Part shown: piece by piece, positions 1-64,000 of the stretch | Position numbering within the stretch: the first letter of the stretch is position 1 | Layout: every line of letters starts with the position of its first letter | NCBI GenBank assembly: GCA_030595715.1 | Contig: JAUVCN010000001.1 | Coordinates: forward strand, 1,418 to 65,417 | Reading direction: 5' to 3' | DNA length: 64,000 nt | Source: Thermoplasmatales archaeon | Lineage (GTDB): Archaea; Thermoplasmatota; Penumbrarchaeia; Penumbrarchaeales; Penumbrarchaeaceae | The notes under the pieces: generated by a model | Told to the model about the DNA's origin: nothing | Database searches by the model: none | The model's input: the letters and a program-made list of their open reading frames with translations, nothing else | Position numbers and translations under genes: made by a program

Positions 1-353
1 ATCTCCACGATATCACCCTCGGTGATATCGGCTACGATAGGTTTCGGAGCAAGGTAATGCTCTATCTCTTTCAGGGATATATCGCGTTCTCCACCGACTA
101 TGCCCCTTACGTACTGCATTCCCTTGAGAAGCTCCTCGATCGCCTTCTCGTTCTTTTCTCCCTCGATCAGGACATATCCACGGAGCTTCATGGGCGAGAT
201 AATGGAAAAGATATGAGCCCCTTTCCTCTTGCCCTTCTGCCCCAGGTTCTCTGCAACTGTCTTCTCATGACCTAGTGCGGTCTTGATCGCAAATATGGTA
301 TGAGGGAAATCTACCTCTAGGAGATCCTCTCCATCAGCATTTTCTTCTTCCAT
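1..353 (-). CDS. spt5: Transcription elongation factor Spt5 (NusG homolog), N-terminal (NGN) part; gene runs off the window edge
   Basis: Reverse-strand translation from the ATG at 353 reads MEEENADGEDLLEVDFPHTIFAIKTALGHEKTVAENL...HYLAPKPIVADITEGDIVE, which matches the archaeal Spt5 NGN domain. It sits in the conserved ftsZ-secE-nusG(spt5) order. Confidence 0.8.
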   Translation of the reverse strand, partial: MEEENADGEDLLEVDFPHTIFAIKTALGHEKTVAENLGQKGKRKGAHIFSIISPMKLRGYVLIEGEKNEKAIEELLKGMQYVRGIVGGERDISLKEIEHYLAPKPIVADITEGDIVE

Positions 354-368
354 TTGATCACCTTCGGA

Positions 369-632
369 TCATAACGCTAGTGCCCAGGAGAGGAAATCCG
401 GGAAATATTCCCAGATCAGGAATATCCCGAATCCCATCCCACCGATGAGGACTATTCCGATACCTGTGATTATCAGGGTCTTGGAATACTCATCGCTTGA
501 GGGTTTCCGGGCCATCTTCAGGATCCTTCCGTACTTTCCCTTTCCAGTGGTCTTGATCTTGAACTCTAACCACCTCTGACCTTTCTGGCTTCTATCCCAG
601 GTCCAGCCCCATGTTTTTTTAAGCAGGTCCAT
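369..632 (-). CDS. secE: Preprotein translocase subunit SecE (Sec61 gamma)
   Basis: 87 aa with a basic N-terminus and a single C-terminal TM helix. It lies between ftsZ and spt5 as in many archaea. Confidence 0.7.
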   Translation of the reverse strand: MDLLKKTWGWTWDRSQKGQRWLEFKIKTTGKGKYGRILKMARKPSSDEYSKTLIITGIGIVLIGGMGFGIFLIWEYFPDFLSWALAL

Positions 633-638
633 CTCGTC

Positions 639-1841
639 TCACCTGATGAAATCTATTCCAAAGCGGGCCTCGCCCGTCTTCTTCAGGGACTTTCCGAATA
701 TCTGCTTGGATTTAACACCTGTGATAACAAGCATCACCCTGATGGTATCCTTGAGTTCAGGATCGATCTGAGCCCCCCAGATTATCCTTGCCATCGGGTT
801 GACCCTCTTGTGGATCTCCTCTGCGACAAGCTCGGCTTCCGAAACGGTCATTGACTCTCCTCCGCTGACGTTTATCAGCGCACCGGTAGCGTCACCGATA
901 TCCACTTCAAGAAGAGGTGAATCAAGAGCTGCGTTCACTGCCTTCATTGCCCTGTCATCATCATTGGATTCTCCGATGCCGATCATTGCAACACCGCCAC
1001 CCTTCATGATGGTCTTGAGGTCGGCAAAATCAAGATTCACAAGTCCGACCTTGGTGATGATCTCCGTGATGCCCTTGATAGACCTCATCAAGATCTCATC
1101 AGCCACCTTGAAGGCAGCGTTGAGTGGAAGTCTGGGGACGATCTCCAGAAGCTTGTCATTGGGTATCACGATAACGGTGTCGCTGTACTCCTGAAGCTTG
1201 TCAAGTCCATACTCGGCATTCTGCATTCTTACAACACCCTCGGCTGTGAAAGGCTGGGTCACTATCGAGATGGTAAGGGCCCCAAGTTCCCTGGCGATCC
1301 TTGCAACTTCCGGAGCGGAACCGGTTCCGGTTCCCCCTCCAAGTCCGCAGGTGATGAATACTATATCGGAGCTCATGAGTCCGGCCCTGATCTCTTCCTC
1401 TGCCTCCCTGGCTGCCTCTCCGCCTATCTGTGGAACGGAACCTGCACCGAGTCCCCTGGTGGACCTCCTTCCAATGAGGATCTTGTGGGGTGAATGGATC
1501 GTTAATAGATGCTGGGCATCAGTGTTGAGAGCAAAGATATCCGCTCCAACGATACCTTCTTCGACAACCCGGTTGATGGTATTGCCTCCTGCCCCCCCGC
1601 AACCGACGATCTTGATGTTGGTCCTGAGGCTTGCAAGGACCCTTCTGAGCTCTTCATCCTCAGGGTTTGAACCTGACATGGATTCGACCGGGACCCTCTC
1701 CGTGGTGGAAGAGACATTTGCCCCCTCCTGCTGGATCCTGGCAGCGAAACCACCTCCGGATGGGGCTGTCGGTTGAGATTGCGTATCTCCTTTGATCCTC
1801 TTTTCTTCGCGTTCCAATACACCCTTGATAATGGATTTCAT
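639..1841 (-). CDS. ftsZ: Cell division GTPase FtsZ
   Basis: 400 aa containing the tubulin signature [16 protein letters not shown] and the T7 loop. The N-terminus carries a low-complexity extension. Confidence 0.95.
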
Positions 1842-1904
1842 TCGAATTCCCCCGTATCTGAATCAGAATTGCTGGAGTTAAATAGAAACTACTTTGTCCT
1901 TAAA

Positions 1905-1925
1905 TGTATGTTTATATAAAAAGGT
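1905..1925 (-). promoter_or_regulatory. Candidate TATA box (TTTATATAAA) about 70 nt upstream of the ftsZ start
   Basis: AT-rich TTTATATAAAAAGG in the 140-bp L30e-ftsZ intergenic region. Confidence 0.3.
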
Positions 1926-1982
1926 TGCCGGATTAGTAATTTCCATCGATACTTTTGGTTCCTCCAGTCTCACATCCTGTGT

Positions 1983-7106
<5,124 letters not shown>

Positions 7107-7118
7107 CTTCTCACCTCC

Positions 7119-10100
7119 TCAGCGTAGATCCTCCAGATTCAATCTCATTGCAACACACATCGATTTCAACTCGTCCATGAGTAACTTGAATGCATAGCTT
7201 GTCTGGACAGGATGGATGTTCCCTGTTTCGCCGCAAACCGGACATCTGAGAACTCCCCTCTTGTCAAGCATGGCAACGTTCCCACACAGGGGGTTGCCAC
7301 AGACATACTCGATGGTCCCGTCCGACTCATCAAGGAGCCTGTCCTTGATGACCATGGAAACACCATGGGCGATCAGGCAGTCCCTCTCCATCTCTCCGAA
7401 CCTCAGACCACCCTGTCTTGACCGTCCTTCCGTGGGTTGTCTTGTCAGGATCTGGACAGGTCCCCTTGATCTGACATGCATCTTTCCTGACACCATATGA
7501 TGAAGTTTCTGATAATAGATGACACCCTTGAAGACGTCAACCCTGAGCTTCTTTCCGGTGAACGGGTCATACATTGTCTCTTTCCCGGTATGTTTGAAAC
7601 CGAGATCGTGGAGCTCGGCTCTGAGCTTTTCCTCCTTCTCACCGGAGAAGGCAGTTCCATCAATGAACCTACCGTTCATGGATCCTGCCTTTCCTCCGAT
7701 CATCTCGAGGACATGGGCCACGGTCATACGGGAAGGAATAGCGTGGGGGTTAGTGACCAGATCAGGGGGTATGCCCAGCTCGTTAAATGGCATATCCTCC
7801 GGATTTGCAATATGTCCGATAACACCCTTCTGCCCGTGTCTTGAAGCGAACTTATCACCAATTTCTGGGATCTTTTCGGACCTGACCGTTACCTTCACCA
7901 GCCTCAGTCCGTTCTCGGACTCGGTGATCATGACAGAATCCACATATCCCAACTCCCTTGGCCTGACGGTCAGTGAAGTCTCCCTTCTCCTCCTCGGGGT
8001 AAGGAAGTCCGTATGTTCCTCCAGGAACCTGGGAGGGGAGGTCCTGCCGATGAGGACATCCTTCCCGTTCACATCGAACTCGGGTGATATGATCCCATCC
8101 TCGTCGAGGTTGGTATATGCCTCTTCGGTCCTAGCACCCATGACTTCCGGGTCAGGGATCTCGATCCGATCTTCCTGGCCGCCGGGATACCTTCTTTCCT
8201 CGACAGAGTAGGTCCTGATGAACGTGGACCTTCCCAGACCCCTCTCGATGGAAGCCTTGTTGAAGATGAGTGCATCCTCCATGTTGTATCCTTGATAGGA
8301 CATTACAGCAACGACGAAGTTCTGACCGCCGGGTCTCTTGTTGAAGTTGACGAAATCCATGGTCTTCGTCTGCAACATGGGTTTCTGCGGATAATGGAGT
8401 AGATGTCCCCGTGTGTCGCATCTGATCCTGAAGTTGGAAGATCCCAGTCCGAGTGACTGTTTGGCCATTCCTGACCCCATTGTGATCCTTGGGGATGAGT
8501 TGTGATGAGGATAGCAGACAAGTCCCGAGCAGGTTCCCAGGATCACCATAGGGTCTATCTCCATATGCGTCATTCCGGACTCAATCCCGTTCTCATCCAC
8601 TGCGATCCAGAGATCCTCTTCCTCTTCAGCATCTATCCACTCGATGATGCCCTGCTGAACGAGGTCTTCCCATGTGATCTTGCCATCTACGAGGGACTGC
8701 TTCATACGATCCGTAAGCTTGTGCTGTCCCTTTTCAAGTACGAAGAGAGGCCTTCTAACCCTTCCATCATCGCTGTTGATGATGACCGAGTTCACCTGGG
8801 TATTGTATCTCACATTGATCTCGTTGGATTTCTCTTGAGGCATTGCAAGGAATCCCTGTCTCCTTCTTTTCCTCACGGAGTCCACAAGCCCTTCAGGGTC
8901 GTGATGTATGCCGATCAGGTTGCCGTTGAGGTATACCCTGGCTTCATCCGTGAGTTCCTTTTCGATCCTCCTTACACCCATGTCAAATAGAGTGGACTCC
9001 AGCTTTCTGTCGTCATAACCTTCGGAAATATCGACTATGAGAGCAAGGTTCTTCACAAGACCGCAGTTTTGACCCTCAGGGGTCTCGTTCGGGCAGAGCC
9101 TCCCCCACTGTGTGGGATGAAGATCTCTCGCTTCGAAATGGGGCTGTGACCTTGTCAGCGGTGATGTGATCCTCCTGAGATGAGAGATGGTTGACATGTT
9201 GCAGGTCCGATCAAGGAGCTGGGATACACCATCCCTGCCTCCAACCCAGTTGCCTGTCGCAAGCGCATGGATTATCCTTTGTGAAAGGACATCGGGCCTG
9301 ATGGAGGATGCGACCCTGAGCTTCCTTTTCCTGGTGATGGTCCTCTCGAGCTGATACTTGAGGTCCTTCATCAGAGAGGTGAAGGCTACCCTGAACAGGT
9401 CCTCACAGAGGTCTCCCGCAAGTGATATCCTCTTGTTTGCATAATGGTCCTTATCATCAGGGTCCCTCTGTTTGAGCTTGAGCTCGAGAACCGACCTTGC
9501 GATCCTTCCGAGGTAGATGGACTTCTTGATCCTCTGGTCCCTGTGATCTCCCAGATGGGGAAGGAGTGATTTGTCGATGATCGACTCGACCTTCTTCTCC
9601 CTGAACTCCTTGGCCTGACCGGTTGCAAACTTCTTTTCTAGGTAGTTCAGTGCATCCTCGATAGTGTTGACATTATGGGTCACTGCACATTCTTCAAGGT
9701 TTGCGAACACCACATTGTTCATCCTCTCATCGGAAACGATCGCCTTGGCGATATCCTCATCAGCGTCCATTCCAAGTGCTTTCATGAGGATCACAAGAGG
9801 TATCTGTGTAGGTGCCGCAGGTACCGACACCATGAGCATGCCGTCCTTCTTGTGCTCTACTGCTGTTAGGGCCCTGAAACCCTCTCTCTGCGAGAACACC
9901 TTTGCAACGGCCATGGGAGTGCCGTACTTCTCTTCCCATTCCACAAGCACCCTGTTGGGTGACAGGTCCTCAAGGGAGATCAGAGATCTCTCGGTCCCGT
10001 TTATTATGAAATATCCACCAGGGTCCAATGGGTCTTCCCTCATGTCCTGGAGCTTCCTGCCATATTGGTCATCTGTAAGGTTCCTGTCCTGGCTCAACAT

Positions 10101-10532
10101 CTCCCGATGAAGATTGCACCTCTTGGACTTGATCATGATGGGCAGGTCGCCGATCTTGACCTTCTCCGGTTCCCTGTCTATCCCATTCTCGATGATGGTG
10201 AACTCCAGGAAGATCGGAGAGGAATAGGTAAGGTCCCTCAGCCTTGCCTCCATGGGAGTAAGCTCATGGGTTGCGCCATTTGCTTCCTTGACTATCGGGG
10301 TCCCCACAGTGATCCTTCCAAGTTTGATATCTATGGAATCCTCATCAAGCTTGTCAACATCGAGCCTGATGATCCCCCTTTCATTGTCGACCTCACCGAT
10401 CCTTATGGAATCGATGATCCTCTGCATCCTTGATTTGGGATTATCATGGGTTGGCAGAAAATCATTGAACGATGCCATTTGATGGTTGATTATATTACGG
10501 CTACTGAAGAAAGCTTCGACTACTTCTTTCAT
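7119..10532 (-). CDS. rpoB: DNA-directed RNA polymerase subunit B (Rpo2, unsplit)
   Basis: 1137 aa, a single ORF containing both the B'' and B' portions. It ends with the Zn ribbon CGNPLCGNVAMLDKRGVLRCPVCGE. Confidence 0.95.
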   Translation of the reverse strand: MKEVVEAFFSSRNIINHQMASFNDFLPTHDNPKSRMQRIIDSIRIGEVDNERGIIRLDVDKLDEDSIDIKLGRITVGTPIVKEANGATHELTPMEARLRDLTYSSPIFLEFTIIENGIDREPEKVKIGDLPIMIKSKRCNLHREMLSQDRNLTDDQYGRKLQDMREDPLDPGGYFIINGTERSLISLEDLSPNRVLVEWEEKYGTPMAVAKVFSQREGFRALTAVEHKKDGMLMVSVPAAPTQIPLVILMKALGMDADEDIAKAIVSDERMNNVVFANLEECAVTHNVNTIEDALNYLEKKFATGQAKEFREKKVESIIDKSLLPHLGDHRDQRIKKSIYLGRIARSVLELKLKQRDPDDKDHYANKRISLAGDLCEDLFRVAFTSLMKDLKYQLERTITRKRKLRVASSIRPDVLSQRIIHALATGNWVGGRDGVSQLLDRTCNMSTISHLRRITSPLTRSQPHFEARDLHPTQWGRLCPNETPEGQNCGLVKNLALIVDISEGYDDRKLESTLFDMGVRRIEKELTDEARVYLNGNLIGIHHDPEGLVDSVRKRRRQGFLAMPQEKSNEINVRYNTQVNSVIINSDDGRVRRPLFVLEKGQHKLTDRMKQSLVDGKITWEDLVQQGIIEWIDAEEEEDLWIAVDENGIESGMTHMEIDPMVILGTCSGLVCYPHHNSSPRITMGSGMAKQSLGLGSSNFRIRCDTRGHLLHYPQKPMLQTKTMDFVNFNKRPGGQNFVVAVMSYQGYNMEDALIFNKASIERGLGRSTFIRTYSVEERRYPGGQEDRIEIPDPEVMGARTEEAYTNLDEDGIISPEFDVNGKDVLIGRTSPPRFLEEHTDFLTPRRRRETSLTVRPRELGYVDSVMITESENGLRLVKVTVRSEKIPEIGDKFASRHGQKGVIGHIANPEDMPFNELGIPPDLVTNPHAIPSRMTVAHVLEMIGGKAGSMNGRFIDGTAFSGEKEEKLRAELHDLGFKHTGKETMYDPFTGKKLRVDVFKGVIYYQKLHHMVSGKMHVRSRGPVQILTRQPTEGRSRQGGLRFGEMERDCLIAHGVSMVIKDRLLDESDGTIEYVCGNPLCGNVAMLDKRGVLRCPVCGETGNIHPVQTSYAFKLLMDELKSMCVAMRLNLEDLR

Positions 10533-10598
10533 TGGAGCACCTCCTTGAAAATATGACCTCTAGGTTCATGGGCATTGAACTGCATTTGTGATATCCCC

Positions 10599-10853
10599 CT
10601 ATAGACCGGTCTTCTCCTCAACAACAAGTCTGTAATAATTGGAAGCTCCCGCGGTCGGGCTCTCCCTCTCGATCTTGATCACCTGCCCGGGTTGAGCTGC
10701 CAGGGCTTTGGCACATGGATCTGCCATCAGGATCAAAGGGAGCTTTCCCTTTACGATCCCGTACTCCTTTAACAACTCATCGACCTCTTCTTCCGACATT
10801 ATCGAATGTCTCGGAACGAGGTAGTTCTCCATAACGTTGAACTGTGGCATCAT
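10599..10853 (-). CDS. rpoH: DNA-directed RNA polymerase subunit H (Rpo5)
   Basis: 84 aa with the typical RpoH motif HSIMSEEEVDELLKEYGIVKGKLPLILMADPCAKAL. A GGAGG sits 6 nt upstream of the ATG. Confidence 0.85.
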   Translation of the reverse strand: MMPQFNVMENYLVPRHSIMSEEEVDELLKEYGIVKGKLPLILMADPCAKALAAQPGQVIKIERESPTAGASNYYRLVVEEKTGL

Positions 10854-10904
10854 GAGGTCCTCCTGGGCCGGCGGGTAGACAGCGTTGTACCATATCAGGA
10901 GGAA

Positions 10905-11020
10905 GTGGCGGGTCCGAGGGGATTCGAACCCCCGGCCATCTGGTTAAAAGCCAGACGCTCTTTCTAGGGAAGGCGGCCTCAGAATAGACCGAGCATCCTA
11001 CCTAGCTGAGCTACGGACCC
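10905..11020 (-). tRNA. tRNA-Lys (anticodon UUU) with an approximately 38-nt intron at a non-canonical D-arm position; CCA is encoded
   Basis: The minus-strand read is GGGTCCG TA GCTC AGCTAGGTA[G GATGCTCGGTCTATTCTGAGGCCGCCTTCCCTAGAA A]GAGC G TCTGG CTTTTAA CCAGA TGGCC GGGGG TTCGAAT CCCCT CGGACCC G CCA. It has a 7-bp acceptor stem, a GCUC/GAGC D-stem, an anticodon loop CU-UUU-AA and a TTCGAAT T-loop. Intron CCUAG can pair with D-loop CUAGG, giving a BHB-like helix. Confidence 0.75.
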
Positions 11021-11322
11021 AGAATTACCCTTTCCGCTACCCGATACGGTCAAGACGAGAACGTGCATAATACCTTTATTATTTAACTGTTTGCATCAAT
11101 GTCCCCTATCGGGTAGGATAATGGGATATCAGCCCCAGATCTGTATATGTAAATCCCCGATATGAGGTGCAAGAGGACAAAAGCATTAAATGGTTAGAAA
11201 CGGAATTATCCTTACCGCATCCGAAGGTCAAGACACATGGGAAGAGGATAGCGGGGTCGTTCTTGCTTAGATCTGATTTTTGAGGATCTTCATATATCAG
11301 ACCATCGTTGTTGATCCTTACA

Positions 11323-12459
11323 TCAAACATATCCAGAATAATCCACTCCTTCTTCAACAAGGTGAACACCGGAACCATTCTCAACCCGGCCGATAACCCT
11401 GGCCCCATATTTCGCAAGGACGGTCAAGACATCATCCCTGGACCGGTTATCGATGACGATCACCATCCCAAGACCCATATTGAAGGTCTGGTACATCTCC
11501 TTCTCCTCGATCCTTCCGAGGACCTGGATCAATCTGAACACAGGAGGAACCTCGAACATGTCATCGATCACGTACGACAGGTCCTCCTTCATTCTGCTGA
11601 TGTTCCTCATCCCGCCGCCGGTGATATTTGCCATACCCTTGACCGATCCCTTCTTCACCGTCCTCAGGAGTTCCAGTATTTCCTTCACATAGATCCTGGT
11701 TGGTGTCAGCAGGACATCTCCAAGAACCTTTGGTTCGGTGGAACCTACCCAGTCCTCCACCGCCTTCATATGCTCGGGGTAGAGGGTCCTGGAACTCCAC
11801 TCCGTTGATCCGATGACCTCCTGGAGTGGTGAGATGTAGGAAAGACCATTCTCCTCCACGACCATTCTTACAAGGGTGAACCCGTTGGAATGTATCCCGG
11901 ATGACGGAAGACCGATGATCAGATCTCCGGGGGAAACATCCTTTCCGGTGATGACGGCATCCTTGTTCACCATCCCAAGGCAGGTCCCCGCGAGATCGAG
12001 TCCTTTGACTATCTCAGGAAGGGTGGCGGTCTCCCCGCCTATGATCGTTAGATTGGACCGCTTTGCACCTTCGTTCAGGCCCTTCCCGATCTCCGAGAGG
12101 ATACCCCTGTCAGGATCCTCGGTCGCAATGTAATCCACAAATGCCAAAGGTTCTGCCCCGACGCATATCATGTCGTTGACATTCATCGCCATGCAGTCGA
12201 TACCCACGGTATCCCATTTTTGCAGGGTCTCCGCGATCTTTATCTTGGACCCCACACCATCGGTACAAAGGGAAAGATACCTGTCCCCTATATCGATCAA
12301 TCCGGTGAAGCTTCCACCAAGGTCCACTGGAGAACCCACGCCTTTCCTCTTGAAACCAAGGGAGGAGACCAATCCGCGAATGGCATCTCCTTCACTCCGG
12401 ATATCAACACCTGCCTGTGCATATGTCATCCTTTTTTTCCCTACAGGATCTTTGGACAT
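11323..12459 (-). CDS. purM: Phosphoribosylformylglycinamidine cyclo-ligase (AIR synthetase)
   Basis: 378 aa showing the PurM N- and C-domains (AGVDIRSEGDAI..., CMAMNVNDMICVGAEPLAFVDYIA). The start is probably Met11 (MTYAQAGVDI). Confidence 0.9.
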   Translation of the reverse strand: MSKDPVGKKRMTYAQAGVDIRSEGDAIRGLVSSLGFKRKGVGSPVDLGGSFTGLIDIGDRYLSLCTDGVGSKIKIAETLQKWDTVGIDCMAMNVNDMICVGAEPLAFVDYIATEDPDRGILSEIGKGLNEGAKRSNLTIIGGETATLPEIVKGLDLAGTCLGMVNKDAVITGKDVSPGDLIIGLPSSGIHSNGFTLVRMVVEENGLSYISPLQEVIGSTEWSSRTLYPEHMKAVEDWVGSTEPKVLGDVLLTPTRIYVKEILELLRTVKKGSVKGMANITGGGMRNISRMKEDLSYVIDDMFEVPPVFRLIQVLGRIEEKEMYQTFNMGLGMVIVIDNRSRDDVLTVLAKYGARVIGRVENGSGVHLVEEGVDYSGYV

Positions 12460-12468
12460 TTCAATTCC

Positions 12469-13359
12469 TCAATATGTTAAGACCTTGCAACCGTTCTCGG
12501 TTACGTATAACGTATGTTCCCACTGGGCCACCATGCCGCCCGATGTTTCCTTCAATATCGGGTAGGAATAGACCGAACCGGCCCTGACCAATCCTTTTAA
12601 AGGTCTTTCAGATCTTTCGATCTTTCTTGAAAGCCATCTCTCGGAGAATGGCAGTCTGTTCATCTCCGATCTCAGGATCTCCATGGCTGCTATCTGATCT
12701 TCTTTCAACTTGCCCCTTGGTCGAACGAAGCGGTAGATATTGGACCTCTTTCCCGATGTTACCTCGCCGACACCTGTTGTAGCAAAGGGTTCTATTGCCA
12801 CTATGGTTCCAACTGGCAGGTAATCCCTTGATCTGTCATCATAGTTCGGTACCGAGAGGCCTGCATGAAGATTGTACCTCTCTATGGAATGACCGGTGAG
12901 ATTGACTATGGGTTTGAATCCTGACGAATTGATGGTCCTTTCCACAATGGATCCAATAGTTGAAAGTGAGATCCCACCCCTGATCACCTCGATGGCGGAT
13001 TCGAGCGATAACTTGGCCGCCAGTATCAGGCCATGGTAGGTGTTTGATCCGACCTCTACTGTCTTTGCGGTGTCACCTATCCTGCCATCTATATGAGCTC
13101 CGACATCTATCTTGACGAGGTCACCATACTGGAACTTACCCTTGTCATTCGGTTTGGGAGTGTAATGTGCCGCGATATCATTGATCGCAATATTGGTCGG
13201 GAAGGCCACCCTGGCCCCATGATCCCTGATAAGGTCCTCAACGGTATTGGCAACTTCAAGATAGGTGACCCCTTCCTCGACCATCCTGGCCCCGAGATCC
13301 CTTGCCTTTCCGGCTATTCCGCCTGCCCGCTTCCATTTGGAGAGTTCATCCTCATCCAT
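12469..13359 (-). CDS. map: Methionine aminopeptidase, type 2 (archaeal)
   Basis: 296 aa with a pita-bread fold and metal ligands (DLVKIDVGAHIDGRIGDTA ... HSIERYNLHAG ... AIEPFAT ... EHTLYVTE). Confidence 0.9.
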   Translation of the reverse strand: MDEDELSKWKRAGGIAGKARDLGARMVEEGVTYLEVANTVEDLIRDHGARVAFPTNIAINDIAAHYTPKPNDKGKFQYGDLVKIDVGAHIDGRIGDTAKTVEVGSNTYHGLILAAKLSLESAIEVIRGGISLSTIGSIVERTINSSGFKPIVNLTGHSIERYNLHAGLSVPNYDDRSRDYLPVGTIVAIEPFATTGVGEVTSGKRSNIYRFVRPRGKLKEDQIAAMEILRSEMNRLPFSERWLSRKIERSERPLKGLVRAGSVYSYPILKETSGGMVAQWEHTLYVTENGCKVLTY

Positions 13360-13987
13360 TGTGGCCCCTCATACGATCAAAGATATTTACCTTTCCCTTT
13401 CTTAGTAATATTGGTGGATATTCTGTAATATCTATCATCTCCGACGGCTCCGATGATATCGATGAAATGTCCTCTATCATTAGGAGGTCCGATCTCCCCA
13501 TCTGTCCTTCAAGGTCCTCCTCCCCCATGACGGGACCCTTCCCATGAACATTGGCGCTGGTCAGTGCGACCGGACCGAACTTCTCACAGATCGAATGGAA
13601 TATTGGATGTTCCGGGATCCTTATCGCAACCTTACCCTCCTGAACAACTTGGCCCGGAAGACCCCGATCAGCAGGAACAATGAATGTGACCGGACCCGGA
13701 AGGTTCTCTTTCAATATTTCCATCATTCCCATATCCGGTCTGGCAACCATTTCGATCATTTCAAGAGAACCTACAGCCACGGGGAGCTTCATCTCTTCAG
13801 GTCTCTTCTTCATGGAGAATATCTCGTTCAGGAGCCCAATATCTTCGATAGGTGCAGTGATGCCGTATACCGTATCGGTGGGAACTATTACAGGAATGCC
13901 CCTATCGAACTCATCCCTGATCGAACCCAGGATATCTTCCAATGCCCCCTTCTCCCATTTGATGGATCTCACACTTCCTTTTAACAT
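13352..13987 (-). CDS. tsaC: L-threonylcarbamoyladenylate synthase, YrdC/TsaC short form
   Basis: 211 aa with the YrdC domain signature PVIVPTDTVYGI ... GPVALTSANVHG. There is no Sua5 C-terminal domain. Confidence 0.8.
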   Translation of the reverse strand: MLKGSVRSIKWEKGALEDILGSIRDEFDRGIPVIVPTDTVYGITAPIEDIGLLNEIFSMKKRPEEMKLPVAVGSLEMIEMVARPDMGMMEILKENLPGPVTFIVPADRGLPGQVVQEGKVAIRIPEHPIFHSICEKFGPVALTSANVHGKGPVMGEEDLEGQMGRSDLLMIEDISSISSEPSEMIDITEYPPILLRKGKVNIFDRMRGHNG

Positions 13988-14022
13988 CTGATCGTATAAA
14001 TATTTGGGTCCTTGATGGCTTA

Positions 14023-15054
14023 TTAATCATCCATTATGAGAAGATGGTCACCTTCCCTCAGTTTCAATCTGTCCATCTTCTCCAGGGAAAGGACCTTTTC
14101 CGACCTGACCACACCCAGGACAACGATCCCCTTCAGTGACCTTGGATCCTTGCCAAGTTCCACTCCCATGACCTCCCTCTGGCTCAGGTACATCCCCTTC
14201 TCGGAGGTCATTACATCCTCAAGAAGATGGACGACATTCGGTTGGGATGTCGCAGTTGCCATCAATGAGCCTGATGTCACAGCAGGAGCGATGATGGTCT
14301 CCACTCCTGATTTCTTGAGCAGCTTGATGTTCTCAAGGTCGGTTACCTGTGATATCACCCTGATGCCGGGGTTCAGATATTTGGCCGTCAGGGTGATCAG
14401 TATATTGTTGTCATCCTTTCGAGTGGATATAACGATCGAAGAGGCCTTTTCGACCATCGCATCCATCAGGACCGTCTCTTTGGACGCGTCACCGTTGATG
14501 GATATGAACCCATCATCGGCTGCAAGCTGAGCCTCATCAGGATCTGTCGTGATCACTACGATATTCCTCTTCTTGGACCCCCGGGATACCAGTTCGTCAG
14601 CAGTTGTCTGTCCCGAAGTGGTATAGCCCACGATCAGTATATGGTCCTTGAGCGTTCTCTGAATGGTCTTCATCATCACTGCCTCCCGATATCTATCATA
14701 GATGAACTGATAGGTGGTCCCGACTATAACGAACCACATTGCGGCTCTACCGAACGTGATCAGGACCGTATCGAATATCCTGGCCGATTCCGATACCGGA
14801 ACGATATCCCCGTAACCCGTGGTCGTGATGGACATAACGGTGAAATATACGGCATCCGGATATGAGATCCCATCCCCCTGGGAGTCCTCGTAATGGTCCC
14901 TGAATGTATAAACCAGAGAAGCTATTATGATTATCATCAACAGCAGGAAGGATATCCTTACCAATACAGTGACGAGGTTGGCCCTTCTTTTCTTGTAAAT
15001 GAAATTGGACCTTTTCTTCTCCGAACCCCGCAATGGATGCCCCCTATCCTGCAT
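14023..15054 (-). CDS. MthK-like 2TM potassium channel with a C-terminal RCK (TrkA-N) domain
   Basis: Selectivity filter TTTGYGD flanked by two TM helices, followed by a Rossmann-type RCK domain (ILIVGYTTSGQTTADELVSRG...). Confidence 0.85.
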   Translation of the reverse strand: MQDRGHPLRGSEKKRSNFIYKKRRANLVTVLVRISFLLLMIIIIASLVYTFRDHYEDSQGDGISYPDAVYFTVMSITTTGYGDIVPVSESARIFDTVLITFGRAAMWFVIVGTTYQFIYDRYREAVMMKTIQRTLKDHILIVGYTTSGQTTADELVSRGSKKRNIVVITTDPDEAQLAADDGFISINGDASKETVLMDAMVEKASSIVISTRKDDNNILITLTAKYLNPGIRVISQVTDLENIKLLKKSGVETIIAPAVTSGSLMATATSQPNVVHLLEDVMTSEKGMYLSQREVMGVELGKDPRSLKGIVVLGVVRSEKVLSLEKMDRLKLREGDHLLIMDD

Positions 15055-15093
15055 ACAGGATATACGTAATGATTAAAAAGAATATGGAAAGGT

Positions 15094-15480
15094 TCATACA
15101 AGGCTCAGCTTCCCATTCGGGAAATCCAGGGTCATCCTGAAATGCTTCAGGAAATTCAATCCGAGCAGACCTTCGACCCTTGTTTCGGTGGGCAGGTCAA
15201 AACTCGCAACCTCGATGTTTTTCACGGTCTTTCCCATTATTTCAATAGAATCGACCCTTACAATATCAACATCAACCGTTCCACCTGCCGTCTGAATATG
15301 CACAGACCTTGCAGTGATAATAGTTGATGAGCCGATCTTCTGAATTACCTTACCCGGGATCATGGTGATGGATGCTCCAGTATCAAGGATGAATTGGACC
15401 ATCCTCTCTCCATCCGGACCGGAAACCGACCCATCCAGAACTATAGCTGTACAATCACGACTAATGGAGGCCTCTGACAT
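15094..15480 (-). CDS. Retropepsin-like (clan AA) aspartic protease
   Basis: 128 aa with the catalytic FILDTGAS motif. The size and layout fit a single-domain retropepsin that dimerises. Confidence 0.7.
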   Translation of the reverse strand: MSEASISRDCTAIVLDGSVSGPDGERMVQFILDTGASITMIPGKVIQKIGSSTIITARSVHIQTAGGTVDVDIVRVDSIEIMGKTVKNIEVASFDLPTETRVEGLLGLNFLKHFRMTLDFPNGKLSLV

Positions 15481-15490
15481 ATGATCACCA

Positions 15491-15838
15491 TCACAGTGCG
15501 AACGCGTGGCCTCTCTGGGGTATCTCGCCTGAAAAGAAAGTGAAGGTCAAACCTTCATGTTCCATCATGATCCTATCAATATTTTCCTTGTCCTTGGAAT
15601 GACCCAATATTTCAGCATCCGTTACCTTGCCCTGATCATTCCTGGCAAGGACCTCAACTATTATCCACTCATCGGGATATTTCTGTTTGTAACTTTCGAT
15701 GGTATCCACCTCCATCATTTGCATCATTGAAGGTATCTGTCGGGGTGATGATAAATAGTTTCCGATAACAGGGTGAACTGAAACAAAAATTGAGGAATGA
15801 TATTGAAAAGGGACGACCCCCTCTTTGGGGCCTATCAT
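15491..15838 (-). CDS. Small hypothetical protein; the likely true start is internal (MMQMMEVDTIESYK..., about 78 aa)
   Basis: The ORF is 10 nt upstream of, and co-directional with, the retropepsin gene. It has no recognisable motif. Confidence 0.4.
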   Translation of the reverse strand: MIGPKEGVVPFQYHSSIFVSVHPVIGNYLSSPRQIPSMMQMMEVDTIESYKQKYPDEWIIVEVLARNDQGKVTDAEILGHSKDKENIDRIMMEHEGLTFTFFSGEIPQRGHAFAL

Positions 15839-15862
15839 ATTTTCGGATCAGGTTATCAATGA

Positions 15863-17851
15863 TCACATATCATCGGGTCCGTTATGCCACGGATCATAGC
15901 CTGGTGTGGTATTCTCATCGATGGCGGGTCTGAAGGCCGGGTCCCCGTAAACTGCGAAGAACGTCACCTCGTACCAGTCTACCCCTCCATCAGGGTTCAT
16001 AGGAGACGGTTGATTGTTCGGCCCATAGTTCATGTATCTGTTCTCCGACCACTGGACCGCCTTCCCGATCGTCCCGTGCTCCGGGTGGTTCAGGATCCCA
16101 TCCCAGACGAATGCATACCATGCATCGTTGTGGTCCCATCTGTGATCATCGACGAAAGGAAGGTATTCGGCTGGAAGTGAGGTCAGGTCCTGACCGATGT
16201 TCGAGAAGGAAACCTCTGTAGCTCCCACCAGGACCGCGGGACCGGCTGCGAGATAGTTAAGTGTCAACAATTTGTCGAATGCAACATCGCTTCCCGGATC
16301 AGTTCCGGGACCATGTCCGTATATCTTTCCATTCAGACAGGATACGAAGAATGCTATTTGAGGTGGAACGTTCATTGCAGCTGCATCGGAGTACCTGAGC
16401 TGATGTTCATCACCATTGGGCCCGTAGACCCTTATACCATATAGGGACCCTGTATCGGATCCATGGCCCCTGTAGGCCACGTATCCAGCTCCCTCGCAGA
16501 TCTCCGTGAGATCGTTTTCCATGGAATTCACAGTTCCATCAAGGAACTTGTTTCCAGTATTGAAGGGGCCAATATAATCATAGGTGAATCCGGCATCCTC
16601 GAAATCTGTGCAGATCCATCTTGCAGGAGTTGCCTGCATTCTCTTGTAAGTAATGTCAAAACCAGAGAATGAAGCGCCATGCTCTCTCCATGTCTTTTCA
16701 TGGGTCCCACCGGCAACGTCCCTGTAATCCACTGTTACCGTCTCAGAGAAATCATCGAAAAGATAGGTTTTCAACAGCTGATTTGATGCAAGTGACACTT
16801 CATACTGGATTATCCTGCCAACAGCTGAATCCATCCGGGAATTATCGCTGTCCATGAATCCATACATGACATCGGAATTAACGATCTCGGTCGATCCTTC
16901 CTCGGGTTTGACAAGGAACTGTGGAACTGCCGTTGCGGACCCTGTGATAGCCACATATTCAAGTGGCCCGAAGTCGTTGTGGACATTGACAAGCTTCTCG
17001 TGATATCCAAGAGCTCTCCTATTCTGAGAGAGCTCCAGGTCCAGGACCCAATCGGTGTTATCCTGTGGTGTTGCATTGGTTATGACATATGCATCGTAAT
17101 ACGCCGACATCTGGGCCGCCATCAATGAGATATCGGGACAGAACCACGCATCATCATATGAGTCATATTCAGGCGTGCTACCGATGGATTCAAGCGAATG
17201 ATCGTTTGGATTTGCAACGATCGCATAGTTCGATGACACACCAATGTCCTTCAGGTAGGACCAGGTCTGTTCCTGATCGATAAAGGTCCTTTCCCCCTGG
17301 ATCACAGCCAGTCCCATATTCTTGGCATATGCAGCTGCCCAGAGGGACTCCTCGTAATCCTCCACGGTGAGGATATCATTGAAACCTATGAAACTCCTGG
17401 ATATGTCTGTGGTGAGTGGATATACATCTGTATCATTGACAGGGCTCAATCCCTCGGTGGAAAGCTGCTGATTGATATTTGCAAGGCCTGTTTCCTTGTT
17501 GGTAAAAAGAACCTTGGGTCTGTCGGTGTTCAGATGAGTGAGGGTGTAGATCTGCTGGCTTGAAATGCCGCCCTCGGGATCGCATATCACAAGAGGACGA
17601 TATATATCCCCCATGAACTGGACCGATGTTAGAGTCGATATGGCGAACAACTCATTTTCGGTTGTGGGATAATCCACGATCATCATGAAATCCTCGGGCA
17701 GGGCATTCACAGGAGAATATATATCCGGGTCCTTGTCGTCATCTCCCAGTAGCAGGACCGCAACGACCCCAATAAGTAGAAGTATCACAAAGGCAGCGGC
17801 TCCGATCTTCAATCCGGTTTTCCTCGATCGACCATCCATCCTGTTCGCCAT
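15863..17851 (-). CDS. Membrane-anchored extracellular protein with a predicted His/Cys peptidase domain (C25/gingipain- or clostripain-like caspase fold)
   Basis: 662 aa with an N-terminal signal-anchor (KIGAAAFVILLLIGVVAVLLL). Candidate catalytic dyad motifs are YVAYRGHGSDTGSLYG and QIAFFVSCLNGKIYG. A paralog is encoded at 59529..61928. Confidence 0.55.
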   Translation of the reverse strand: MANRMDGRSRKTGLKIGAAAFVILLLIGVVAVLLLGDDDKDPDIYSPVNALPEDFMMIVDYPTTENELFAISTLTSVQFMGDIYRPLVICDPEGGISSQQIYTLTHLNTDRPKVLFTNKETGLANINQQLSTEGLSPVNDTDVYPLTTDISRSFIGFNDILTVEDYEESLWAAAYAKNMGLAVIQGERTFIDQEQTWSYLKDIGVSSNYAIVANPNDHSLESIGSTPEYDSYDDAWFCPDISLMAAQMSAYYDAYVITNATPQDNTDWVLDLELSQNRRALGYHEKLVNVHNDFGPLEYVAITGSATAVPQFLVKPEEGSTEIVNSDVMYGFMDSDNSRMDSAVGRIIQYEVSLASNQLLKTYLFDDFSETVTVDYRDVAGGTHEKTWREHGASFSGFDITYKRMQATPARWICTDFEDAGFTYDYIGPFNTGNKFLDGTVNSMENDLTEICEGAGYVAYRGHGSDTGSLYGIRVYGPNGDEHQLRYSDAAAMNVPPQIAFFVSCLNGKIYGHGPGTDPGSDVAFDKLLTLNYLAAGPAVLVGATEVSFSNIGQDLTSLPAEYLPFVDDHRWDHNDAWYAFVWDGILNHPEHGTIGKAVQWSENRYMNYGPNNQPSPMNPDGGVDWYEVTFFAVYGDPAFRPAIDENTTPGYDPWHNGPDDM

Positions 17852-17876
17852 TTTGATAACTCCTATCGATCATTCA

Positions 17877-18782
17877 TCAATCATTATTCATCTTCCCAGA
17901 CTCCACGAGAAGACTGAGCTCCTCAAGAGAGAGGCTCTCACCACTTTTGTATTTTGCAAGAACATCCACCAAACGTCGATCGTTATCGGACCTTCTACGC
18001 TCCTGGGGTGACTTGTCGAACTCCTTCTTCAATTCATCTATCTTGCGATAGTAGGAAGTGACCTCCTTTTTGATCTTCCATCCATGCTTCTTCAGGGCCT
18101 TGACCTCGTTCAATGCATTGATGAATGCTTTGTGCTGGGCCTGGGCTTCATCCCTTACATCATCTCTCTTTGCCCAGAACTCCTTGGCGCTTATCAAACC
18201 TTCATGGGATTCGGATTTGAGATCACCGATCTCGTGTTCCATCTCGCCCATTTCCTTGTTGTATTTCTTGAGGTCGATCTCTTTGACCCTCACTATCTCC
18301 CTGTGGATCACGTCTGCCATGGATTTTACGATCAGGCGATCACGGAGCTCGAACAGGAAATCATAGAGGTATAGCTCGTTCTTCAGGCTGATATCGTCAT
18401 TTAGAAGATTATCCTTTGTCTGCTCGAAGTTCATCTTCAGTCGATCGAAGGTTCCCCGGGATGCATGATTATGAGAATCCCTCACCTTCCTGAGCTCACC
18501 GATCCTCTGAAGATATGGCTGCATCTCCTTGTAGATCGTTCTCTTTTCCGTATTCATCTCTTCGATATTCTCCCAGACAGCTTTCCTCTTCTCCAGGATC
18601 TGTTTTGGTTTCTGAGACAGGTCCTTGACCTTATCATTGAGCTCATCCCTCTTATCCTTGAATGAATCCACTTCGGAGAGCTTGTTCTTGATCTTGACGT
18701 GAATGATCTCCTCTTCATCCCGGAGCTCGTTGATCTTCTCCCTGACCTCGCGGATCTTTCCAGCGATCTCGAAGTTCTGCAT
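17877..18782 (-). CDS. Archaeal coiled-coil protein (COG1340-like)
   Basis: 301 aa, almost entirely heptad-rich, charged alpha-helical sequence. The start overlaps the stop of the upstream gene. Confidence 0.7.
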   Translation of the reverse strand: MQNFEIAGKIREVREKINELRDEEEIIHVKIKNKLSEVDSFKDKRDELNDKVKDLSQKPKQILEKRKAVWENIEEMNTEKRTIYKEMQPYLQRIGELRKVRDSHNHASRGTFDRLKMNFEQTKDNLLNDDISLKNELYLYDFLFELRDRLIVKSMADVIHREIVRVKEIDLKKYNKEMGEMEHEIGDLKSESHEGLISAKEFWAKRDDVRDEAQAQHKAFINALNEVKALKKHGWKIKKEVTSYYRKIDELKKEFDKSPQERRRSDNDRRLVDVLAKYKSGESLSLEELSLLVESGKMNND

Positions 18783-20602
18783 CAGGCCACCTCCTTCTTC
18801 TCTTCCACGATCTCCCCTTTCTTTCCATCCTCTATCTTCACCGGGGGATCCTCCTTCCTGCTCTCTTTTAGACCTTCTTCGGTCTTACTTTCTTTCTTCT
18901 GTTCTTGCTGGGGGGCCTTGTTATCCTTCTTCTTATCTTCCGGGATCTCCAGTTTCTTTCCATCCTCGATCTTCACCGAGGGATCCTCCTTATTGATCTC
19001 TCCATTACCCTCTCCGGTCTTGCTCTCTTCCTTCTTTTCGGAGGGGATCTTGTTATCCTTCCTCTTATCTTCCGGGATCTCCAGTTTCTTTCTGGGACCT
19101 GACCTTCTATCAGGCTTCGATCCCTCCTTCCTGCCGTCCCTGTTTTCGAAGACCTTCAAAAGTTTATCCCTGATCTGCTCATTCGATCTCTTGTCCTCTT
19201 CATCATCCATCTGGGCAGCCTTGTCTCTCTGCCCTTCCCAGAAAATTGCCATCTCTTCATGGAGCTGGGTCCTTCTCTCGAGCCATCCCTTTCTGCTCTC
19301 CTTTTCACGGATCTTTCTCTGGGCACCGATGAACTTTTCATGATGAAGATTTGACTCTTCCACCTTCTCGAGCAATTTCGAGTGGAGGTCCTCGATACTT
19401 ATCAGATTCTGTGATATCTTCTCCTCGATCTCGGTCAGACTCTGTTTTATCTCCTCGGGTGTGAGACCGTCGGTTATTGACCTGATCTTCTGCATCGTCT
19501 CTTTGACCTCATCAAGAAGTCTCCTTTCAGTGGCGATGTCAATGGCCTCGGTCTCCAACTTCCATTCCAGGTCCTGGATGTAAGATTGATGCATGCGAAT
19601 ATCTTGTTCATGGTCCTTGACCTTTTCTTCCTTCCTTATCAGATCGAAGAACTGCTGGCGAAGTTCCTTGTTCTCTCCCTTCAGCCTGGTCCTGCCATCT
19701 TTGAGATCAGCGACCTTCTTGTTTATCTGGTCGCGTTTTACTTTTTCTTCATCAGATTCCTCATCGGCCTTTTCGGGAGGTTTCTCAAGGTCCTTTTTCT
19801 CCTTGATATATTTCTTGATCAGGTCCTTGTGTTTCTTTACGATCCTATCGACCATCACCGCCCTCTTTTGGATCTCGATATCCTTCAGCATTTCCGAACC
19901 GTCTTCGGGGATTGGTGGGAATTCTATCTTCTTCGGAGGTTCCGATCGATCCGGTTCCTTCCGGTTTCCCTTCTCTTCATCCTTGGATATTTTCTTTGAT
20001 CCCTCTTGAGGTGCACCTGTCGATCCCTTTTCATCCTTCTTCTCTTCGGGTCCATCATCCTTTTTCTTGGAGGGGGCCTTCACCTTTTCTGCAGAAGGTT
20101 CTTCCATCTTCTCTTCAACAGGATCTTCTTCCTTCTTGGAAGGGGCCTTCACCTTTTCTGCAGAAGGTTCTTCTACCTTCTCCCCGGCAGGATCTTCTTC
20201 CTTCCTGGAGGGAACCTTCACCTTTTCTGCAGAAGGTTCTTCTACCTTCTCCCCGGCAGGATCTTCTTCCTTCTTGGAGGGAACCTTCACCTTTTCTGCA
20301 GAAGGTTCTTCTACCTTCTCTTCAACAGGATCTTTTTCCTTCTTGGAGGGAACCTTCACCTTTTCTGCAGAAGGTTCTTCAACCTTCTCCCCGGCAGGAT
20401 CTTCTTCCTTCTTGGGATCAGGTTCGGATATCTCATCGATATTCTCTTCTCCATTTTTCTCCTTTTCAGGAGTTTCGTTCTCTTTGATATCGGCCTCCGG
20501 GGCTGGAGCTGGCTTGACCTCGACGGAAGGGACATTGTCCTTTTCATCCTCTTTGGTCTCAACCTTGCTCGCCTCGGTCGTTACATCCTCTTTCTCTTTC
20601 AT
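18782..20602 (-). CDS. K/E-rich tandem-repeat protein with a central COG1340-like coiled-coil core
   Basis: 606 aa. The N-terminal region has 5 copies of a 23-aa repeat (KKEEDPAGEKVEEPSAEKVKVPS). The centre is a coiled coil. The C-terminal region has 2 copies of a roughly 44-aa repeat (KKLEIPEDKxKDNK...VKIEDG). Confidence 0.7.
   Translation of the reverse strand: MKEKEDVTTEASKVETKEDEKDNVPSVEVKPAPAPEADIKENETPEKEKNGEENIDEISEPDPKKEEDPAGEKVEEPSAEKVKVPSKKEKDPVEEKVEEPSAEKVKVPSKKEEDPAGEKVEEPSAEKVKVPSRKEEDPAGEKVEEPSAEKVKAPSKKEEDPVEEKMEEPSAEKVKAPSKKKDDGPEEKKDEKGSTGAPQEGSKKISKDEEKGNRKEPDRSEPPKKIEFPPIPEDGSEMLKDIEIQKRAVMVDRIVKKHKDLIKKYIKEKKDLEKPPEKADEESDEEKVKRDQINKKVADLKDGRTRLKGENKELRQQFFDLIRKEEKVKDHEQDIRMHQSYIQDLEWKLETEAIDIATERRLLDEVKETMQKIRSITDGLTPEEIKQSLTEIEEKISQNLISIEDLHSKLLEKVEESNLHHEKFIGAQRKIREKESRKGWLERRTQLHEEMAIFWEGQRDKAAQMDDEEDKRSNEQIRDKLLKVFENRDGRKEGSKPDRRSGPRKKLEIPEDKRKDNKIPSEKKEESKTGEGNGEINKEDPSVKIEDGKKLEIPEDKKKDNKAPQQEQKKESKTEEGLKESRKEDPPVKIEDGKKGEIVEEKKEVA
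18823..19090 (-). repeat. In-frame roughly 130-bp tandem repeat, 2 copies, in the C-terminal region of the K/E-rich protein
   Basis: The string ttatccttcttcttatcttccgggatctccagtttctttc occurs twice. The protein units are KKLEIPEDK(R/K)KDNK...PxVKIEDG. Confidence 0.7.
20070..20420 (-). repeat. In-frame 69-bp tandem repeat, 5 copies, coding for KKEEDPAGEKVEEPSAEKVKVPS units
   Basis: Direct repetition is visible in the DNA (cttggaaggggccttcaccttttctgcagaaggttcttc...) with a period of 69 nt. Confidence 0.8.
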
Positions 20603-20628
20603 ATCTCATTCCTACCTTGGATGCTGTA

Positions 20629-22221
20629 TCATTCGTATCCGACAATATCATCGGAATTCTCATTCCAGTAATTGTAAGGGGATGTCTGTTTGGACTGTGA
20701 TTCCGACATCTCTCCCATCACAGCTCCCTGAAATGCCCCAAACCTACCCCTTATCTGCTCTTCTGCAGTTTTTGATCTTCTAATGGCTTGGTCCACATCA
20801 TCTGATGTTATCAATTCATGCCCCTTGGTGACAGCAATATCGCCTGCGGCTCTGATCACTCCACCCATATCTCTCAATCTAAGGGTCAAAGCTTTCTTCT
20901 TCTTGTCCGTAACTAGCGCCCTTCTTCTGGCATCTTTCAGGAGTGCCAATATTGCAGTCATGTCTGCATGCGGTATCCTTCCATCCATCACTACCTCCTG
21001 GGCAATGAACTGGATGAATTTCTTCCTGTTCACATCATTATCCGGCATTGTGGTGGATACCAGTACCTCATAACCGGATCCCATGATCCTGGACCTGAGA
21101 GGAGAGATTATATGGTGCAGGTCCTGGATGTTGCATGCTCCCACGAAGACAAAATCACAGGGAACACTGTCCACCTTGACACTTGCACCGGCACTCTGAG
21201 GGTTCCTTCCAGATATCGAGAAGAGCTTCTCCTGCATGGCAGTGAGTATGAAACGCTGCATCTGACCGAGGTGTGGAAGTTCATCTATGAACAGGACCCC
21301 TTCATGGGCCTCATGGATCGCGCCCGGGACAACTCTTTCGTATGGCGGCGTTCCAAGTCCCTTGTGTCCGCCGTAGGGGTCATGTCTGACATCCCCTAGA
21401 AGTTCTGTTTCGGAGGCTCCCGTAGCCATCACGAAGTTCTGCCTTTTCAACGGTATCAGGATCTTCTTGGGAGAGGCTTTCTCCTTTTCCCTCTTTGCTT
21501 CAAGGGATCTTTGGTCAAGTACCCTGATCTTCGGCCCGGCCGATTCATAGACAACGACCTCCTCCTTGCCCTTGACAAGTCTTGTGGTCTGTATCCTGGG
21601 TTTCTGCCCACCCAGCTGATTGAGGGTCACTTTCAAAATATCCTCCAATCCCTGGAGCATGTTGTTCATTCCTATGTCGACCATGGCGACCTTTGGCTTC
21701 TTGTCGGGAGATTTGGCTGCCTGGCAGTTTGGACACACCAATTGTTCATTTGATGAATAGGTTCCGCACCTGGCACATCTGTATCCAAGTTTCTCTGCAA
21801 TGTCCACCGGTGCATCCACCGGGGATATTAATCTCTCCTTGACAATGAGGTTCCTGTTTTCGTCTTTCCTTACCTCTTCTTCCTTCTTGACCTGTATGAA
21901 CGGCCTTTCAGGATATTCCGGATTGGAAACCACATATATCTGAGACGTTGGAATCGGCAGATGCTTTGCCATGGCCTGGGCTATCATGGATTTTCCTGTC
22001 CCAGGAGGGCCAACAAGAAGTAGATGTCTTCTCTGCTTCGCTGCTACAAGGGATAGTGCAACTACAGCCTCCTGGCCGATGACCCGGTTCATCGGATCGG
22101 TGGGAATGATCACCTGAGATGTATCCTTGATACCATAGAGTTCTTTCCTGGATGCTTTCTTCGAACCCTTGGACGTTCCATTTAGGGTCTCCTTCTTGGA
22201 ACCCTTCTTTACAGGTGCCAT
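20629..22221 (-). CDS. LonB-like AAA+ ATPase lacking the protease domain, with a zinc ribbon in place of the LonB transmembrane insert
   Basis: 530 aa. Walker A RHLLLVGPPGTGKSM; LonB-specific blocks LGDVRHDPYGGHKGLGTPPYERVVPGAIHEAHEGVLFIDEL (Walker B) and VPCDFVFVGACN...SPLRSRI. CARCGTYSSNEQLVCPNCQ is inserted between Walker A and B. The protein ends after the AAA lid, with no Ser-Lys protease domain. Confidence 0.75.
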   Translation of the reverse strand: MAPVKKGSKKETLNGTSKGSKKASRKELYGIKDTSQVIIPTDPMNRVIGQEAVVALSLVAAKQRRHLLLVGPPGTGKSMIAQAMAKHLPIPTSQIYVVSNPEYPERPFIQVKKEEEVRKDENRNLIVKERLISPVDAPVDIAEKLGYRCARCGTYSSNEQLVCPNCQAAKSPDKKPKVAMVDIGMNNMLQGLEDILKVTLNQLGGQKPRIQTTRLVKGKEEVVVYESAGPKIRVLDQRSLEAKREKEKASPKKILIPLKRQNFVMATGASETELLGDVRHDPYGGHKGLGTPPYERVVPGAIHEAHEGVLFIDELPHLGQMQRFILTAMQEKLFSISGRNPQSAGASVKVDSVPCDFVFVGACNIQDLHHIISPLRSRIMGSGYEVLVSTTMPDNDVNRKKFIQFIAQEVVMDGRIPHADMTAILALLKDARRRALVTDKKKKALTLRLRDMGGVIRAAGDIAVTKGHELITSDDVDQAIRRSKTAEEQIRGRFGAFQGAVMGEMSESQSKQTSPYNYWNENSDDIVGYE

Positions 22222-22269
22222 TCTACCACCGATCCTCAGTAGGTTTTCTAATAGACGTTCGATCTTGCT

Positions 22270-23634
22270 TCATCCTGTCAGATCGTCCTTGGAAAGGACG
22301 GTCACTCCCTTTGGTTCCTTCGTAAGATTGCCTTTCTTGGAACCAACAAGGAACTTTATCTCCTGTTCTGCTGCAATATCCAATAGCCTCTGGGAGATTA
22401 TCCCATCGAAGACCACCGAATGTATACCCGTTGGAGGAGATTTGAGAGTGTCTGCCAGCTGCCTGACGGCAAGCTCCAGAACAACCTCACCCTTTGGATT
22501 GATCAACATTGCCCTAAGGGTCCCGGATAACTTCTTCAAGATATCACGATACCTTGCGATCTCTATATCCATCCTCTCTTCATTCTTGGGTTCGGCCTGT
22601 TTCACTGGAGCCTCTTCCTTGGGTGACGATGGCTTTTCGATCTCCTTCTTTACCGTCCTCTGTGGTTTCCTCTTCTCTATGCGTTCTTTGTGAACGTCCT
22701 TCTTCACCACTTCACTCGAGAACTTGTTCTTGTTGTTCTTTCCATTGTCGATCTTGTGCTTGAATTCGGATGTCAGGTCATTCATCTCAAGATACTGCTC
22801 AAATGGTATCTTGTTCCTCAATGCCTTGATGATCTGCTTCTGGGTCAATTCCTCAACCTCAAGAGCTTTTGGTGCCCTGGCAACGAAGTCGACCTCGGCT
22901 ACCTGGAAAAGCTCCTTCAGGATCAACTCTCCACCTCTATCTCCATCCACAAAGGCAGTGACCACCCTCTCTGATGATATCTTCTGCACCGAGGGAGGAA
23001 CATTCGTTCCACCAACAGCAATGGTGTTCTTTATCCCGAATTTCAATAGATTGATAACATCGGACCTTCCCTCAACGACGATGATCGCATCGGAGGTCTC
23101 CACGTTCGGACCTGCTGTACACTTATCGTCACCGAACAGGATGACCTCATCGATCTGGACTGCCTGTCTTACTGAATCTGTCAGGTCAAGACCGGATATC
23201 TTCGACTGGCCAACCATGCTCGTCAAAAGCTCCTTGGCTCGATCGATGATCTTCTGCTTCTTCGTGACCCTGACATCCTCGATCTTTTCGATCGTGATCT
23301 TTGCCCTGCAGGGTCCGATCCTGTCAATGGTCTCCAATGCTGCTGCCAGGATCGCGGTTTCCACCTGATCAAGGGAAGAGGGTATGAGGACCTTGCCTTC
23401 AGATTTTCCTTTCTTGGATGCGATCTCGACCTCTATCCTCCCCATCCTTCCTGTCTTCTGGAGGTCTCTAAGATCGAGTTCTTCACCGAGGAGTCCCTCG
23501 GTCTGGCCGAAGATGGCACCCACAACATCGGGTTTTTCCACTACACCATCTGCCACCAGTTTTGCTTCTATCAGATATTTTGTTGTTGCTGGATCAAGAT
23601 TCATTAATCTCACCTTTCCTATTTTGTGTTTCAA
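22270..23634 (-). CDS. dnaG: Archaeal DnaG primase (Toprim domain; exosome-associated)
   Basis: 454 aa with a conserved N-terminal domain, Toprim motifs IIVVEGRSDVINLLKFGIKNTIAVGGT and FVDGDRGGELI, and a K/E-rich C-terminal linker. Confidence 0.9.
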   Translation of the reverse strand: MKHKIGKVRLMNLDPATTKYLIEAKLVADGVVEKPDVVGAIFGQTEGLLGEELDLRDLQKTGRMGRIEVEIASKKGKSEGKVLIPSSLDQVETAILAAALETIDRIGPCRAKITIEKIEDVRVTKKQKIIDRAKELLTSMVGQSKISGLDLTDSVRQAVQIDEVILFGDDKCTAGPNVETSDAIIVVEGRSDVINLLKFGIKNTIAVGGTNVPPSVQKISSERVVTAFVDGDRGGELILKELFQVAEVDFVARAPKALEVEELTQKQIIKALRNKIPFEQYLEMNDLTSEFKHKIDNGKNNKNKFSSEVVKKDVHKERIEKRKPQRTVKKEIEKPSSPKEEAPVKQAEPKNEERMDIEIARYRDILKKLSGTLRAMLINPKGEVVLELAVRQLADTLKSPPTGIHSVVFDGIISQRLLDIAAEQEIKFLVGSKKGNLTKEPKGVTVLSKDDLTG

Positions 23635-23950
23635 CGTTACACGTGATCTGAAAAGGAAACCATTGACCTGTGAGGACCCTTTTGGTCCCTCCGCGCCAAA
23701 TCTACATTATTTGAGTTTAACCGCCTGAAGCGATATCGACTATCATCTGGTAATCGTGATGTGGATGGGATAGCGGACCCCGCAGGAACCGGTCCCTTTT
23801 CACATCTGGATGATGGATTGCATATATATTGGTTTCCCTTGATGTCATTGAATCTTATTGATCTCCCCCCCTTGTAGCCCGTGATAACAAGGGTCAATGT
23901 AGTTTGAATTCACCCATTCTACAGCCAGTTACGAACTTCCTGTGAAAAGG

Positions 23951-23960
23951 TTATTATAAT
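23951..23960 (+). promoter_or_regulatory. Candidate TATA box (TTATTATAAT, purine-rich BRE-like AAAAGG upstream) about 34 nt before the ATG at 23989
   Basis: The spacing fits a near-leaderless archaeal transcript. Confidence 0.35.
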
Positions 23961-23988
23961 CATTGTTTTAATACGGCATTCGTTCCCC

Positions 23989-24492
23989 ATGAAGCGAATT
24001 AAGGTCATCAATGAGCCAACGGACCTTGTGGCTCTACTCAGGGCAATGGACACTCCAGTAAAAAAGGATGTGTTCCAGGAAGCATCCAACGGATGGATAT
24101 CGAAAAAGGCAACTGAGGAAAAGTATGGCCGCGAAGGTGTCGAGGCCCTTGATTTCTTTGAGAAGATGCATCTTGTCGAGACATCATGGCAGATCGACTC
24201 GCAGTTCAACAAGGAAAAGATATACCATTCATACTACGTATCGGTCCATATCAATACCTCAGCATCCATCACGGAGATCTCCGATATCCTGTTCATTACC
24301 CAGATGAGTGAAAAGACTTATAAGGAACTTGAGTCAAAAGTGTTCGAAAAGGTCTCTGATGAAGGAACTTTCTCGGGTGAGTTCTTGAAGAATCTTGAAC
24401 TAACTCCCACCATGCTCAAATCCCTTGTGAAGAGGTCCAGTAGGCTGGCCATAAAGGGCCACAGGATCGAGAGGATCAAACAGGATGAATGA
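23989..24492 (+). CDS. Hypothetical protein, possibly carrying an N-terminal winged-helix DNA-binding domain
   Basis: 167 aa. It is the first gene of a plus-strand block, 9 nt upstream of the Trm56-HD gene, with no diagnostic motif. Confidence 0.5.
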   Translation: MKRIKVINEPTDLVALLRAMDTPVKKDVFQEASNGWISKKATEEKYGREGVEALDFFEKMHLVETSWQIDSQFNKEKIYHSYYVSVHINTSASITEISDILFITQMSEKTYKELESKVFEKVSDEGTFSGEFLKNLELTPTMLKSLVKRSSRLAIKGHRIERIKQDE

Positions 24493-24501
24493 GGTCGACC
24501 A

Positions 24502-25626
24502 ATGACCATGAATGACCAATGGGCCCATGTTGAGGTCCTGAGGCTTGGTCACAGACCTGAGAGAGATAAACGTATCACAACACATGTTGCACTTGTAGCG
24601 AGAGCCTTCGGAGCTTCTTCGATCCATATTGATACCAAGGATCCTTCCCTGGAGAGGAACATTGAGAGCGTCACCGATCGCTTTGGTGGTGATTTCAGGA
24701 TAGAGACAGGTGTCCCAAGAAAGAGAGTGATGGGAAGATGGGCCGGGACCATAGTTCATCTGACGATGTATGGAGCCCCACTTGACGATACGATCAGGGA
24801 GATCCCGGAAGGAGAGGATGTCCTCGTGATCGTTGGGGCGGAGAAGGTGCCTGCCGATGTCTATGACCTTGCCCATTTCAATATCGCCGTGGCAAATCAA
24901 CCCCATTCCGAGGTATCCGCACTTGCCCTGTTCCTTGATCGATTGTTCAAGGGAAAGGAGATAAAGCGTACCCTTGGCGGTGGAGAGGTAAAGATACATC
25001 CCACGAATGTGGGAAAGATCGTTGCTGACCATAACGATATTACTTTCGAACAGATCATCGATCCTTTTGAAATGGACATCGATCCCGTTCCTTCAAAGGA
25101 GGATTGCCTTGGACTTCTCCTGGCCCTTGGGATCTCGAGACCGGTCCTGACCCATCTGAAAGAAGTCCATAGACTCGGAATGGAAATGGTCAAGGCCTCC
25201 CGCAAGATCGGAACCCTGCCGGATCTGGACCTGGGCCTGCTCGAGGCCGGCCTTCTGTTGCATGATATCGGAAGGGCAAGGACCCATTCGATCAGGCATG
25301 TAACGCTGGGAGCGGAACTTGCCAGTAAATTGGGACTGGATGAAAGGATCGTCTCGATCATTCATAACCATATAGGGGCGGGCATCACAAAGGGTGAAGC
25401 ATCGGATATCGGCCTTCCAGCGGAGGATCATATCCCGTTGACACTGGAGGAGATGATAGTTTGCCACGCGGATAATCTGGTGGGCGATCACAAGCGCAGA
25501 CCACTATCTGCAGCATTGGAAAGATTGCGGATCAAGGGCGCGAATGCTGCGATAGCCAGAATGGAAGCGCTTCATGAAGAGCTCGAGACATTACTTGGAA
25601 TTGATATCGATGAATTGATAGGGTGA
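24502..25626 (+). CDS. tRNA (cytidine56-2'-O)-methyltransferase aTrm56 (SPOUT) fused to a C-terminal HD-domain phosphohydrolase
   Basis: The N-terminal roughly 180 aa carry the aTrm56 signature VLRLGHRPERDKRITTHVALVARAFGA. The C-terminal roughly 185 aa carry an HD motif LLLHDIGRARTHSIRH...IHNHIGAGI...CHADNLV. Confidence 0.8.
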   Translation: MTMNDQWAHVEVLRLGHRPERDKRITTHVALVARAFGASSIHIDTKDPSLERNIESVTDRFGGDFRIETGVPRKRVMGRWAGTIVHLTMYGAPLDDTIREIPEGEDVLVIVGAEKVPADVYDLAHFNIAVANQPHSEVSALALFLDRLFKGKEIKRTLGGGEVKIHPTNVGKIVADHNDITFEQIIDPFEMDIDPVPSKEDCLGLLLALGISRPVLTHLKEVHRLGMEMVKASRKIGTLPDLDLGLLEAGLLLHDIGRARTHSIRHVTLGAELASKLGLDERIVSIIHNHIGAGITKGEASDIGLPAEDHIPLTLEEMIVCHADNLVGDHKRRPLSAALERLRIKGANAAIARMEALHEELETLLGIDIDELIG

Positions 25627-25659
25627 CCATTCATCGCTCCTTATCCCAAGACAACCTAA

Positions 25660-25899
25660 ATGTTCTTATTACATTTCCTCCTTGCAGGTGTTGGTGTGCC
25701 AATGCAGAAGTACAATAAGGAAAGCCTGAAGCAAGAAAAAAGCAGGGTGAACCACCTCCTTGACGAAGAGAATAGACATTGTGCGAAGTGCAAGGATAAG
25801 AAGATCTTTGGTTGCGAGGGCTGTTTCCATGACAGGAGAAAGAAAGCCCTACTGATCAGGAAAGAGAACAACATTGCTGCAATGGCTGCACAGAAATGA
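25660..25899 (+). CDS. Small C4 zinc-ribbon protein (the start may be the ATG at 25702)
   Basis: CAKC...CEGC arrangement. The stop TGA overlaps the glyS ATG (ATGA), which suggests translational coupling. Confidence 0.4.
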   Translation: MFLLHFLLAGVGVPMQKYNKESLKQEKSRVNHLLDEENRHCAKCKDKKIFGCEGCFHDRRKKALLIRKENNIAAMAAQK

Positions 25900-27710
25900 T
25901 TTCCACCGGTGGTCAGATGTCCGGATCCCCTATTGACCCTGATAATGGGAAAGCGTCTGAACTCTCAGCTCTCCTGAAACGAAGAGGATTCTTCTTCCCT
26001 TCCTACGAGATCTACGGTGGAGTCGCCGGATTCTTCGACATGGGGCCGATGGGCTCTCTCCTCAAGGATAATATTATCAAAAAATGGAAGGATCGGTTTG
26101 TTATCGAGGAGGGATTCCTGCTTGTGGACTGTCCATCTATCGCCCCAGAGGTCGTTTTCAGACATTCAGGTCATCTTGACAAATTCTCTGACATGCTGAC
26201 AAGATGCACCGATTGCTCCGAACCTTTCAGGGCTGATCATCTGCTGGACGATATCATTGAAAATGCAGATTCCTTGTCAGAGGACGAATTATTTACTGCT
26301 CTGAAGGAAAATGATGTGAAATGCCCGAATTGCGGCGGATCGCTCGGCCCTCTTGAAGAGTTCAATCTTATGTTCAAGACATATATAGGTACAGGCTCAG
26401 ATCGTCCCGCTTTCCTCAGACCCGAGACGGCACAATCCATCTTCTTAGATTTCCCTCTGCTTTACAGAACGAACAGGGAAAAGATACCTTTCGGTGTTGC
26501 ACAGATCGGCAAGGGGTTCAGGAATGAGATATCACCAAGACAGGGACTCCTCAGACAGAGAGAGTTCCATATGGCCGAGGGAGAGTTCTTCTTCGACCCC
26601 GAAGCAGATGGATTTCCTGCCTTCGACACCTACAGGGACCTCAAGGTGAACCTTGTTGCCAACACCGATCCGGATAATTCCATTCGAAAAGAGCTATCCT
26701 CGGCAGTTTCCGAGGGAATGATCTGTTCAGAGGTCTTGGGATATTTCATGGGAGTGACCCATTCATTCGCCAGAGAGATCGGCATACCAGAGGACAGAAT
26801 GAGGTTCAGAGAGCATCTTGATACAGAGATGGCACATTACGCAAGGGATTGTTGGGACCTGGAGGTTCTAACATCCTATGGATGGATCGAAATGGTGGGA
26901 ATTGCCGATAGATCCGCATACGATCTCGAACAGCACACGAAGGGATCGGGACAGGAAATGACGGCAATGAGAAGATATCCGGAACCGATCCAGAAAGAGG
27001 TCACAACGATCTCCGTGAACATGAAGGTCCTTGGACCGATCTTCAGGGGAGCGGCAAAGGAAGTGAACGATGCTGTTTCTCTTCTTGACCCGGCCGCTGT
27101 CAAGGAATTGCTGGAGACAGGCGAACCTGTAAAAGTGGTCATTTCACAGGGTGAAGTAGAGGTACCTCCGGGATCACTTTCCATAGCGACCGAGGAGAAG
27201 AGAGTGGCGGGTGAAAGATTTACCCCACACGTTGTCGAACCATCGTTCGGTATAGATAGATTGATGGTAGCGGTGATCGAACACGCCTATTTTGAAGCGG
27301 AGAAGAGCCCCCTCAGGGAAGAGGCATCTGATGGGGAAGGTCCATACCGTGTTATGAGGCTGCTCCCGTCGATCTCACCCGTGAAATGCGGTGTATTCCC
27401 ATTGATGAACAAGGATGGGCTTCCGGAATTGGCCATCCCGATCGAAAAAGACCTCAGAAAGTGTGGTCTGATCACATATTACGATCATTCAGGTTCCATC
27501 GGCAGAAGATATGCGAGGATGGATGAGATAGGAACCCCCTTCAATGTGACCATCGATTACGAGTCAAAGGACGACGGCTGTGTTACCATCAGAGAGAGGG
27601 ATACAGGCATCCAGAAACGGGTACCTATTTCACGGATCGTTAACGTGATCAGTGACCTTGTTTCCGAGAAGATCATCTTTGATGATCTGGATCAGCCGGT
27701 CATCTCCTGA
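25896..27710 (+). CDS. glyS: Glycine--tRNA ligase (archaeal/eukaryotic-type class II)
   Basis: 604 aa with class II motifs, an inserted Zn-binding segment (CTDC...CPNCG) and a C-terminal anticodon-binding domain. Confidence 0.95.
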   Translation: MISTGGQMSGSPIDPDNGKASELSALLKRRGFFFPSYEIYGGVAGFFDMGPMGSLLKDNIIKKWKDRFVIEEGFLLVDCPSIAPEVVFRHSGHLDKFSDMLTRCTDCSEPFRADHLLDDIIENADSLSEDELFTALKENDVKCPNCGGSLGPLEEFNLMFKTYIGTGSDRPAFLRPETAQSIFLDFPLLYRTNREKIPFGVAQIGKGFRNEISPRQGLLRQREFHMAEGEFFFDPEADGFPAFDTYRDLKVNLVANTDPDNSIRKELSSAVSEGMICSEVLGYFMGVTHSFAREIGIPEDRMRFREHLDTEMAHYARDCWDLEVLTSYGWIEMVGIADRSAYDLEQHTKGSGQEMTAMRRYPEPIQKEVTTISVNMKVLGPIFRGAAKEVNDAVSLLDPAAVKELLETGEPVKVVISQGEVEVPPGSLSIATEEKRVAGERFTPHVVEPSFGIDRLMVAVIEHAYFEAEKSPLREEASDGEGPYRVMRLLPSISPVKCGVFPLMNKDGLPELAIPIEKDLRKCGLITYYDHSGSIGRRYARMDEIGTPFNVTIDYESKDDGCVTIRERDTGIQKRVPISRIVNVISDLVSEKIIFDDLDQPVIS

Positions 27711-28458
27711 TGATCTTCTTCAGAATGAAGAACGGCAGTGATAGGACCAGACCGAAAAGGCAAAGCACGAGTCCTATTGCAACGATCCATCCCATTGTAT
27801 CTATCAAGAAGTTACCCACAGGTGCATCCCATCCGAGGCCACTGAGCAGATTGTCCTGGACCAGTGCCCATACGATGATCAGGACCGTGAACAATGTCAG
27901 ACCCAACCATGAGTTCTTGAAATCCTGTTTGGAGGGGGCCATCGCAGTGGTCAACGATGCAGCCAGGTATAGGTAGAGAATGAACCAGAGGGACCTGTTA
28001 TCGAACAGATTTATCTTGATCAGGTCAAAAGCGGATCTGAATGTGCCGATCAGCATGGAACCCACATTCCATTCGATCGAATGGGTCCATGTGAGATCGC
28101 AGTTGAAGGACCCTACATTATCAAAAAGGAGTGCCAGCAAGATCAACAGAAGTGGGATCCCAAAGAAAGGGGCCATTGAAATGAAAGCCTGTGATAAAAC
28201 ACCACCCCTTTCGGGAGGACCATGCGTAACCGAACCTCCCTCACTACTTATCAATTTGACATTAGTTACATGAGCCCCTGTTATCTTGCAGGCAGCATAA
28301 TGGCTCAGTTCGTGAATGATTATACCTGGCGCCGCAAACACGAGATATATCCATCTACCCAGAGACATCGCCCACATCCTGTCAAGGAAATATGAACAGA
28401 CGATCAGAACGGCAAACCAGAATAGTAGGTCAATAACAGATGATAGCATTGCGATCAC
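27700..28458 (-). CDS. Polytopic membrane protein with an HExxH zinc-metalloprotease motif (M50/DUF3267-like)
   Basis: 252 aa with about 6 TM helices. HELSHY lies at the end of TM2. The gene is convergent with glyS and the two overlap by 11 nt. Confidence 0.6.
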   Translation of the reverse strand: MIAMLSSVIDLLFWFAVLIVCSYFLDRMWAMSLGRWIYLVFAAPGIIIHELSHYAACKITGAHVTNVKLISSEGGSVTHGPPERGGVLSQAFISMAPFFGIPLLLILLALLFDNVGSFNCDLTWTHSIEWNVGSMLIGTFRSAFDLIKINLFDNRSLWFILYLYLAASLTTAMAPSKQDFKNSWLGLTLFTVLIIVWALVQDNLLSGLGWDAPVGNFLIDTMGWIVAIGLVLCLFGLVLSLPFFILKKIIRR

Positions 28459-28530
28459 GATTACATCTTGAAAATATTAAAGTTTATCTAACGGGGAAGG
28501 AATGGATGGGATAGTATCGATCATCCTGCA

Positions 28531-28890
28531 ATACCGTTGTGCGCACTTTGGTTTTTTATAATAATCATATTCTAATCGATAAAACCAAAGTCAATAAAAA
28601 CAAAGAAAAAATGCCGAAATTTCTCGTAAATTGCTCACGTTACTTGTCGATATTCTCGCAATTTCGAGATGCTGCAGCAATGGATCGTCGATTCTACATT
28701 ACCATTGTGCGCACTTTGGTTTTTTACATTAATCATATTCTAGTCAATAAAACCAAAGTCAATAAAAACAAAGAAAAAATGCCGAAATTTCTCGTAAATT
28801 GCTCACGTTACTTGTCGATATTCTCGCAATTTCGAGATGCTGCAGCAATGGTTCGTCAATTATATACTACCATTGTGCGTGTCTTGAAAT
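28531..28890. repeat. Intergenic 168-bp tandem direct repeat, 2 full copies plus about 20 bp of a third, roughly 94% identical
   Basis: The units start at 28534, 28702 and 28870 (ccgttgtgcgcactttggtttttt...). Each unit holds an 11-bp inverted repeat (actttggtttt / aaaaccaaagt) around an AT-rich loop. Confidence 0.85.
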
Positions 28891-29039
28891 TCCATAACAG
28901 CTATAAATCGCTCAGCAATTTCAAGATCTCGTCAATTACATATTGATACGCAAGTTCGAGATCCCGTTCAATTAAACCGTCAATATCTCATTTCATTGAA
29001 CGGATTTTTATTTTCGACACTGATTATACATTGATCAAG

Positions 29040-29080
29040 AAAATAAAAAAAAGGGGAGCTGTTTCCAGCCCCCCATGGTC
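29040..29080 (-). terminator. Hairpin plus oligo-U terminator after the TSP3 surface-protein gene
   Basis: The minus-strand RNA is GGGGGGCUG-GAAA-CAGCUCCCC (9-bp stem, GAAA loop) followed by UUUUUUUUAUUUUC. Confidence 0.6.
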
Positions 29081-29095
29081 AGGTATTGTTATCCT

Positions 29096-32000
29096 TCAAT
29101 CCTTTCTGACCTGATCGATGGGAAAGACCAGCACAGGAAGGACCTCATCCAGACCGATCCTTGCGAGTATCTCATTGATGGTCTCCACCATTTCATCAAC
29201 ATCTATTTCCGGTGTCCCGACCGAGATCGTCAGGATCCTTGATGAGGTCTCCTCGACAGCACCGAATTCAATGGTGGACCTACTTGGTCCAGTTTTTGGA
29301 ACTAGTATGTTTCCCTTTCCAGGCCATGAATCCTTATCAGTGGGGTCCGTATGTCCGCGGTATTCGTAATTATTGTTGTATTTGTCAGAATCATCATCCT
29401 CCTCTGCATCGGTGATACCATTCATATTGGTATCTTTCCTGTCCCCATAGAGTTTGCCGATGTAGTAATCAGGATTGATGCTCAGACCAAACGGAATGAA
29501 GATCCTTCTGCCAACAGTATCGGATGTTGACCATGGGTCCCATGTGACGTTGGTATCCTCGTAGATATAACACTCCGGCTTGTTCCACATGGTCCCATTG
29601 AACAGTTCTTCCCACCCTCTCGGGAGTGAATCATTGTCCTCGAAAGGCTGCGGATCTGATACGTTTCCAATGTAGTCGGTAACCCATACTTCCCAACCAT
29701 CGGGCATCATATCACCATCGGTATCATATCCTCCATTGATGTTGTATTCCAGGTCCCTTGGAGCTGGAGATGTTGTTATCTCATTGATACCATCATTATC
29801 AGGATCGAGACCGAACTGGTATTCGTAGAGATTGATCCACGGGAAGTAATATTCCACCAGCTCGAATTCCGTCTTTGCAGTGTTGAGCGGCGTCCAGATG
29901 GAGTAGACGAAACCGTCATGGTCAGCGTCGAGGGCCCAATCGTCCCCGTCCAGAGGATCGAGGATCCAGGCATACTTCCTCTTCTCAGCATTGTAGAGAG
30001 GAGCACCCCTGTTCTCATCAGCCAGTTCCCAACCATCGGGCATACCATCGCCGTCCGTATCCCATTTCAGTGGGTCCGTACCGTTCTGGTATTCTTCCCA
30101 GTTGGTCAGACCATCGTTGTCCGGATCATCGAACACATCCGAAGGGATCCTGGGGTTGACTACCCAGAAGTGTCCGCCAGGCTGGAGGTTCTGCCAGTAG
30201 TTGGTGGAATAGGTCCTGTCATACCAGAGGATGATCGACTTCGTGTCGGATGATTTGATTATCTTACCATATCGATATTCCCAACCGTCCGGAAGTCCAT
30301 CATAGTCTGTATCGGGTATGGTTGGATTGACCCTGTCATCGGTGGACCAGACGTCACCAAGCTCCACATCGGAGTAGTCACCATCCTGATTGGCGTCATA
30401 GTTATCGTTCCTGTCCCAGTCCACCAGCGGGAAGAAGTCCACAGTGTTCTCAAGACCATCTTCCATACCATCGTTATCAGTATCAGGATCATTTGGATCG
30501 GTGATCCATTCCCTGTAGTTCGGTATCCTGAACAGCTCATCGAAATCGGACATCACATCATGGTCAGTATCCTTCTTGTTTGGATCTGTCCTTACAATAC
30601 CAAGCCTGGACTGTGACCAGATCTTGACGGTATCGATACCGAACAGTTCGTCCACATCATGCCATCCGTCAAGGTCAGTATCGGGGTTGGTTGCATTTGT
30701 CCTTTCAAAGAGAAGTACCTCCCCCTCTGCCTCATCGACCTCACCATCTCCGTCATCATCGAAGCCGTTGTCAGGAAGCACATATTTGGTCATTCCCCTT
30801 GTCTCTTCCCAGTCATCCAGTCTTCGTGATTGGTTACCCTGTTCTCCGCCGGCTTCGGATCCTCCGAAATCGTTATCGGAATCGGCAAGGGTCGCATTGG
30901 TGAAATAGATCGAGGCGATATCAGGATCATAGAAGTAATTGTCACCGATAAGCTCACCATAGAACCCGATCATCAACTCCTCACCATCGGTCAGCCCGTC
31001 ACCATCGGTGTCCGGGTCGTTGGGATTGGTCGATACCGGATACTGTAGTGTCCCCAGGAATTCCTGCAAGTTGGTCATACCATCAGGGATCCTGGTGAAT
31101 ACGACCTGTCCGGTCTCGGTGATGTTCCACCATCCATCATTGTCAGACTCGCCATCGGCGATCATTGGTGAAACGGTGTATATCGTTTTCCTTGAATCTG
31201 ATATCTTGTCCTCCAGGTCCTCCTTGGTGTTAAGAGCAGGTTCCTGCGAGATGATCTTGGCATTGTATGCCTCCCATCCGTCAAGCATCCCGTCACCATC
31301 GGTATCGGGGTTCTTAGGATCCGTCTGGAACCAGAGTGTATCCTTGTTGGGGAAGGCATTCTCGAGATAGTTCGGAAGACCATCGTTATCCAGATCCTTG
31401 AACCTGTCAGTGGAGTTCAACGGATCGAGACCGGTTTCCAGCTCCCAGCCGTCGAACATTCCATCACCATCGGAATCTGCCATATACGGGCAGGTCTTGA
31501 AATCGTTTATTCCGTCCCCGTTCCAGTCAACAGCCGACTTTGCATATTCAACGTTAAGCTCGATGAAGTCGTTGAGGATATATAGCTCACCTGTCAGGGC
31601 GTTGAAGTGGGAATCCCTATCAGTGTCCCAGAGCAAGGGTGAGGTATGGTTCTGATATTCTTCCCTGTTGGAGAGACCATCATTGAAGTAGATCATTATC
31701 TCTGTCTTCTGTCCACCGGAAACAGAGAATGCATACCTGATGTCAAGGTCGTATCCACCATCATTTGGATTGAGTGGTGATATCAGGTCCTTGCTCCATG
31801 CTACAGATGATGCAGAGGTCACTTCAAGTACCTGCTTCGGACCGATAACGGACGCTTCAAGCAGATTGTTGATGGATCCCTCATAGACCAGTGTATCCAA
31901 TCCTGTGAAGAACTCATCCTTGAATTCCTCGGCATAATGGATCTCCCAACCATCATCGATACCGTCGAGGTCAGTATCCCAGAGCGATGGATTCGTTGTG

Positions 32001-32707
32001 ACCGGTTTGTAGATCTGTGGAAGATAGGGATTGTATCTCAGATAATCATCTGCGATATCGTTGTCGATGTTCGTGGGATCGTTCATCAATCCATCGATGG
32101 GATCATCGTAAAGATGGAATCCACCTTTCATGCCGATCTCCTGCCAGTCAAGCACAGGATCCAGCTCACCAAAGGTAGGATCTCCCTTCTCGAAGGCCAT
32201 GGTGGTGAAGTTGAACTCCACTCCTCCCACATATTCCCTGAGATTGAACAGCTCCTCACTCTTGTCGATGACACCGTTGTTGTTCATATCGAATCCATCA
32301 CCATCAGGGTTTCCGTCCCAATCATTGGAGTTTGGATCAATGGTCAACCTCTCGGTGATCGGATTGGGTCTGCTGTAGAGAGCTTCCCACCCATCTTCCA
32401 TGCCATCATAGTCGGAGTCAGGTTTCCTCCAGTCTGTCCCGTAGATATAGTTCTCCTCGATATCGGAGAGCTTATCGGGCCAGTCCTGATATTCATTATC
32501 GATCAGCCTTACATCGGAGTCGGATTTCTTCACACCGACCCAGGAACGTTCAGCCTCCTCGTATGGTCCTCCTTCCTCGATCGCTCCGGTGTTCTCCCAG
32601 GGGACGAAAATATATATGAATATCATTCCGCCCACTGTGGCGATCACCAATCCTATCAAAACTGCTAGAAATTTTTGCATGTCAAGCTTGTCTGCTATGG
32701 ATCCCAT
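29096..32707 (-). CDS. N-terminally anchored giant surface protein with multiple thrombospondin type-3-like Ca-binding repeats
   Basis: 1203 aa with an N-terminal TM (FLAVLIGLVIATVGGMIFIYIF). There are at least 10 DxDxDGxxDGWE repeats, for example DTDGDGMLDGWE, DTDGDGMPDGWE and DPDNDGLTNWEE. Confidence 0.8.
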   Translation of the reverse strand: MGSIADKLDMQKFLAVLIGLVIATVGGMIFIYIFVPWENTGAIEEGGPYEEAERSWVGVKKSDSDVRLIDNEYQDWPDKLSDIEENYIYGTDWRKPDSDYDGMEDGWEALYSRPNPITERLTIDPNSNDWDGNPDGDGFDMNNNGVIDKSEELFNLREYVGGVEFNFTTMAFEKGDPTFGELDPVLDWQEIGMKGGFHLYDDPIDGLMNDPTNIDNDIADDYLRYNPYLPQIYKPVTTNPSLWDTDLDGIDDGWEIHYAEEFKDEFFTGLDTLVYEGSINNLLEASVIGPKQVLEVTSASSVAWSKDLISPLNPNDGGYDLDIRYAFSVSGGQKTEIMIYFNDGLSNREEYQNHTSPLLWDTDRDSHFNALTGELYILNDFIELNVEYAKSAVDWNGDGINDFKTCPYMADSDGDGMFDGWELETGLDPLNSTDRFKDLDNDGLPNYLENAFPNKDTLWFQTDPKNPDTDGDGMLDGWEAYNAKIISQEPALNTKEDLEDKISDSRKTIYTVSPMIADGESDNDGWWNITETGQVVFTRIPDGMTNLQEFLGTLQYPVSTNPNDPDTDGDGLTDGEELMIGFYGELIGDNYFYDPDIASIYFTNATLADSDNDFGGSEAGGEQGNQSRRLDDWEETRGMTKYVLPDNGFDDDGDGEVDEAEGEVLLFERTNATNPDTDLDGWHDVDELFGIDTVKIWSQSRLGIVRTDPNKKDTDHDVMSDFDELFRIPNYREWITDPNDPDTDNDGMEDGLENTVDFFPLVDWDRNDNYDANQDGDYSDVELGDVWSTDDRVNPTIPDTDYDGLPDGWEYRYGKIIKSSDTKSIILWYDRTYSTNYWQNLQPGGHFWVVNPRIPSDVFDDPDNDGLTNWEEYQNGTDPLKWDTDGDGMPDGWELADENRGAPLYNAEKRKYAWILDPLDGDDWALDADHDGFVYSIWTPLNTAKTEFELVEYYFPWINLYEYQFGLDPDNDGINEITTSPAPRDLEYNINGGYDTDGDMMPDGWEVWVTDYIGNVSDPQPFEDNDSLPRGWEELFNGTMWNKPECYIYEDTNVTWDPWSTSDTVGRRIFIPFGLSINPDYYIGKLYGDRKDTNMNGITDAEEDDDSDKYNNNYEYRGHTDPTDKDSWPGKGNILVPKTGPSRSTIEFGAVEETSSRILTISVGTPEIDVDEMVETINEILARIGLDEVLPVLVFPIDQVRKD

Positions 32708-32933
32708 TATATTGCCTCCACGGACAAAATGGCCGGCTCAATATATCGCCATGAAATAACCGTTCCTTTATTAAATCTTTTGGAGAACCTGGCCAGAGGC
32801 CAGGATCACCTGATAAACCGTTCCTTACCCTCAGGTTTGTCAATGGTAATTTGACACTTGTAACTATATAAGCTTGATCATCACATGAACAGGATATCCA
32901 GCTTTGAACAATGAAGCTCCAAAGGGGCCCGAC

Positions 32934-35900
32934 CTAAAGATCAGGGATGTCAGGAGGAGGTGGGAGTTTTGTCAACCCCCTGCTTTCCTGAGGTGATCCG
33001 ATGTCAGTGGCGGGGATCGTTCCTGGATCGGTAGGTCCTGCCTCGGGTTGTTGTTCCGATGGACCAGGTGGAACAAGTTCCGGGGAAACCCCATTCACAT
33101 CGGATAGAATCTCTTGAGGCTGCTGATCGTCGAATGTTGCCTTGTCGGGTTCTCCCATAGGGGAAACCTGATCGGTATCCGGTGGGGACGGAGGCTGCTG
33201 CCACTGTTCCTGATCTGCAGGGTGTGGATCCGTACCCTGCGGAGAATACTGCATCTGAACATCCTGGGAATAGGGATCGGTCACCTGCTGCTCGTATGCT
33301 CCCTGATCCACATAGGCCTCCTGATCCGAATACTGTCCCGTTCCTGGATCTGTATATTCCATCTCGGCCGGAGGAAGGCCCTCATATCCACCCGGGGGTA
33401 TCTCTTGATATCCCATCTCAGCCTGTGGAGGTAATACCGGAAACTCCATTCCGGGAAGCATTGGAGTAACAGACGCAACAGCTTTCGGCTTGTTCCTCTT
33501 CTTCATGACAAGAAACACAAAAATGAACATTACTGCCAGGAACATGACAAGAATAACACCAATATACATCATGATCGGGATGCCCGAATATTTGCTATCG
33601 GGATGATTGCCCGGATCCATCGGATCAAATGACATCGAGATCTCCTTTCCATCGGTCCAACCATCCTCATCCGTATCAGGATTGATAGGATTCAGGTTAC
33701 ATCTATGTTCCATGCAGTATCTGAATTCCTCAAGGTTGGTCAGGCCATCATTGTCCGGGTCGAGATCGGCATCGGATCTATCTGTGGGATCAAGCCCGTA
33801 TCTTCTCTCCCATGCATCATCCATCTCGTCACCATCCTGATCAGGATCCGGTTCAGGGGCAACGACCGATAGGAGGACGGTTACCTCGTCGGAATAGGCC
33901 TTTCCATCGAATATCCTCAAGGTTGCCGTATATGATCCGCCATCGACATAGGTATGCTCGACCCTGTTCATATCGATCCCTTGAACGAGGGGGGTCCCAT
34001 CCCCGAAGTCCCAGATATAGGTCAGGTCATCTCCATCTTCATCATCTCCTTCAGGAGTGTTGAAGAATACAGTAAGATTACCATCTGTAGCATCGAAATA
34101 GACATTCTCTATCTGCGGAACGTCATTGACGTTCTGAATTGTCACCTTGCACACCCCCCAATCCGATAGGAGGGACAGGTCACTTACTGTGATATTGATC
34201 TCCCATTCACCGTTCATCTCTTCCGTTATTGCTTTCAGTATCAATCTTCCGGTCTGCGGGTTGAAATCAATGGCATTTGGAGGCGCTGCAAGTGATAGTG
34301 CCCCAAGTTCGAAACCGAACATCAATTGATCACCGTTGTCGATATCAGGATCGGTTGCCACCGGATTGATGTAGAGATACTCGTCCTCTATGGTGGACTT
34401 TGATGCAGGAACGATGATCGTTGGAGGATCGTTGACATTCGAAACCTCCACAATAACGCTCATTTCAGCTTCTCCATCATTGCCATCTTCCACCCAGACC
34501 ATCAGTTCTACCTCTGGAATGTCGTCATCCCCTGGGATGAACCACATCTCACCGGATGTGTGATTGATCAAGAAGTTCACACCCGGAACAGGATCCGAAA
34601 GGACCTCCTCTATATTCCAGTCGAATGATAGAATATCCCACTCATCAATATCTTCTGCTACCATGCTCAGAACGACCTTTTCATCCTGTTCTTTCTGGAA
34701 CCGGATAAGAACATCCTGTTCATCAACAGACCTTGTGCCTATCCTCTTTATCACAGGTGGATCGTTCACCTCTCGAACCTGAAGCCAGATATCGAGTTCG
34801 GCAAATTTCCTAAATGTCCCGTCATCAGTGGCATTTATTGTAAGAACGAATGTCCCGAACTTGTTCGCCTTCGGGGTCACGATCAACAGATTTGGTTCAC
34901 CTGATGTCTGTGGAGGTTTGATAAAGGCCGTAATATTATCATCTCTGTAGGATTGAATCCATTCACCGTTTGGTGCAAGTATCGAGAACTCGAATTTTGT
35001 TGTGGGATCCGGATCTGTGAACAGAGGATCAAGATCGATCTCGTAAGTGGGTGAATCTTCCTCAAGTTCCACCAGATATACCTCACCAACGGCTGATGAT
35101 GGAGGAAGATTATCATCAATAATGACAGTGAACGTTTCCAGTGCATCGAGGGAGTGGAAAGCCCAATCCTTACCATCGAACGCGGAGAAGTTCAACGTAT
35201 GAACCGCATCCTTTCCCAGGATGGAACCGGGAACATCCACACCATAGATGACGCCTGCTGCGTGATCTGACCCACTTCCGGATATTGGGGATAGTTCCCT
35301 GAAAGGTTCCTCATCATTCCAGACCCATATCTGCCTGGGGGTCTCATTGTTGGCATCGACATATTCGACCCTGAATTCGAATATATCGGTCGACCTGCCC
35401 CTCTCAAGATTTACCGTGGGGTTTTTCAGGATGGGGCGGTTGTTCGGGATATCAGGATATATCGAGCCGGTGAACGAATAAGATGTGGACCCCTGTATAT
35501 CGCTGTATGTCTTCTGATTTATATTGGGGGTAATACCATTTATACCAAATGTCTGGATCACCATACCTATCACCATGCGGGTGCAGTTCTTCCGGAGGTA
35601 AAGATGATAGGGTTCTGCTTCCAGACCTGCAGACTGGAAGGTCGGATTGGGAGATATTCTCTTTATTTCATTGGTGTATTGACCCGGATTCGATCTGGAA
35701 TTATAACTGATATACAGGTCGACCTCGATCCCGTAATCTATTGTTCCTCCGCTGGTGTTCGGCGTAGGATTGCTGAAAGATAACATCATATCAACGACGG
35801 TAGGATGGATCGGGTTTGGAGCATTTATCTCATACCAGTCCATCAGGTCCCGGTCCTGGTCAAGGCCACCGATCAAGCCTCCTGTCATCGGGGTTGGGAG

Positions 35901-36491
35901 GGCCTCATCATTGCTTGGATCCATGGGCGGAACTGAAGATATCGTCACTGTGAAATTGTAGGATACTGTTCCAGAGACAGATGATCCGGTCCCGTTCTGA
36001 GCAAGGATCCTCACACCATATATTCCTGAATAGGAAGCATCAGCCGTGCAAATCTGGGGAAACCATGGATCCTCCTGGTAGGCTTTCAGGTTGAGGACTA
36101 TCTCATCATTGGTCCCGTGGTTAAGATTATTATTTGGATAGAATGCATAGATCAGGACGAAAACATAGTCGTAAAAGTAATTGGTGTCCAGATAGAGATA
36201 GGAGATCTCCAGCCTGTCAACCAAGGGACCATTTCCCCCATTCAGAACGATGTAGAAAAGATCATTATCCCCCTGGGTCAGATTCCCATGAAGTTCATAG
36301 TTACCATGGGTATTCGGAAGAAGATCTGCGCTAGTCCAGGCATCATTGCTTTCCGATTCCTCCACTATGGTCCTTGTTGGTGTTGATGATAGAGGCTCCG
36401 CATCATGGGACTCTGTTGCCACTACCATGAAGACCGATGACAGAAGCAGCAAGACCATGATGATCGACGGTATATTCTTTCCAGGGAACAT
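32934..36491 (-). CDS. Type-I surface protein with cadherin-like repeats, a PKD domain, TSP3 repeats, a TM helix and an acidic Pro/Gln-rich cytoplasmic tail
   Basis: 1185 aa with a signal peptide. Cadherin-type boundaries VREVNDPPVI, VSNVNDPPTI and IQNVNDVPQI. PKD motif WDFGDGT...HTY. TSP3 motifs DPDQDGDEMDDAWE and DTDEDGWTDGKE. TM helix IGVILVMFLAVMFIFVFLV. The tail is roughly 190 aa, rich in D, E, P and Q. Confidence 0.8.
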   Translation of the reverse strand: MFPGKNIPSIIMVLLLLSSVFMVVATESHDAEPLSSTPTRTIVEESESNDAWTSADLLPNTHGNYELHGNLTQGDNDLFYIVLNGGNGPLVDRLEISYLYLDTNYFYDYVFVLIYAFYPNNNLNHGTNDEIVLNLKAYQEDPWFPQICTADASYSGIYGVRILAQNGTGSSVSGTVSYNFTVTISSVPPMDPSNDEALPTPMTGGLIGGLDQDRDLMDWYEINAPNPIHPTVVDMMLSFSNPTPNTSGGTIDYGIEVDLYISYNSRSNPGQYTNEIKRISPNPTFQSAGLEAEPYHLYLRKNCTRMVIGMVIQTFGINGITPNINQKTYSDIQGSTSYSFTGSIYPDIPNNRPILKNPTVNLERGRSTDIFEFRVEYVDANNETPRQIWVWNDEEPFRELSPISGSGSDHAAGVIYGVDVPGSILGKDAVHTLNFSAFDGKDWAFHSLDALETFTVIIDDNLPPSSAVGEVYLVELEEDSPTYEIDLDPLFTDPDPTTKFEFSILAPNGEWIQSYRDDNITAFIKPPQTSGEPNLLIVTPKANKFGTFVLTINATDDGTFRKFAELDIWLQVREVNDPPVIKRIGTRSVDEQDVLIRFQKEQDEKVVLSMVAEDIDEWDILSFDWNIEEVLSDPVPGVNFLINHTSGEMWFIPGDDDIPEVELMVWVEDGNDGEAEMSVIVEVSNVNDPPTIIVPASKSTIEDEYLYINPVATDPDIDNGDQLMFGFELGALSLAAPPNAIDFNPQTGRLILKAITEEMNGEWEINITVSDLSLLSDWGVCKVTIQNVNDVPQIENVYFDATDGNLTVFFNTPEGDDEDGDDLTYIWDFGDGTPLVQGIDMNRVEHTYVDGGSYTATLRIFDGKAYSDEVTVLLSVVAPEPDPDQDGDEMDDAWERRYGLDPTDRSDADLDPDNDGLTNLEEFRYCMEHRCNLNPINPDTDEDGWTDGKEISMSFDPMDPGNHPDSKYSGIPIMMYIGVILVMFLAVMFIFVFLVMKKRNKPKAVASVTPMLPGMEFPVLPPQAEMGYQEIPPGGYEGLPPAEMEYTDPGTGQYSDQEAYVDQGAYEQQVTDPYSQDVQMQYSPQGTDPHPADQEQWQQPPSPPDTDQVSPMGEPDKATFDDQQPQEILSDVNGVSPELVPPGPSEQQPEAGPTDPGTIPATDIGSPQESRGLTKLPPPPDIPDL

Positions 36492-36619
36492 AGGGACACC
36501 CTCTACTGGATAATATTCCAGTTACATACGATATCGATTATAAGAGTTGTGATAGAATATTACCATTGGCATATTAGATGTGATCCTGAATACCCGGCTC
36601 TTCAAGGACCATGCCAGAC

Positions 36620-37936
36620 TCAGGGATATGCCCTTGTCATGGTCCTCGGGAAAGGAATGGCATCCTTGATGTTTTCCAGCTTGCATATCCATGCTATCAA
36701 TCTCTCGACACCGAGTCCATATCCCGAATGCTGGACCGAACCGTATCTCCTTAGATCAAGATACCAGTCATAGCTCTCGACGCTCTCTCCTTCCTTTTCG
36801 AGGGCCATGGAAAGTGACTCGATATCGGTATCCCTCTCGGATCCTCCAACGATCTCCCCATAACCCTCCGGCGCAAGGATATCGAAACATTTGGCAACAG
36901 GCCCTGGTGCATCCGCCCCTTCAAGGACCGGCTTGTAGAAGGCCATTGCTTCTTTTGGATATTCAACAACTCCAACAGGAGTGTCGAAAAGCTTCATCAG
37001 CTCCTCCTCCTCGACCGTCCTCAGGTCCTTGCCCCATTGCACATCCATCCCTGCCTTATCATTGAGAATTCCAAGTGCCTCTGTATACGTGATGACAGGC
37101 CATTCCTTCTCAAGAATATGGACCAATCCATCCGGGTCCACTTCCAGGATCTCAAGGTCACCTATGTTGTTCTCGAGAACCTTCTTGATGATGAACCTGA
37201 TCTCGTCCATTGCTATCTGAACAGCTTCCCTGTATCCGATCCATGCGGCTTCCATCTCTGCCATCCAGAACTCACTGAGATGCCTGGATGTCTTCGACCT
37301 CTCTGCCCGGAAGGTTGGTGAGACATCATATATCTTCTCCAGTGAGAATATGGCTGCTTCTGCATAGAGTTGCCAGGTCTGGGTCAGATAAATGGACCTA
37401 TCGTAATACTTAACTTCGAAAAGTGTCGATCCGCCTTCTGCCTGATTGGGTGTGAAAATTGGAGGTGTGAACTCGTGATATCCTTTCTTTCTGAAGAACT
37501 CATGGATGGCACCGGTAACGGTGGATCTTACCTTCAAGATGGCATTCATCTTTCTTGATCTGATCCATAGATGCCTGTTCTCCCTGAGGAATTCCTCCGA
37601 CTGGTCCTTTGTGATCGGGAACCTATCAGCCTTCGATATGGTCCTGACATCGTTCATGTGGACCTCGTATCCTCCGGGGGCCCTGTCATCTTTGTTCACA
37701 TTTCCTATGACGATGACAGAAGACTCCACCGGAAGATCCTTGGCGACGGTGAACAGATCATCTCCGAGGTCCGATCTGGATGCCACACATTGTATAATGC
37801 CTGTTGAATCCCTGATGACCATGAAAAGCATCTTGTTGCTACCTCTGGTCCGATAGATCCAACCTCTCAACCGTACCTCTGCTCCCTGGTAGCCTGGGTC
37901 CTTTGCTTCCTGAATGCTGATCGGTTCCTCATCCAT
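36620..37936 (-). CDS. aspS: Class IIb aminoacyl-tRNA synthetase, aspartate--tRNA ligase-like (Asp versus Asn specificity not resolved)
   Basis: 438 aa with an OB anticodon-binding N-domain and class II motifs (FRAERSKTSRHLSEFWMAEME, GLGVERL). The flipping-loop motif reads TQTWQLY rather than QSPQ. Confidence 0.75.
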   Translation of the reverse strand: MDEEPISIQEAKDPGYQGAEVRLRGWIYRTRGSNKMLFMVIRDSTGIIQCVASRSDLGDDLFTVAKDLPVESSVIVIGNVNKDDRAPGGYEVHMNDVRTISKADRFPITKDQSEEFLRENRHLWIRSRKMNAILKVRSTVTGAIHEFFRKKGYHEFTPPIFTPNQAEGGSTLFEVKYYDRSIYLTQTWQLYAEAAIFSLEKIYDVSPTFRAERSKTSRHLSEFWMAEMEAAWIGYREAVQIAMDEIRFIIKKVLENNIGDLEILEVDPDGLVHILEKEWPVITYTEALGILNDKAGMDVQWGKDLRTVEEEELMKLFDTPVGVVEYPKEAMAFYKPVLEGADAPGPVAKCFDILAPEGYGEIVGGSERDTDIESLSMALEKEGESVESYDWYLDLRRYGSVQHSGYGLGVERLIAWICKLENIKDAIPFPRTMTRAYP

Positions 37937-38001
37937 ATCACGGCCTCCATACGCTCAGGCGCCTTGAAGGAATGCCCCCTATATTAGGTTTAAGAGCGGG
38001 A

Positions 38002-41000
38002 TCATGGCCTTCTTCCGACCGGACGTCTCCTGCCACCTGGCCCATCATCCTCGATCTCGGCCATTCTAGATGAAGCATTTCGGTCCATATGCGATCTCCT
38101 TCTCTCCCTCGGGACCCTTTCCCTGCTTTCCCCGGCACCCGGCCTTCTGGACCCGGGTGACCTGGACCTACCTCTTCCGAACTCCCTTTCACTCTCGATC
38201 ACCTGCTTTTGCTGGATCCACTCCTCTCTCAATCTCTGGTTCCTTATTAGCAGGAAAACGACTATGATGATCGCGATCACGATCAAGATCATAATGAAAA
38301 TGGTCATGGGGACGTCGAGATCGTTCTTCTCCTTCTCTCCGGGATCATCCTGGACAAGGACAACTGTTATCTGGATCTCCTCGAGTTCCCAGTTACCCGA
38401 AATATCCTCTGCAATGACCTGAATGATATACATGCCGATATCCAGGGTCAGGATCAGGTGCCATGAGGTGGTACCTTCCGCTACAATCCAATCGCCTCCT
38501 TTCACCCTCACCCGGACCTGAAGCCATCCTGAATCGTCCAATGCGGTCCCTGTTATGGTGATATTGCCGTTCTCATGCCTTGAATTGTTCGCCGGTGACA
38601 GGATGGTCAACGTGGGAGGTTCATTATCCACCATTGAAGAAGTGTCGTATGTATAATGGATATCCATCTCCCTTATGTTTCCAGCAACGTCTTCTGCCTC
38701 GATCGTGAAGATATTCTCACCGGGTTCGAGAGTGACCACCCATTCGAAGGTCATGTTTCTCGAGAGCAATCGCGAGGCACCCGTTGAATTCGATCCTCTG
38801 ACAGCTTTTATTCCGCTGTTATCATACACTTCCCCCTGGATAAGGATGACAACTGTCCTGAAAGTAGACCGGTCAAGGGGCAGGATCCGATCGAACGTCG
38901 GTTTCTCGGTATCGTATATCACATCAAAAAAGATATCATTGACATTTCCTGCCCGATCCCTGGATGATATCGATATATTGTTCCTTCCCATGTAAAGTTC
39001 CACAACAGTGGAGAAGAGGCCATCTTGTTCGACATCGACCGGAATACCGTTCACCATCATATCAGCATCAGCTTCGGTCCATCCAGATATTGCCATATCC
39101 TTGTTGTTCGTGTACATGGGAGGTCTTATCATTTCGATGGATGGGGCAAGCGTGTCCACGAAGATATTCACAGAGGATGAGCCTACACTGCCGGTCTTAT
39201 CGAGGACCTCGACAGATATCCTGTTGATCCCTTCCTTCATGTCTTCAAGACGATATGAAAAACCCCTGAGGTCAAAATCGATCTCCACACCATTCAAAAT
39301 TACCATCACCGTATCATGTGAGATCGCTCCTTCCACAATGATCCAATCATTCTTCGTCCTTGTTCCATTTGCGGGGGACAGGATCATCACTGTTGGAGGT
39401 GTGGTATCGAGATCGATGGTCCTGATGATCCGAACGGTATTACCAGCCTGGTCCACCGCCTCGATCACTATGGAATTCCTTCCTTCTTTCAGGTATATAT
39501 CGAATGAGAATGTCCCATCCGAATGTGGTGCCAGATTCTCATCTATGTACAATCTGGCATCGACATCACACGATCCCTCAACCTTGATCGGGGTGAGGTT
39601 CGTGTATATGCCCTCGATTGGAGAGGTGACCGTCAATGATGGATCCACCGTGTCGATACCAAAATGGGTGAATGCCTCTGAAAACTTTCCATCATCGTTC
39701 ATTGTCCTCAATCTCAGATCATGTTCACGGTCGGATCCGAAATCAAGGTGGATCTCGAAGTTCTTGCTGGGTGTCATGAGGATCTCATTTCCACCATCAA
39801 GGAACATCGAAAAACTGACCAGTGGTCTCGGATCTGTGATCGTACCGGTTATCACAATGGACCTGGTATCGAACCATGTATTGTTCAGAGGTGAGCCGAT
39901 CTTGATCATCGGTTCTGATATGAGGACCTCTATCGTCTCGAATGTCCTTTCGAGAACGTTGAAGGACTTTGACCTCACAGCACCCTCATAAAGAACAGCC
40001 AACTGATGAGGATCATTACTATATTTACCGGTCGAATTGTAGTGGAATGCTATCAGAGGAAGGTCCGTTATCCATCCATTATCATCGGTCAGGGCCTGTC
40101 TCTCTACCTTCCCATCGGAACCTGATATCTCAACATCTGCCAACTTTGCCGGGAATCCGTTGTTCGTTGTTACCCCGATGTCGAACCTGTAAGCCTCGGT
40201 GACAACACTACTACCCTCGACCTCAACACCGCTCAGGGTCGTATTGAGGAGATGAATGATGGAAGGACCGGATCCAGACGTGACCAGAAGGAGATCATTG
40301 CCGATCTGCATGGGGTAGCAATCCATCAGTTCAATATTTGAAGAAATTGATTCCATCGCGAACATATACATACCATGGAGCCCGCTGTTTCTCATTTCAA
40401 TGTTCGATCGCTTGGAAAGAAGGGAAAGACCCGATTCCTGGAAGAAGTTCATATCTGCCATGACATTGGAATCCTCGGCATAGATAGCATTTCCCGGGAT
40501 GTTCGTTATGTTCACCCTGTTCGAGAGCAGGTATGAATCCTCGATCAGATGGATACCTTCGTCGTTACAGTTGGATATGGATGAATCCCTGATGGACATG
40601 TTCGCTCCATCTCCGATCAGTCCGATATTGCAAAATTGAATTGTACTGCAGTTCATGTAGAAATTGTCTGTTTCTATGTAGGGCCCGCTTTCTCGCAGCG
40701 GCCGCATGGGCAGACCACATCCATTTATGGTTGACCCGTTTATCTCGACATAAGAACCATCATGAGCCTCGAAAAAGAATATGGAACCATTGAGACCCAT
40801 GAGTTCGGAGCCGTTCCTGAGAACGAATGTCGCGTCATTGAGTACATAGATAGTGTTGGAAGCCATGCCGGATATGTTCATTCTGAGCGTAATATTATCC
40901 AGGATCAACGATCCTGAAACTGTCAGGTTCCCGTGTACATCTATGATGGAATCCTTATATGTCTCTGTCCCTGTGACAGACCAGTCTCCCGATATCGGTG

Positions 41001-41136
41001 GTGAGATTGGAACATTATCCATTTCAAGTTCATGACCATTTGCCCCAATCAACGGCAGGAATGACATTGAAAGAAGAGCAACTAATATCATGGTGACGAT
41101 CAGTAACTTTTGATCCGAACCCCGAAAACCGAACAT
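38002..41136 (-). CDS. Type-I surface protein with a right-handed beta-helix (pectate-lyase-like) region and Ig-like domains, a TM helix and an Arg-rich cytoplasmic tail
   Basis: 1044 aa with a signal peptide. Parallel beta-helix repeats (NCSTIQFCNIGLIGDGANMSIRDSSISNCNDEGIHLIED). TM helix IFIMILIVIAIIIVVFLLI. The C-terminus is RSRSPGSRRPG...RRRPVGRRP. Confidence 0.75.
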   Translation of the reverse strand: MFGFRGSDQKLLIVTMILVALLSMSFLPLIGANGHELEMDNVPISPPISGDWSVTGTETYKDSIIDVHGNLTVSGSLILDNITLRMNISGMASNTIYVLNDATFVLRNGSELMGLNGSIFFFEAHDGSYVEINGSTINGCGLPMRPLRESGPYIETDNFYMNCSTIQFCNIGLIGDGANMSIRDSSISNCNDEGIHLIEDSYLLSNRVNITNIPGNAIYAEDSNVMADMNFFQESGLSLLSKRSNIEMRNSGLHGMYMFAMESISSNIELMDCYPMQIGNDLLLVTSGSGPSIIHLLNTTLSGVEVEGSSVVTEAYRFDIGVTTNNGFPAKLADVEISGSDGKVERQALTDDNGWITDLPLIAFHYNSTGKYSNDPHQLAVLYEGAVRSKSFNVLERTFETIEVLISEPMIKIGSPLNNTWFDTRSIVITGTITDPRPLVSFSMFLDGGNEILMTPSKNFEIHLDFGSDREHDLRLRTMNDDGKFSEAFTHFGIDTVDPSLTVTSPIEGIYTNLTPIKVEGSCDVDARLYIDENLAPHSDGTFSFDIYLKEGRNSIVIEAVDQAGNTVRIIRTIDLDTTPPTVMILSPANGTRTKNDWIIVEGAISHDTVMVILNGVEIDFDLRGFSYRLEDMKEGINRISVEVLDKTGSVGSSSVNIFVDTLAPSIEMIRPPMYTNNKDMAISGWTEADADMMVNGIPVDVEQDGLFSTVVELYMGRNNISISSRDRAGNVNDIFFDVIYDTEKPTFDRILPLDRSTFRTVVILIQGEVYDNSGIKAVRGSNSTGASRLLSRNMTFEWVVTLEPGENIFTIEAEDVAGNIREMDIHYTYDTSSMVDNEPPTLTILSPANNSRHENGNITITGTALDDSGWLQVRVRVKGGDWIVAEGTTSWHLILTLDIGMYIIQVIAEDISGNWELEEIQITVVLVQDDPGEKEKNDLDVPMTIFIMILIVIAIIIVVFLLIRNQRLREEWIQQKQVIESEREFGRGRSRSPGSRRPGAGESRERVPRERRRSHMDRNASSRMAEIEDDGPGGRRRPVGRRP

Positions 41137-41182
41137 ATGACTTCATTGCTTCACTTTATTAAATAGGTTTCAGGTGGACATC

Positions 41183-42382
41183 TCATTCCTGCCCCGCTGG
41201 TTCTTCCACATGAGGTTCCGTTCCTGGAAGAGGTTCATCTTCAGTTATCTTTGAAGATCCATCGTTCGAAGGAGGTGGGGTAGAGATGTCGGAGGGGGCC
41301 TCCTCTGCAGGGGCTTGTTCCTCCATAACCTCCTCCTTATGATCTTGTTCCAGTGTGTCCGATGAAGGATCAGATCCCTCTGGAACTTCCTGTTGATGCT
41401 CTCCATACAGGTCCTCCTGTGTAAGGACCTCCTGCAGGGGTTCTTCCACGCTACCCTGTTCCGGGTAATCTTCGATCGGGGAAGGTGCTACAGGCATTGC
41501 TTCCATCGATGCTATGTCAACTTGCTCCTGTTCGCCCTCCAATGGAACTGCCATCATCAACTGTCCCTCCATTGGCATGGATGTTATTGCTTCCATTCCT
41601 ATGCTATCAGGTGATGTGATCGGGCCTCCGATCCTCGTTGCAGTTCCCAAGAAATCATATTCGTCCATGGAAGTTGAATTGTACAATTGTGCATACTGCT
41701 CAGGGTCCAGATAGTAGACCTTGTCCTCGATTATGGACCTGAACGCATAGTAAGGTCCATCTTCAGGGTTGAAGAACAAATTTGCATCCTTTGACCTTCG
41801 CCTGAAGAACATTATTGTCGCAACTATTGTGAGGATAATTGCAATGATGATGGCAAATGCCATAATAATGGGTAATAAATTCATCCCCTCATCCTCTGGA
41901 ACATTGTTCACATTATAGACTATCCTCAAACGAACGGTAGCATTTTCCCAGGCTCCGGGAACAGTATCGCTTTCCTGCTGAGGATTGAAGAACATGATCG
42001 ATTTGTCTTTATTGTTGGGGTTCTCAACATCTACTGACATCAAGGTAGATACATTCGTCCTTACGAAAATTGATTGTTCCTCAGCGATCTCATAACTTCG
42101 TACGTTGATCGACCGGGATGAGTCCAGGATCAATATGTTGATACCCCGGGGTATAAAATCATCGGAAGATGCTGACTTGAAGACTATTGTCAGTTCCAGG
42201 ATATCTCCTTTGGAATCAAAATCTTCCAATGTCAAAGGAATAGGGACCCCTGGTGGAACCGGATATGGATCGATAGTGACCTTACCTTCGGAATCTTCCG
42301 AGATGAACGCTATGAATGCTACAGCAAATATCACTGATACTGCTAATATTGGAAAGATCTTCCTCATACAGGACACCCCCAA
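41183..42382 (-). CDS. Type-I membrane protein with an acidic cytoplasmic tail
   Basis: 399 aa with a signal peptide, a roughly 150-aa ectodomain and the TM helix LLPIIMAFAIIIAIILTIVATIMFF. The tail is E/P/Q-rich and resembles the tail of 32934..36491. Confidence 0.6.
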   Translation of the reverse strand: MGVSCMRKIFPILAVSVIFAVAFIAFISEDSEGKVTIDPYPVPPGVPIPLTLEDFDSKGDILELTIVFKSASSDDFIPRGINILILDSSRSINVRSYEIAEEQSIFVRTNVSTLMSVDVENPNNKDKSIMFFNPQQESDTVPGAWENATVRLRIVYNVNNVPEDEGMNLLPIIMAFAIIIAIILTIVATIMFFRRRSKDANLFFNPEDGPYYAFRSIIEDKVYYLDPEQYAQLYNSTSMDEYDFLGTATRIGGPITSPDSIGMEAITSMPMEGQLMMAVPLEGEQEQVDIASMEAMPVAPSPIEDYPEQGSVEEPLQEVLTQEDLYGEHQQEVPEGSDPSSDTLEQDHKEEVMEEQAPAEEAPSDISTPPPSNDGSSKITEDEPLPGTEPHVEEPAGQE

Positions 42383-42417
42383 AGGACATGTCCCCTATGA
42401 ATTATCTTTCATTTATA

Positions 42418-42478
42418 ATTTAATGATAAAATAAAGGGAAAATAAAGGATAACAGGAAGATCTCATCGACCTTCCTGT
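42418..42478 (-). terminator. Hairpin plus U-rich terminator after secY
   Basis: The minus-strand RNA is AACAGGAAG-GUCGAUGAGAUC-CUUCCUGUU (9-bp stem) followed by AUCCUUUAUUUUCCCUUUAUUUU. Confidence 0.5.
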
Positions 42479-42485
42479 TCCATCA

Positions 42486-44249
42486 TCACTCCCTGCCGAA
42501 GAATCCTCTTAGAACAGGATGCATCTCCATCATCTGTTCCTTTCCGATCTGTTCGTACAGTCTGATGATGATACCCACGGTTAGCAGCACCCCTGTTCCC
42601 GAGGTGGAACCCACCGTTCCTACCATGTCAGCCAGGGCTGCAAGCAAACCCACAAAAGCTCCTGATATCACGGTCACGGTTGGTATATACCTGTTCAGAA
42701 CCTTCTTCAGGACCCTGGGATCCCTCCTGAAACCGGGTATTCTCATCCCTGAGCTCTGGATCTGCTGGGCCACGGATTCCGGACCCATGTTGGTTGTCTC
42801 TATCCAGAACTTTGCGAAAAGTATCGAGCCGATGGCCATTATTCCGACGTAGACGACAACGTGAACGGCTATCTGCCAGTACTCGTGATCACCCACATAT
42901 CCGCTGTACCTGTCCCAGTTTATCAACGGTAGAAGCCATGCCTGGAGACCGTTCACCCTTGAAACATACCAGGCTAGACCTCCGGCCGGCGCTGTAGAGC
43001 CCACATCATAGAATCCCAACCGCCAGTTATGGCCAAGGACCGGGATGGTGGATATCTTTGCGTGATTCCAGAGTAAAAGAGAGAACATATTGATGTTTGC
43101 GAGTAACGCTGACATCAGGATAACAGGGATGTTGGATGCATAGATCAGTCTGATCGGATATCTTCCCCTGGCGCCCCTCGCTTTTGCATGGGACAATGGA
43201 AGCTCGATCTGGGTCGATTCGGCGAATGCCACCACAAAGAATATCACAATCGTCGATAGCAGTGCCACCAGAGGATTCGGCGGAGACAGGAATATGGTTT
43301 CAAATCCCCCCGATGTAAGGTCCCGTATCCCTCCCGAAAGATTGTCAAGGATATACCAGGTCTTTGGAAGCGTCCCCGCAGGGATCGCTCCAGCATTATC
43401 CACCAGTCGATCCAGGTTGTACTGCTCGGCGGTTTTCGTTCCCAGGGGGATCCATGATAGCGTCCCCTGGAATATCGATTGGGAAACACCCGCTGCAATG
43501 AACATGGATATTCCCGACCCTATACCCCATTTGGAGATCACCTCATCCATCAAGAAGACGAGATAGGATCCGAACACAAGCTGGCCAATGATGACTATCC
43601 TGGCCCATCCCTCACCTATGCTTCCCATCCATTTGTCGCTGGATGGTTCAAGGTAGCCATACACCTGTGGAATGGCTTCGACGAAGATCATCACAAGGAC
43701 CAATACCTTCTGGACACCCTGATAGATCGCCTTGTCATCAGACTTCTTGAGATCGAGATTGATGATCTTGGCTCCCGAGAACAGCTGCATTATGATCGAA
43801 CCCGTAACTATAGGTCCGATACCAAGATGCATCAGTGAGCCGTTGGCTCCGGCCAGGATCGCCCTGAACTCGGAGAATATATCAAGACTTTCTCCGGACA
43901 AGCCGTAAAGTGTTACATTGCTTAGGAAGAAATACAGGATCAATATCCCGAAGGTCCAGAGCATCTTCGTCCTGAACCTTACATGACCTTCAGGTTTCTT
44001 GACAGCTGGCCATCGATCTGATAATGGTTTGAGGCCGTATAGTTTTGACCCCTCGCCAGCATATGTGATGGTCATACCAATGAGGAAGAAAGATATTCCG
44101 ATCGCTAGTGCTATCAATATGAACAGCGAGATATCAGCGAACTTCGTGAAGTCCGCATCTCTCCACTGCCAGAAGTACAAGATGACCATGGTTGCCAAGT
44201 AGGCAATGGCCACCCAAATGGCCTTTCTGTAATCACGCTCAATAGCCAT
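42486..44249 (-). CDS. secY: Preprotein translocase subunit SecY
   Basis: 587-aa ORF. The conserved SecY N-terminus (WPAVKKPEGHVRFRTKMLWTFGILILYFF) begins around residue 78, and GIGPIVTGSIIMQLF is present. The first roughly 75 aa are either a 2-TM extension or lie upstream of the true start (Met59). Confidence 0.9.
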   Translation of the reverse strand: MAIERDYRKAIWVAIAYLATMVILYFWQWRDADFTKFADISLFILIALAIGISFFLIGMTITYAGEGSKLYGLKPLSDRWPAVKKPEGHVRFRTKMLWTFGILILYFFLSNVTLYGLSGESLDIFSEFRAILAGANGSLMHLGIGPIVTGSIIMQLFSGAKIINLDLKKSDDKAIYQGVQKVLVLVMIFVEAIPQVYGYLEPSSDKWMGSIGEGWARIVIIGQLVFGSYLVFLMDEVISKWGIGSGISMFIAAGVSQSIFQGTLSWIPLGTKTAEQYNLDRLVDNAGAIPAGTLPKTWYILDNLSGGIRDLTSGGFETIFLSPPNPLVALLSTIVIFFVVAFAESTQIELPLSHAKARGARGRYPIRLIYASNIPVILMSALLANINMFSLLLWNHAKISTIPVLGHNWRLGFYDVGSTAPAGGLAWYVSRVNGLQAWLLPLINWDRYSGYVGDHEYWQIAVHVVVYVGIMAIGSILFAKFWIETTNMGPESVAQQIQSSGMRIPGFRRDPRVLKKVLNRYIPTVTVISGAFVGLLAALADMVGTVGSTSGTGVLLTVGIIIRLYEQIGKEQMMEMHPVLRGFFGRE

Positions 44250-44329
44250 GAAACATACACCGTTCCGAGCCCTGGATGGATTTGCTCCCCGATTAGTGTT
44301 CTTCTATTAAAGGATTAAGAAGAATCGGG

Positions 44330-44779
44330 TCACTCCTCTTTGATTGTTACTGTTCCGCCGGCAGCTTCTATCTTCTCAACAGCCTTCTGGGATACGGCCG
44401 GGGCCAGGATATGGACCTTCATGCCCCCTATATCGCCCCCGCCGAGAAGCTTGGTGCAACCGAGCTTCTCGATATCGAGATCATAGCCATCGCCTTTCTT
44501 CTTGGCTGCTCCTGCTTCCACCATCCGGTTAATATACTCTCTGATGGTGGACAGGTTGAGGACAATGTTCGCCTTGACGACTGATTGTGGCCTCTTGAAG
44601 CCGTGTCTTCCAAAGTAATCCTTGCCGTAATATTTGATAACATGGATATACCTGTGCTTGTGGTTACCGGCCATTCCCCGGCCTCCCCTCTTTCCCGCAC
44701 CCCTTCTGGCCTTTATGCCGTGTCCCCTGGTCTTCAGACCTCTGAACTTTGCATTTCTTTTCTTTGCCATGTAACTCAC
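44330..44779 (-). CDS. rpl15: Ribosomal protein uL15
   Basis: 149 aa with the KTRGHGIKARRGAGKRGGRGMAG signature. Confidence 0.9.
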   Translation of the reverse strand: MSYMAKKRNAKFRGLKTRGHGIKARRGAGKRGGRGMAGNHKHRYIHVIKYYGKDYFGRHGFKRPQSVVKANIVLNLSTIREYINRMVEAGAAKKKGDGYDLDIEKLGCTKLLGGGDIGGMKVHILAPAVSQKAVEKIEAAGGTVTIKEE

Positions 44780-44780
44780 C

Positions 44781-45248
44781 CTATATCATCCTCGCCAAAA
44801 GGTCATTTATTGCTTGACCCCGATATCCGAGAGCCCCGCCGATCGTAAAATGCCTCTTTATGCCCTCATAGCCCCCTTTGACAGGAGGTGATAGTCTGAA
44901 CAACGGTTTCACACCATCGATATCCTTGTAGTTGGTCTCATCCTTTATGAGGGAGACGGCTAGTTCATCGACACCCTTGAAAGTGGACCTGGACTTGATA
45001 TATTCGTCAGTTATCGGTTTGTTCCCGATCACCATTCCCCTGGATGAAATGAGGTTCTTCAATGATCCTTCATCGATCTCTCCCCAGGTAATGTAATCCT
45101 TTGTCTTTTGAAGCATACCCTTGTATTCAACGGACTCGGGTATGATAACACAATGGTTGACCTGATTCAGTCTGAGCAACTTGAGTGTCTCCTTTATGCC
45201 AGGTTTTACCCTCAATGTTCCTCTGACCCTTATCACTGCAAATGTCAC
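44781..45248 (-). CDS. rpl30: Ribosomal protein uL30 (GTG start overlapping the uS5 stop)
   Basis: The C-terminal 155 aa of the 271-aa ORF are uL30 ([26 protein letters not shown]...). The rest of the ORF overlaps uS5 in another frame. A GTG at 45248 gives [10 protein letters not shown]. Confidence 0.8.
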
Positions 45249-46120
45249 TCCTGTCCACCCCCTGTCTCTGAAACGGGTTCTACTGCCGGGGCCACAGGGC
45301 CTGAATGATGCTTGAGCATGATCCCCTGGCTCTTTTGGACCTTCATAAGGGTCGTCCCCTTGAGAGCGTCCATGACAGATTTTGCATTGTTCACGGTGGT
45401 CTTTGTCTGACCCCTTGAGAAACCCCAGACATCGTGTATACCAGCCAGCTTCAGGATCTTCTTGGCCACATCGCCAACTGCAAGCCCGACCCCTCTGGGT
45501 GCAGGTCTGAGCGTGACGGTTGTGGAACCGGACTTCCCCAAAACCTGATAAGGGAGACTGTGCGGCGTCATGCAACCGCATTCCCAGGAACCGCATCCTC
45601 TGGTAAGCTCGATTATATTGAGCTTGGCATTGTCTATGGCCTTCTTGATGGTTGGCCCGACCTCCTTTCCTCTTGCCGTGCCCAGACCAACATATCCGTT
45701 GCTGTTTCCGACAACCACTGTGATGGAGAACCTTGTCCTTCTACCTGAATCGGTCATCCTCTGGACCATGTTGACCTTGAGGACCTCGTCCACGAGATCC
45801 TCACCCATGAGAGTGTCCACGATCTGTGGTTCCCTAAGAGGAAGACCTGAGTTCAGTGCTGAATGCATATTGGTTATCTTTCCGGCCTTAACAAGGTTAC
45901 CAAGATTTGTCTTGGGGACCCATTCCTCCTCCTGATATCTGTCCTTTCTCGGAGGTCTCCTGTTTCCCTTTGTCATCTGGGGCCTCTTGCCTTTCTCGGT
46001 CTCTTCTTGGGCCTTGACGGCGTCTTCGTCACTCTTGTTCTTCGGGATGTCGACCTTGGCCAGTTCCTTATCAGAGGTTTTTTCATCCTTCTTATCTGGG
46101 ATCTTATTTTCTTCGGTCAT
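45245..46120 (-). CDS. rps5: Ribosomal protein uS5 with a K/E-rich N-terminal extension
   Basis: 291 aa. The dsRBD and S5 C-domains are conserved ([25 protein letters not shown] ... [19 protein letters not shown]). Confidence 0.9.
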
Positions 46121-46626
46121 GATCGCATCTCCAGGATCTTCTTCTTCATTGCTTCGAAATCCTTTTCGAAGTCCTTGATCTCTTTATTCTTTCCAAGGAT
46201 CCTGTCCTCATCCGGGAATATCTTGTTCCCGTGGGGTATATCCATACCTGTGTCGAGCATACCTTTCAGGGAAGCAAATATCCTGCTTCCCTTGGAAGGC
46301 TCGTTGAGCCCGATGTCAAGGACAGCCTCTTTGACATCCGCCTTGACAGCCCTGTTACCTGCGAGAAGGCCGACCAGATATGATGCGGAAACATCCTTCA
46401 AAGAATGTTTCCAGCCGAGCTTCTTCAGATCCTTGTAACTGGCCTGGGATAATATCCTATCGCCCTCTGTGTAATAGGCCACCAGTTGAACAGTAGTTCC
46501 GGAAAGGCTCTTCCTCACAACGGCTCTTGGTTTATTGGACTTGATCAAGGCCAATCTGGCCTTATAATCCGTCTTTCCTTCCTTCCTTCTTCGGAAGGGT
46601 GTATGATATCTCGGACCTGTTGCCAT
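46117..46626 (-). CDS. rpl18: Ribosomal protein uL18
   Basis: 169 aa, [25 protein letters not shown]... Confidence 0.9.
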
Positions 46627-46627
46627 A

Positions 46628-47101
46628 TCACTTCACCTCCTGTTCAGGAAGCTTGATGTAGGCCTTTTCGGCCTCCATGTGTGACCTCATGTGGGAGACC
46701 GATCTGAAGATCCCACCCCCAGCATGCTTGTAATAACGTCTGTATGTCTCGATGGTGATGTTCCCATCGTCCCTGTAGGTCTTCAATGTCCTCCTGATGG
46801 GTCTGATGGTGTTTATCCATCTCCTCTTTTTGGGGAACCTTGCATATTTCGATCCTTTTCTGGAACCGTGACCTTTCCTCTTTCCGACCGCCTTCTGGGC
46901 CATCTTGGCCTTTTTTCTCCCTGAGGAGATCCCATGGATGGGTCTGGCCTTGATCACACCTTCGTTAACGAGCCTTCTGATATCCCCCCTGGTCACTGCA
47001 TCGGAGATATCCTCGATGTTATTGGGGTTCATACGAACCCTGTTCGCACCGCATTTGAGGACCACTGCTGCCATCCTCCTCTGATTCACAAGGTTCATCA
47101 C
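46628..47101 (-). CDS. rpl19e: Ribosomal protein eL19
   Basis: 157 aa, basic, with an L19e signature. Confidence 0.9.
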   Translation of the reverse strand: MMNLVNQRRMAAVVLKCGANRVRMNPNNIEDISDAVTRGDIRRLVNEGVIKARPIHGISSGRKKAKMAQKAVGKRKGHGSRKGSKYARFPKKRRWINTIRPIRRTLKTYRDDGNITIETYRRYYKHAGGGIFRSVSHMRSHMEAEKAYIKLPEQEVK

Positions 47102-47676
47102 AGAGCCCCCCTGTTAAGGATACGAATACCCTTATCATCTGCTGCCTGGACGATATCCTTGCGTTTCCTGGTTCCCACAGTGGATCCTATCCTGGCTGCC
47201 TGGACTTTGGGATCTATGATCTCAAGGTCCTTTTTATTGAATACCATTACCTCCCGGAAACCGGATGGATGATAGTTCCTGACCTCTGCAGGTTTTCCGA
47301 AACCGATCCGGACCTTCGGTGGCCTGTAGCGCCTGTTGAGCCTCATCTTGTTGGTAACTGCCCTGGGTCTTCTCCATGCGGTGCCGAGGTTCTTGTATCG
47401 GAACCATTCTCCCCTTCTGAAGGCGGGCTGTTTCTCATATCTCTCTTTGCGGATCCCGAGGAGCCTCTTTGTATCGTCATCAAGTTCCGGTTTCTGCTTC
47501 CTTGGAACTGCCTTCTTGGCCGGGGTCTTAGCTTTCTTGACCTTCTCTTTGACCTGTTCCTTGACCTCTTCCCTTTCCGGTTTCTGTTTCCTTGGAACTG
47601 TCTTCTTGACGGGGGTCTTAGCTTTTTTGACCTTCTCTTTGGCCTGTTCCTTGACTTCTTCACTTGCCATTATCAA
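47098..47676 (-). CDS. rpl32e: Ribosomal protein eL32 with a duplicated K/E-rich N-terminal extension
   Basis: 192 aa. The core is FRRGEWFRYKNLGTAWRRPRAVTNKMR. The N-terminus holds two copies of EVKEQxKEKVKKAKTPxKKxVPRKQKPE. Confidence 0.85.
   Translation of the reverse strand: MIMASEEVKEQAKEKVKKAKTPVKKTVPRKQKPEREEVKEQVKEKVKKAKTPAKKAVPRKQKPELDDDTKRLLGIRKERYEKQPAFRRGEWFRYKNLGTAWRRPRAVTNKMRLNRRYRPPKVRIGFGKPAEVRNYHPSGFREVMVFNKKDLEIIDPKVQAARIGSTVGTRKRKDIVQAADDKGIRILNRGAL
47487..47661 (-). repeat. 87-bp in-frame tandem duplication inside rpl32e
   Basis: ccggtttctg(c/t)ttccttggaactg(c/t)cttcttg...gaccttctcttt occurs twice. Confidence 0.7.
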
Positions 47677-48233
47677 TCACCCCTACTCGTGAGGTAGATA
47701 CCATCTTGGAAGACCCTGGTGTCATAGTTCTTGACAATTGTGGCCTTCTCGATGTTGGCGGATGTCTGTCCTACCATTTCCTTGTTGATCCCTTCGAGGT
47801 TGATGACATCCCCGGAGATCTTGATCGTGACACCCTCGAGGATCTTGGCCCTCCTTGGATGTCTCTCACCCAGGAAGTTCTCGATCACCAGTTCATTTCC
47901 CTTGACGGATGTCTTTATTGGAAAATGAGAGAATATTATCCTCATCTGATAATGAAAACCATCTGTAACACCTTTGATCATGTTGTTGATGTGAGCCCAC
48001 CAGGTTCCGGTCAAACCAAGTTCTGCCCTCTTGGGTTTATCACAATGGATAATGACCTTGCCATTGTCGATCTTCACATTGACCCTGGGATGAGGGAACT
48101 TTCTGGTAAGTTCCCCCTTTGGTCCCTTTACTTTGAGGACCGTCTCATCGAGACCGATGGTGATCCCCTCGGGGACCTCGATCATCCGCTTTACAAATTC
48201 GACCTTGCCCATATCAATCACCTCAATAGACAA
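47673..48233 (-). CDS. rpl6: Ribosomal protein uL6
   Basis: 186 aa with two-domain uL6 motifs. Confidence 0.9.
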
Positions 48234-48612
48234 AGGCCAGCAGCCTTCCTCCGGTATGCATCTCCTTGGCTTTCACATTGGAGACGACACCCTTTGTTGT
48301 TGTAAGGATGAGCACTCCGAAGTCCTGGGCGGGAAGATATCTTGATTCAATTCCTTCCATGTCTGCCCTGCTGACGGCAAAGCGGGGTTTGATAACACCG
48401 CAATCATTGATATTGCCGTTCAGATGGATATTGAACCAGCCGGCCCTGCCGTCCTCACTGTACTCGAATTCCTTTATGTAGCCATTCTCCTGAATTACCT
48501 TGAGGACCCTTCCGATCAGCTTGGAAGCTGGTCTTACAACGCATTCATTCTTACCTGCCCTCTCTGCATTCTTCATGACGGATAGAGCATCCGATAGTGG
48601 ATCGTTCTGCAT
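48223..48612 (-). CDS. rps8: Ribosomal protein uS8
   Basis: 129 aa, [21 protein letters not shown]... Confidence 0.9.
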
Positions 48613-48624
48613 CTTCAGACCTCC

Positions 48625-48783
48625 TCAGGAGTATTTCTTGAACCCTATTTCGGGAGCGATCTCACGGAAGCACTGCCTGCACAAATGCATGCCGTTCCTC
48701 CTGATGATACCCCTCTTGCGTCCACATCTCTGGCACCCGACCTTCCTTCCGAAGGTTTTCCTTTTAACTTCATTTTCGGTCAT
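48625..48783 (-). CDS. rps14: Ribosomal protein uS14 (zinc-binding type Z)
   Basis: [25 protein letters not shown]. The start is probably the ATG at 48783, which shares one nt with the uL5 stop (TAATG). Confidence 0.8.
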
Positions 48784-49322
48784 TATTCCAACACCTCCAC
48801 GTTGAAGGTTTTGGAAATCCACTCGATGGCCTCCCTCTGGGATACCCTATGCTCCCGAGGGATACGGCCAGGAGCTCTTTTCCTGGTCTTCACTCTCTTG
48901 CCGGCCCTTGAAAGGACAACAGAGATATCGAGACCGAATATCCCGATATCGGGATTGTATCTCATACCTTCGAAGTCCGTATAATCCGATATCCCAAAGG
49001 AGAAGCTTCCCTGGGGATCGAACGAATAGGCCATGATCTTGTTCTCTTTGACCCAGAAGGCCCTCTTCAGGAAATCTGAAGCGTCATCCTTCCTTATGGT
49101 CACCTTGCAACCTAGAGGCATTCCATCACGTATACCAAGATCCTTGTTGGTAACTGTTGATATGGTCTGGGTCGATTCCTTGTTGGTGATCAGTTTGATC
49201 ACATTCTGAGCCCTGGTGAGCTTCTCACCAGCTTCCCCCACTCCGATGTTCAAAACGATCTTGTCGATGCGGATCTCCCGGTTGGGGTTGCTATTCTTAC
49301 TGGCTGACTCTTCCCCGGTCAT
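48783..49322 (-). CDS. rpl5: Ribosomal protein uL5
   Basis: 179 aa. Confidence 0.9.
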
Positions 49323-50035
49323 AGAACGGTCACCTCTGATGTTTCGATCTCGGAATTCTTGATGCCTACGATGAAAACGTGATCGATGATGGTGTTGAAA
49401 CCCTCATGGAACTCCACGATATTGGAATCGGGGTTCCTCGTCTTGTTGATCTTTTTGATCCTGCAGATGGTTCCGATGTGGGCTCCACCTGTCAGGATGG
49501 CAAGGGATTCCTCTTGCATCGGGAGCCTCTCCAGGACCTTCTGGTCAGGAAGGGATAGTTTCAGGACATCTCCTGTCTTGAACCCACCCTTCTCGACAAG
49601 GATGTTCCTTCCATCATGCATGTTAAGCTGTACTTTTCCACCCTTGATGATGGTCTTGTCCATGATCCTTGCCAGCTTCCACTTGGATTCCGGTTCCTGG
49701 ACCATTTTCAATGTGATCTTTCCTCTTGGGTTCAGCATGACCCTGTAATGGGATTTTACCTTTGGTATGGACACCATGTCCATGACACCAACAGGGTGCT
49801 TTGGATCTGTCCGTATCTTTCCATCAACGAATACCTCTCTCTTTGCCAGGACCTTCCTGATCTCGGATGCGGTTTCGCCAATATGGAGAATGTCCCTCAG
49901 GGCCACCATCAGCGGTATCGACTTCTCCTTCGGGTGGGCACCTGGATTGGGCCTCACCGCCCAGACATGCGTCTTCCTTTGGATGGCCCATGATCTCGGT
50001 GCTGCGTATCTTTTAAGATGCTTTGAATCGACCAT
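49319..50035 (-). CDS. rps4e: Ribosomal protein eS4
   Basis: 238 aa with S4/KOW domains (HLKRYAAPRSWAI...). Confidence 0.9.
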   Translation of the reverse strand: MVDSKHLKRYAAPRSWAIQRKTHVWAVRPNPGAHPKEKSIPLMVALRDILHIGETASEIRKVLAKREVFVDGKIRTDPKHPVGVMDMVSIPKVKSHYRVMLNPRGKITLKMVQEPESKWKLARIMDKTIIKGGKVQLNMHDGRNILVEKGGFKTGDVLKLSLPDQKVLERLPMQEESLAILTGGAHIGTICRIKKINKTRNPDSNIVEFHEGFNTIIDHVFIVGIKNSEIETSEVTVL

Positions 50036-50046
50036 GTTATCCCTCC

Positions 50047-50415
50047 TTAATCGTCAGCGAGGTTCCTGAACCTCTCTTTTCTTACTGGATCGGACAGATC
50101 GACCTTGGTTACCACAAGGTTCGAGGCATCGAACCAGAGTGATACCTCCTTGTTGTCCGCTTTGTTCAGCAGGGCCTTCTCAATGGAGACCTTCCTCTTC
50201 TTGAGGTCGATCTTTGCCACCTTGCCCTCGTGTCCTGTCCTGGCCCCCCTTACGATCTTCACGGTGTCTCCCGTCCTGAGGGTCACCCTCTTTACCCCAG
50301 AGTGTCCGTATCTGGTAGGGTCCAGAGGTGCCCTGACCAATTTGCTTCCCCTGTGGAGTGGAAGTGTTGACTGGGACTTGCGTTGTTTTCTGGGCTTGCT
50401 TGATATGGTGTCCAT
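50047..50415 (-). CDS. rpl24: Ribosomal protein uL24
   Basis: 122 aa with a KOW motif (GDTVKIVRGARTGHEGKVAKID). Confidence 0.9.
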   Translation of the reverse strand: MDTISSKPRKQRKSQSTLPLHRGSKLVRAPLDPTRYGHSGVKRVTLRTGDTVKIVRGARTGHEGKVAKIDLKKRKVSIEKALLNKADNKEVSLWFDASNLVVTKVDLSDPVRKERFRNLADD

Positions 50416-50427
50416 CCTTGTCCCTCC

Positions 50428-50826
50428 TCATACGATCGTTGATGCCGTGGCAGCGATCCTGGAGAATCTTTCTGCGGCCTCTTTTGCCACTGGTCCTTTG
50501 ATAACGGACCCCTTGGTCTCACCCGTTTTGGTTGTAAGGACAACGGCGTTGTCCTCGAAGGACACCATCGTTCCATCGGGCCTTCTGAAAGGCCTTTTCT
50601 GCCTTACAATGACAGCGGGGAAGAGCTGTTTTCTCAGCTCCGGGGTTCCCTTTTTCACACTAACTATCACGATATCGCCGATACCGGCGGAAGGCACCCT
50701 TCTTTTGGTGCCATGATACCTGAGAACCTGGATTATCTCAACGACCTTTGCGCCGGTGTTATCGACGCAGTCGATCCTGGAACCGATGAGAAGTCCCCTG
50801 GTCTGATTTCCTGCGAGTCCCTTCAT
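50428..50826 (-). CDS. rpl14: Ribosomal protein uL14
   Basis: 132 aa. Confidence 0.9.
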
Positions 50827-50827
50827 C

Positions 50828-51343
50828 TCAGGACCTCCCGATCACTACCATGGTGGTCCCCTTGGAGATGGGTCTGCATTCCATTATCTTGACCATCTCT
50901 CCAACCTGGACTTCCATGCATGGGGGAAGATGGGCAAGATACCTGGAGGACCTCTTTTCGTACCTCTGGTATTTTTCGATCTTGTGTCTTCTTTCCCTCA
51001 TTACCACTACGGTCCTGTCCATTTTCTTGTTGACAACCTGGACGTCCAGGATGATACCTCTCACGGAAAGTGAACCGTGAAAAGGACAATTCTCATCCTT
51101 GCACTCCTTTTCAGGAGGAGCAATATCGATCCCGATGTCCCTTGCCTTCGGCTTTTTTACCTTTTTGGTCCTCACCGTCTTCTTTACAGGTGCTGCTCTC
51201 TTCACAGGAAGCGTTTTCTTTCCCTGGACGGTATCGATGTCCGCTGCTGCTTCGGTCTTCTTTGTGACCCTCTTTGCTTCGGACGCCTTTGGCTGTTTCT
51301 TGACCATTGGGACCTCTTCAACCTTATCTGCCATTCCTACCAC
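50828..51343 (-). CDS. rps17: Ribosomal protein uS17 with a roughly 60-aa Lys-rich N-terminal extension
   Basis: 171 aa. The OB-fold core is [25 protein letters not shown]... Confidence 0.85.
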
Positions 51344-51390
51344 CTTGTTGGTTATTGTATTGATCTTTATGTGAGGATATTATTTGGACC

Positions 51391-51720
51391 TTAACCGTGA
51401 TCGATATTTCTTGAAGGGGGAATTTTCCTCTCGCATTTCTTCGTCCTGTCAACGGGCCTGAACAATATGTCATTCCCATCGATCAAGACCTTGGAGATCT
51501 CCTTTCCCTTCTTCACTTCGATCTGGAATCTTCCATTCTTTTTCGGTATCATGCACCTATTTCCATTGGTTTCCAGATGGATCGTTCCCCTGGTCTCATC
51601 CACCACGATCCCATGCCTTCCTACAAGGCCAGGATCACTGTGTTCAAGGACCTCAAATGAGGTTCCGATGAGCTCAAGCATGTAAACGTTCCTTACTGGG
51701 TCAGGTCCTTTGATATTCAT
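51391..51720 (-). CDS. rnp1: Ribonuclease P protein component 1 (Rpp29/Pop4)
   Basis: Conserved LIGTSFEVLEHSDPGLVGRHGIVVDETRGTIHLETNGN. The start is taken at Met40 of the ORF (ATG at 51720, with GGAGG immediately upstream). The 5' part of the ORF overlaps SUI1. Confidence 0.8.
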   Translation of the reverse strand: MNIKGPDPVRNVYMLELIGTSFEVLEHSDPGLVGRHGIVVDETRGTIHLETNGNRCMIPKKNGRFQIEVKKGKEISKVLIDGNDILFRPVDRTKKCERKIPPSRNIDHG

Positions 51721-51725
51721 CCTCC

Positions 51726-52025
51726 TCACTCGGAAATGTTCGTATATCCTTTCTCCTTTAGCGCTCTGATGGCCTTTTTCTTGTGATCGCCCTGCAGTTC
51801 GATGATACCATCTTTGACGGTTCCACCGGCAGCACATTTATTCTTCAAGAAGCGGGCCAGATCGTCGAGGTCAATATCGGTTGGGTCGATACCGGTTATG
51901 ATGGTCACTACCTTTCCATATCTCCTCTTCGTGGTGGCGATCCTGATATCCTGTTGCTCCCTGGCGATATTCTCGCAGGCACACAGTTCATCGGGGAGGC
52001 CACATACGCTGCAGATCTCTGCCAT
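51726..52025 (-). CDS. Translation initiation factor aSUI1 (eIF1 homolog)
   Basis: 99 aa with an N-terminal CxxC...CxC and the SUI1 fold ([14 protein letters not shown] ... [15 protein letters not shown]). Confidence 0.85.
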
Positions 52026-52234
52026 TAAAGTTCTCCCTCCTCTCTCATGACCGTTGCCAATCTGGCAATGTTGATCCTGAGAGCTTTGATCTTACCTGGA
52101 CTCGGGGGCGCACCACCCATAGCGGACACTCCCCTTTCCCTCAATAGATCATCACGGATCTCTTTCATCTTTTGGACCCTCTCTTCGGAATTGAAGGCCC
52201 TTATCTCTCTAAGTCTTAGAAGGGCCATGATCAC
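52025..52234 (-). CDS. rpl29: Ribosomal protein uL29
   Basis: 69 aa. Confidence 0.85.
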
Positions 52235-53211
52235 TCACCATCCTTTTTAGGAGCCTCTTCCTTGACCTCTTCCGGTTTGGCATCATCAGGCTTCTGGTCC
52301 TCATCGGCTTTCTTGTCTGGCACGGCAGGTGGATCATCTTTCGGTATGTCGGAGGAAACTTCCTTTTCCATTTCCTTCTTCTTCTCCTCTTTCTTGGCCT
52401 TCCTCTTCGAGGTCTTCTTCTCCTTCACAGGAGCTTCAACCTCGACCTTCTCCGTAGATCCTTCGGTCTCCTTTTCCTCGGCGATCCCGGCATCGACAGG
52501 TTCCTCGGTTCCGGGAACAGCCTCTGCATCTGCTTCGGCCTTCTCTGCCTCGAGCTCGTATTCACCCTTGATCTGGGCTACGTCCATCAGTTCCGGAATA
52601 TCCAGGATTGTGACCTCATCAGGGAGCTTTGCATCAGATCTCATGATATCAACGGATACACCGATAAGGCCAAGTTTCTTCTTCGCAATGGCATAACCCC
52701 TGTCCATGGTGGTCAGGGCCGGTTCTCCGCAGAACTTGATATGGCCCCACTTGAACTTCTCTGTCCTGTGCCTCTGTCCTGTCAACTTTCCAGAGAGCTT
52801 GACCTGGCAACCCTTCACATCGGTATCCATAACCCTTCTGAGGGTTGAATGACCGGCCCTTCTGAAATGCCAGCCTCTTTCAAGTGCAAGGGCGAGCTTC
52901 TGGGCCATGATCTGTGGATTCTTTGCACTGTTCCTGCATTCTTGGACCTCTATCTGTGGATTGTCGAAGCCGTATGTCTCGGAAACGGTCCTTGTGAGCT
53001 CCTTGATCTTGGATCCCTTTCTTCCTATGACCATCCCGGGCCTCTCGACGACAAGGGTCACCCTCGTCCCCATAGGGGTCCTCTGGATATCAATACCACC
53101 GAATCCGGCCATCTCGGTCTCCTTCTGGAAATATTCCTTGAGAAGGACCCTTCTGATGTTCTCACTGACGAACTTCCTTTCACTGGCCATTGTCATCACT
53201 CCTTTCCTCAA
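52231..53211 (-). CDS. rps3: Ribosomal protein uS3 with a roughly 110-aa K/E/A-rich C-terminal tail
   Basis: 326 aa with KH and S3-C domains. Confidence 0.9.
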   Translation of the reverse strand: MRKGVMTMASERKFVSENIRRVLLKEYFQKETEMAGFGGIDIQRTPMGTRVTLVVERPGMVIGRKGSKIKELTRTVSETYGFDNPQIEVQECRNSAKNPQIMAQKLALALERGWHFRRAGHSTLRRVMDTDVKGCQVKLSGKLTGQRHRTEKFKWGHIKFCGEPALTTMDRGYAIAKKKLGLIGVSVDIMRSDAKLPDEVTILDIPELMDVAQIKGEYELEAEKAEADAEAVPGTEEPVDAGIAEEKETEGSTEKVEVEAPVKEKKTSKRKAKKEEKKKEMEKEVSSDIPKDDPPAVPDKKADEDQKPDDAKPEEVKEEAPKKDGE

Positions 53212-53656
53212 GTATCAATTCCAGGTTGACAGTATAAGCATCCCAATCAGTGGCCCTTCCGTGGGCCCTTGGCATCCATCCTCTGAATACCTTCCCCTGA
53301 TTGGACGCGATGTGCTTTATTGTAAGTTGATCGGTGTCCAGACCGCTGTATTCCGCATTGGCCTCGCAGTCCTCAAGAAGCTTGAGGATCTTCGATGCTG
53401 CCTTCTGCGGGAATCTTCCCGGTCCGAAGCCTTTTCCCTTCCTATGGGGGACGCACCCTTTGAATCTCTTGAAGGGTACGGCTCTTTTCAGATCTATCAC
53501 ATCCTGAAGATAATCCTTTGCCTTCTTAAGGTCCATCCCTCTTATCTCTCTGCATATCTCCACAGAGTGCTTTGGTGAGATGTTCACCTCGATGGCCTGG
53601 GCCCTTGCGGATGTGTCTGGATCGGATTCCTTTGAATACCTCATGATATCCCTCAC
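53180..53656 (-). CDS. rpl22: Ribosomal protein uL22
   Basis: 158 aa. Confidence 0.9.
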   Translation of the reverse strand: MRDIMRYSKESDPDTSARAQAIEVNISPKHSVEICREIRGMDLKKAKDYLQDVIDLKRAVPFKRFKGCVPHRKGKGFGPGRFPQKAASKILKLLEDCEANAEYSGLDTDQLTIKHIASNQGKVFRGWMPRAHGRATDWDAYTVNLELILEERSDDNGQ

Positions 53657-54108
53657 TTCAGTGGCATGTACTTGGACGACCTTGTCGCCCCGACGCCCAC
53701 GCCTGTATGTTTGACGGTCTTCCTTGTCGGTGAGAACTCACCAACCAGGTGGCCTACCATCTCGATGGTCACCGGGACTTCCTTGAAGGCCCTACCGTCA
53801 TAGATTGCGATCGTCTTGCTGATCATATGTGGAAGGATCACGAGCTCACGGGAATGGGTCCTGATAACCTCATCTCCCCTTTCCAGATGTCTGAAGAACC
53901 GGGGATTCTTGTTGACCATTCCTCTGCTGACGGACCTTCTTGCCCTTGCAGAGAGAAGACCCATGAATTCATCGAGGGACATGGCCTGAAGCTCCTCAAG
54001 GGACTTGCCCCTGTAGAGGAACTCCTTCTTCTTCTTGGCGGCGATACGCCCCTTGAGCTTCCTCGCTTTCCTTCTTGCAGCCTTTGCTGTAGTTTTACCT
54101 CTTGCCAT
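53653..54108 (-). CDS. rps19: Ribosomal protein uS19
   Basis: 151 aa (ISKTIAIYDGRAFKEVPVTIEMVGHLVGEF). Confidence 0.9.
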   Translation of the reverse strand: MARGKTTAKAARRKARKLKGRIAAKKKKEFLYRGKSLEELQAMSLDEFMGLLSARARRSVSRGMVNKNPRFFRHLERGDEVIRTHSRELVILPHMISKTIAIYDGRAFKEVPVTIEMVGHLVGEFSPTRKTVKHTGVGVGATRSSKYMPLK

Positions 54109-54112
54109 TTAA

Positions 54113-54832
54113 TCACCCCCCCCTCTTCTTCTTGTCCTTGTTCTTCTTCCTGGAACTCATCCTTCCTACCTTCTGTCCAGGTGGGGCATGCTTGGAAACA
54201 GTACTTGGTTTTCCAACATGCTGGTGACCTCCACCTCCGTGGGGATGGTTCACCGGACTCATTGCAACACCTGAGACAACTGGATAATAGATAGCCTTCG
54301 ACCTGATAGCGTGGACCTTATTTCCTGCCTTGGCGAATGGAAGATCGGGCCTTCCACCACCGCCGGCCATACCTACAATGGCCCTGCATTGTCCTGATAG
54401 ATTCTTGAAGCTACCGGATGGCAGTTGGATGGTCACATCCTTACCCCTGGACACGATAATGGCGGATGTCCCGCCAGCTCTGACGAACTTTCCGCCGTCC
54501 AGAGGTTTTGCCTCTATATGGTAGATCGGAGTTCCCTCGGGGATCTCTTTCAGGGGGAGGATGTTACCTATCTTGATGGGTGCATCATCTCCCATGAGGA
54601 CCTCTTGACCTACCCTGAGACCCTCGGATGCGATCATGTATCTTACCCTTCCATCGTTCCAGGTCATCTTTGCCATGGGGGCCGAATGGCCCGGATCGTG
54701 GACGAGATCCACTACCCTGCCCCTGCCGGATTTCAATTTGGGCAGCTGGGCCGGGGTGAGGTGTCTGTGACTCGGGGACCTGTATACGGTAGTCCCCTTT
54801 CCTCTTCTTCTTGACTTGATTCTTTTTCCCAT
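54113..54832 (-). CDS. rpl2: Ribosomal protein uL2
   Basis: 239 aa (GGGRPDLPFAKAGNKVHAIRSKAIYYP ... HPHGGGGHQHVG). Confidence 0.9.
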   Translation of the reverse strand: MGKRIKSRRRGKGTTVYRSPSHRHLTPAQLPKLKSGRGRVVDLVHDPGHSAPMAKMTWNDGRVRYMIASEGLRVGQEVLMGDDAPIKIGNILPLKEIPEGTPIYHIEAKPLDGGKFVRAGGTSAIIVSRGKDVTIQLPSGSFKNLSGQCRAIVGMAGGGGRPDLPFAKAGNKVHAIRSKAIYYPVVSGVAMSPVNHPHGGGGHQHVGKPSTVSKHAPPGQKVGRMSSRKKNKDKKKRGG

Positions 54833-54845
54833 GATCAGACCCCCC

Positions 54846-55112
54846 TTAGAATATTCCTATCCTCATGCCCACGTCATCGGCTTTGTATTCCTTTGTGAGC
54901 TTAATGATCGCCTGCTTTCCAAATCGGGTGTGTTTTACGTTCACCCTCTCCACCTTGACCTCGAATAGCTCTTCGAAGGCTTTCTTCACTTCCGGCTTGG
55001 TGGACCCTTCCTTCACTATGAACATGATGGAATTGTGGACCTCCATAAGGTTGAGGGTCTTTTCGGTCACATAGGGATGGAGAAGGATGGTGTGAGGCAT
55101 ATTCCTTATCAT
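54846..55112 (-). CDS. rpl23: Ribosomal protein uL23
   Basis: 88 aa. Confidence 0.9.
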   Translation of the reverse strand: MIRNMPHTILLHPYVTEKTLNLMEVHNSIMFIVKEGSTKPEVKKAFEELFEVKVERVNVKHTRFGKQAIIKLTKEYKADDVGMRIGIF

Positions 55113-55936
55113 CAGTTCTCACCTCCCAATGTGTCGAATGCTTTCTTTGTGAAAAGCACGAGCCTGCCCGGGTCACCACCCGGAGCGAGAAGCTCCGTGT
55201 TGATCTCCCTGGGGCTGACGGTGTTCACACCAGGAAGGTTCTTGGCGCCAACAAGGACAGCTGATCCTTCTGTCGCAACGATAAGAATGGATTTCGGTTG
55301 TCTATACCGTCTTCCTCTCATCTTTCCCCTGCCTGCCCTGATATGTTTTCCATCATGGGCCCTTATGATATCATCTTCGACACCAACCGATCTGAGAACA
55401 GAGAGGATCTCCTGTGTTCTGGCCATCGATTCGATCTTGTCATCGAGAACCACTGGAAGGGTAAGCCCCTCCTTGAACCGATGTCCTCTTGCCCTGACCA
55501 TCTCTTCGGAAGAGACGGCTGCAAGTGCAGAGGCTTTGGCTATCCTCTTTTCCTTGGTGTTGATCTTCTTTTCGAAGGAATGTTCCGGCCTCGGAGGGTG
55601 GGCCCTTCTTCCGCCCACATTGTTTGGAGACTCGGCACCCTTTCTTCCCTGAGAAAGCCTCTGGACACGAGCGACGCCCCTTCCTTTTCCCCAGGTAGAT
55701 GTTGCATGTCTCATACCTGCGGACCTATTTGGGCCGTATCTCTGTCTCCTGTTAGCCTGGGCCGATACTACGGCCCTTCTTATGAGATCGGGTCTGAAAG
55801 ATGTCGTGAAGACCTCGGGGAGGTCTACTTTTCCTTTCACCTTACCATTGATCCCGTAAACGTTCACCGATGCTCCAGCAGGAGCCTTCTTCTTGGTGGC
55901 GGTCCGAACAGTTTTCTTTTCAGCCATATGGATCAC
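55112..55936 (-). CDS. rpl4: Ribosomal protein uL4
   Basis: 274 aa. Confidence 0.9.
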   Translation of the reverse strand: MIHMAEKKTVRTATKKKAPAGASVNVYGINGKVKGKVDLPEVFTTSFRPDLIRRAVVSAQANRRQRYGPNRSAGMRHATSTWGKGRGVARVQRLSQGRKGAESPNNVGGRRAHPPRPEHSFEKKINTKEKRIAKASALAAVSSEEMVRARGHRFKEGLTLPVVLDDKIESMARTQEILSVLRSVGVEDDIIRAHDGKHIRAGRGKMRGRRYRQPKSILIVATEGSAVLVGAKNLPGVNTVSPREINTELLAPGGDPGRLVLFTKKAFDTLGGEN

Positions 55937-55937
55937 C

Positions 55938-56933
55938 TCATTTCCCCTGTTTTGATGATGTGCTCACATAGGTGATCTCGGGAACCTTGACCTCGACACC
56001 CTTTCTCCTTACAGCGTCCCTGAACCTGATAAGCCTCTTGGTAACACCAGGTATGGACCCATGAATGAGCACATAGTTGTTCGTTACATCACCATAATGA
56101 AGGAACCCACCCTTGGGATTGATCTCTGAAGGGTCCTTTCCGACCTTCAGGATCCTCTTGTTGAATTCCGTCCTTTTATGATATCCCATTTGACCGGAGT
56201 TCGGAACAGTGGCCATGATCCAGGCAGGATGCCATGGACCCTGTGTCCCTATCATCCTTCTGTGCTTGGAGTTCTTGTGGGTAAGGAGCTTAACTCCGAA
56301 CCTTTTATTCAGTCCCTGAAATCCTTTCCCCTTTGATGTGGATATGATATCGACCATGGCGCCTTCCACCTGGAACTCGTTGAAATCAACGTCCTTTCCA
56401 ATGAGGCCTTTTGCGTATTCCACCCTTTCCTTGATGGTTCCGCCACCGATATTCATCTCCATGATCTCAGGTTTCTTCTTTGGGACCGACTTGACATCAA
56501 AAGGTTTTGAATGGACGATCACCCTGACCTCATCGACACCATCATCGGTGATGGACTTCAGATCGGGTTTCTTTCCCTTCAAAGGCACCGGTAAGGTCCT
56601 CAGAAGCTCCTTATCGAGCTTGTCGGTCCAAACCTCTTTGAGTGTGGTCAATCCGTAAGTAGTTTCCTCGTATAGTCTCATCCCAACGACCTTCATTGGA
56701 GGTACTTCAACCACCGTGACCGGGGCCATAACTTCCTGTCCAGATGTAGTGGATGTCGGCCTGTAATCGATCATGAAAACATGGGTCATTCCTGCTTTGT
56801 ATCCTGCGAATCCCTGCAGTTTGGGTTCCGATCCCCCTTCTGGCCAATGTTTGACGATAGGGGTTTCCCTCTTTGTCCTCTTTCGAGGATAGTGGGCCAT
56901 GGACCCTCTCCTTGGGTTGTGTTTCTTTCCCAT
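55938..56933 (-). CDS. rpl3: Ribosomal protein uL3
   Basis: 331 aa. This is the first gene of the superoperon, with GGAGG 8 nt upstream of the ATG. Confidence 0.9.
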   Translation of the reverse strand: MGKKHNPRRGSMAHYPRKRTKRETPIVKHWPEGGSEPKLQGFAGYKAGMTHVFMIDYRPTSTTSGQEVMAPVTVVEVPPMKVVGMRLYEETTYGLTTLKEVWTDKLDKELLRTLPVPLKGKKPDLKSITDDGVDEVRVIVHSKPFDVKSVPKKKPEIMEMNIGGGTIKERVEYAKGLIGKDVDFNEFQVEGAMVDIISTSKGKGFQGLNKRFGVKLLTHKNSKHRRMIGTQGPWHPAWIMATVPNSGQMGYHKRTEFNKRILKVGKDPSEINPKGGFLHYGDVTNNYVLIHGSIPGVTKRLIRFRDAVRRKGVEVKVPEITYVSTSSKQGK

Positions 56934-56944
56934 ATCATTCCTCC

Positions 56945-57160
56945 GAGCTTATCTCCGAGTAAATGCCGGTTGTTGGCGGAGCTATACCTGCCCTGCGTGT
57001 TTTACACAAGAGGTTGCTCCTTCGCCTATCCGACCGTTACGTCCTTTCCGGAGCCGACAAGTCTCCCCCTTGGGGGCTTATCTCCAGATATAGGGTCCCG
57101 GGTGGGTTGCCCTTGACGTTTGGCCGGAGGGCCTCTATGCGCTTTGGCACCCGGCCATAA
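56945..57160 (-). ncRNA. Candidate structured RNA: a GC-rich 5' leader of the rpl3 operon or an independent ncRNA such as SRP RNA (unverified)
   Basis: A roughly 215-nt stretch of high GC content carries several stable hairpins on the minus strand: GGCCGG...CCGGCC, CCCCCAAGGGGG, and GCUCC...GGAGC enclosing CCGGAAAGGACGUAACGG. TTTATATAT lies at 57167-57180 upstream. The region is non-coding in all frames. Confidence 0.3.
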
Positions 57161-57265
57161 AAGAAATGATATATAAATGTTATCCAAATATTGGGACCTG
57201 TCCCCCCATATAGAACTATTTTTTTTCATCCTTGGGGTTATATACGATCATTGGATAGCCGATCA

Positions 57266-57505
57266 TCATTCATTGGAGTTCGTGGATGCTGCGGCCTCGT
57301 TGAGGTCCTTCATAAGAGCATCGATGTCCATTCCATGGGCTCCAGCTCCCTGTTCAATGGATTCGAAATTTGCCATTGCACAACCGATGCATCCGAGTCC
57401 GTGCTGGATGAATACCGGCACCAGTTCCGGATGTTTTTGTATCACGTCGGATATTCCCATATCCCTTGTTATCAGATCTGTCATGATCTCACCTTGACAA
57501 GCCAT
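57266..57505 (-). CDS. DUF1858-type small redox/disulfide domain protein (hybrid-cluster-protein-associated domain family)
   Basis: 79 aa with the pattern DVIQKHPELVPVFIQHGLGCIGCAMANFESIEQGAGAHGMDIDALMKDLN. Confidence 0.6.
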   Translation of the reverse strand: MACQGEIMTDLITRDMGISDVIQKHPELVPVFIQHGLGCIGCAMANFESIEQGAGAHGMDIDALMKDLNEAAASTNSNE

Positions 57506-57594
57506 GTCTACTTTTGATATAAATCTTGAGCCTGTAAATGACGTGAAAAGGTTAATACACCGAGCTCATATCCCGGTCCATCGGAGGCTTGTAG

Positions 57595-59337
57595 GTGCCC
57601 GTGATCAACCTTGGCATAGAAGACCTGGAAAGGCTCGTTGGAGAAGGATTCTGCCTTGAAGAGTTCAACACAGAGATCCCCATGATAGGCGCTACCATCG
57701 AGAAAGTGGAAGGTGATGACCTGGCGGTGGAGTTCTTTCCGAACCGACCCGACCTTTTCTCGGTCGAGGGCATTGCCAGAGCATACCGGAGGTTCAAAGG
57801 TACTGAGGACAGGGACCTCTCTTCCACCCACAGGATCAGAGGAAGTTCCGGGATAGAGCTCATTGTCGACATTGGAGTGAAGGATATCAGACCTGTTATC
57901 GGGGCTGCCTTCGTAAGAGGCGTCAAGATCGATGAGGATTCCCTTATCTCGATAATGAACCTCCAGGAGAAGCTTCATATCACGGTCGGTCGAAAGAGAA
58001 AGAAGGTTGCGATCGGCATACATGATGCAGGTCCACTTTCACCACCATTCAGATACTGGGCGGCATCACCTGATGAGATCAGCTTCGTTCCGCTTCAGAA
58101 GGATGAGGAATGGGACCTGAACAGGATCCTCGAAGAGCATGAAAAAGGAACAGCATATGCATGGATCCTCGAAGGAATGGAAAAATATCCCATGATCACG
58201 GATTCGAGGAAGCAGGTACTATCATTCCCTCCTGTCATCAACGGGGAACTGACAAAGGTAACAGAGGAAACGAAGGATATCTTTGTTGACTGCACGGGAT
58301 GGGACCTGAAAGCTGTGACCCTTGCTGTCAACATTGTTTGTGCCCAACTCATTGACAGAGGTGGAACGGTAGAGGATGTGAAGGTGACCTATCCCGACAA
58401 TGAAGAGTTCAAGGATCTTGGACTTGAAACAGAGATGTGGCCGAGGATGGATTGGAGGGAAACTTCGATCGACATCGATTGGGCCAGGAATTGGCTTGGG
58501 AAGGAACTCTCTTCGGAGGAACTGGCCCACTCGCTTCGAACAATGGGGTTCGAGAAGATCAATGAGGAAAAGGGAGCCATCAAATGCCTTATTCCACCCT
58601 GGAGAAATGACATACTCCATCAGGCGGACCTTGTAGAGGACATTGCAATAGGATACGGATTCCAGAGGTTCAGCGGAGAGAGCTCAAGATCCGTAACCAT
58701 CGGTTCCGAGAGGAAGCTATCCACCATCTCCAGATATATCCGGCAAACAATGACTGGACTGGGATTCCTGGAGGTAAGGACGATCTCGCTGTCCAACGAG
58801 AAGGTCCAGTTCAACCTGATGGAAAGGAACGAGGTAGAACATATCAGGCTTACCAATCCTATCACCATCGACCATACGATGATCAGAATGTCGGTCATAC
58901 CAAGCCTTCTTTCCCTTCTCAGGTCCAACAAACACAGGGATCTCCCACAGAGGATCTTCGAGAACGCCGATATCATGGTTGGAAACCACAGCAAGAACAT
59001 GTTCTGCGCACTGAGCGAGGATAACAGGGCATCCTTTACCGAAGCAAAGGGTTATCTCCAGAGGATCCTGCAGGACCTCGGGATAGCATTCATCCTAGAG
59101 CCGGCGGACCTTGGATGGTATATCAAAGGAAGGGGAGCTGCGATAATGGTGGAAGTACCTGAAGGAAAGCGGGACGGTCATGTCGGCCCTTTCCCCGAGT
59201 TGGAGGGTGGAAAAATGGTCCCCCTCGGTCATTTCGGTGAGGTCCATCCCGGATCGATCTCCGCATATGAACTTTCAGCTCCGGTGTCCGCAATAGAGAT
59301 GGACCTGGACCTGATCATGGAATTGACCGGATTGTGA
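57595..59337 (+). CDS. pheT: Phenylalanine--tRNA ligase beta subunit (archaeal type), GTG start
   Basis: 580 aa with B3/4 and B5 domains and a class II-like catalytic-fold remnant at the C-terminus. Confidence 0.9.
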   Translation: MPVINLGIEDLERLVGEGFCLEEFNTEIPMIGATIEKVEGDDLAVEFFPNRPDLFSVEGIARAYRRFKGTEDRDLSSTHRIRGSSGIELIVDIGVKDIRPVIGAAFVRGVKIDEDSLISIMNLQEKLHITVGRKRKKVAIGIHDAGPLSPPFRYWAASPDEISFVPLQKDEEWDLNRILEEHEKGTAYAWILEGMEKYPMITDSRKQVLSFPPVINGELTKVTEETKDIFVDCTGWDLKAVTLAVNIVCAQLIDRGGTVEDVKVTYPDNEEFKDLGLETEMWPRMDWRETSIDIDWARNWLGKELSSEELAHSLRTMGFEKINEEKGAIKCLIPPWRNDILHQADLVEDIAIGYGFQRFSGESSRSVTIGSERKLSTISRYIRQTMTGLGFLEVRTISLSNEKVQFNLMERNEVEHIRLTNPITIDHTMIRMSVIPSLLSLLRSNKHRDLPQRIFENADIMVGNHSKNMFCALSEDNRASFTEAKGYLQRILQDLGIAFILEPADLGWYIKGRGAAIMVEVPEGKRDGHVGPFPELEGGKMVPLGHFGEVHPGSISAYELSAPVSAIEMDLDLIMELTGL

Positions 59338-59490
59338 TCCGAATATCATTGAAAATGCAAAGAATATTGCCATCCCCTCACACTCGTCATGAGGCCCCCT
59401 TCCGGACTTCAATTTATCAGAACATACAGGATATATCGGTCAATATTTTTATTTTGGATGAATTGAAGGTTCCAGTATTATAGAGACCCG

Positions 59491-59505
59491 ATAAATGTTA
59501 ATAAT
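59491..59505 (+). promoter_or_regulatory. Candidate TATA box (ATAAATGTTAATAAT) about 30 nt upstream of the 59529 ATG
   Basis: An AT-rich box at the correct spacing for a leaderless transcript. Confidence 0.3.
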
Positions 59506-59528
59506 CCGCATATCCATAGGAAAAAACG

Positions 59529-61928
59529 ATGGGTTTCAGTTTCAAGGGTAAAGATGAAAAGAAAGTAAAAATTGCATTTGCAGTAATTGCGATATCCCTT
59601 CTCATCATTTCCGGGATCCTCGTAATAAAAGGATTCATCGGATCCGATGGTGGAGGTCTTGTCCTCGAGATCACCGATGTTCTTGACCTTGTTTCGGAGA
59701 GACGAACAGGATCATATGACCACATTATCCTGGAGAGCGATGATAGGATGGGGGCGCTTGTGGCTGTACCTCTTGCCTGCTGGTATGATATTACAGACGG
59801 GTCATCCGAACTCTTCCCGCTGCTTGTGGGAAAGAACGATGCCACGGAGAGATTCACCTCATATACTCAACCTGCAGATGAATTGTATATAGAGGACCTT
59901 CCCGAAAAAACGGCAGAAAGGTTCCATAACAGCGCTGAACTTGCCAGGATGGCATTCGTAGGATCTGCTGGTTTCATGCTGATCTCCGATTCCGACGAGG
60001 GGTACGAACTCGGTCTGATATCGGCTCCAATGGCATCCTATCTGAACATACCAGCCCTTGTGGCTGATGATAGGATCCATACGTATGAGGTCAGTTCTTT
60101 TTCCAACGATCTTGGATGTACATACGTGATAGCCGTGGGGGAAGAAGCAGTTGACATTGCCAGGAATGCGGGATTGAACAGGATAGAGATAATGAATGGA
60201 ACAGAAGCATTCCTCGATACTGCAACGGTTGTCGAGGATCGATTCTCCAGACTCGATTACATGACCCTGACAAATCCAATGGACACCATTGCTCCCTATC
60301 TCGAGAATGATATCATGGACGAACGTTCCCAGGATGTCGATTCCATCCTGGTAGATACCGGTTCAAGGGACCTCGACCTTCTTGGTGAATCCGTAATGAC
60401 GCATGACATCGAGGTTCTCGAGGGTATCGTGAACCTCCGGATCAACGTCAATTTCACGGATATCCAGGCTCATCCACTTGACCCCTTCAAGGATCGATTG
60501 AACGTCGATCCCATGAGTTTCCTGACCCTGACGGATACGGAGGGAAACCTCGTGGCATCCTCCCCGAGCTTTGCGGTTGGATACGGGAAGAACTTCGTGG
60601 AGAGCCTCGTCGTTGATCACCCTGGAACCTACCGGTTGGAGGTCAAGGTCTATTACGGGGTGAAAGGTCTCTCAACGATGATGGGAACCTCCTTCGGCAT
60701 CTCCAGATTGGAAGGGACCTACTCCATAGAGACGCATAACAGGGTCCTGTCACAATCTCATCTTCCGATGTACGAGGACCTGTCCATGATGGCACCATAC
60801 CTGTCTGCTTCCAGGGGTGGCCTCGTAATAGCTTCTTCGGATCTTTCCTTGTATAGACCGGAGGATATCGATGAGTATAGGGGTTACAGTAGTGGACCTT
60901 GGTACCAGAAAGACCTTCTCGAGTTCGGGAAGAACAGGGCTGAGAACAATGCCGAGATACTGAGGTCTAGGATCGATATGCTTCCCGAGGAATTGAAGAA
61001 TACCTATATCAGTGAACATGGGTGGCTGGCACTTCTTGGTGGAGGGAATATGATCCCCATGTCATACGAGGAGAAGGACCCGTCCTGGGTGGAAAATGAG
61101 ATCTGGGGAACCGGTTGGGCTACGGACCTGCCGTATTCACTTGACCTCGTCCTATCAGTGGGGAGACCTCTCGGGAGGGACCTATCCGATGTTTCGGCCC
61201 TCATTGCAAGGACCCTCTTCTACGAGGAATACACCGAAGGTCACATCGAAGCGATGAGCATCAAATACGGAAACTCGGGAACGTTCAAGGACCATTTCCA
61301 TTTCCTGGCGGGAGAGGGCGGCGGAAGGACTGGGTGGCTGTTCCACCAGAGGGAATTCTCTGCCATCGCCGAGGACCACGGTTTCATTTCCGAGGTCTAC
61401 ATGCAGGACTACGAGAATGGAAGGGAATACATGGTATCCCAGGGAGCTTTCGAGAGGGCCAATTACTTCGAGATGATCCTTCACGGTGACTGGTCCTGGT
61501 TCTCTCCAGAGCTTAACGGTTGGGACAGATATTCCACGGGTGTCAGGGTGACGGATATCATGAGGGAACCTCTTGACTGGCAGCTTGGACCATCAGTGTT
61601 CAATTCCGGTGTCTGCCTTCTGGGTAGGCTCGGAGGCCTTAGGCCGGAACAATCCATCACCCAGGCATTCTTCCATGCAGGGATCAACGCGTTCTTCTGC
61701 TCCACGAGGTCCACAGGATCAGAAGCAAAGGCAGGTCCCATCGAAGAGGCTTTGTTGTTCGAGGACCTATCCACAGGTGAAGCGATAAGGAAGGATAAGA
61801 GGGACAATCCCGCACCACCCACATTCTTTGTGAGGACCCTTTATGGAGATCCGGCTTTCAACCCGTATGAACCTGAAAATGGTTATGGTGACCAGGGAAG
61901 ACCTCAGACTGTAAGGTCACTTGCATAA
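59529..61928 (+). CDS. Membrane-anchored extracellular protein, paralog of 15863..17851 (C25/clostripain-like His/Cys peptidase fold predicted)
   Basis: 799 aa with an N-terminal TM (IAFAVIAISLLIISGILVI). Candidate dyad motifs are MILHGDWSWFSP and FNSGVCLLGRLGG. The C-terminal motif YGDPAFNPYEP is shared with the paralog (YGDPAFRPAID). Confidence 0.55.
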   Translation: MGFSFKGKDEKKVKIAFAVIAISLLIISGILVIKGFIGSDGGGLVLEITDVLDLVSERRTGSYDHIILESDDRMGALVAVPLACWYDITDGSSELFPLLVGKNDATERFTSYTQPADELYIEDLPEKTAERFHNSAELARMAFVGSAGFMLISDSDEGYELGLISAPMASYLNIPALVADDRIHTYEVSSFSNDLGCTYVIAVGEEAVDIARNAGLNRIEIMNGTEAFLDTATVVEDRFSRLDYMTLTNPMDTIAPYLENDIMDERSQDVDSILVDTGSRDLDLLGESVMTHDIEVLEGIVNLRINVNFTDIQAHPLDPFKDRLNVDPMSFLTLTDTEGNLVASSPSFAVGYGKNFVESLVVDHPGTYRLEVKVYYGVKGLSTMMGTSFGISRLEGTYSIETHNRVLSQSHLPMYEDLSMMAPYLSASRGGLVIASSDLSLYRPEDIDEYRGYSSGPWYQKDLLEFGKNRAENNAEILRSRIDMLPEELKNTYISEHGWLALLGGGNMIPMSYEEKDPSWVENEIWGTGWATDLPYSLDLVLSVGRPLGRDLSDVSALIARTLFYEEYTEGHIEAMSIKYGNSGTFKDHFHFLAGEGGGRTGWLFHQREFSAIAEDHGFISEVYMQDYENGREYMVSQGAFERANYFEMILHGDWSWFSPELNGWDRYSTGVRVTDIMREPLDWQLGPSVFNSGVCLLGRLGGLRPEQSITQAFFHAGINAFFCSTRSTGSEAKAGPIEEALLFEDLSTGEAIRKDKRDNPAPPTFFVRTLYGDPAFNPYEPENGYGDQGRPQTVRSLA

Positions 61929-62032
61929 AAGATCGATCTAAGCAAGTTTCACTTTAAACGAATTAGATATTCTCTATCGGGATCATGGAATACATCCTCT
62001 GCTAATGTGAACGAGCTACATGTAGAAACAAA

Positions 62033-63388
62033 GTGGATATAGTCGTTGAGGAATACAATTGTAATATGAAATCCAGAAGCAGGGGAGCTGCAATTTCTTT
62101 GATCTTTCTATTTCTTCTGACCTTCGGTTCAATGGGAGCCCTCGGAGATGGCGTGGTCATCAATTACGAGTCTGTTGACCTTCTCAAGGAGGAGAACCAG
62201 ATCACGATCATCCACCATGAAAATGGGCTGCAGAGGATGGTAGTATCCATTCAAACTGAGGAAGTTGGAACATCAAGGTCCGTCTGGATATTCCCAGTCC
62301 CCGCATTACCCAGCAGCATCAACATCTCTATTGAAAAGACATTCCCCATCCTTAAGGGAGAGAACATAGAGAAAGCTGCAGACAAGGAGTTGAATGATCT
62401 TAAGAGGAGCATACACATGATGCATTTCGCCTCGCTCATTCCAATGGGAAGGATCCTTCTGGGCATGGATTCCATGTCAGACTCTACTGGATCACTTGGT
62501 GAGAAAGGCAGTGTCAGCATTCATAAGGTGATCGAAGCGGATGGAGTTCACTCGGAGGTGGTCTCATCCTTGAGCGGAACAGATATCCTGGACCACCTGA
62601 AGAACAATGGACTCGACATATCGACCGACCTCCTGCCCCAGCTTGACCATTACATCGATGGAGATTTCACATTCATTCTATCCTGGATCGTGAATATTTC
62701 AGAGCTTGGTGCTAGACCAGGTATCTATCTTGAGTTCCCCACAGAACAGATATTCTATCCGATGTATCTCACAAGCGCCTACGGAGATACAAGGATCCCA
62801 GTTGACATCATAATACTGGACCATGTCATACCAGATAACAGGGAGGAACTTGGATATTCGATCAAATGCACATATTTTGGGTCCGCGTATATGTATGTAA
62901 TAGATAATGAAGGTACAACCTACTCGACCTGGGAAGAAAATTGTGGTGAGATCTCATGTTTTCTCGGTGCTGTCTCCGGTGACATGTATCGTTTCACCTT
63001 GATGGAAATCGATACAGAAGCTCAAAATTTCGATAGGGACCTGACCTTTAGTTCATATCAACCAAAGGTCAGGGAATTGAATTGGGATGATGAATGGGGA
63101 TCCGCTGTCTTCACGATGTTCCTTTTCTCATTATTATCCTCTATCCTGCTTTCGACATCCATCAGCTACATTCTCTTCAAGGATGACAAGAAGCAGATGG
63201 GAAGGTATGCCCTGATGGGACTTCTCAATCCATTCTGGATCTTCCTTTTTGTTATTACCTTCACATTGGTCTCGGTGATATCAAAGTCTGATTGGAAGAG
63301 ATCACTTGTATATCTGTTCTGCTTTCTTGTCCTTCATTCACTTTCAATAGTAATGTTCGTGGAACTCTATTTCCATATCAAGTTCTAA
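62033..63388 (+). CDS. Secreted protein with a C-terminal polytopic membrane anchor (hypothetical)
   Basis: 451 aa with a signal peptide, a roughly 330-aa ectodomain and about 3 C-terminal TM helices. It lies directly downstream of the peptidase paralog. Confidence 0.55.
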   Translation: MDIVVEEYNCNMKSRSRGAAISLIFLFLLTFGSMGALGDGVVINYESVDLLKEENQITIIHHENGLQRMVVSIQTEEVGTSRSVWIFPVPALPSSINISIEKTFPILKGENIEKAADKELNDLKRSIHMMHFASLIPMGRILLGMDSMSDSTGSLGEKGSVSIHKVIEADGVHSEVVSSLSGTDILDHLKNNGLDISTDLLPQLDHYIDGDFTFILSWIVNISELGARPGIYLEFPTEQIFYPMYLTSAYGDTRIPVDIIILDHVIPDNREELGYSIKCTYFGSAYMYVIDNEGTTYSTWEENCGEISCFLGAVSGDMYRFTLMEIDTEAQNFDRDLTFSSYQPKVRELNWDDEWGSAVFTMFLFSLLSSILLSTSISYILFKDDKKQMGRYALMGLLNPFWIFLFVITFTLVSVISKSDWKRSLVYLFCFLVLHSLSIVMFVELYFHIKF

Positions 63389-63727
63389 CATGAATGCAAT
63401 ATAACTGCTGTGTTGCATAACTAGATCATATTCCGCGTGAAATGTATGATCTCAACTAATTTATTAGCATCTCGATACCTTTTCAGGGAACCAAGATGTC
63501 TATTGGAGAAAAAATGATCTGGAATATATGGAAAAAACACAATATTTATCATTTGATGATAGGATAACACAGATAGGATATCACGGACAGTAGATTACAA
63601 ATAGGATTACCTGTTAGGTTTCTATGCGAACGGCGTTTTGAGCCTGAGGGATCAAATTTACTTCTACTTTGTAATCCATAACACTCTTTCGTCGTTCGTT
63701 ATTTTCCTTCTATCTTTTCTGATAACA

Positions 63728-64000
63728 TTATTTCTTCTTCAGCAGGTCCTTCACATTGAAGATCCTCTCCACATGGTCTTCGACCATCAATATTATATAT
63801 TCACTCCTTTCCACCCCTTCCTTGAGGGTCGCATGACCGATAATACTGATCTTGGAACCTGTTTCCAGCGTCTTGTCGGCAATGTCCCCTGTGACAACCA
63901 TACTTTCATCAATGAACTCCCGGGCCAGATCCCTTGAGTCCTTCCTCACGCCTGTCATTACATTCAATATCCTGTCATCCACCGTATCCAGGACCTTCAG
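63728..64000 (-). CDS. Hypothetical protein; the ORF reaches the window edge (in-frame GTG at 63982; a possible upstream start lies outside the window)
   Basis: An open frame of at least 84 aa that extends past the window, with no diagnostic motif. Confidence 0.3.
   Translation of the reverse strand: MKVLDTVDDRILNVMTGVRKDSRDLAREFIDESMVVTGDIADKTLETGSKISIIGHATLKEGVERSEYIILMVEDHVERIFNVKDLLKKK

Follow-up and report, generated by a model that had tools for sequence, protein, structure and literature searches.

A conserved structured leader upstream of the rpl3-rpl4-rpl23-rpl2 operon in Thermoplasmatota, a putative autoregulatory ribosomal-protein leader resembling the L4-Archaeoglobi candidate

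Analysis of the spacer preceding rpl3 in the 64-kb stretch of DNA studied here (the window), which comes from an uncultured Thermoplasmatota archaeon, revealed a compact structured element of 114 nt on the minus strand (57022-57135). We propose, with a probability of roughly 0.6, that the rpl3-rpl4-rpl23-rpl2 mRNA carries this element as its structured 5′ untranslated leader, a putative autoregulatory ribosomal-protein leader with uL4 as the favored ligand. Across the Thermoplasmatota loci searched, the element was found solely in front of rpl3, and the comparison of its sequence among relatives makes a well-supported case that the leader is a real cis-regulatory RNA. As judged from the position of the promoter, the element is predicted to stand at the very 5′ end of the rpl3 transcript.

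The spacer extends for 332 nt from the rpl3 ATG (56933) to the stop codon of an upstream gene encoding a DUF1858 protein (57266-57505, minus strand), in agreement with the unusually long spacer of 330 bp remarked upon in an earlier sequence-only reading of this DNA. The first gene of the operon, rpl3, encoding uL3 (55938-56933, ATG at 56931-56933), is followed on the same strand by rpl4 (55112-55936), rpl23 (54846-55112) and rpl2 (54113-54832); all four were assigned from the list of open reading frames and from the Pfam domains Ribosomal_L3, L4, L23 and L2, respectively. The rpl3 and rpl4 reading frames, as listed, share a few bases, and the downstream genes are closely spaced. Further up, the gene for the phenylalanyl-tRNA synthetase beta chain lies on the plus strand. 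Neither a tRNA nor a tmRNA was found in the 64-kb window.

Composition and folding set the spacer apart from its surroundings. GC content peaked at 0.62 in 57050-57149, falling to about 0.50 in the neighboring genes and to 0.36 near the promoter; the segment had earlier been described as far more GC-rich than the flanking sequence, and the excess is real but modest. The leader RNA, taken from the TATA region to the rpl3 ATG, folded at −93.4 kcal/mol (z = −3.6), with 1 of 200 dinucleotide shuffles folding as well, which upholds the strong minus-strand folding proposed in the same reading. Also as proposed there, a 10-mer, GCTTATCTCC, is repeated, with exactly two copies in the 64-kb window (56947-56956 and 57076-57085; 0.12 expected). 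These copies do not sit at both ends of the segment, as had been thought; one falls within the 5′ strand of P4, and the other lies directly ahead of the Shine-Dalgarno sequence. The GCTTATCTCC repeat is missing in the closest relatives, L001 and L024, and is therefore lineage-specific. The range originally flagged, 56945-57180, does contain a structured RNA, but its conserved core is narrower, corresponding to the 114 nt given above.

An archaeal TATA box, TTTATATA, was read from the sequence of the minus strand at 57170-57177, where the sequence-only reading had placed one. A strict pattern matched a TATA-like 8-mer in 40 relatives, and in 36 of these the 8-mer preceded the first P1 pair by 31-47 nt; a TATA-like sequence was visible in all of the relatives' upstream regions inspected. 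In archaea, transcription usually starts about 30 nt from the first base of the TATA box. With this spacing, the predicted transcription start in the window falls at about 57145-57148, and transcripts across the family are predicted to begin 1-17 nt before P1. Between the TATA box and the predicted start lies a conserved block, TTATGGCCGG (57151-57160, minus strand), which includes ATGGCCGG (57151-57158). The form ATGG(G/C)CGG shows hardly any variation among the 12 long-form relatives; as judged by TATA position, the block lies at about −13 to −3. Given the predicted start, the ATGGCCGG block may be promoter-proximal DNA that is not itself transcribed. No second TATA-like sequence was seen by eye between the core and the rpl3 ATG, leaving no other candidate promoter for rpl3.

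At the other end of the leader, the Shine-Dalgarno sequence GGAGG (56940-56944, minus strand) lies 6 nt before the rpl3 ATG, and neither the motif nor this distance varies among the 12 long-form relatives. Its predicted accessibility was inconsistent among relatives, and no conserved helix sequestering it was found in the predicted folds of the leaders. An anti-Shine-Dalgarno role for the CCUCC of P1 was rejected, since this sequence is part of the covarying P1 5′ strand and is not conserved in short-form relatives, and since accessibility is inconsistent. A 5′ hairpin (P0) and a long-range pairing of the 5′ end with the Shine-Dalgarno-proximal region were observed in some relatives (9 bp in L002), not consistently, and part of P0 lies upstream of the predicted transcription start. 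The minus strand showed no terminator-like site in 56800-57400, including the stretch between the element and rpl3, and no oligo-U run of at least 5 between the core and rpl3; nor was an attenuator found before rpl3.

The core consists, in order, of a closing helix P1, a 1×2 internal loop (A / AC), helix P2, and a three-way junction with a hairpin, P3, and a variable hairpin, P4. RNAalifold analysis of the 12 long-form leaders returned a two-part closing helix P1, a 5-bp P2, a P3 of the form AGGG...CCCU with an inner helix, and a variable P4. The P1 5′ strand, GCC-C-UCCGGCC (57122-57132; this and all following coordinates are on the minus strand), was taken from this consensus and ends in an invariant CC; its partner, GGUCGGA-UA-GGC (57024-57035), was assigned, as were the P2 3′ strand and P3, from the consensus fold and the covariation analysis. 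Compensatory changes were found in 8 of the 10 P1 pairs among 61 sequences. On the 5′ side of the internal loop (57120-57121), A57121 corresponds to the family-invariant A, and A57120 stands opposite A57038, a position (pair 19-155) that is G-C in 44 of the 61 sequences. The 3′ side consists of an invariant AC (57036-57037), and the motif G(U/C)NACGG was present in all family members. P2 pairs ACGUC (57115-57119) with GACGU (57039-57043) and showed compensatory changes in 4 of its 5 pairs.

The two hairpins of the junction differ in how strictly they are conserved. P3, AGGG-CAA-CCC(ACC)CGGG-A-CCCU (57092-57113), is built on an invariant GGG/CCC; its 5′ strand carries a 3-nt bulge whose last base is A, an inner helix follows, and a single nucleotide bulges from the 3′ strand. 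In an alignment of the family, GGG, AA and CCC of this hairpin were invariant columns. P4, CUGGAG...CUCCGG (57048-57087), holds one copy of the GGAGAUAAGC repeat and is variable in both length and sequence; a hairpin was nevertheless predicted here in every relative despite the differing sequence (median z = −2.4). Between the core and the ribosome-binding site, the minimum free energy and centroid folds and the alignment of the 12 long-form leaders placed an irregular hairpin, P5 (GGAGC...GCUCC, 56978-57020), which, together with the linker to the start codon, is conserved in close (long-form) relatives only. Three sites in the element are both unpaired and invariant: a single A on the 5′ side of the internal loop, the AC on its 3′ side, and the final A in the bulge of P3. 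A K-turn or L7Ae site at GGC-GAA-GGAGC was rejected on inspection; the strands involved belong to the three-way junction, and the post-bulge position is G-C rather than a sheared G·A.

Conservation of the core was followed through 56 rpl3 loci, taken from one genome per species, the closest of which were from uncultured Thermoplasmatota. The reference loci L001-L024 share a common core upstream of rpl3, CC-A-GAC(G)-NNN-AGGG(C/A)AA...CCC-[hairpin]-(C)GUNACGG. A covariance model built from 22 core sequences and containing 19 base pairs (R1) had exactly one match in the window (57022-57135, 88 bits) and, in the reference loci, identified 21 complete leaders and a 5′-truncated one in L017. R1 had no match in loci of other phyla, including Bathyarchaeota, Hadarchaeota and Thermoproteota. 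Among 80 further metagenome loci, fetched by alignment of the rpl3 protein, R1 matched 52, and a broader covariance model built solely from 61 sequences of the new family (R3) added three, for a total of 55. All 22 reference matches and all 55 metagenome matches were on the sense strand upstream of rpl3. The distance from the core to the rpl3 start was 8-100 nt in the metagenome loci, with two cases at 190-290 nt.

Base pairing was evaluated in alignments that had been fitted to the model, which biases them toward structure. With that bias, 87% of the cells were paired in the 22 sequences, compared with 22-50% when the 3′ partner was slid by 1-3 columns; 14 of the 19 pairs carried compensatory changes, amounting to 54 compensatory cells versus 16.7 ± 3.2 in shuffles. 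In the likewise fitted alignment of 61 sequences, 90% of the cells were paired (27-47% in the slid controls), 15 of the 19 pairs carried compensatory changes, and there were 189 compensatory cells versus 55 ± 6 in shuffles. Without pairing, it would be hard to account for the slid controls and for the frequent replacement of G-C by A-U and C-G in P1 and P2. The GGG/CCC of P3 never varies, and its pairing is therefore one that we infer. For the inner P3 helix and for P4, the sequence differs between lineages and the hairpin is kept, with a fold z below −1 in 97% (P3 segment) and 87% (P4 segment) of the 61 sequences.

Comparison with known RNA families did not assign the element to any of them. 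A search of the whole 64-kb window with Rfam 15, including the Archaea_SRP, RNaseP_arch and ribosomal-protein leader models to which the sequence-only reading had pointed, gave nothing at gathering score. When the threshold was relaxed to E ≤ 10 for the 801 nt and the 126 nt surrounding the element, chance-level matches only were returned, none of them relevant. SRP RNA was rejected because Archaea_SRP had no match at either threshold and the core is 114 nt long, versus about 300 nt. The strings that had been likened to SRP helix 8 are scattered over different helices, falling in the P4 3′ strand, the P2 and P1 3′ strands and the base of P5, rather than in one helix. RNase P RNA was likewise rejected, there being no match to the RNase P covariance models. 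The curated Rfam ribosomal-protein leaders, including the bacterial S10 leader, showed no recognizable match, and the element has no attenuator hairpin with a U-tract.

A known candidate leader does stand before the same genes in other archaea. L4-Archaeoglobi (RF03135) was described upstream of rplC-rplD-rplW-rplB in Halobacteria, Methanomicrobia and Archaeoglobi (Eckert and Weinberg 2020, PMC7247131). Its authors rated it as borderline because about 54% of the examples lie within the coding sequence of a PF02598 methyltransferase, and they marked its uL4 ligand as "Prior", meaning by analogy with E. coli (PMC7247131, Table 1); according to the supplement of that study, L4 binding was not seen for the B. 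subtilis counterpart. The new element and RF03135 are alike in lying upstream of, and on the same strand as, rplC-rplD-rplW-rplB. When set against the published SS_cons, they also share the order of their parts, namely a closing helix P1, an internal loop, a P2 of 5-6 bp and a three-way junction, in which the first hairpin has GGG and CCC around an inner helix, separated from it by a 3-nt bulge ending in A on the 5′ side and by a bulge of 0-1 nt on the 3′ side, and the second hairpin is variable.

The likeness extends to local sequence, specifically GACGC...GCGUCAC and GGG(U)CAAU(U)GC..GCA..CCC. For P3, the Thermoplasmatota consensus is GGGCAAUGC[loop]GCA(U/A)CCC and halobacterial RF03135 has GGGUCAAUUGCG[loop]UGCAACACCC, while for the P2 3′ strand and adjoining loop the corresponding sequences are GCGUCAC and GCGCGUCAC. 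The strands of P1 and P2 read CGACC-A-GACGC...GCGUC-AC-GGUCG in Thermoplasmatota and CUGAC-GG-GACGC...GCGUC-A-CC-GUCAG in the RF03135 element of locus L125, where the loop-adjacent CC/GG pairs are swapped to GG/CC and one A is added. This likeness at the sequence level emerged once metagenomic relatives had been added.

In contrast, several features separate the two. P1 of RF03135 is a near-invariant CUGAY/RUCAG, with rows of the form (C/G)UGA(N)...(N)UCA(G/C), whereas P1 of the new element is longer and variable and ends in CC/GG, as in UCCGGCC/GGUCGGA in the window and (C)GACC/GGUC(G) in the family consensus. The internal loop has 2-4 / 3-5 nt in RF03135 but is A/AC in the new element, which also lacks the fourth outer pair of P3. 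Their hosts differ as well, the new element occurring in Thermoplasmatota and not in the Halobacteria, Methanomicrobia and Archaeoglobi of RF03135. Finally, the new element is intergenic, has its own TATA box and usually stands 10-100 nt from rpl3, whereas RF03135 lies 350-450 nt upstream of rpl3 in the fetched loci and, in both loci checked (L025 and L121), within the PF02598 coding sequence. The idea that the new leader is a remnant of that coding sequence was rejected, as no protein-level similarity was found in the Thermoplasmatota leaders.

Model searches in both directions gave a similarly divided picture. The Rfam model of RF03135 (gathering threshold 34.5 bits) had no match in the window, nor at E ≤ 10 on the 801 nt or 126 nt around the element; the same scan found RF03135 in six of the fetched loci (L025, L121, L125, L126, L129 and L134). 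R3 landed exactly on two of these six RF03135 elements, those of L125 (12.7 bits, E 0.42) and L134 (9.0 bits, E 3.5), and had no match on the other four; from its 13 non-family matches in 142 kb, a rough estimate of about 0.05 matches would be expected on the six elements by chance. R1 had no match on the RF03135 element of L025. The two types are mutually exclusive and were never found together in one locus. Other approaches carried little information: a P3-only model built from RF03135 (R2) did not find the P3 of the new element and scored just 21.8 bits on a training member, a topology-only descriptor was uninformative for homology (143 matches per 100 kb of background), a sequence-only HMM of RF03135 was too weak (E = 3.5 even for the true member in L025), and MAFFT alignments of full RF03135 sequences were too poor for model building. 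Given the shared order and sequence on the one hand and the misses of the Rfam model, R1 and R3 on the other, we treat the element as what looks like an offshoot of the RF03135 type of leader, divergent and not modelled before; it is not a member of RF03135 as currently defined.

Some ribosomal-protein leaders are demonstrable mimics of rRNA, and P3 loosely resembles the GGGUGAC(A)NCCC hairpin (H20) of 23S rRNA domain I, a resemblance to which our model searches lent no support. In E. coli this hairpin comprises nt 325-337, within nt 295-343, and its H. marismortui equivalent is part of a three-way junction; we take the H20 region to be the uL4 binding site. On the H. marismortui rRNA operon, R1 gave weak hairpin matches only (at most 10 bits), not at the H19/H20 region, and H20 was not among the matches of R2 to the H. 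marismortui and E. coli rRNA operons. A search for rRNA mimicry with an internal-loop descriptor yielded spurious pairings only. Quite tentatively, the element and RF03135 might be two branches of one ancient euryarchaeal feedback leader responding to uL4 (or uL3) that predates the split of Thermoplasmatota and Halobacteriota; P3 and the junction might then mimic, in circularly permuted form, the three-way junction that H18, H19 and H20 make in 23S domain I, and the leader might do in archaea, including the globally abundant marine Poseidoniales, what the S10 leader does in bacteria. We regard this combined proposal as speculative.

Several alternatives to a uL4-responsive leader were weighed. 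The closest would keep the same type of autoregulatory leader and assign it another ligand, such as uL3, uL23, uL2 or a protein encoded further downstream, for example uS8 or uL24. No result singles out uL4, the assignment for RF03135 and the outcome for its B. subtilis counterpart being as described above (PMC7247131 and its supplement), and rpl3 lies immediately downstream in every locus. In addition, the leader of L011 shares 12 nt (CCCUAGGGAUAA) with the central loop of domain V of H. marismortui 23S rRNA, not with the uL4 site of domain I, although this match is confined to one lineage and could be due to chance (a rough estimate of 0.03 per leader). Against these points, an experimentally established leader is known within this gene set for uL4 alone, in the E. 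coli S10 operon, and we consider a different ligand a serious alternative but the less probable choice. It is also conceivable, though unlikely in our judgment, that the leader has no ribosomal-protein ligand and acts as an mRNA-stabilizing 5′ structure, a processing site, a metabolite riboswitch or a platform for a non-ribosomal factor. The failure of model searches to detect rRNA mimicry fits such a role, as does the extreme 5′ position in the predicted transcript, where a stable fold could protect from 5′-end-dependent decay. However, the invariant unpaired A, AC and bulge A and the invariant GGG/CCC are typical of a specific binding site, the association is exclusively with one ribosomal-protein operon across two phyla, and no known riboswitch family matches.

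The remaining alternative is a small RNA gene in its own right, encoding SRP RNA, RNase P RNA or a new small RNA, that would be transcribed from the TATA box and end before rpl3. A separate structured RNA such as SRP RNA had been raised in the sequence-only reading next to a leader of the L3 operon; we find an RNA gene of this kind very improbable. The strong TATA box directly upstream and the compact fold would suit such a gene, but neither SRP, RNase P nor any other Rfam model matches, and the minus strand between the core and rpl3 shows neither a terminator-like site nor an oligo-U run of at least 5. Moreover, rpl3 would then be left with no other candidate promoter, and a separate gene would have no room in some relatives, where only 8-16 nt lie between the end of the core and the start codon and the core overlaps or abuts the Shine-Dalgarno sequence. 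The covariation, the sense-strand position 5′ of rpl3, the proximity of the promoter and the likeness to RF03135 all favor instead the operon leader suggested in that reading.

We suggest that this putative autoregulatory leader would act by feedback. When an operon-encoded ribosomal protein exceeds free rRNA, it would bind the junction and the invariant nucleotides (CC-A, AC-GG, GGG, bulge A, CCC), and the bound complex would reduce expression of rpl3 and of the closely spaced downstream genes, most likely by hindering 30S binding at the nearby Shine-Dalgarno sequence. The P1 3′ strand ends 0-16 nt from the Shine-Dalgarno sequence in several relatives, a short gap that would suit steric competition with the 30S subunit; in the window, P5 intervenes. 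Because the start codon lies anywhere from 8 to about 290 nt beyond the core, and RF03135 stands 350-450 nt upstream, no single simple steric mechanism would serve the whole family. As the protein involved, uL4 is favored purely by analogy with the leader of the E. coli S10 operon.

To our knowledge, few archaeal ribosomal-protein feedback systems have been described and, beyond the uL1 mRNA site, they are computational candidates. Our results extend the borderline RF03135 candidate to a second phylum, in which the element is cleanly intergenic, promoter-proximal and strongly covarying, and thereby make a stronger case for the whole family as a real cis-regulatory RNA. They also indicate that the current Rfam model misses a large branch, one present in 55 of the 80 sampled metagenomic rpl3 loci. 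No new kind of mechanism is revealed; rather, the results supply an RNA of just 114 nt, with few invariant nucleotides, that is suited to binding tests with uL4 and uL3.

Among known systems, the uL1 mRNA site of Methanococcus and the archaeal S15 and eL15 leader candidates provide archaeal precedents, or candidates, for feedback through mRNA structure. They belong to other operons, have other folds and show demonstrable rRNA mimicry, which was not detected for the rpl3 leader. The comparison with the uL4-responsive leader of the E. coli S10 operon is one of function rather than form. The two share no sequence or structural similarity, and the S10 leader has no Rfam match in the window; the bacterial leader acts in part through NusA-dependent attenuation at an intrinsic terminator, whereas the archaeal leader has no terminator-like hairpin and U-tract; and the archaeal operon begins with rpl3, whereas the E. 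coli S10 operon begins with rpsJ. In both, nonetheless, a long structured 5′ leader precedes the genes for L3, L4, L23 and L2, and the feedback logic that we propose for the archaeal leader is the same as that of its E. coli counterpart.

Between the TATA box (57170-57177, minus strand) and the transcription start predicted from spacing, about -13 to -3, lies an almost invariant, G+C-rich block, TATGG(G/C)CGG, found at 57151-57160 (minus strand) in the window and at the same place in the Thermoplasmatota relatives L001-L010 and L024. This stretch of a promoter is A+T-rich as a rule. One possibility is a DNA element that is promoter-proximal or binds a regulator; alternatively, the true start site may lie farther upstream than predicted.

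Within the conserved core RNA, the P4 hairpin, which is variable elsewhere, frequently has a conserved (A/G)UUCU(G)G stretch in its 3' strand (e.g. the rpl3 loci L061, L078, L114 and L003), suggesting a conserved internal loop; the window counterpart is UUGUCGG, within 57052-57062 (ACUUGUCGG). Downstream of the core, the linker ahead of the rpl3 start codon (56934-56960, minus strand) reads CUCGGAG-AUAAG-CUCGGAGG, which resembles a short tandem duplication of the CUCGGAG next to the Shine-Dalgarno sequence. Such a duplication, absent in the closest relatives L001 and L024, would account for the second copy of the 10-nt repeat flagged by the sequence-only reading.

A stretch of 12 consecutive nucleotides, CCCUAGGGAUAA, is common to the leader of L011 (L011:1668-1690) and the central loop region of 23S rRNA domain V (Haloarcula marismortui 23S about nt 2480-2495, locus L057), and the shared stretch in L013-L015 is AGGGAUAA. 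The match is limited to a few lineages and may be due to chance. At the metagenomic locus L062, which is without the leader, four CRISPR direct repeats (RF01315) stand immediately upstream of rpl3 (L062:30-259, minus strand).

In a subgroup of RF03135, the candidate L4-Archaeoglobi ribosomal protein leader of the same operon, the 5' GG published as 'unpaired' is able to pair with the CC of the 3' ACC beside P1 (CUGACGG/CCGUCAG, with the A bulged), so that the published internal loop may be partly helical there. These elements are L125:119-222, L134:715-824, L121:765-852, L126, L129 and L138:750-853, the last of which looks like a family member below the Rfam gathering score. The RF03135 element lies inside approximately codons 112-148 of the PF02598 methyltransferase (peptide PDG(S/T)xWV..) in L025:2158-2970 and L121:431-1201, so that a single stretch both codes for protein and provides a conserved RNA structure.

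Downstream of the core and ahead of the start codon, many metagenomic relatives have an additional conserved hairpin with the loop motif (G)UUAGCGAAGA, exemplified by GCGAGG-UUAGCGAAGAGAC-CCUCGC and ending directly at the ribosome-binding site. It occurs in L090 (about 1160-1185), L105, L097, L072, L108, L087, L082, L106 and L120, and further in L061, L078, L060, L080, L073, L066 and the Poseidoniales loci L016-L022 and L084. In contrast to these relatives, the window lacks the (G)UUAGCGAAGA-loop hairpin and has the GGAGC...GCUCC hairpin (56978-57020) in its place.
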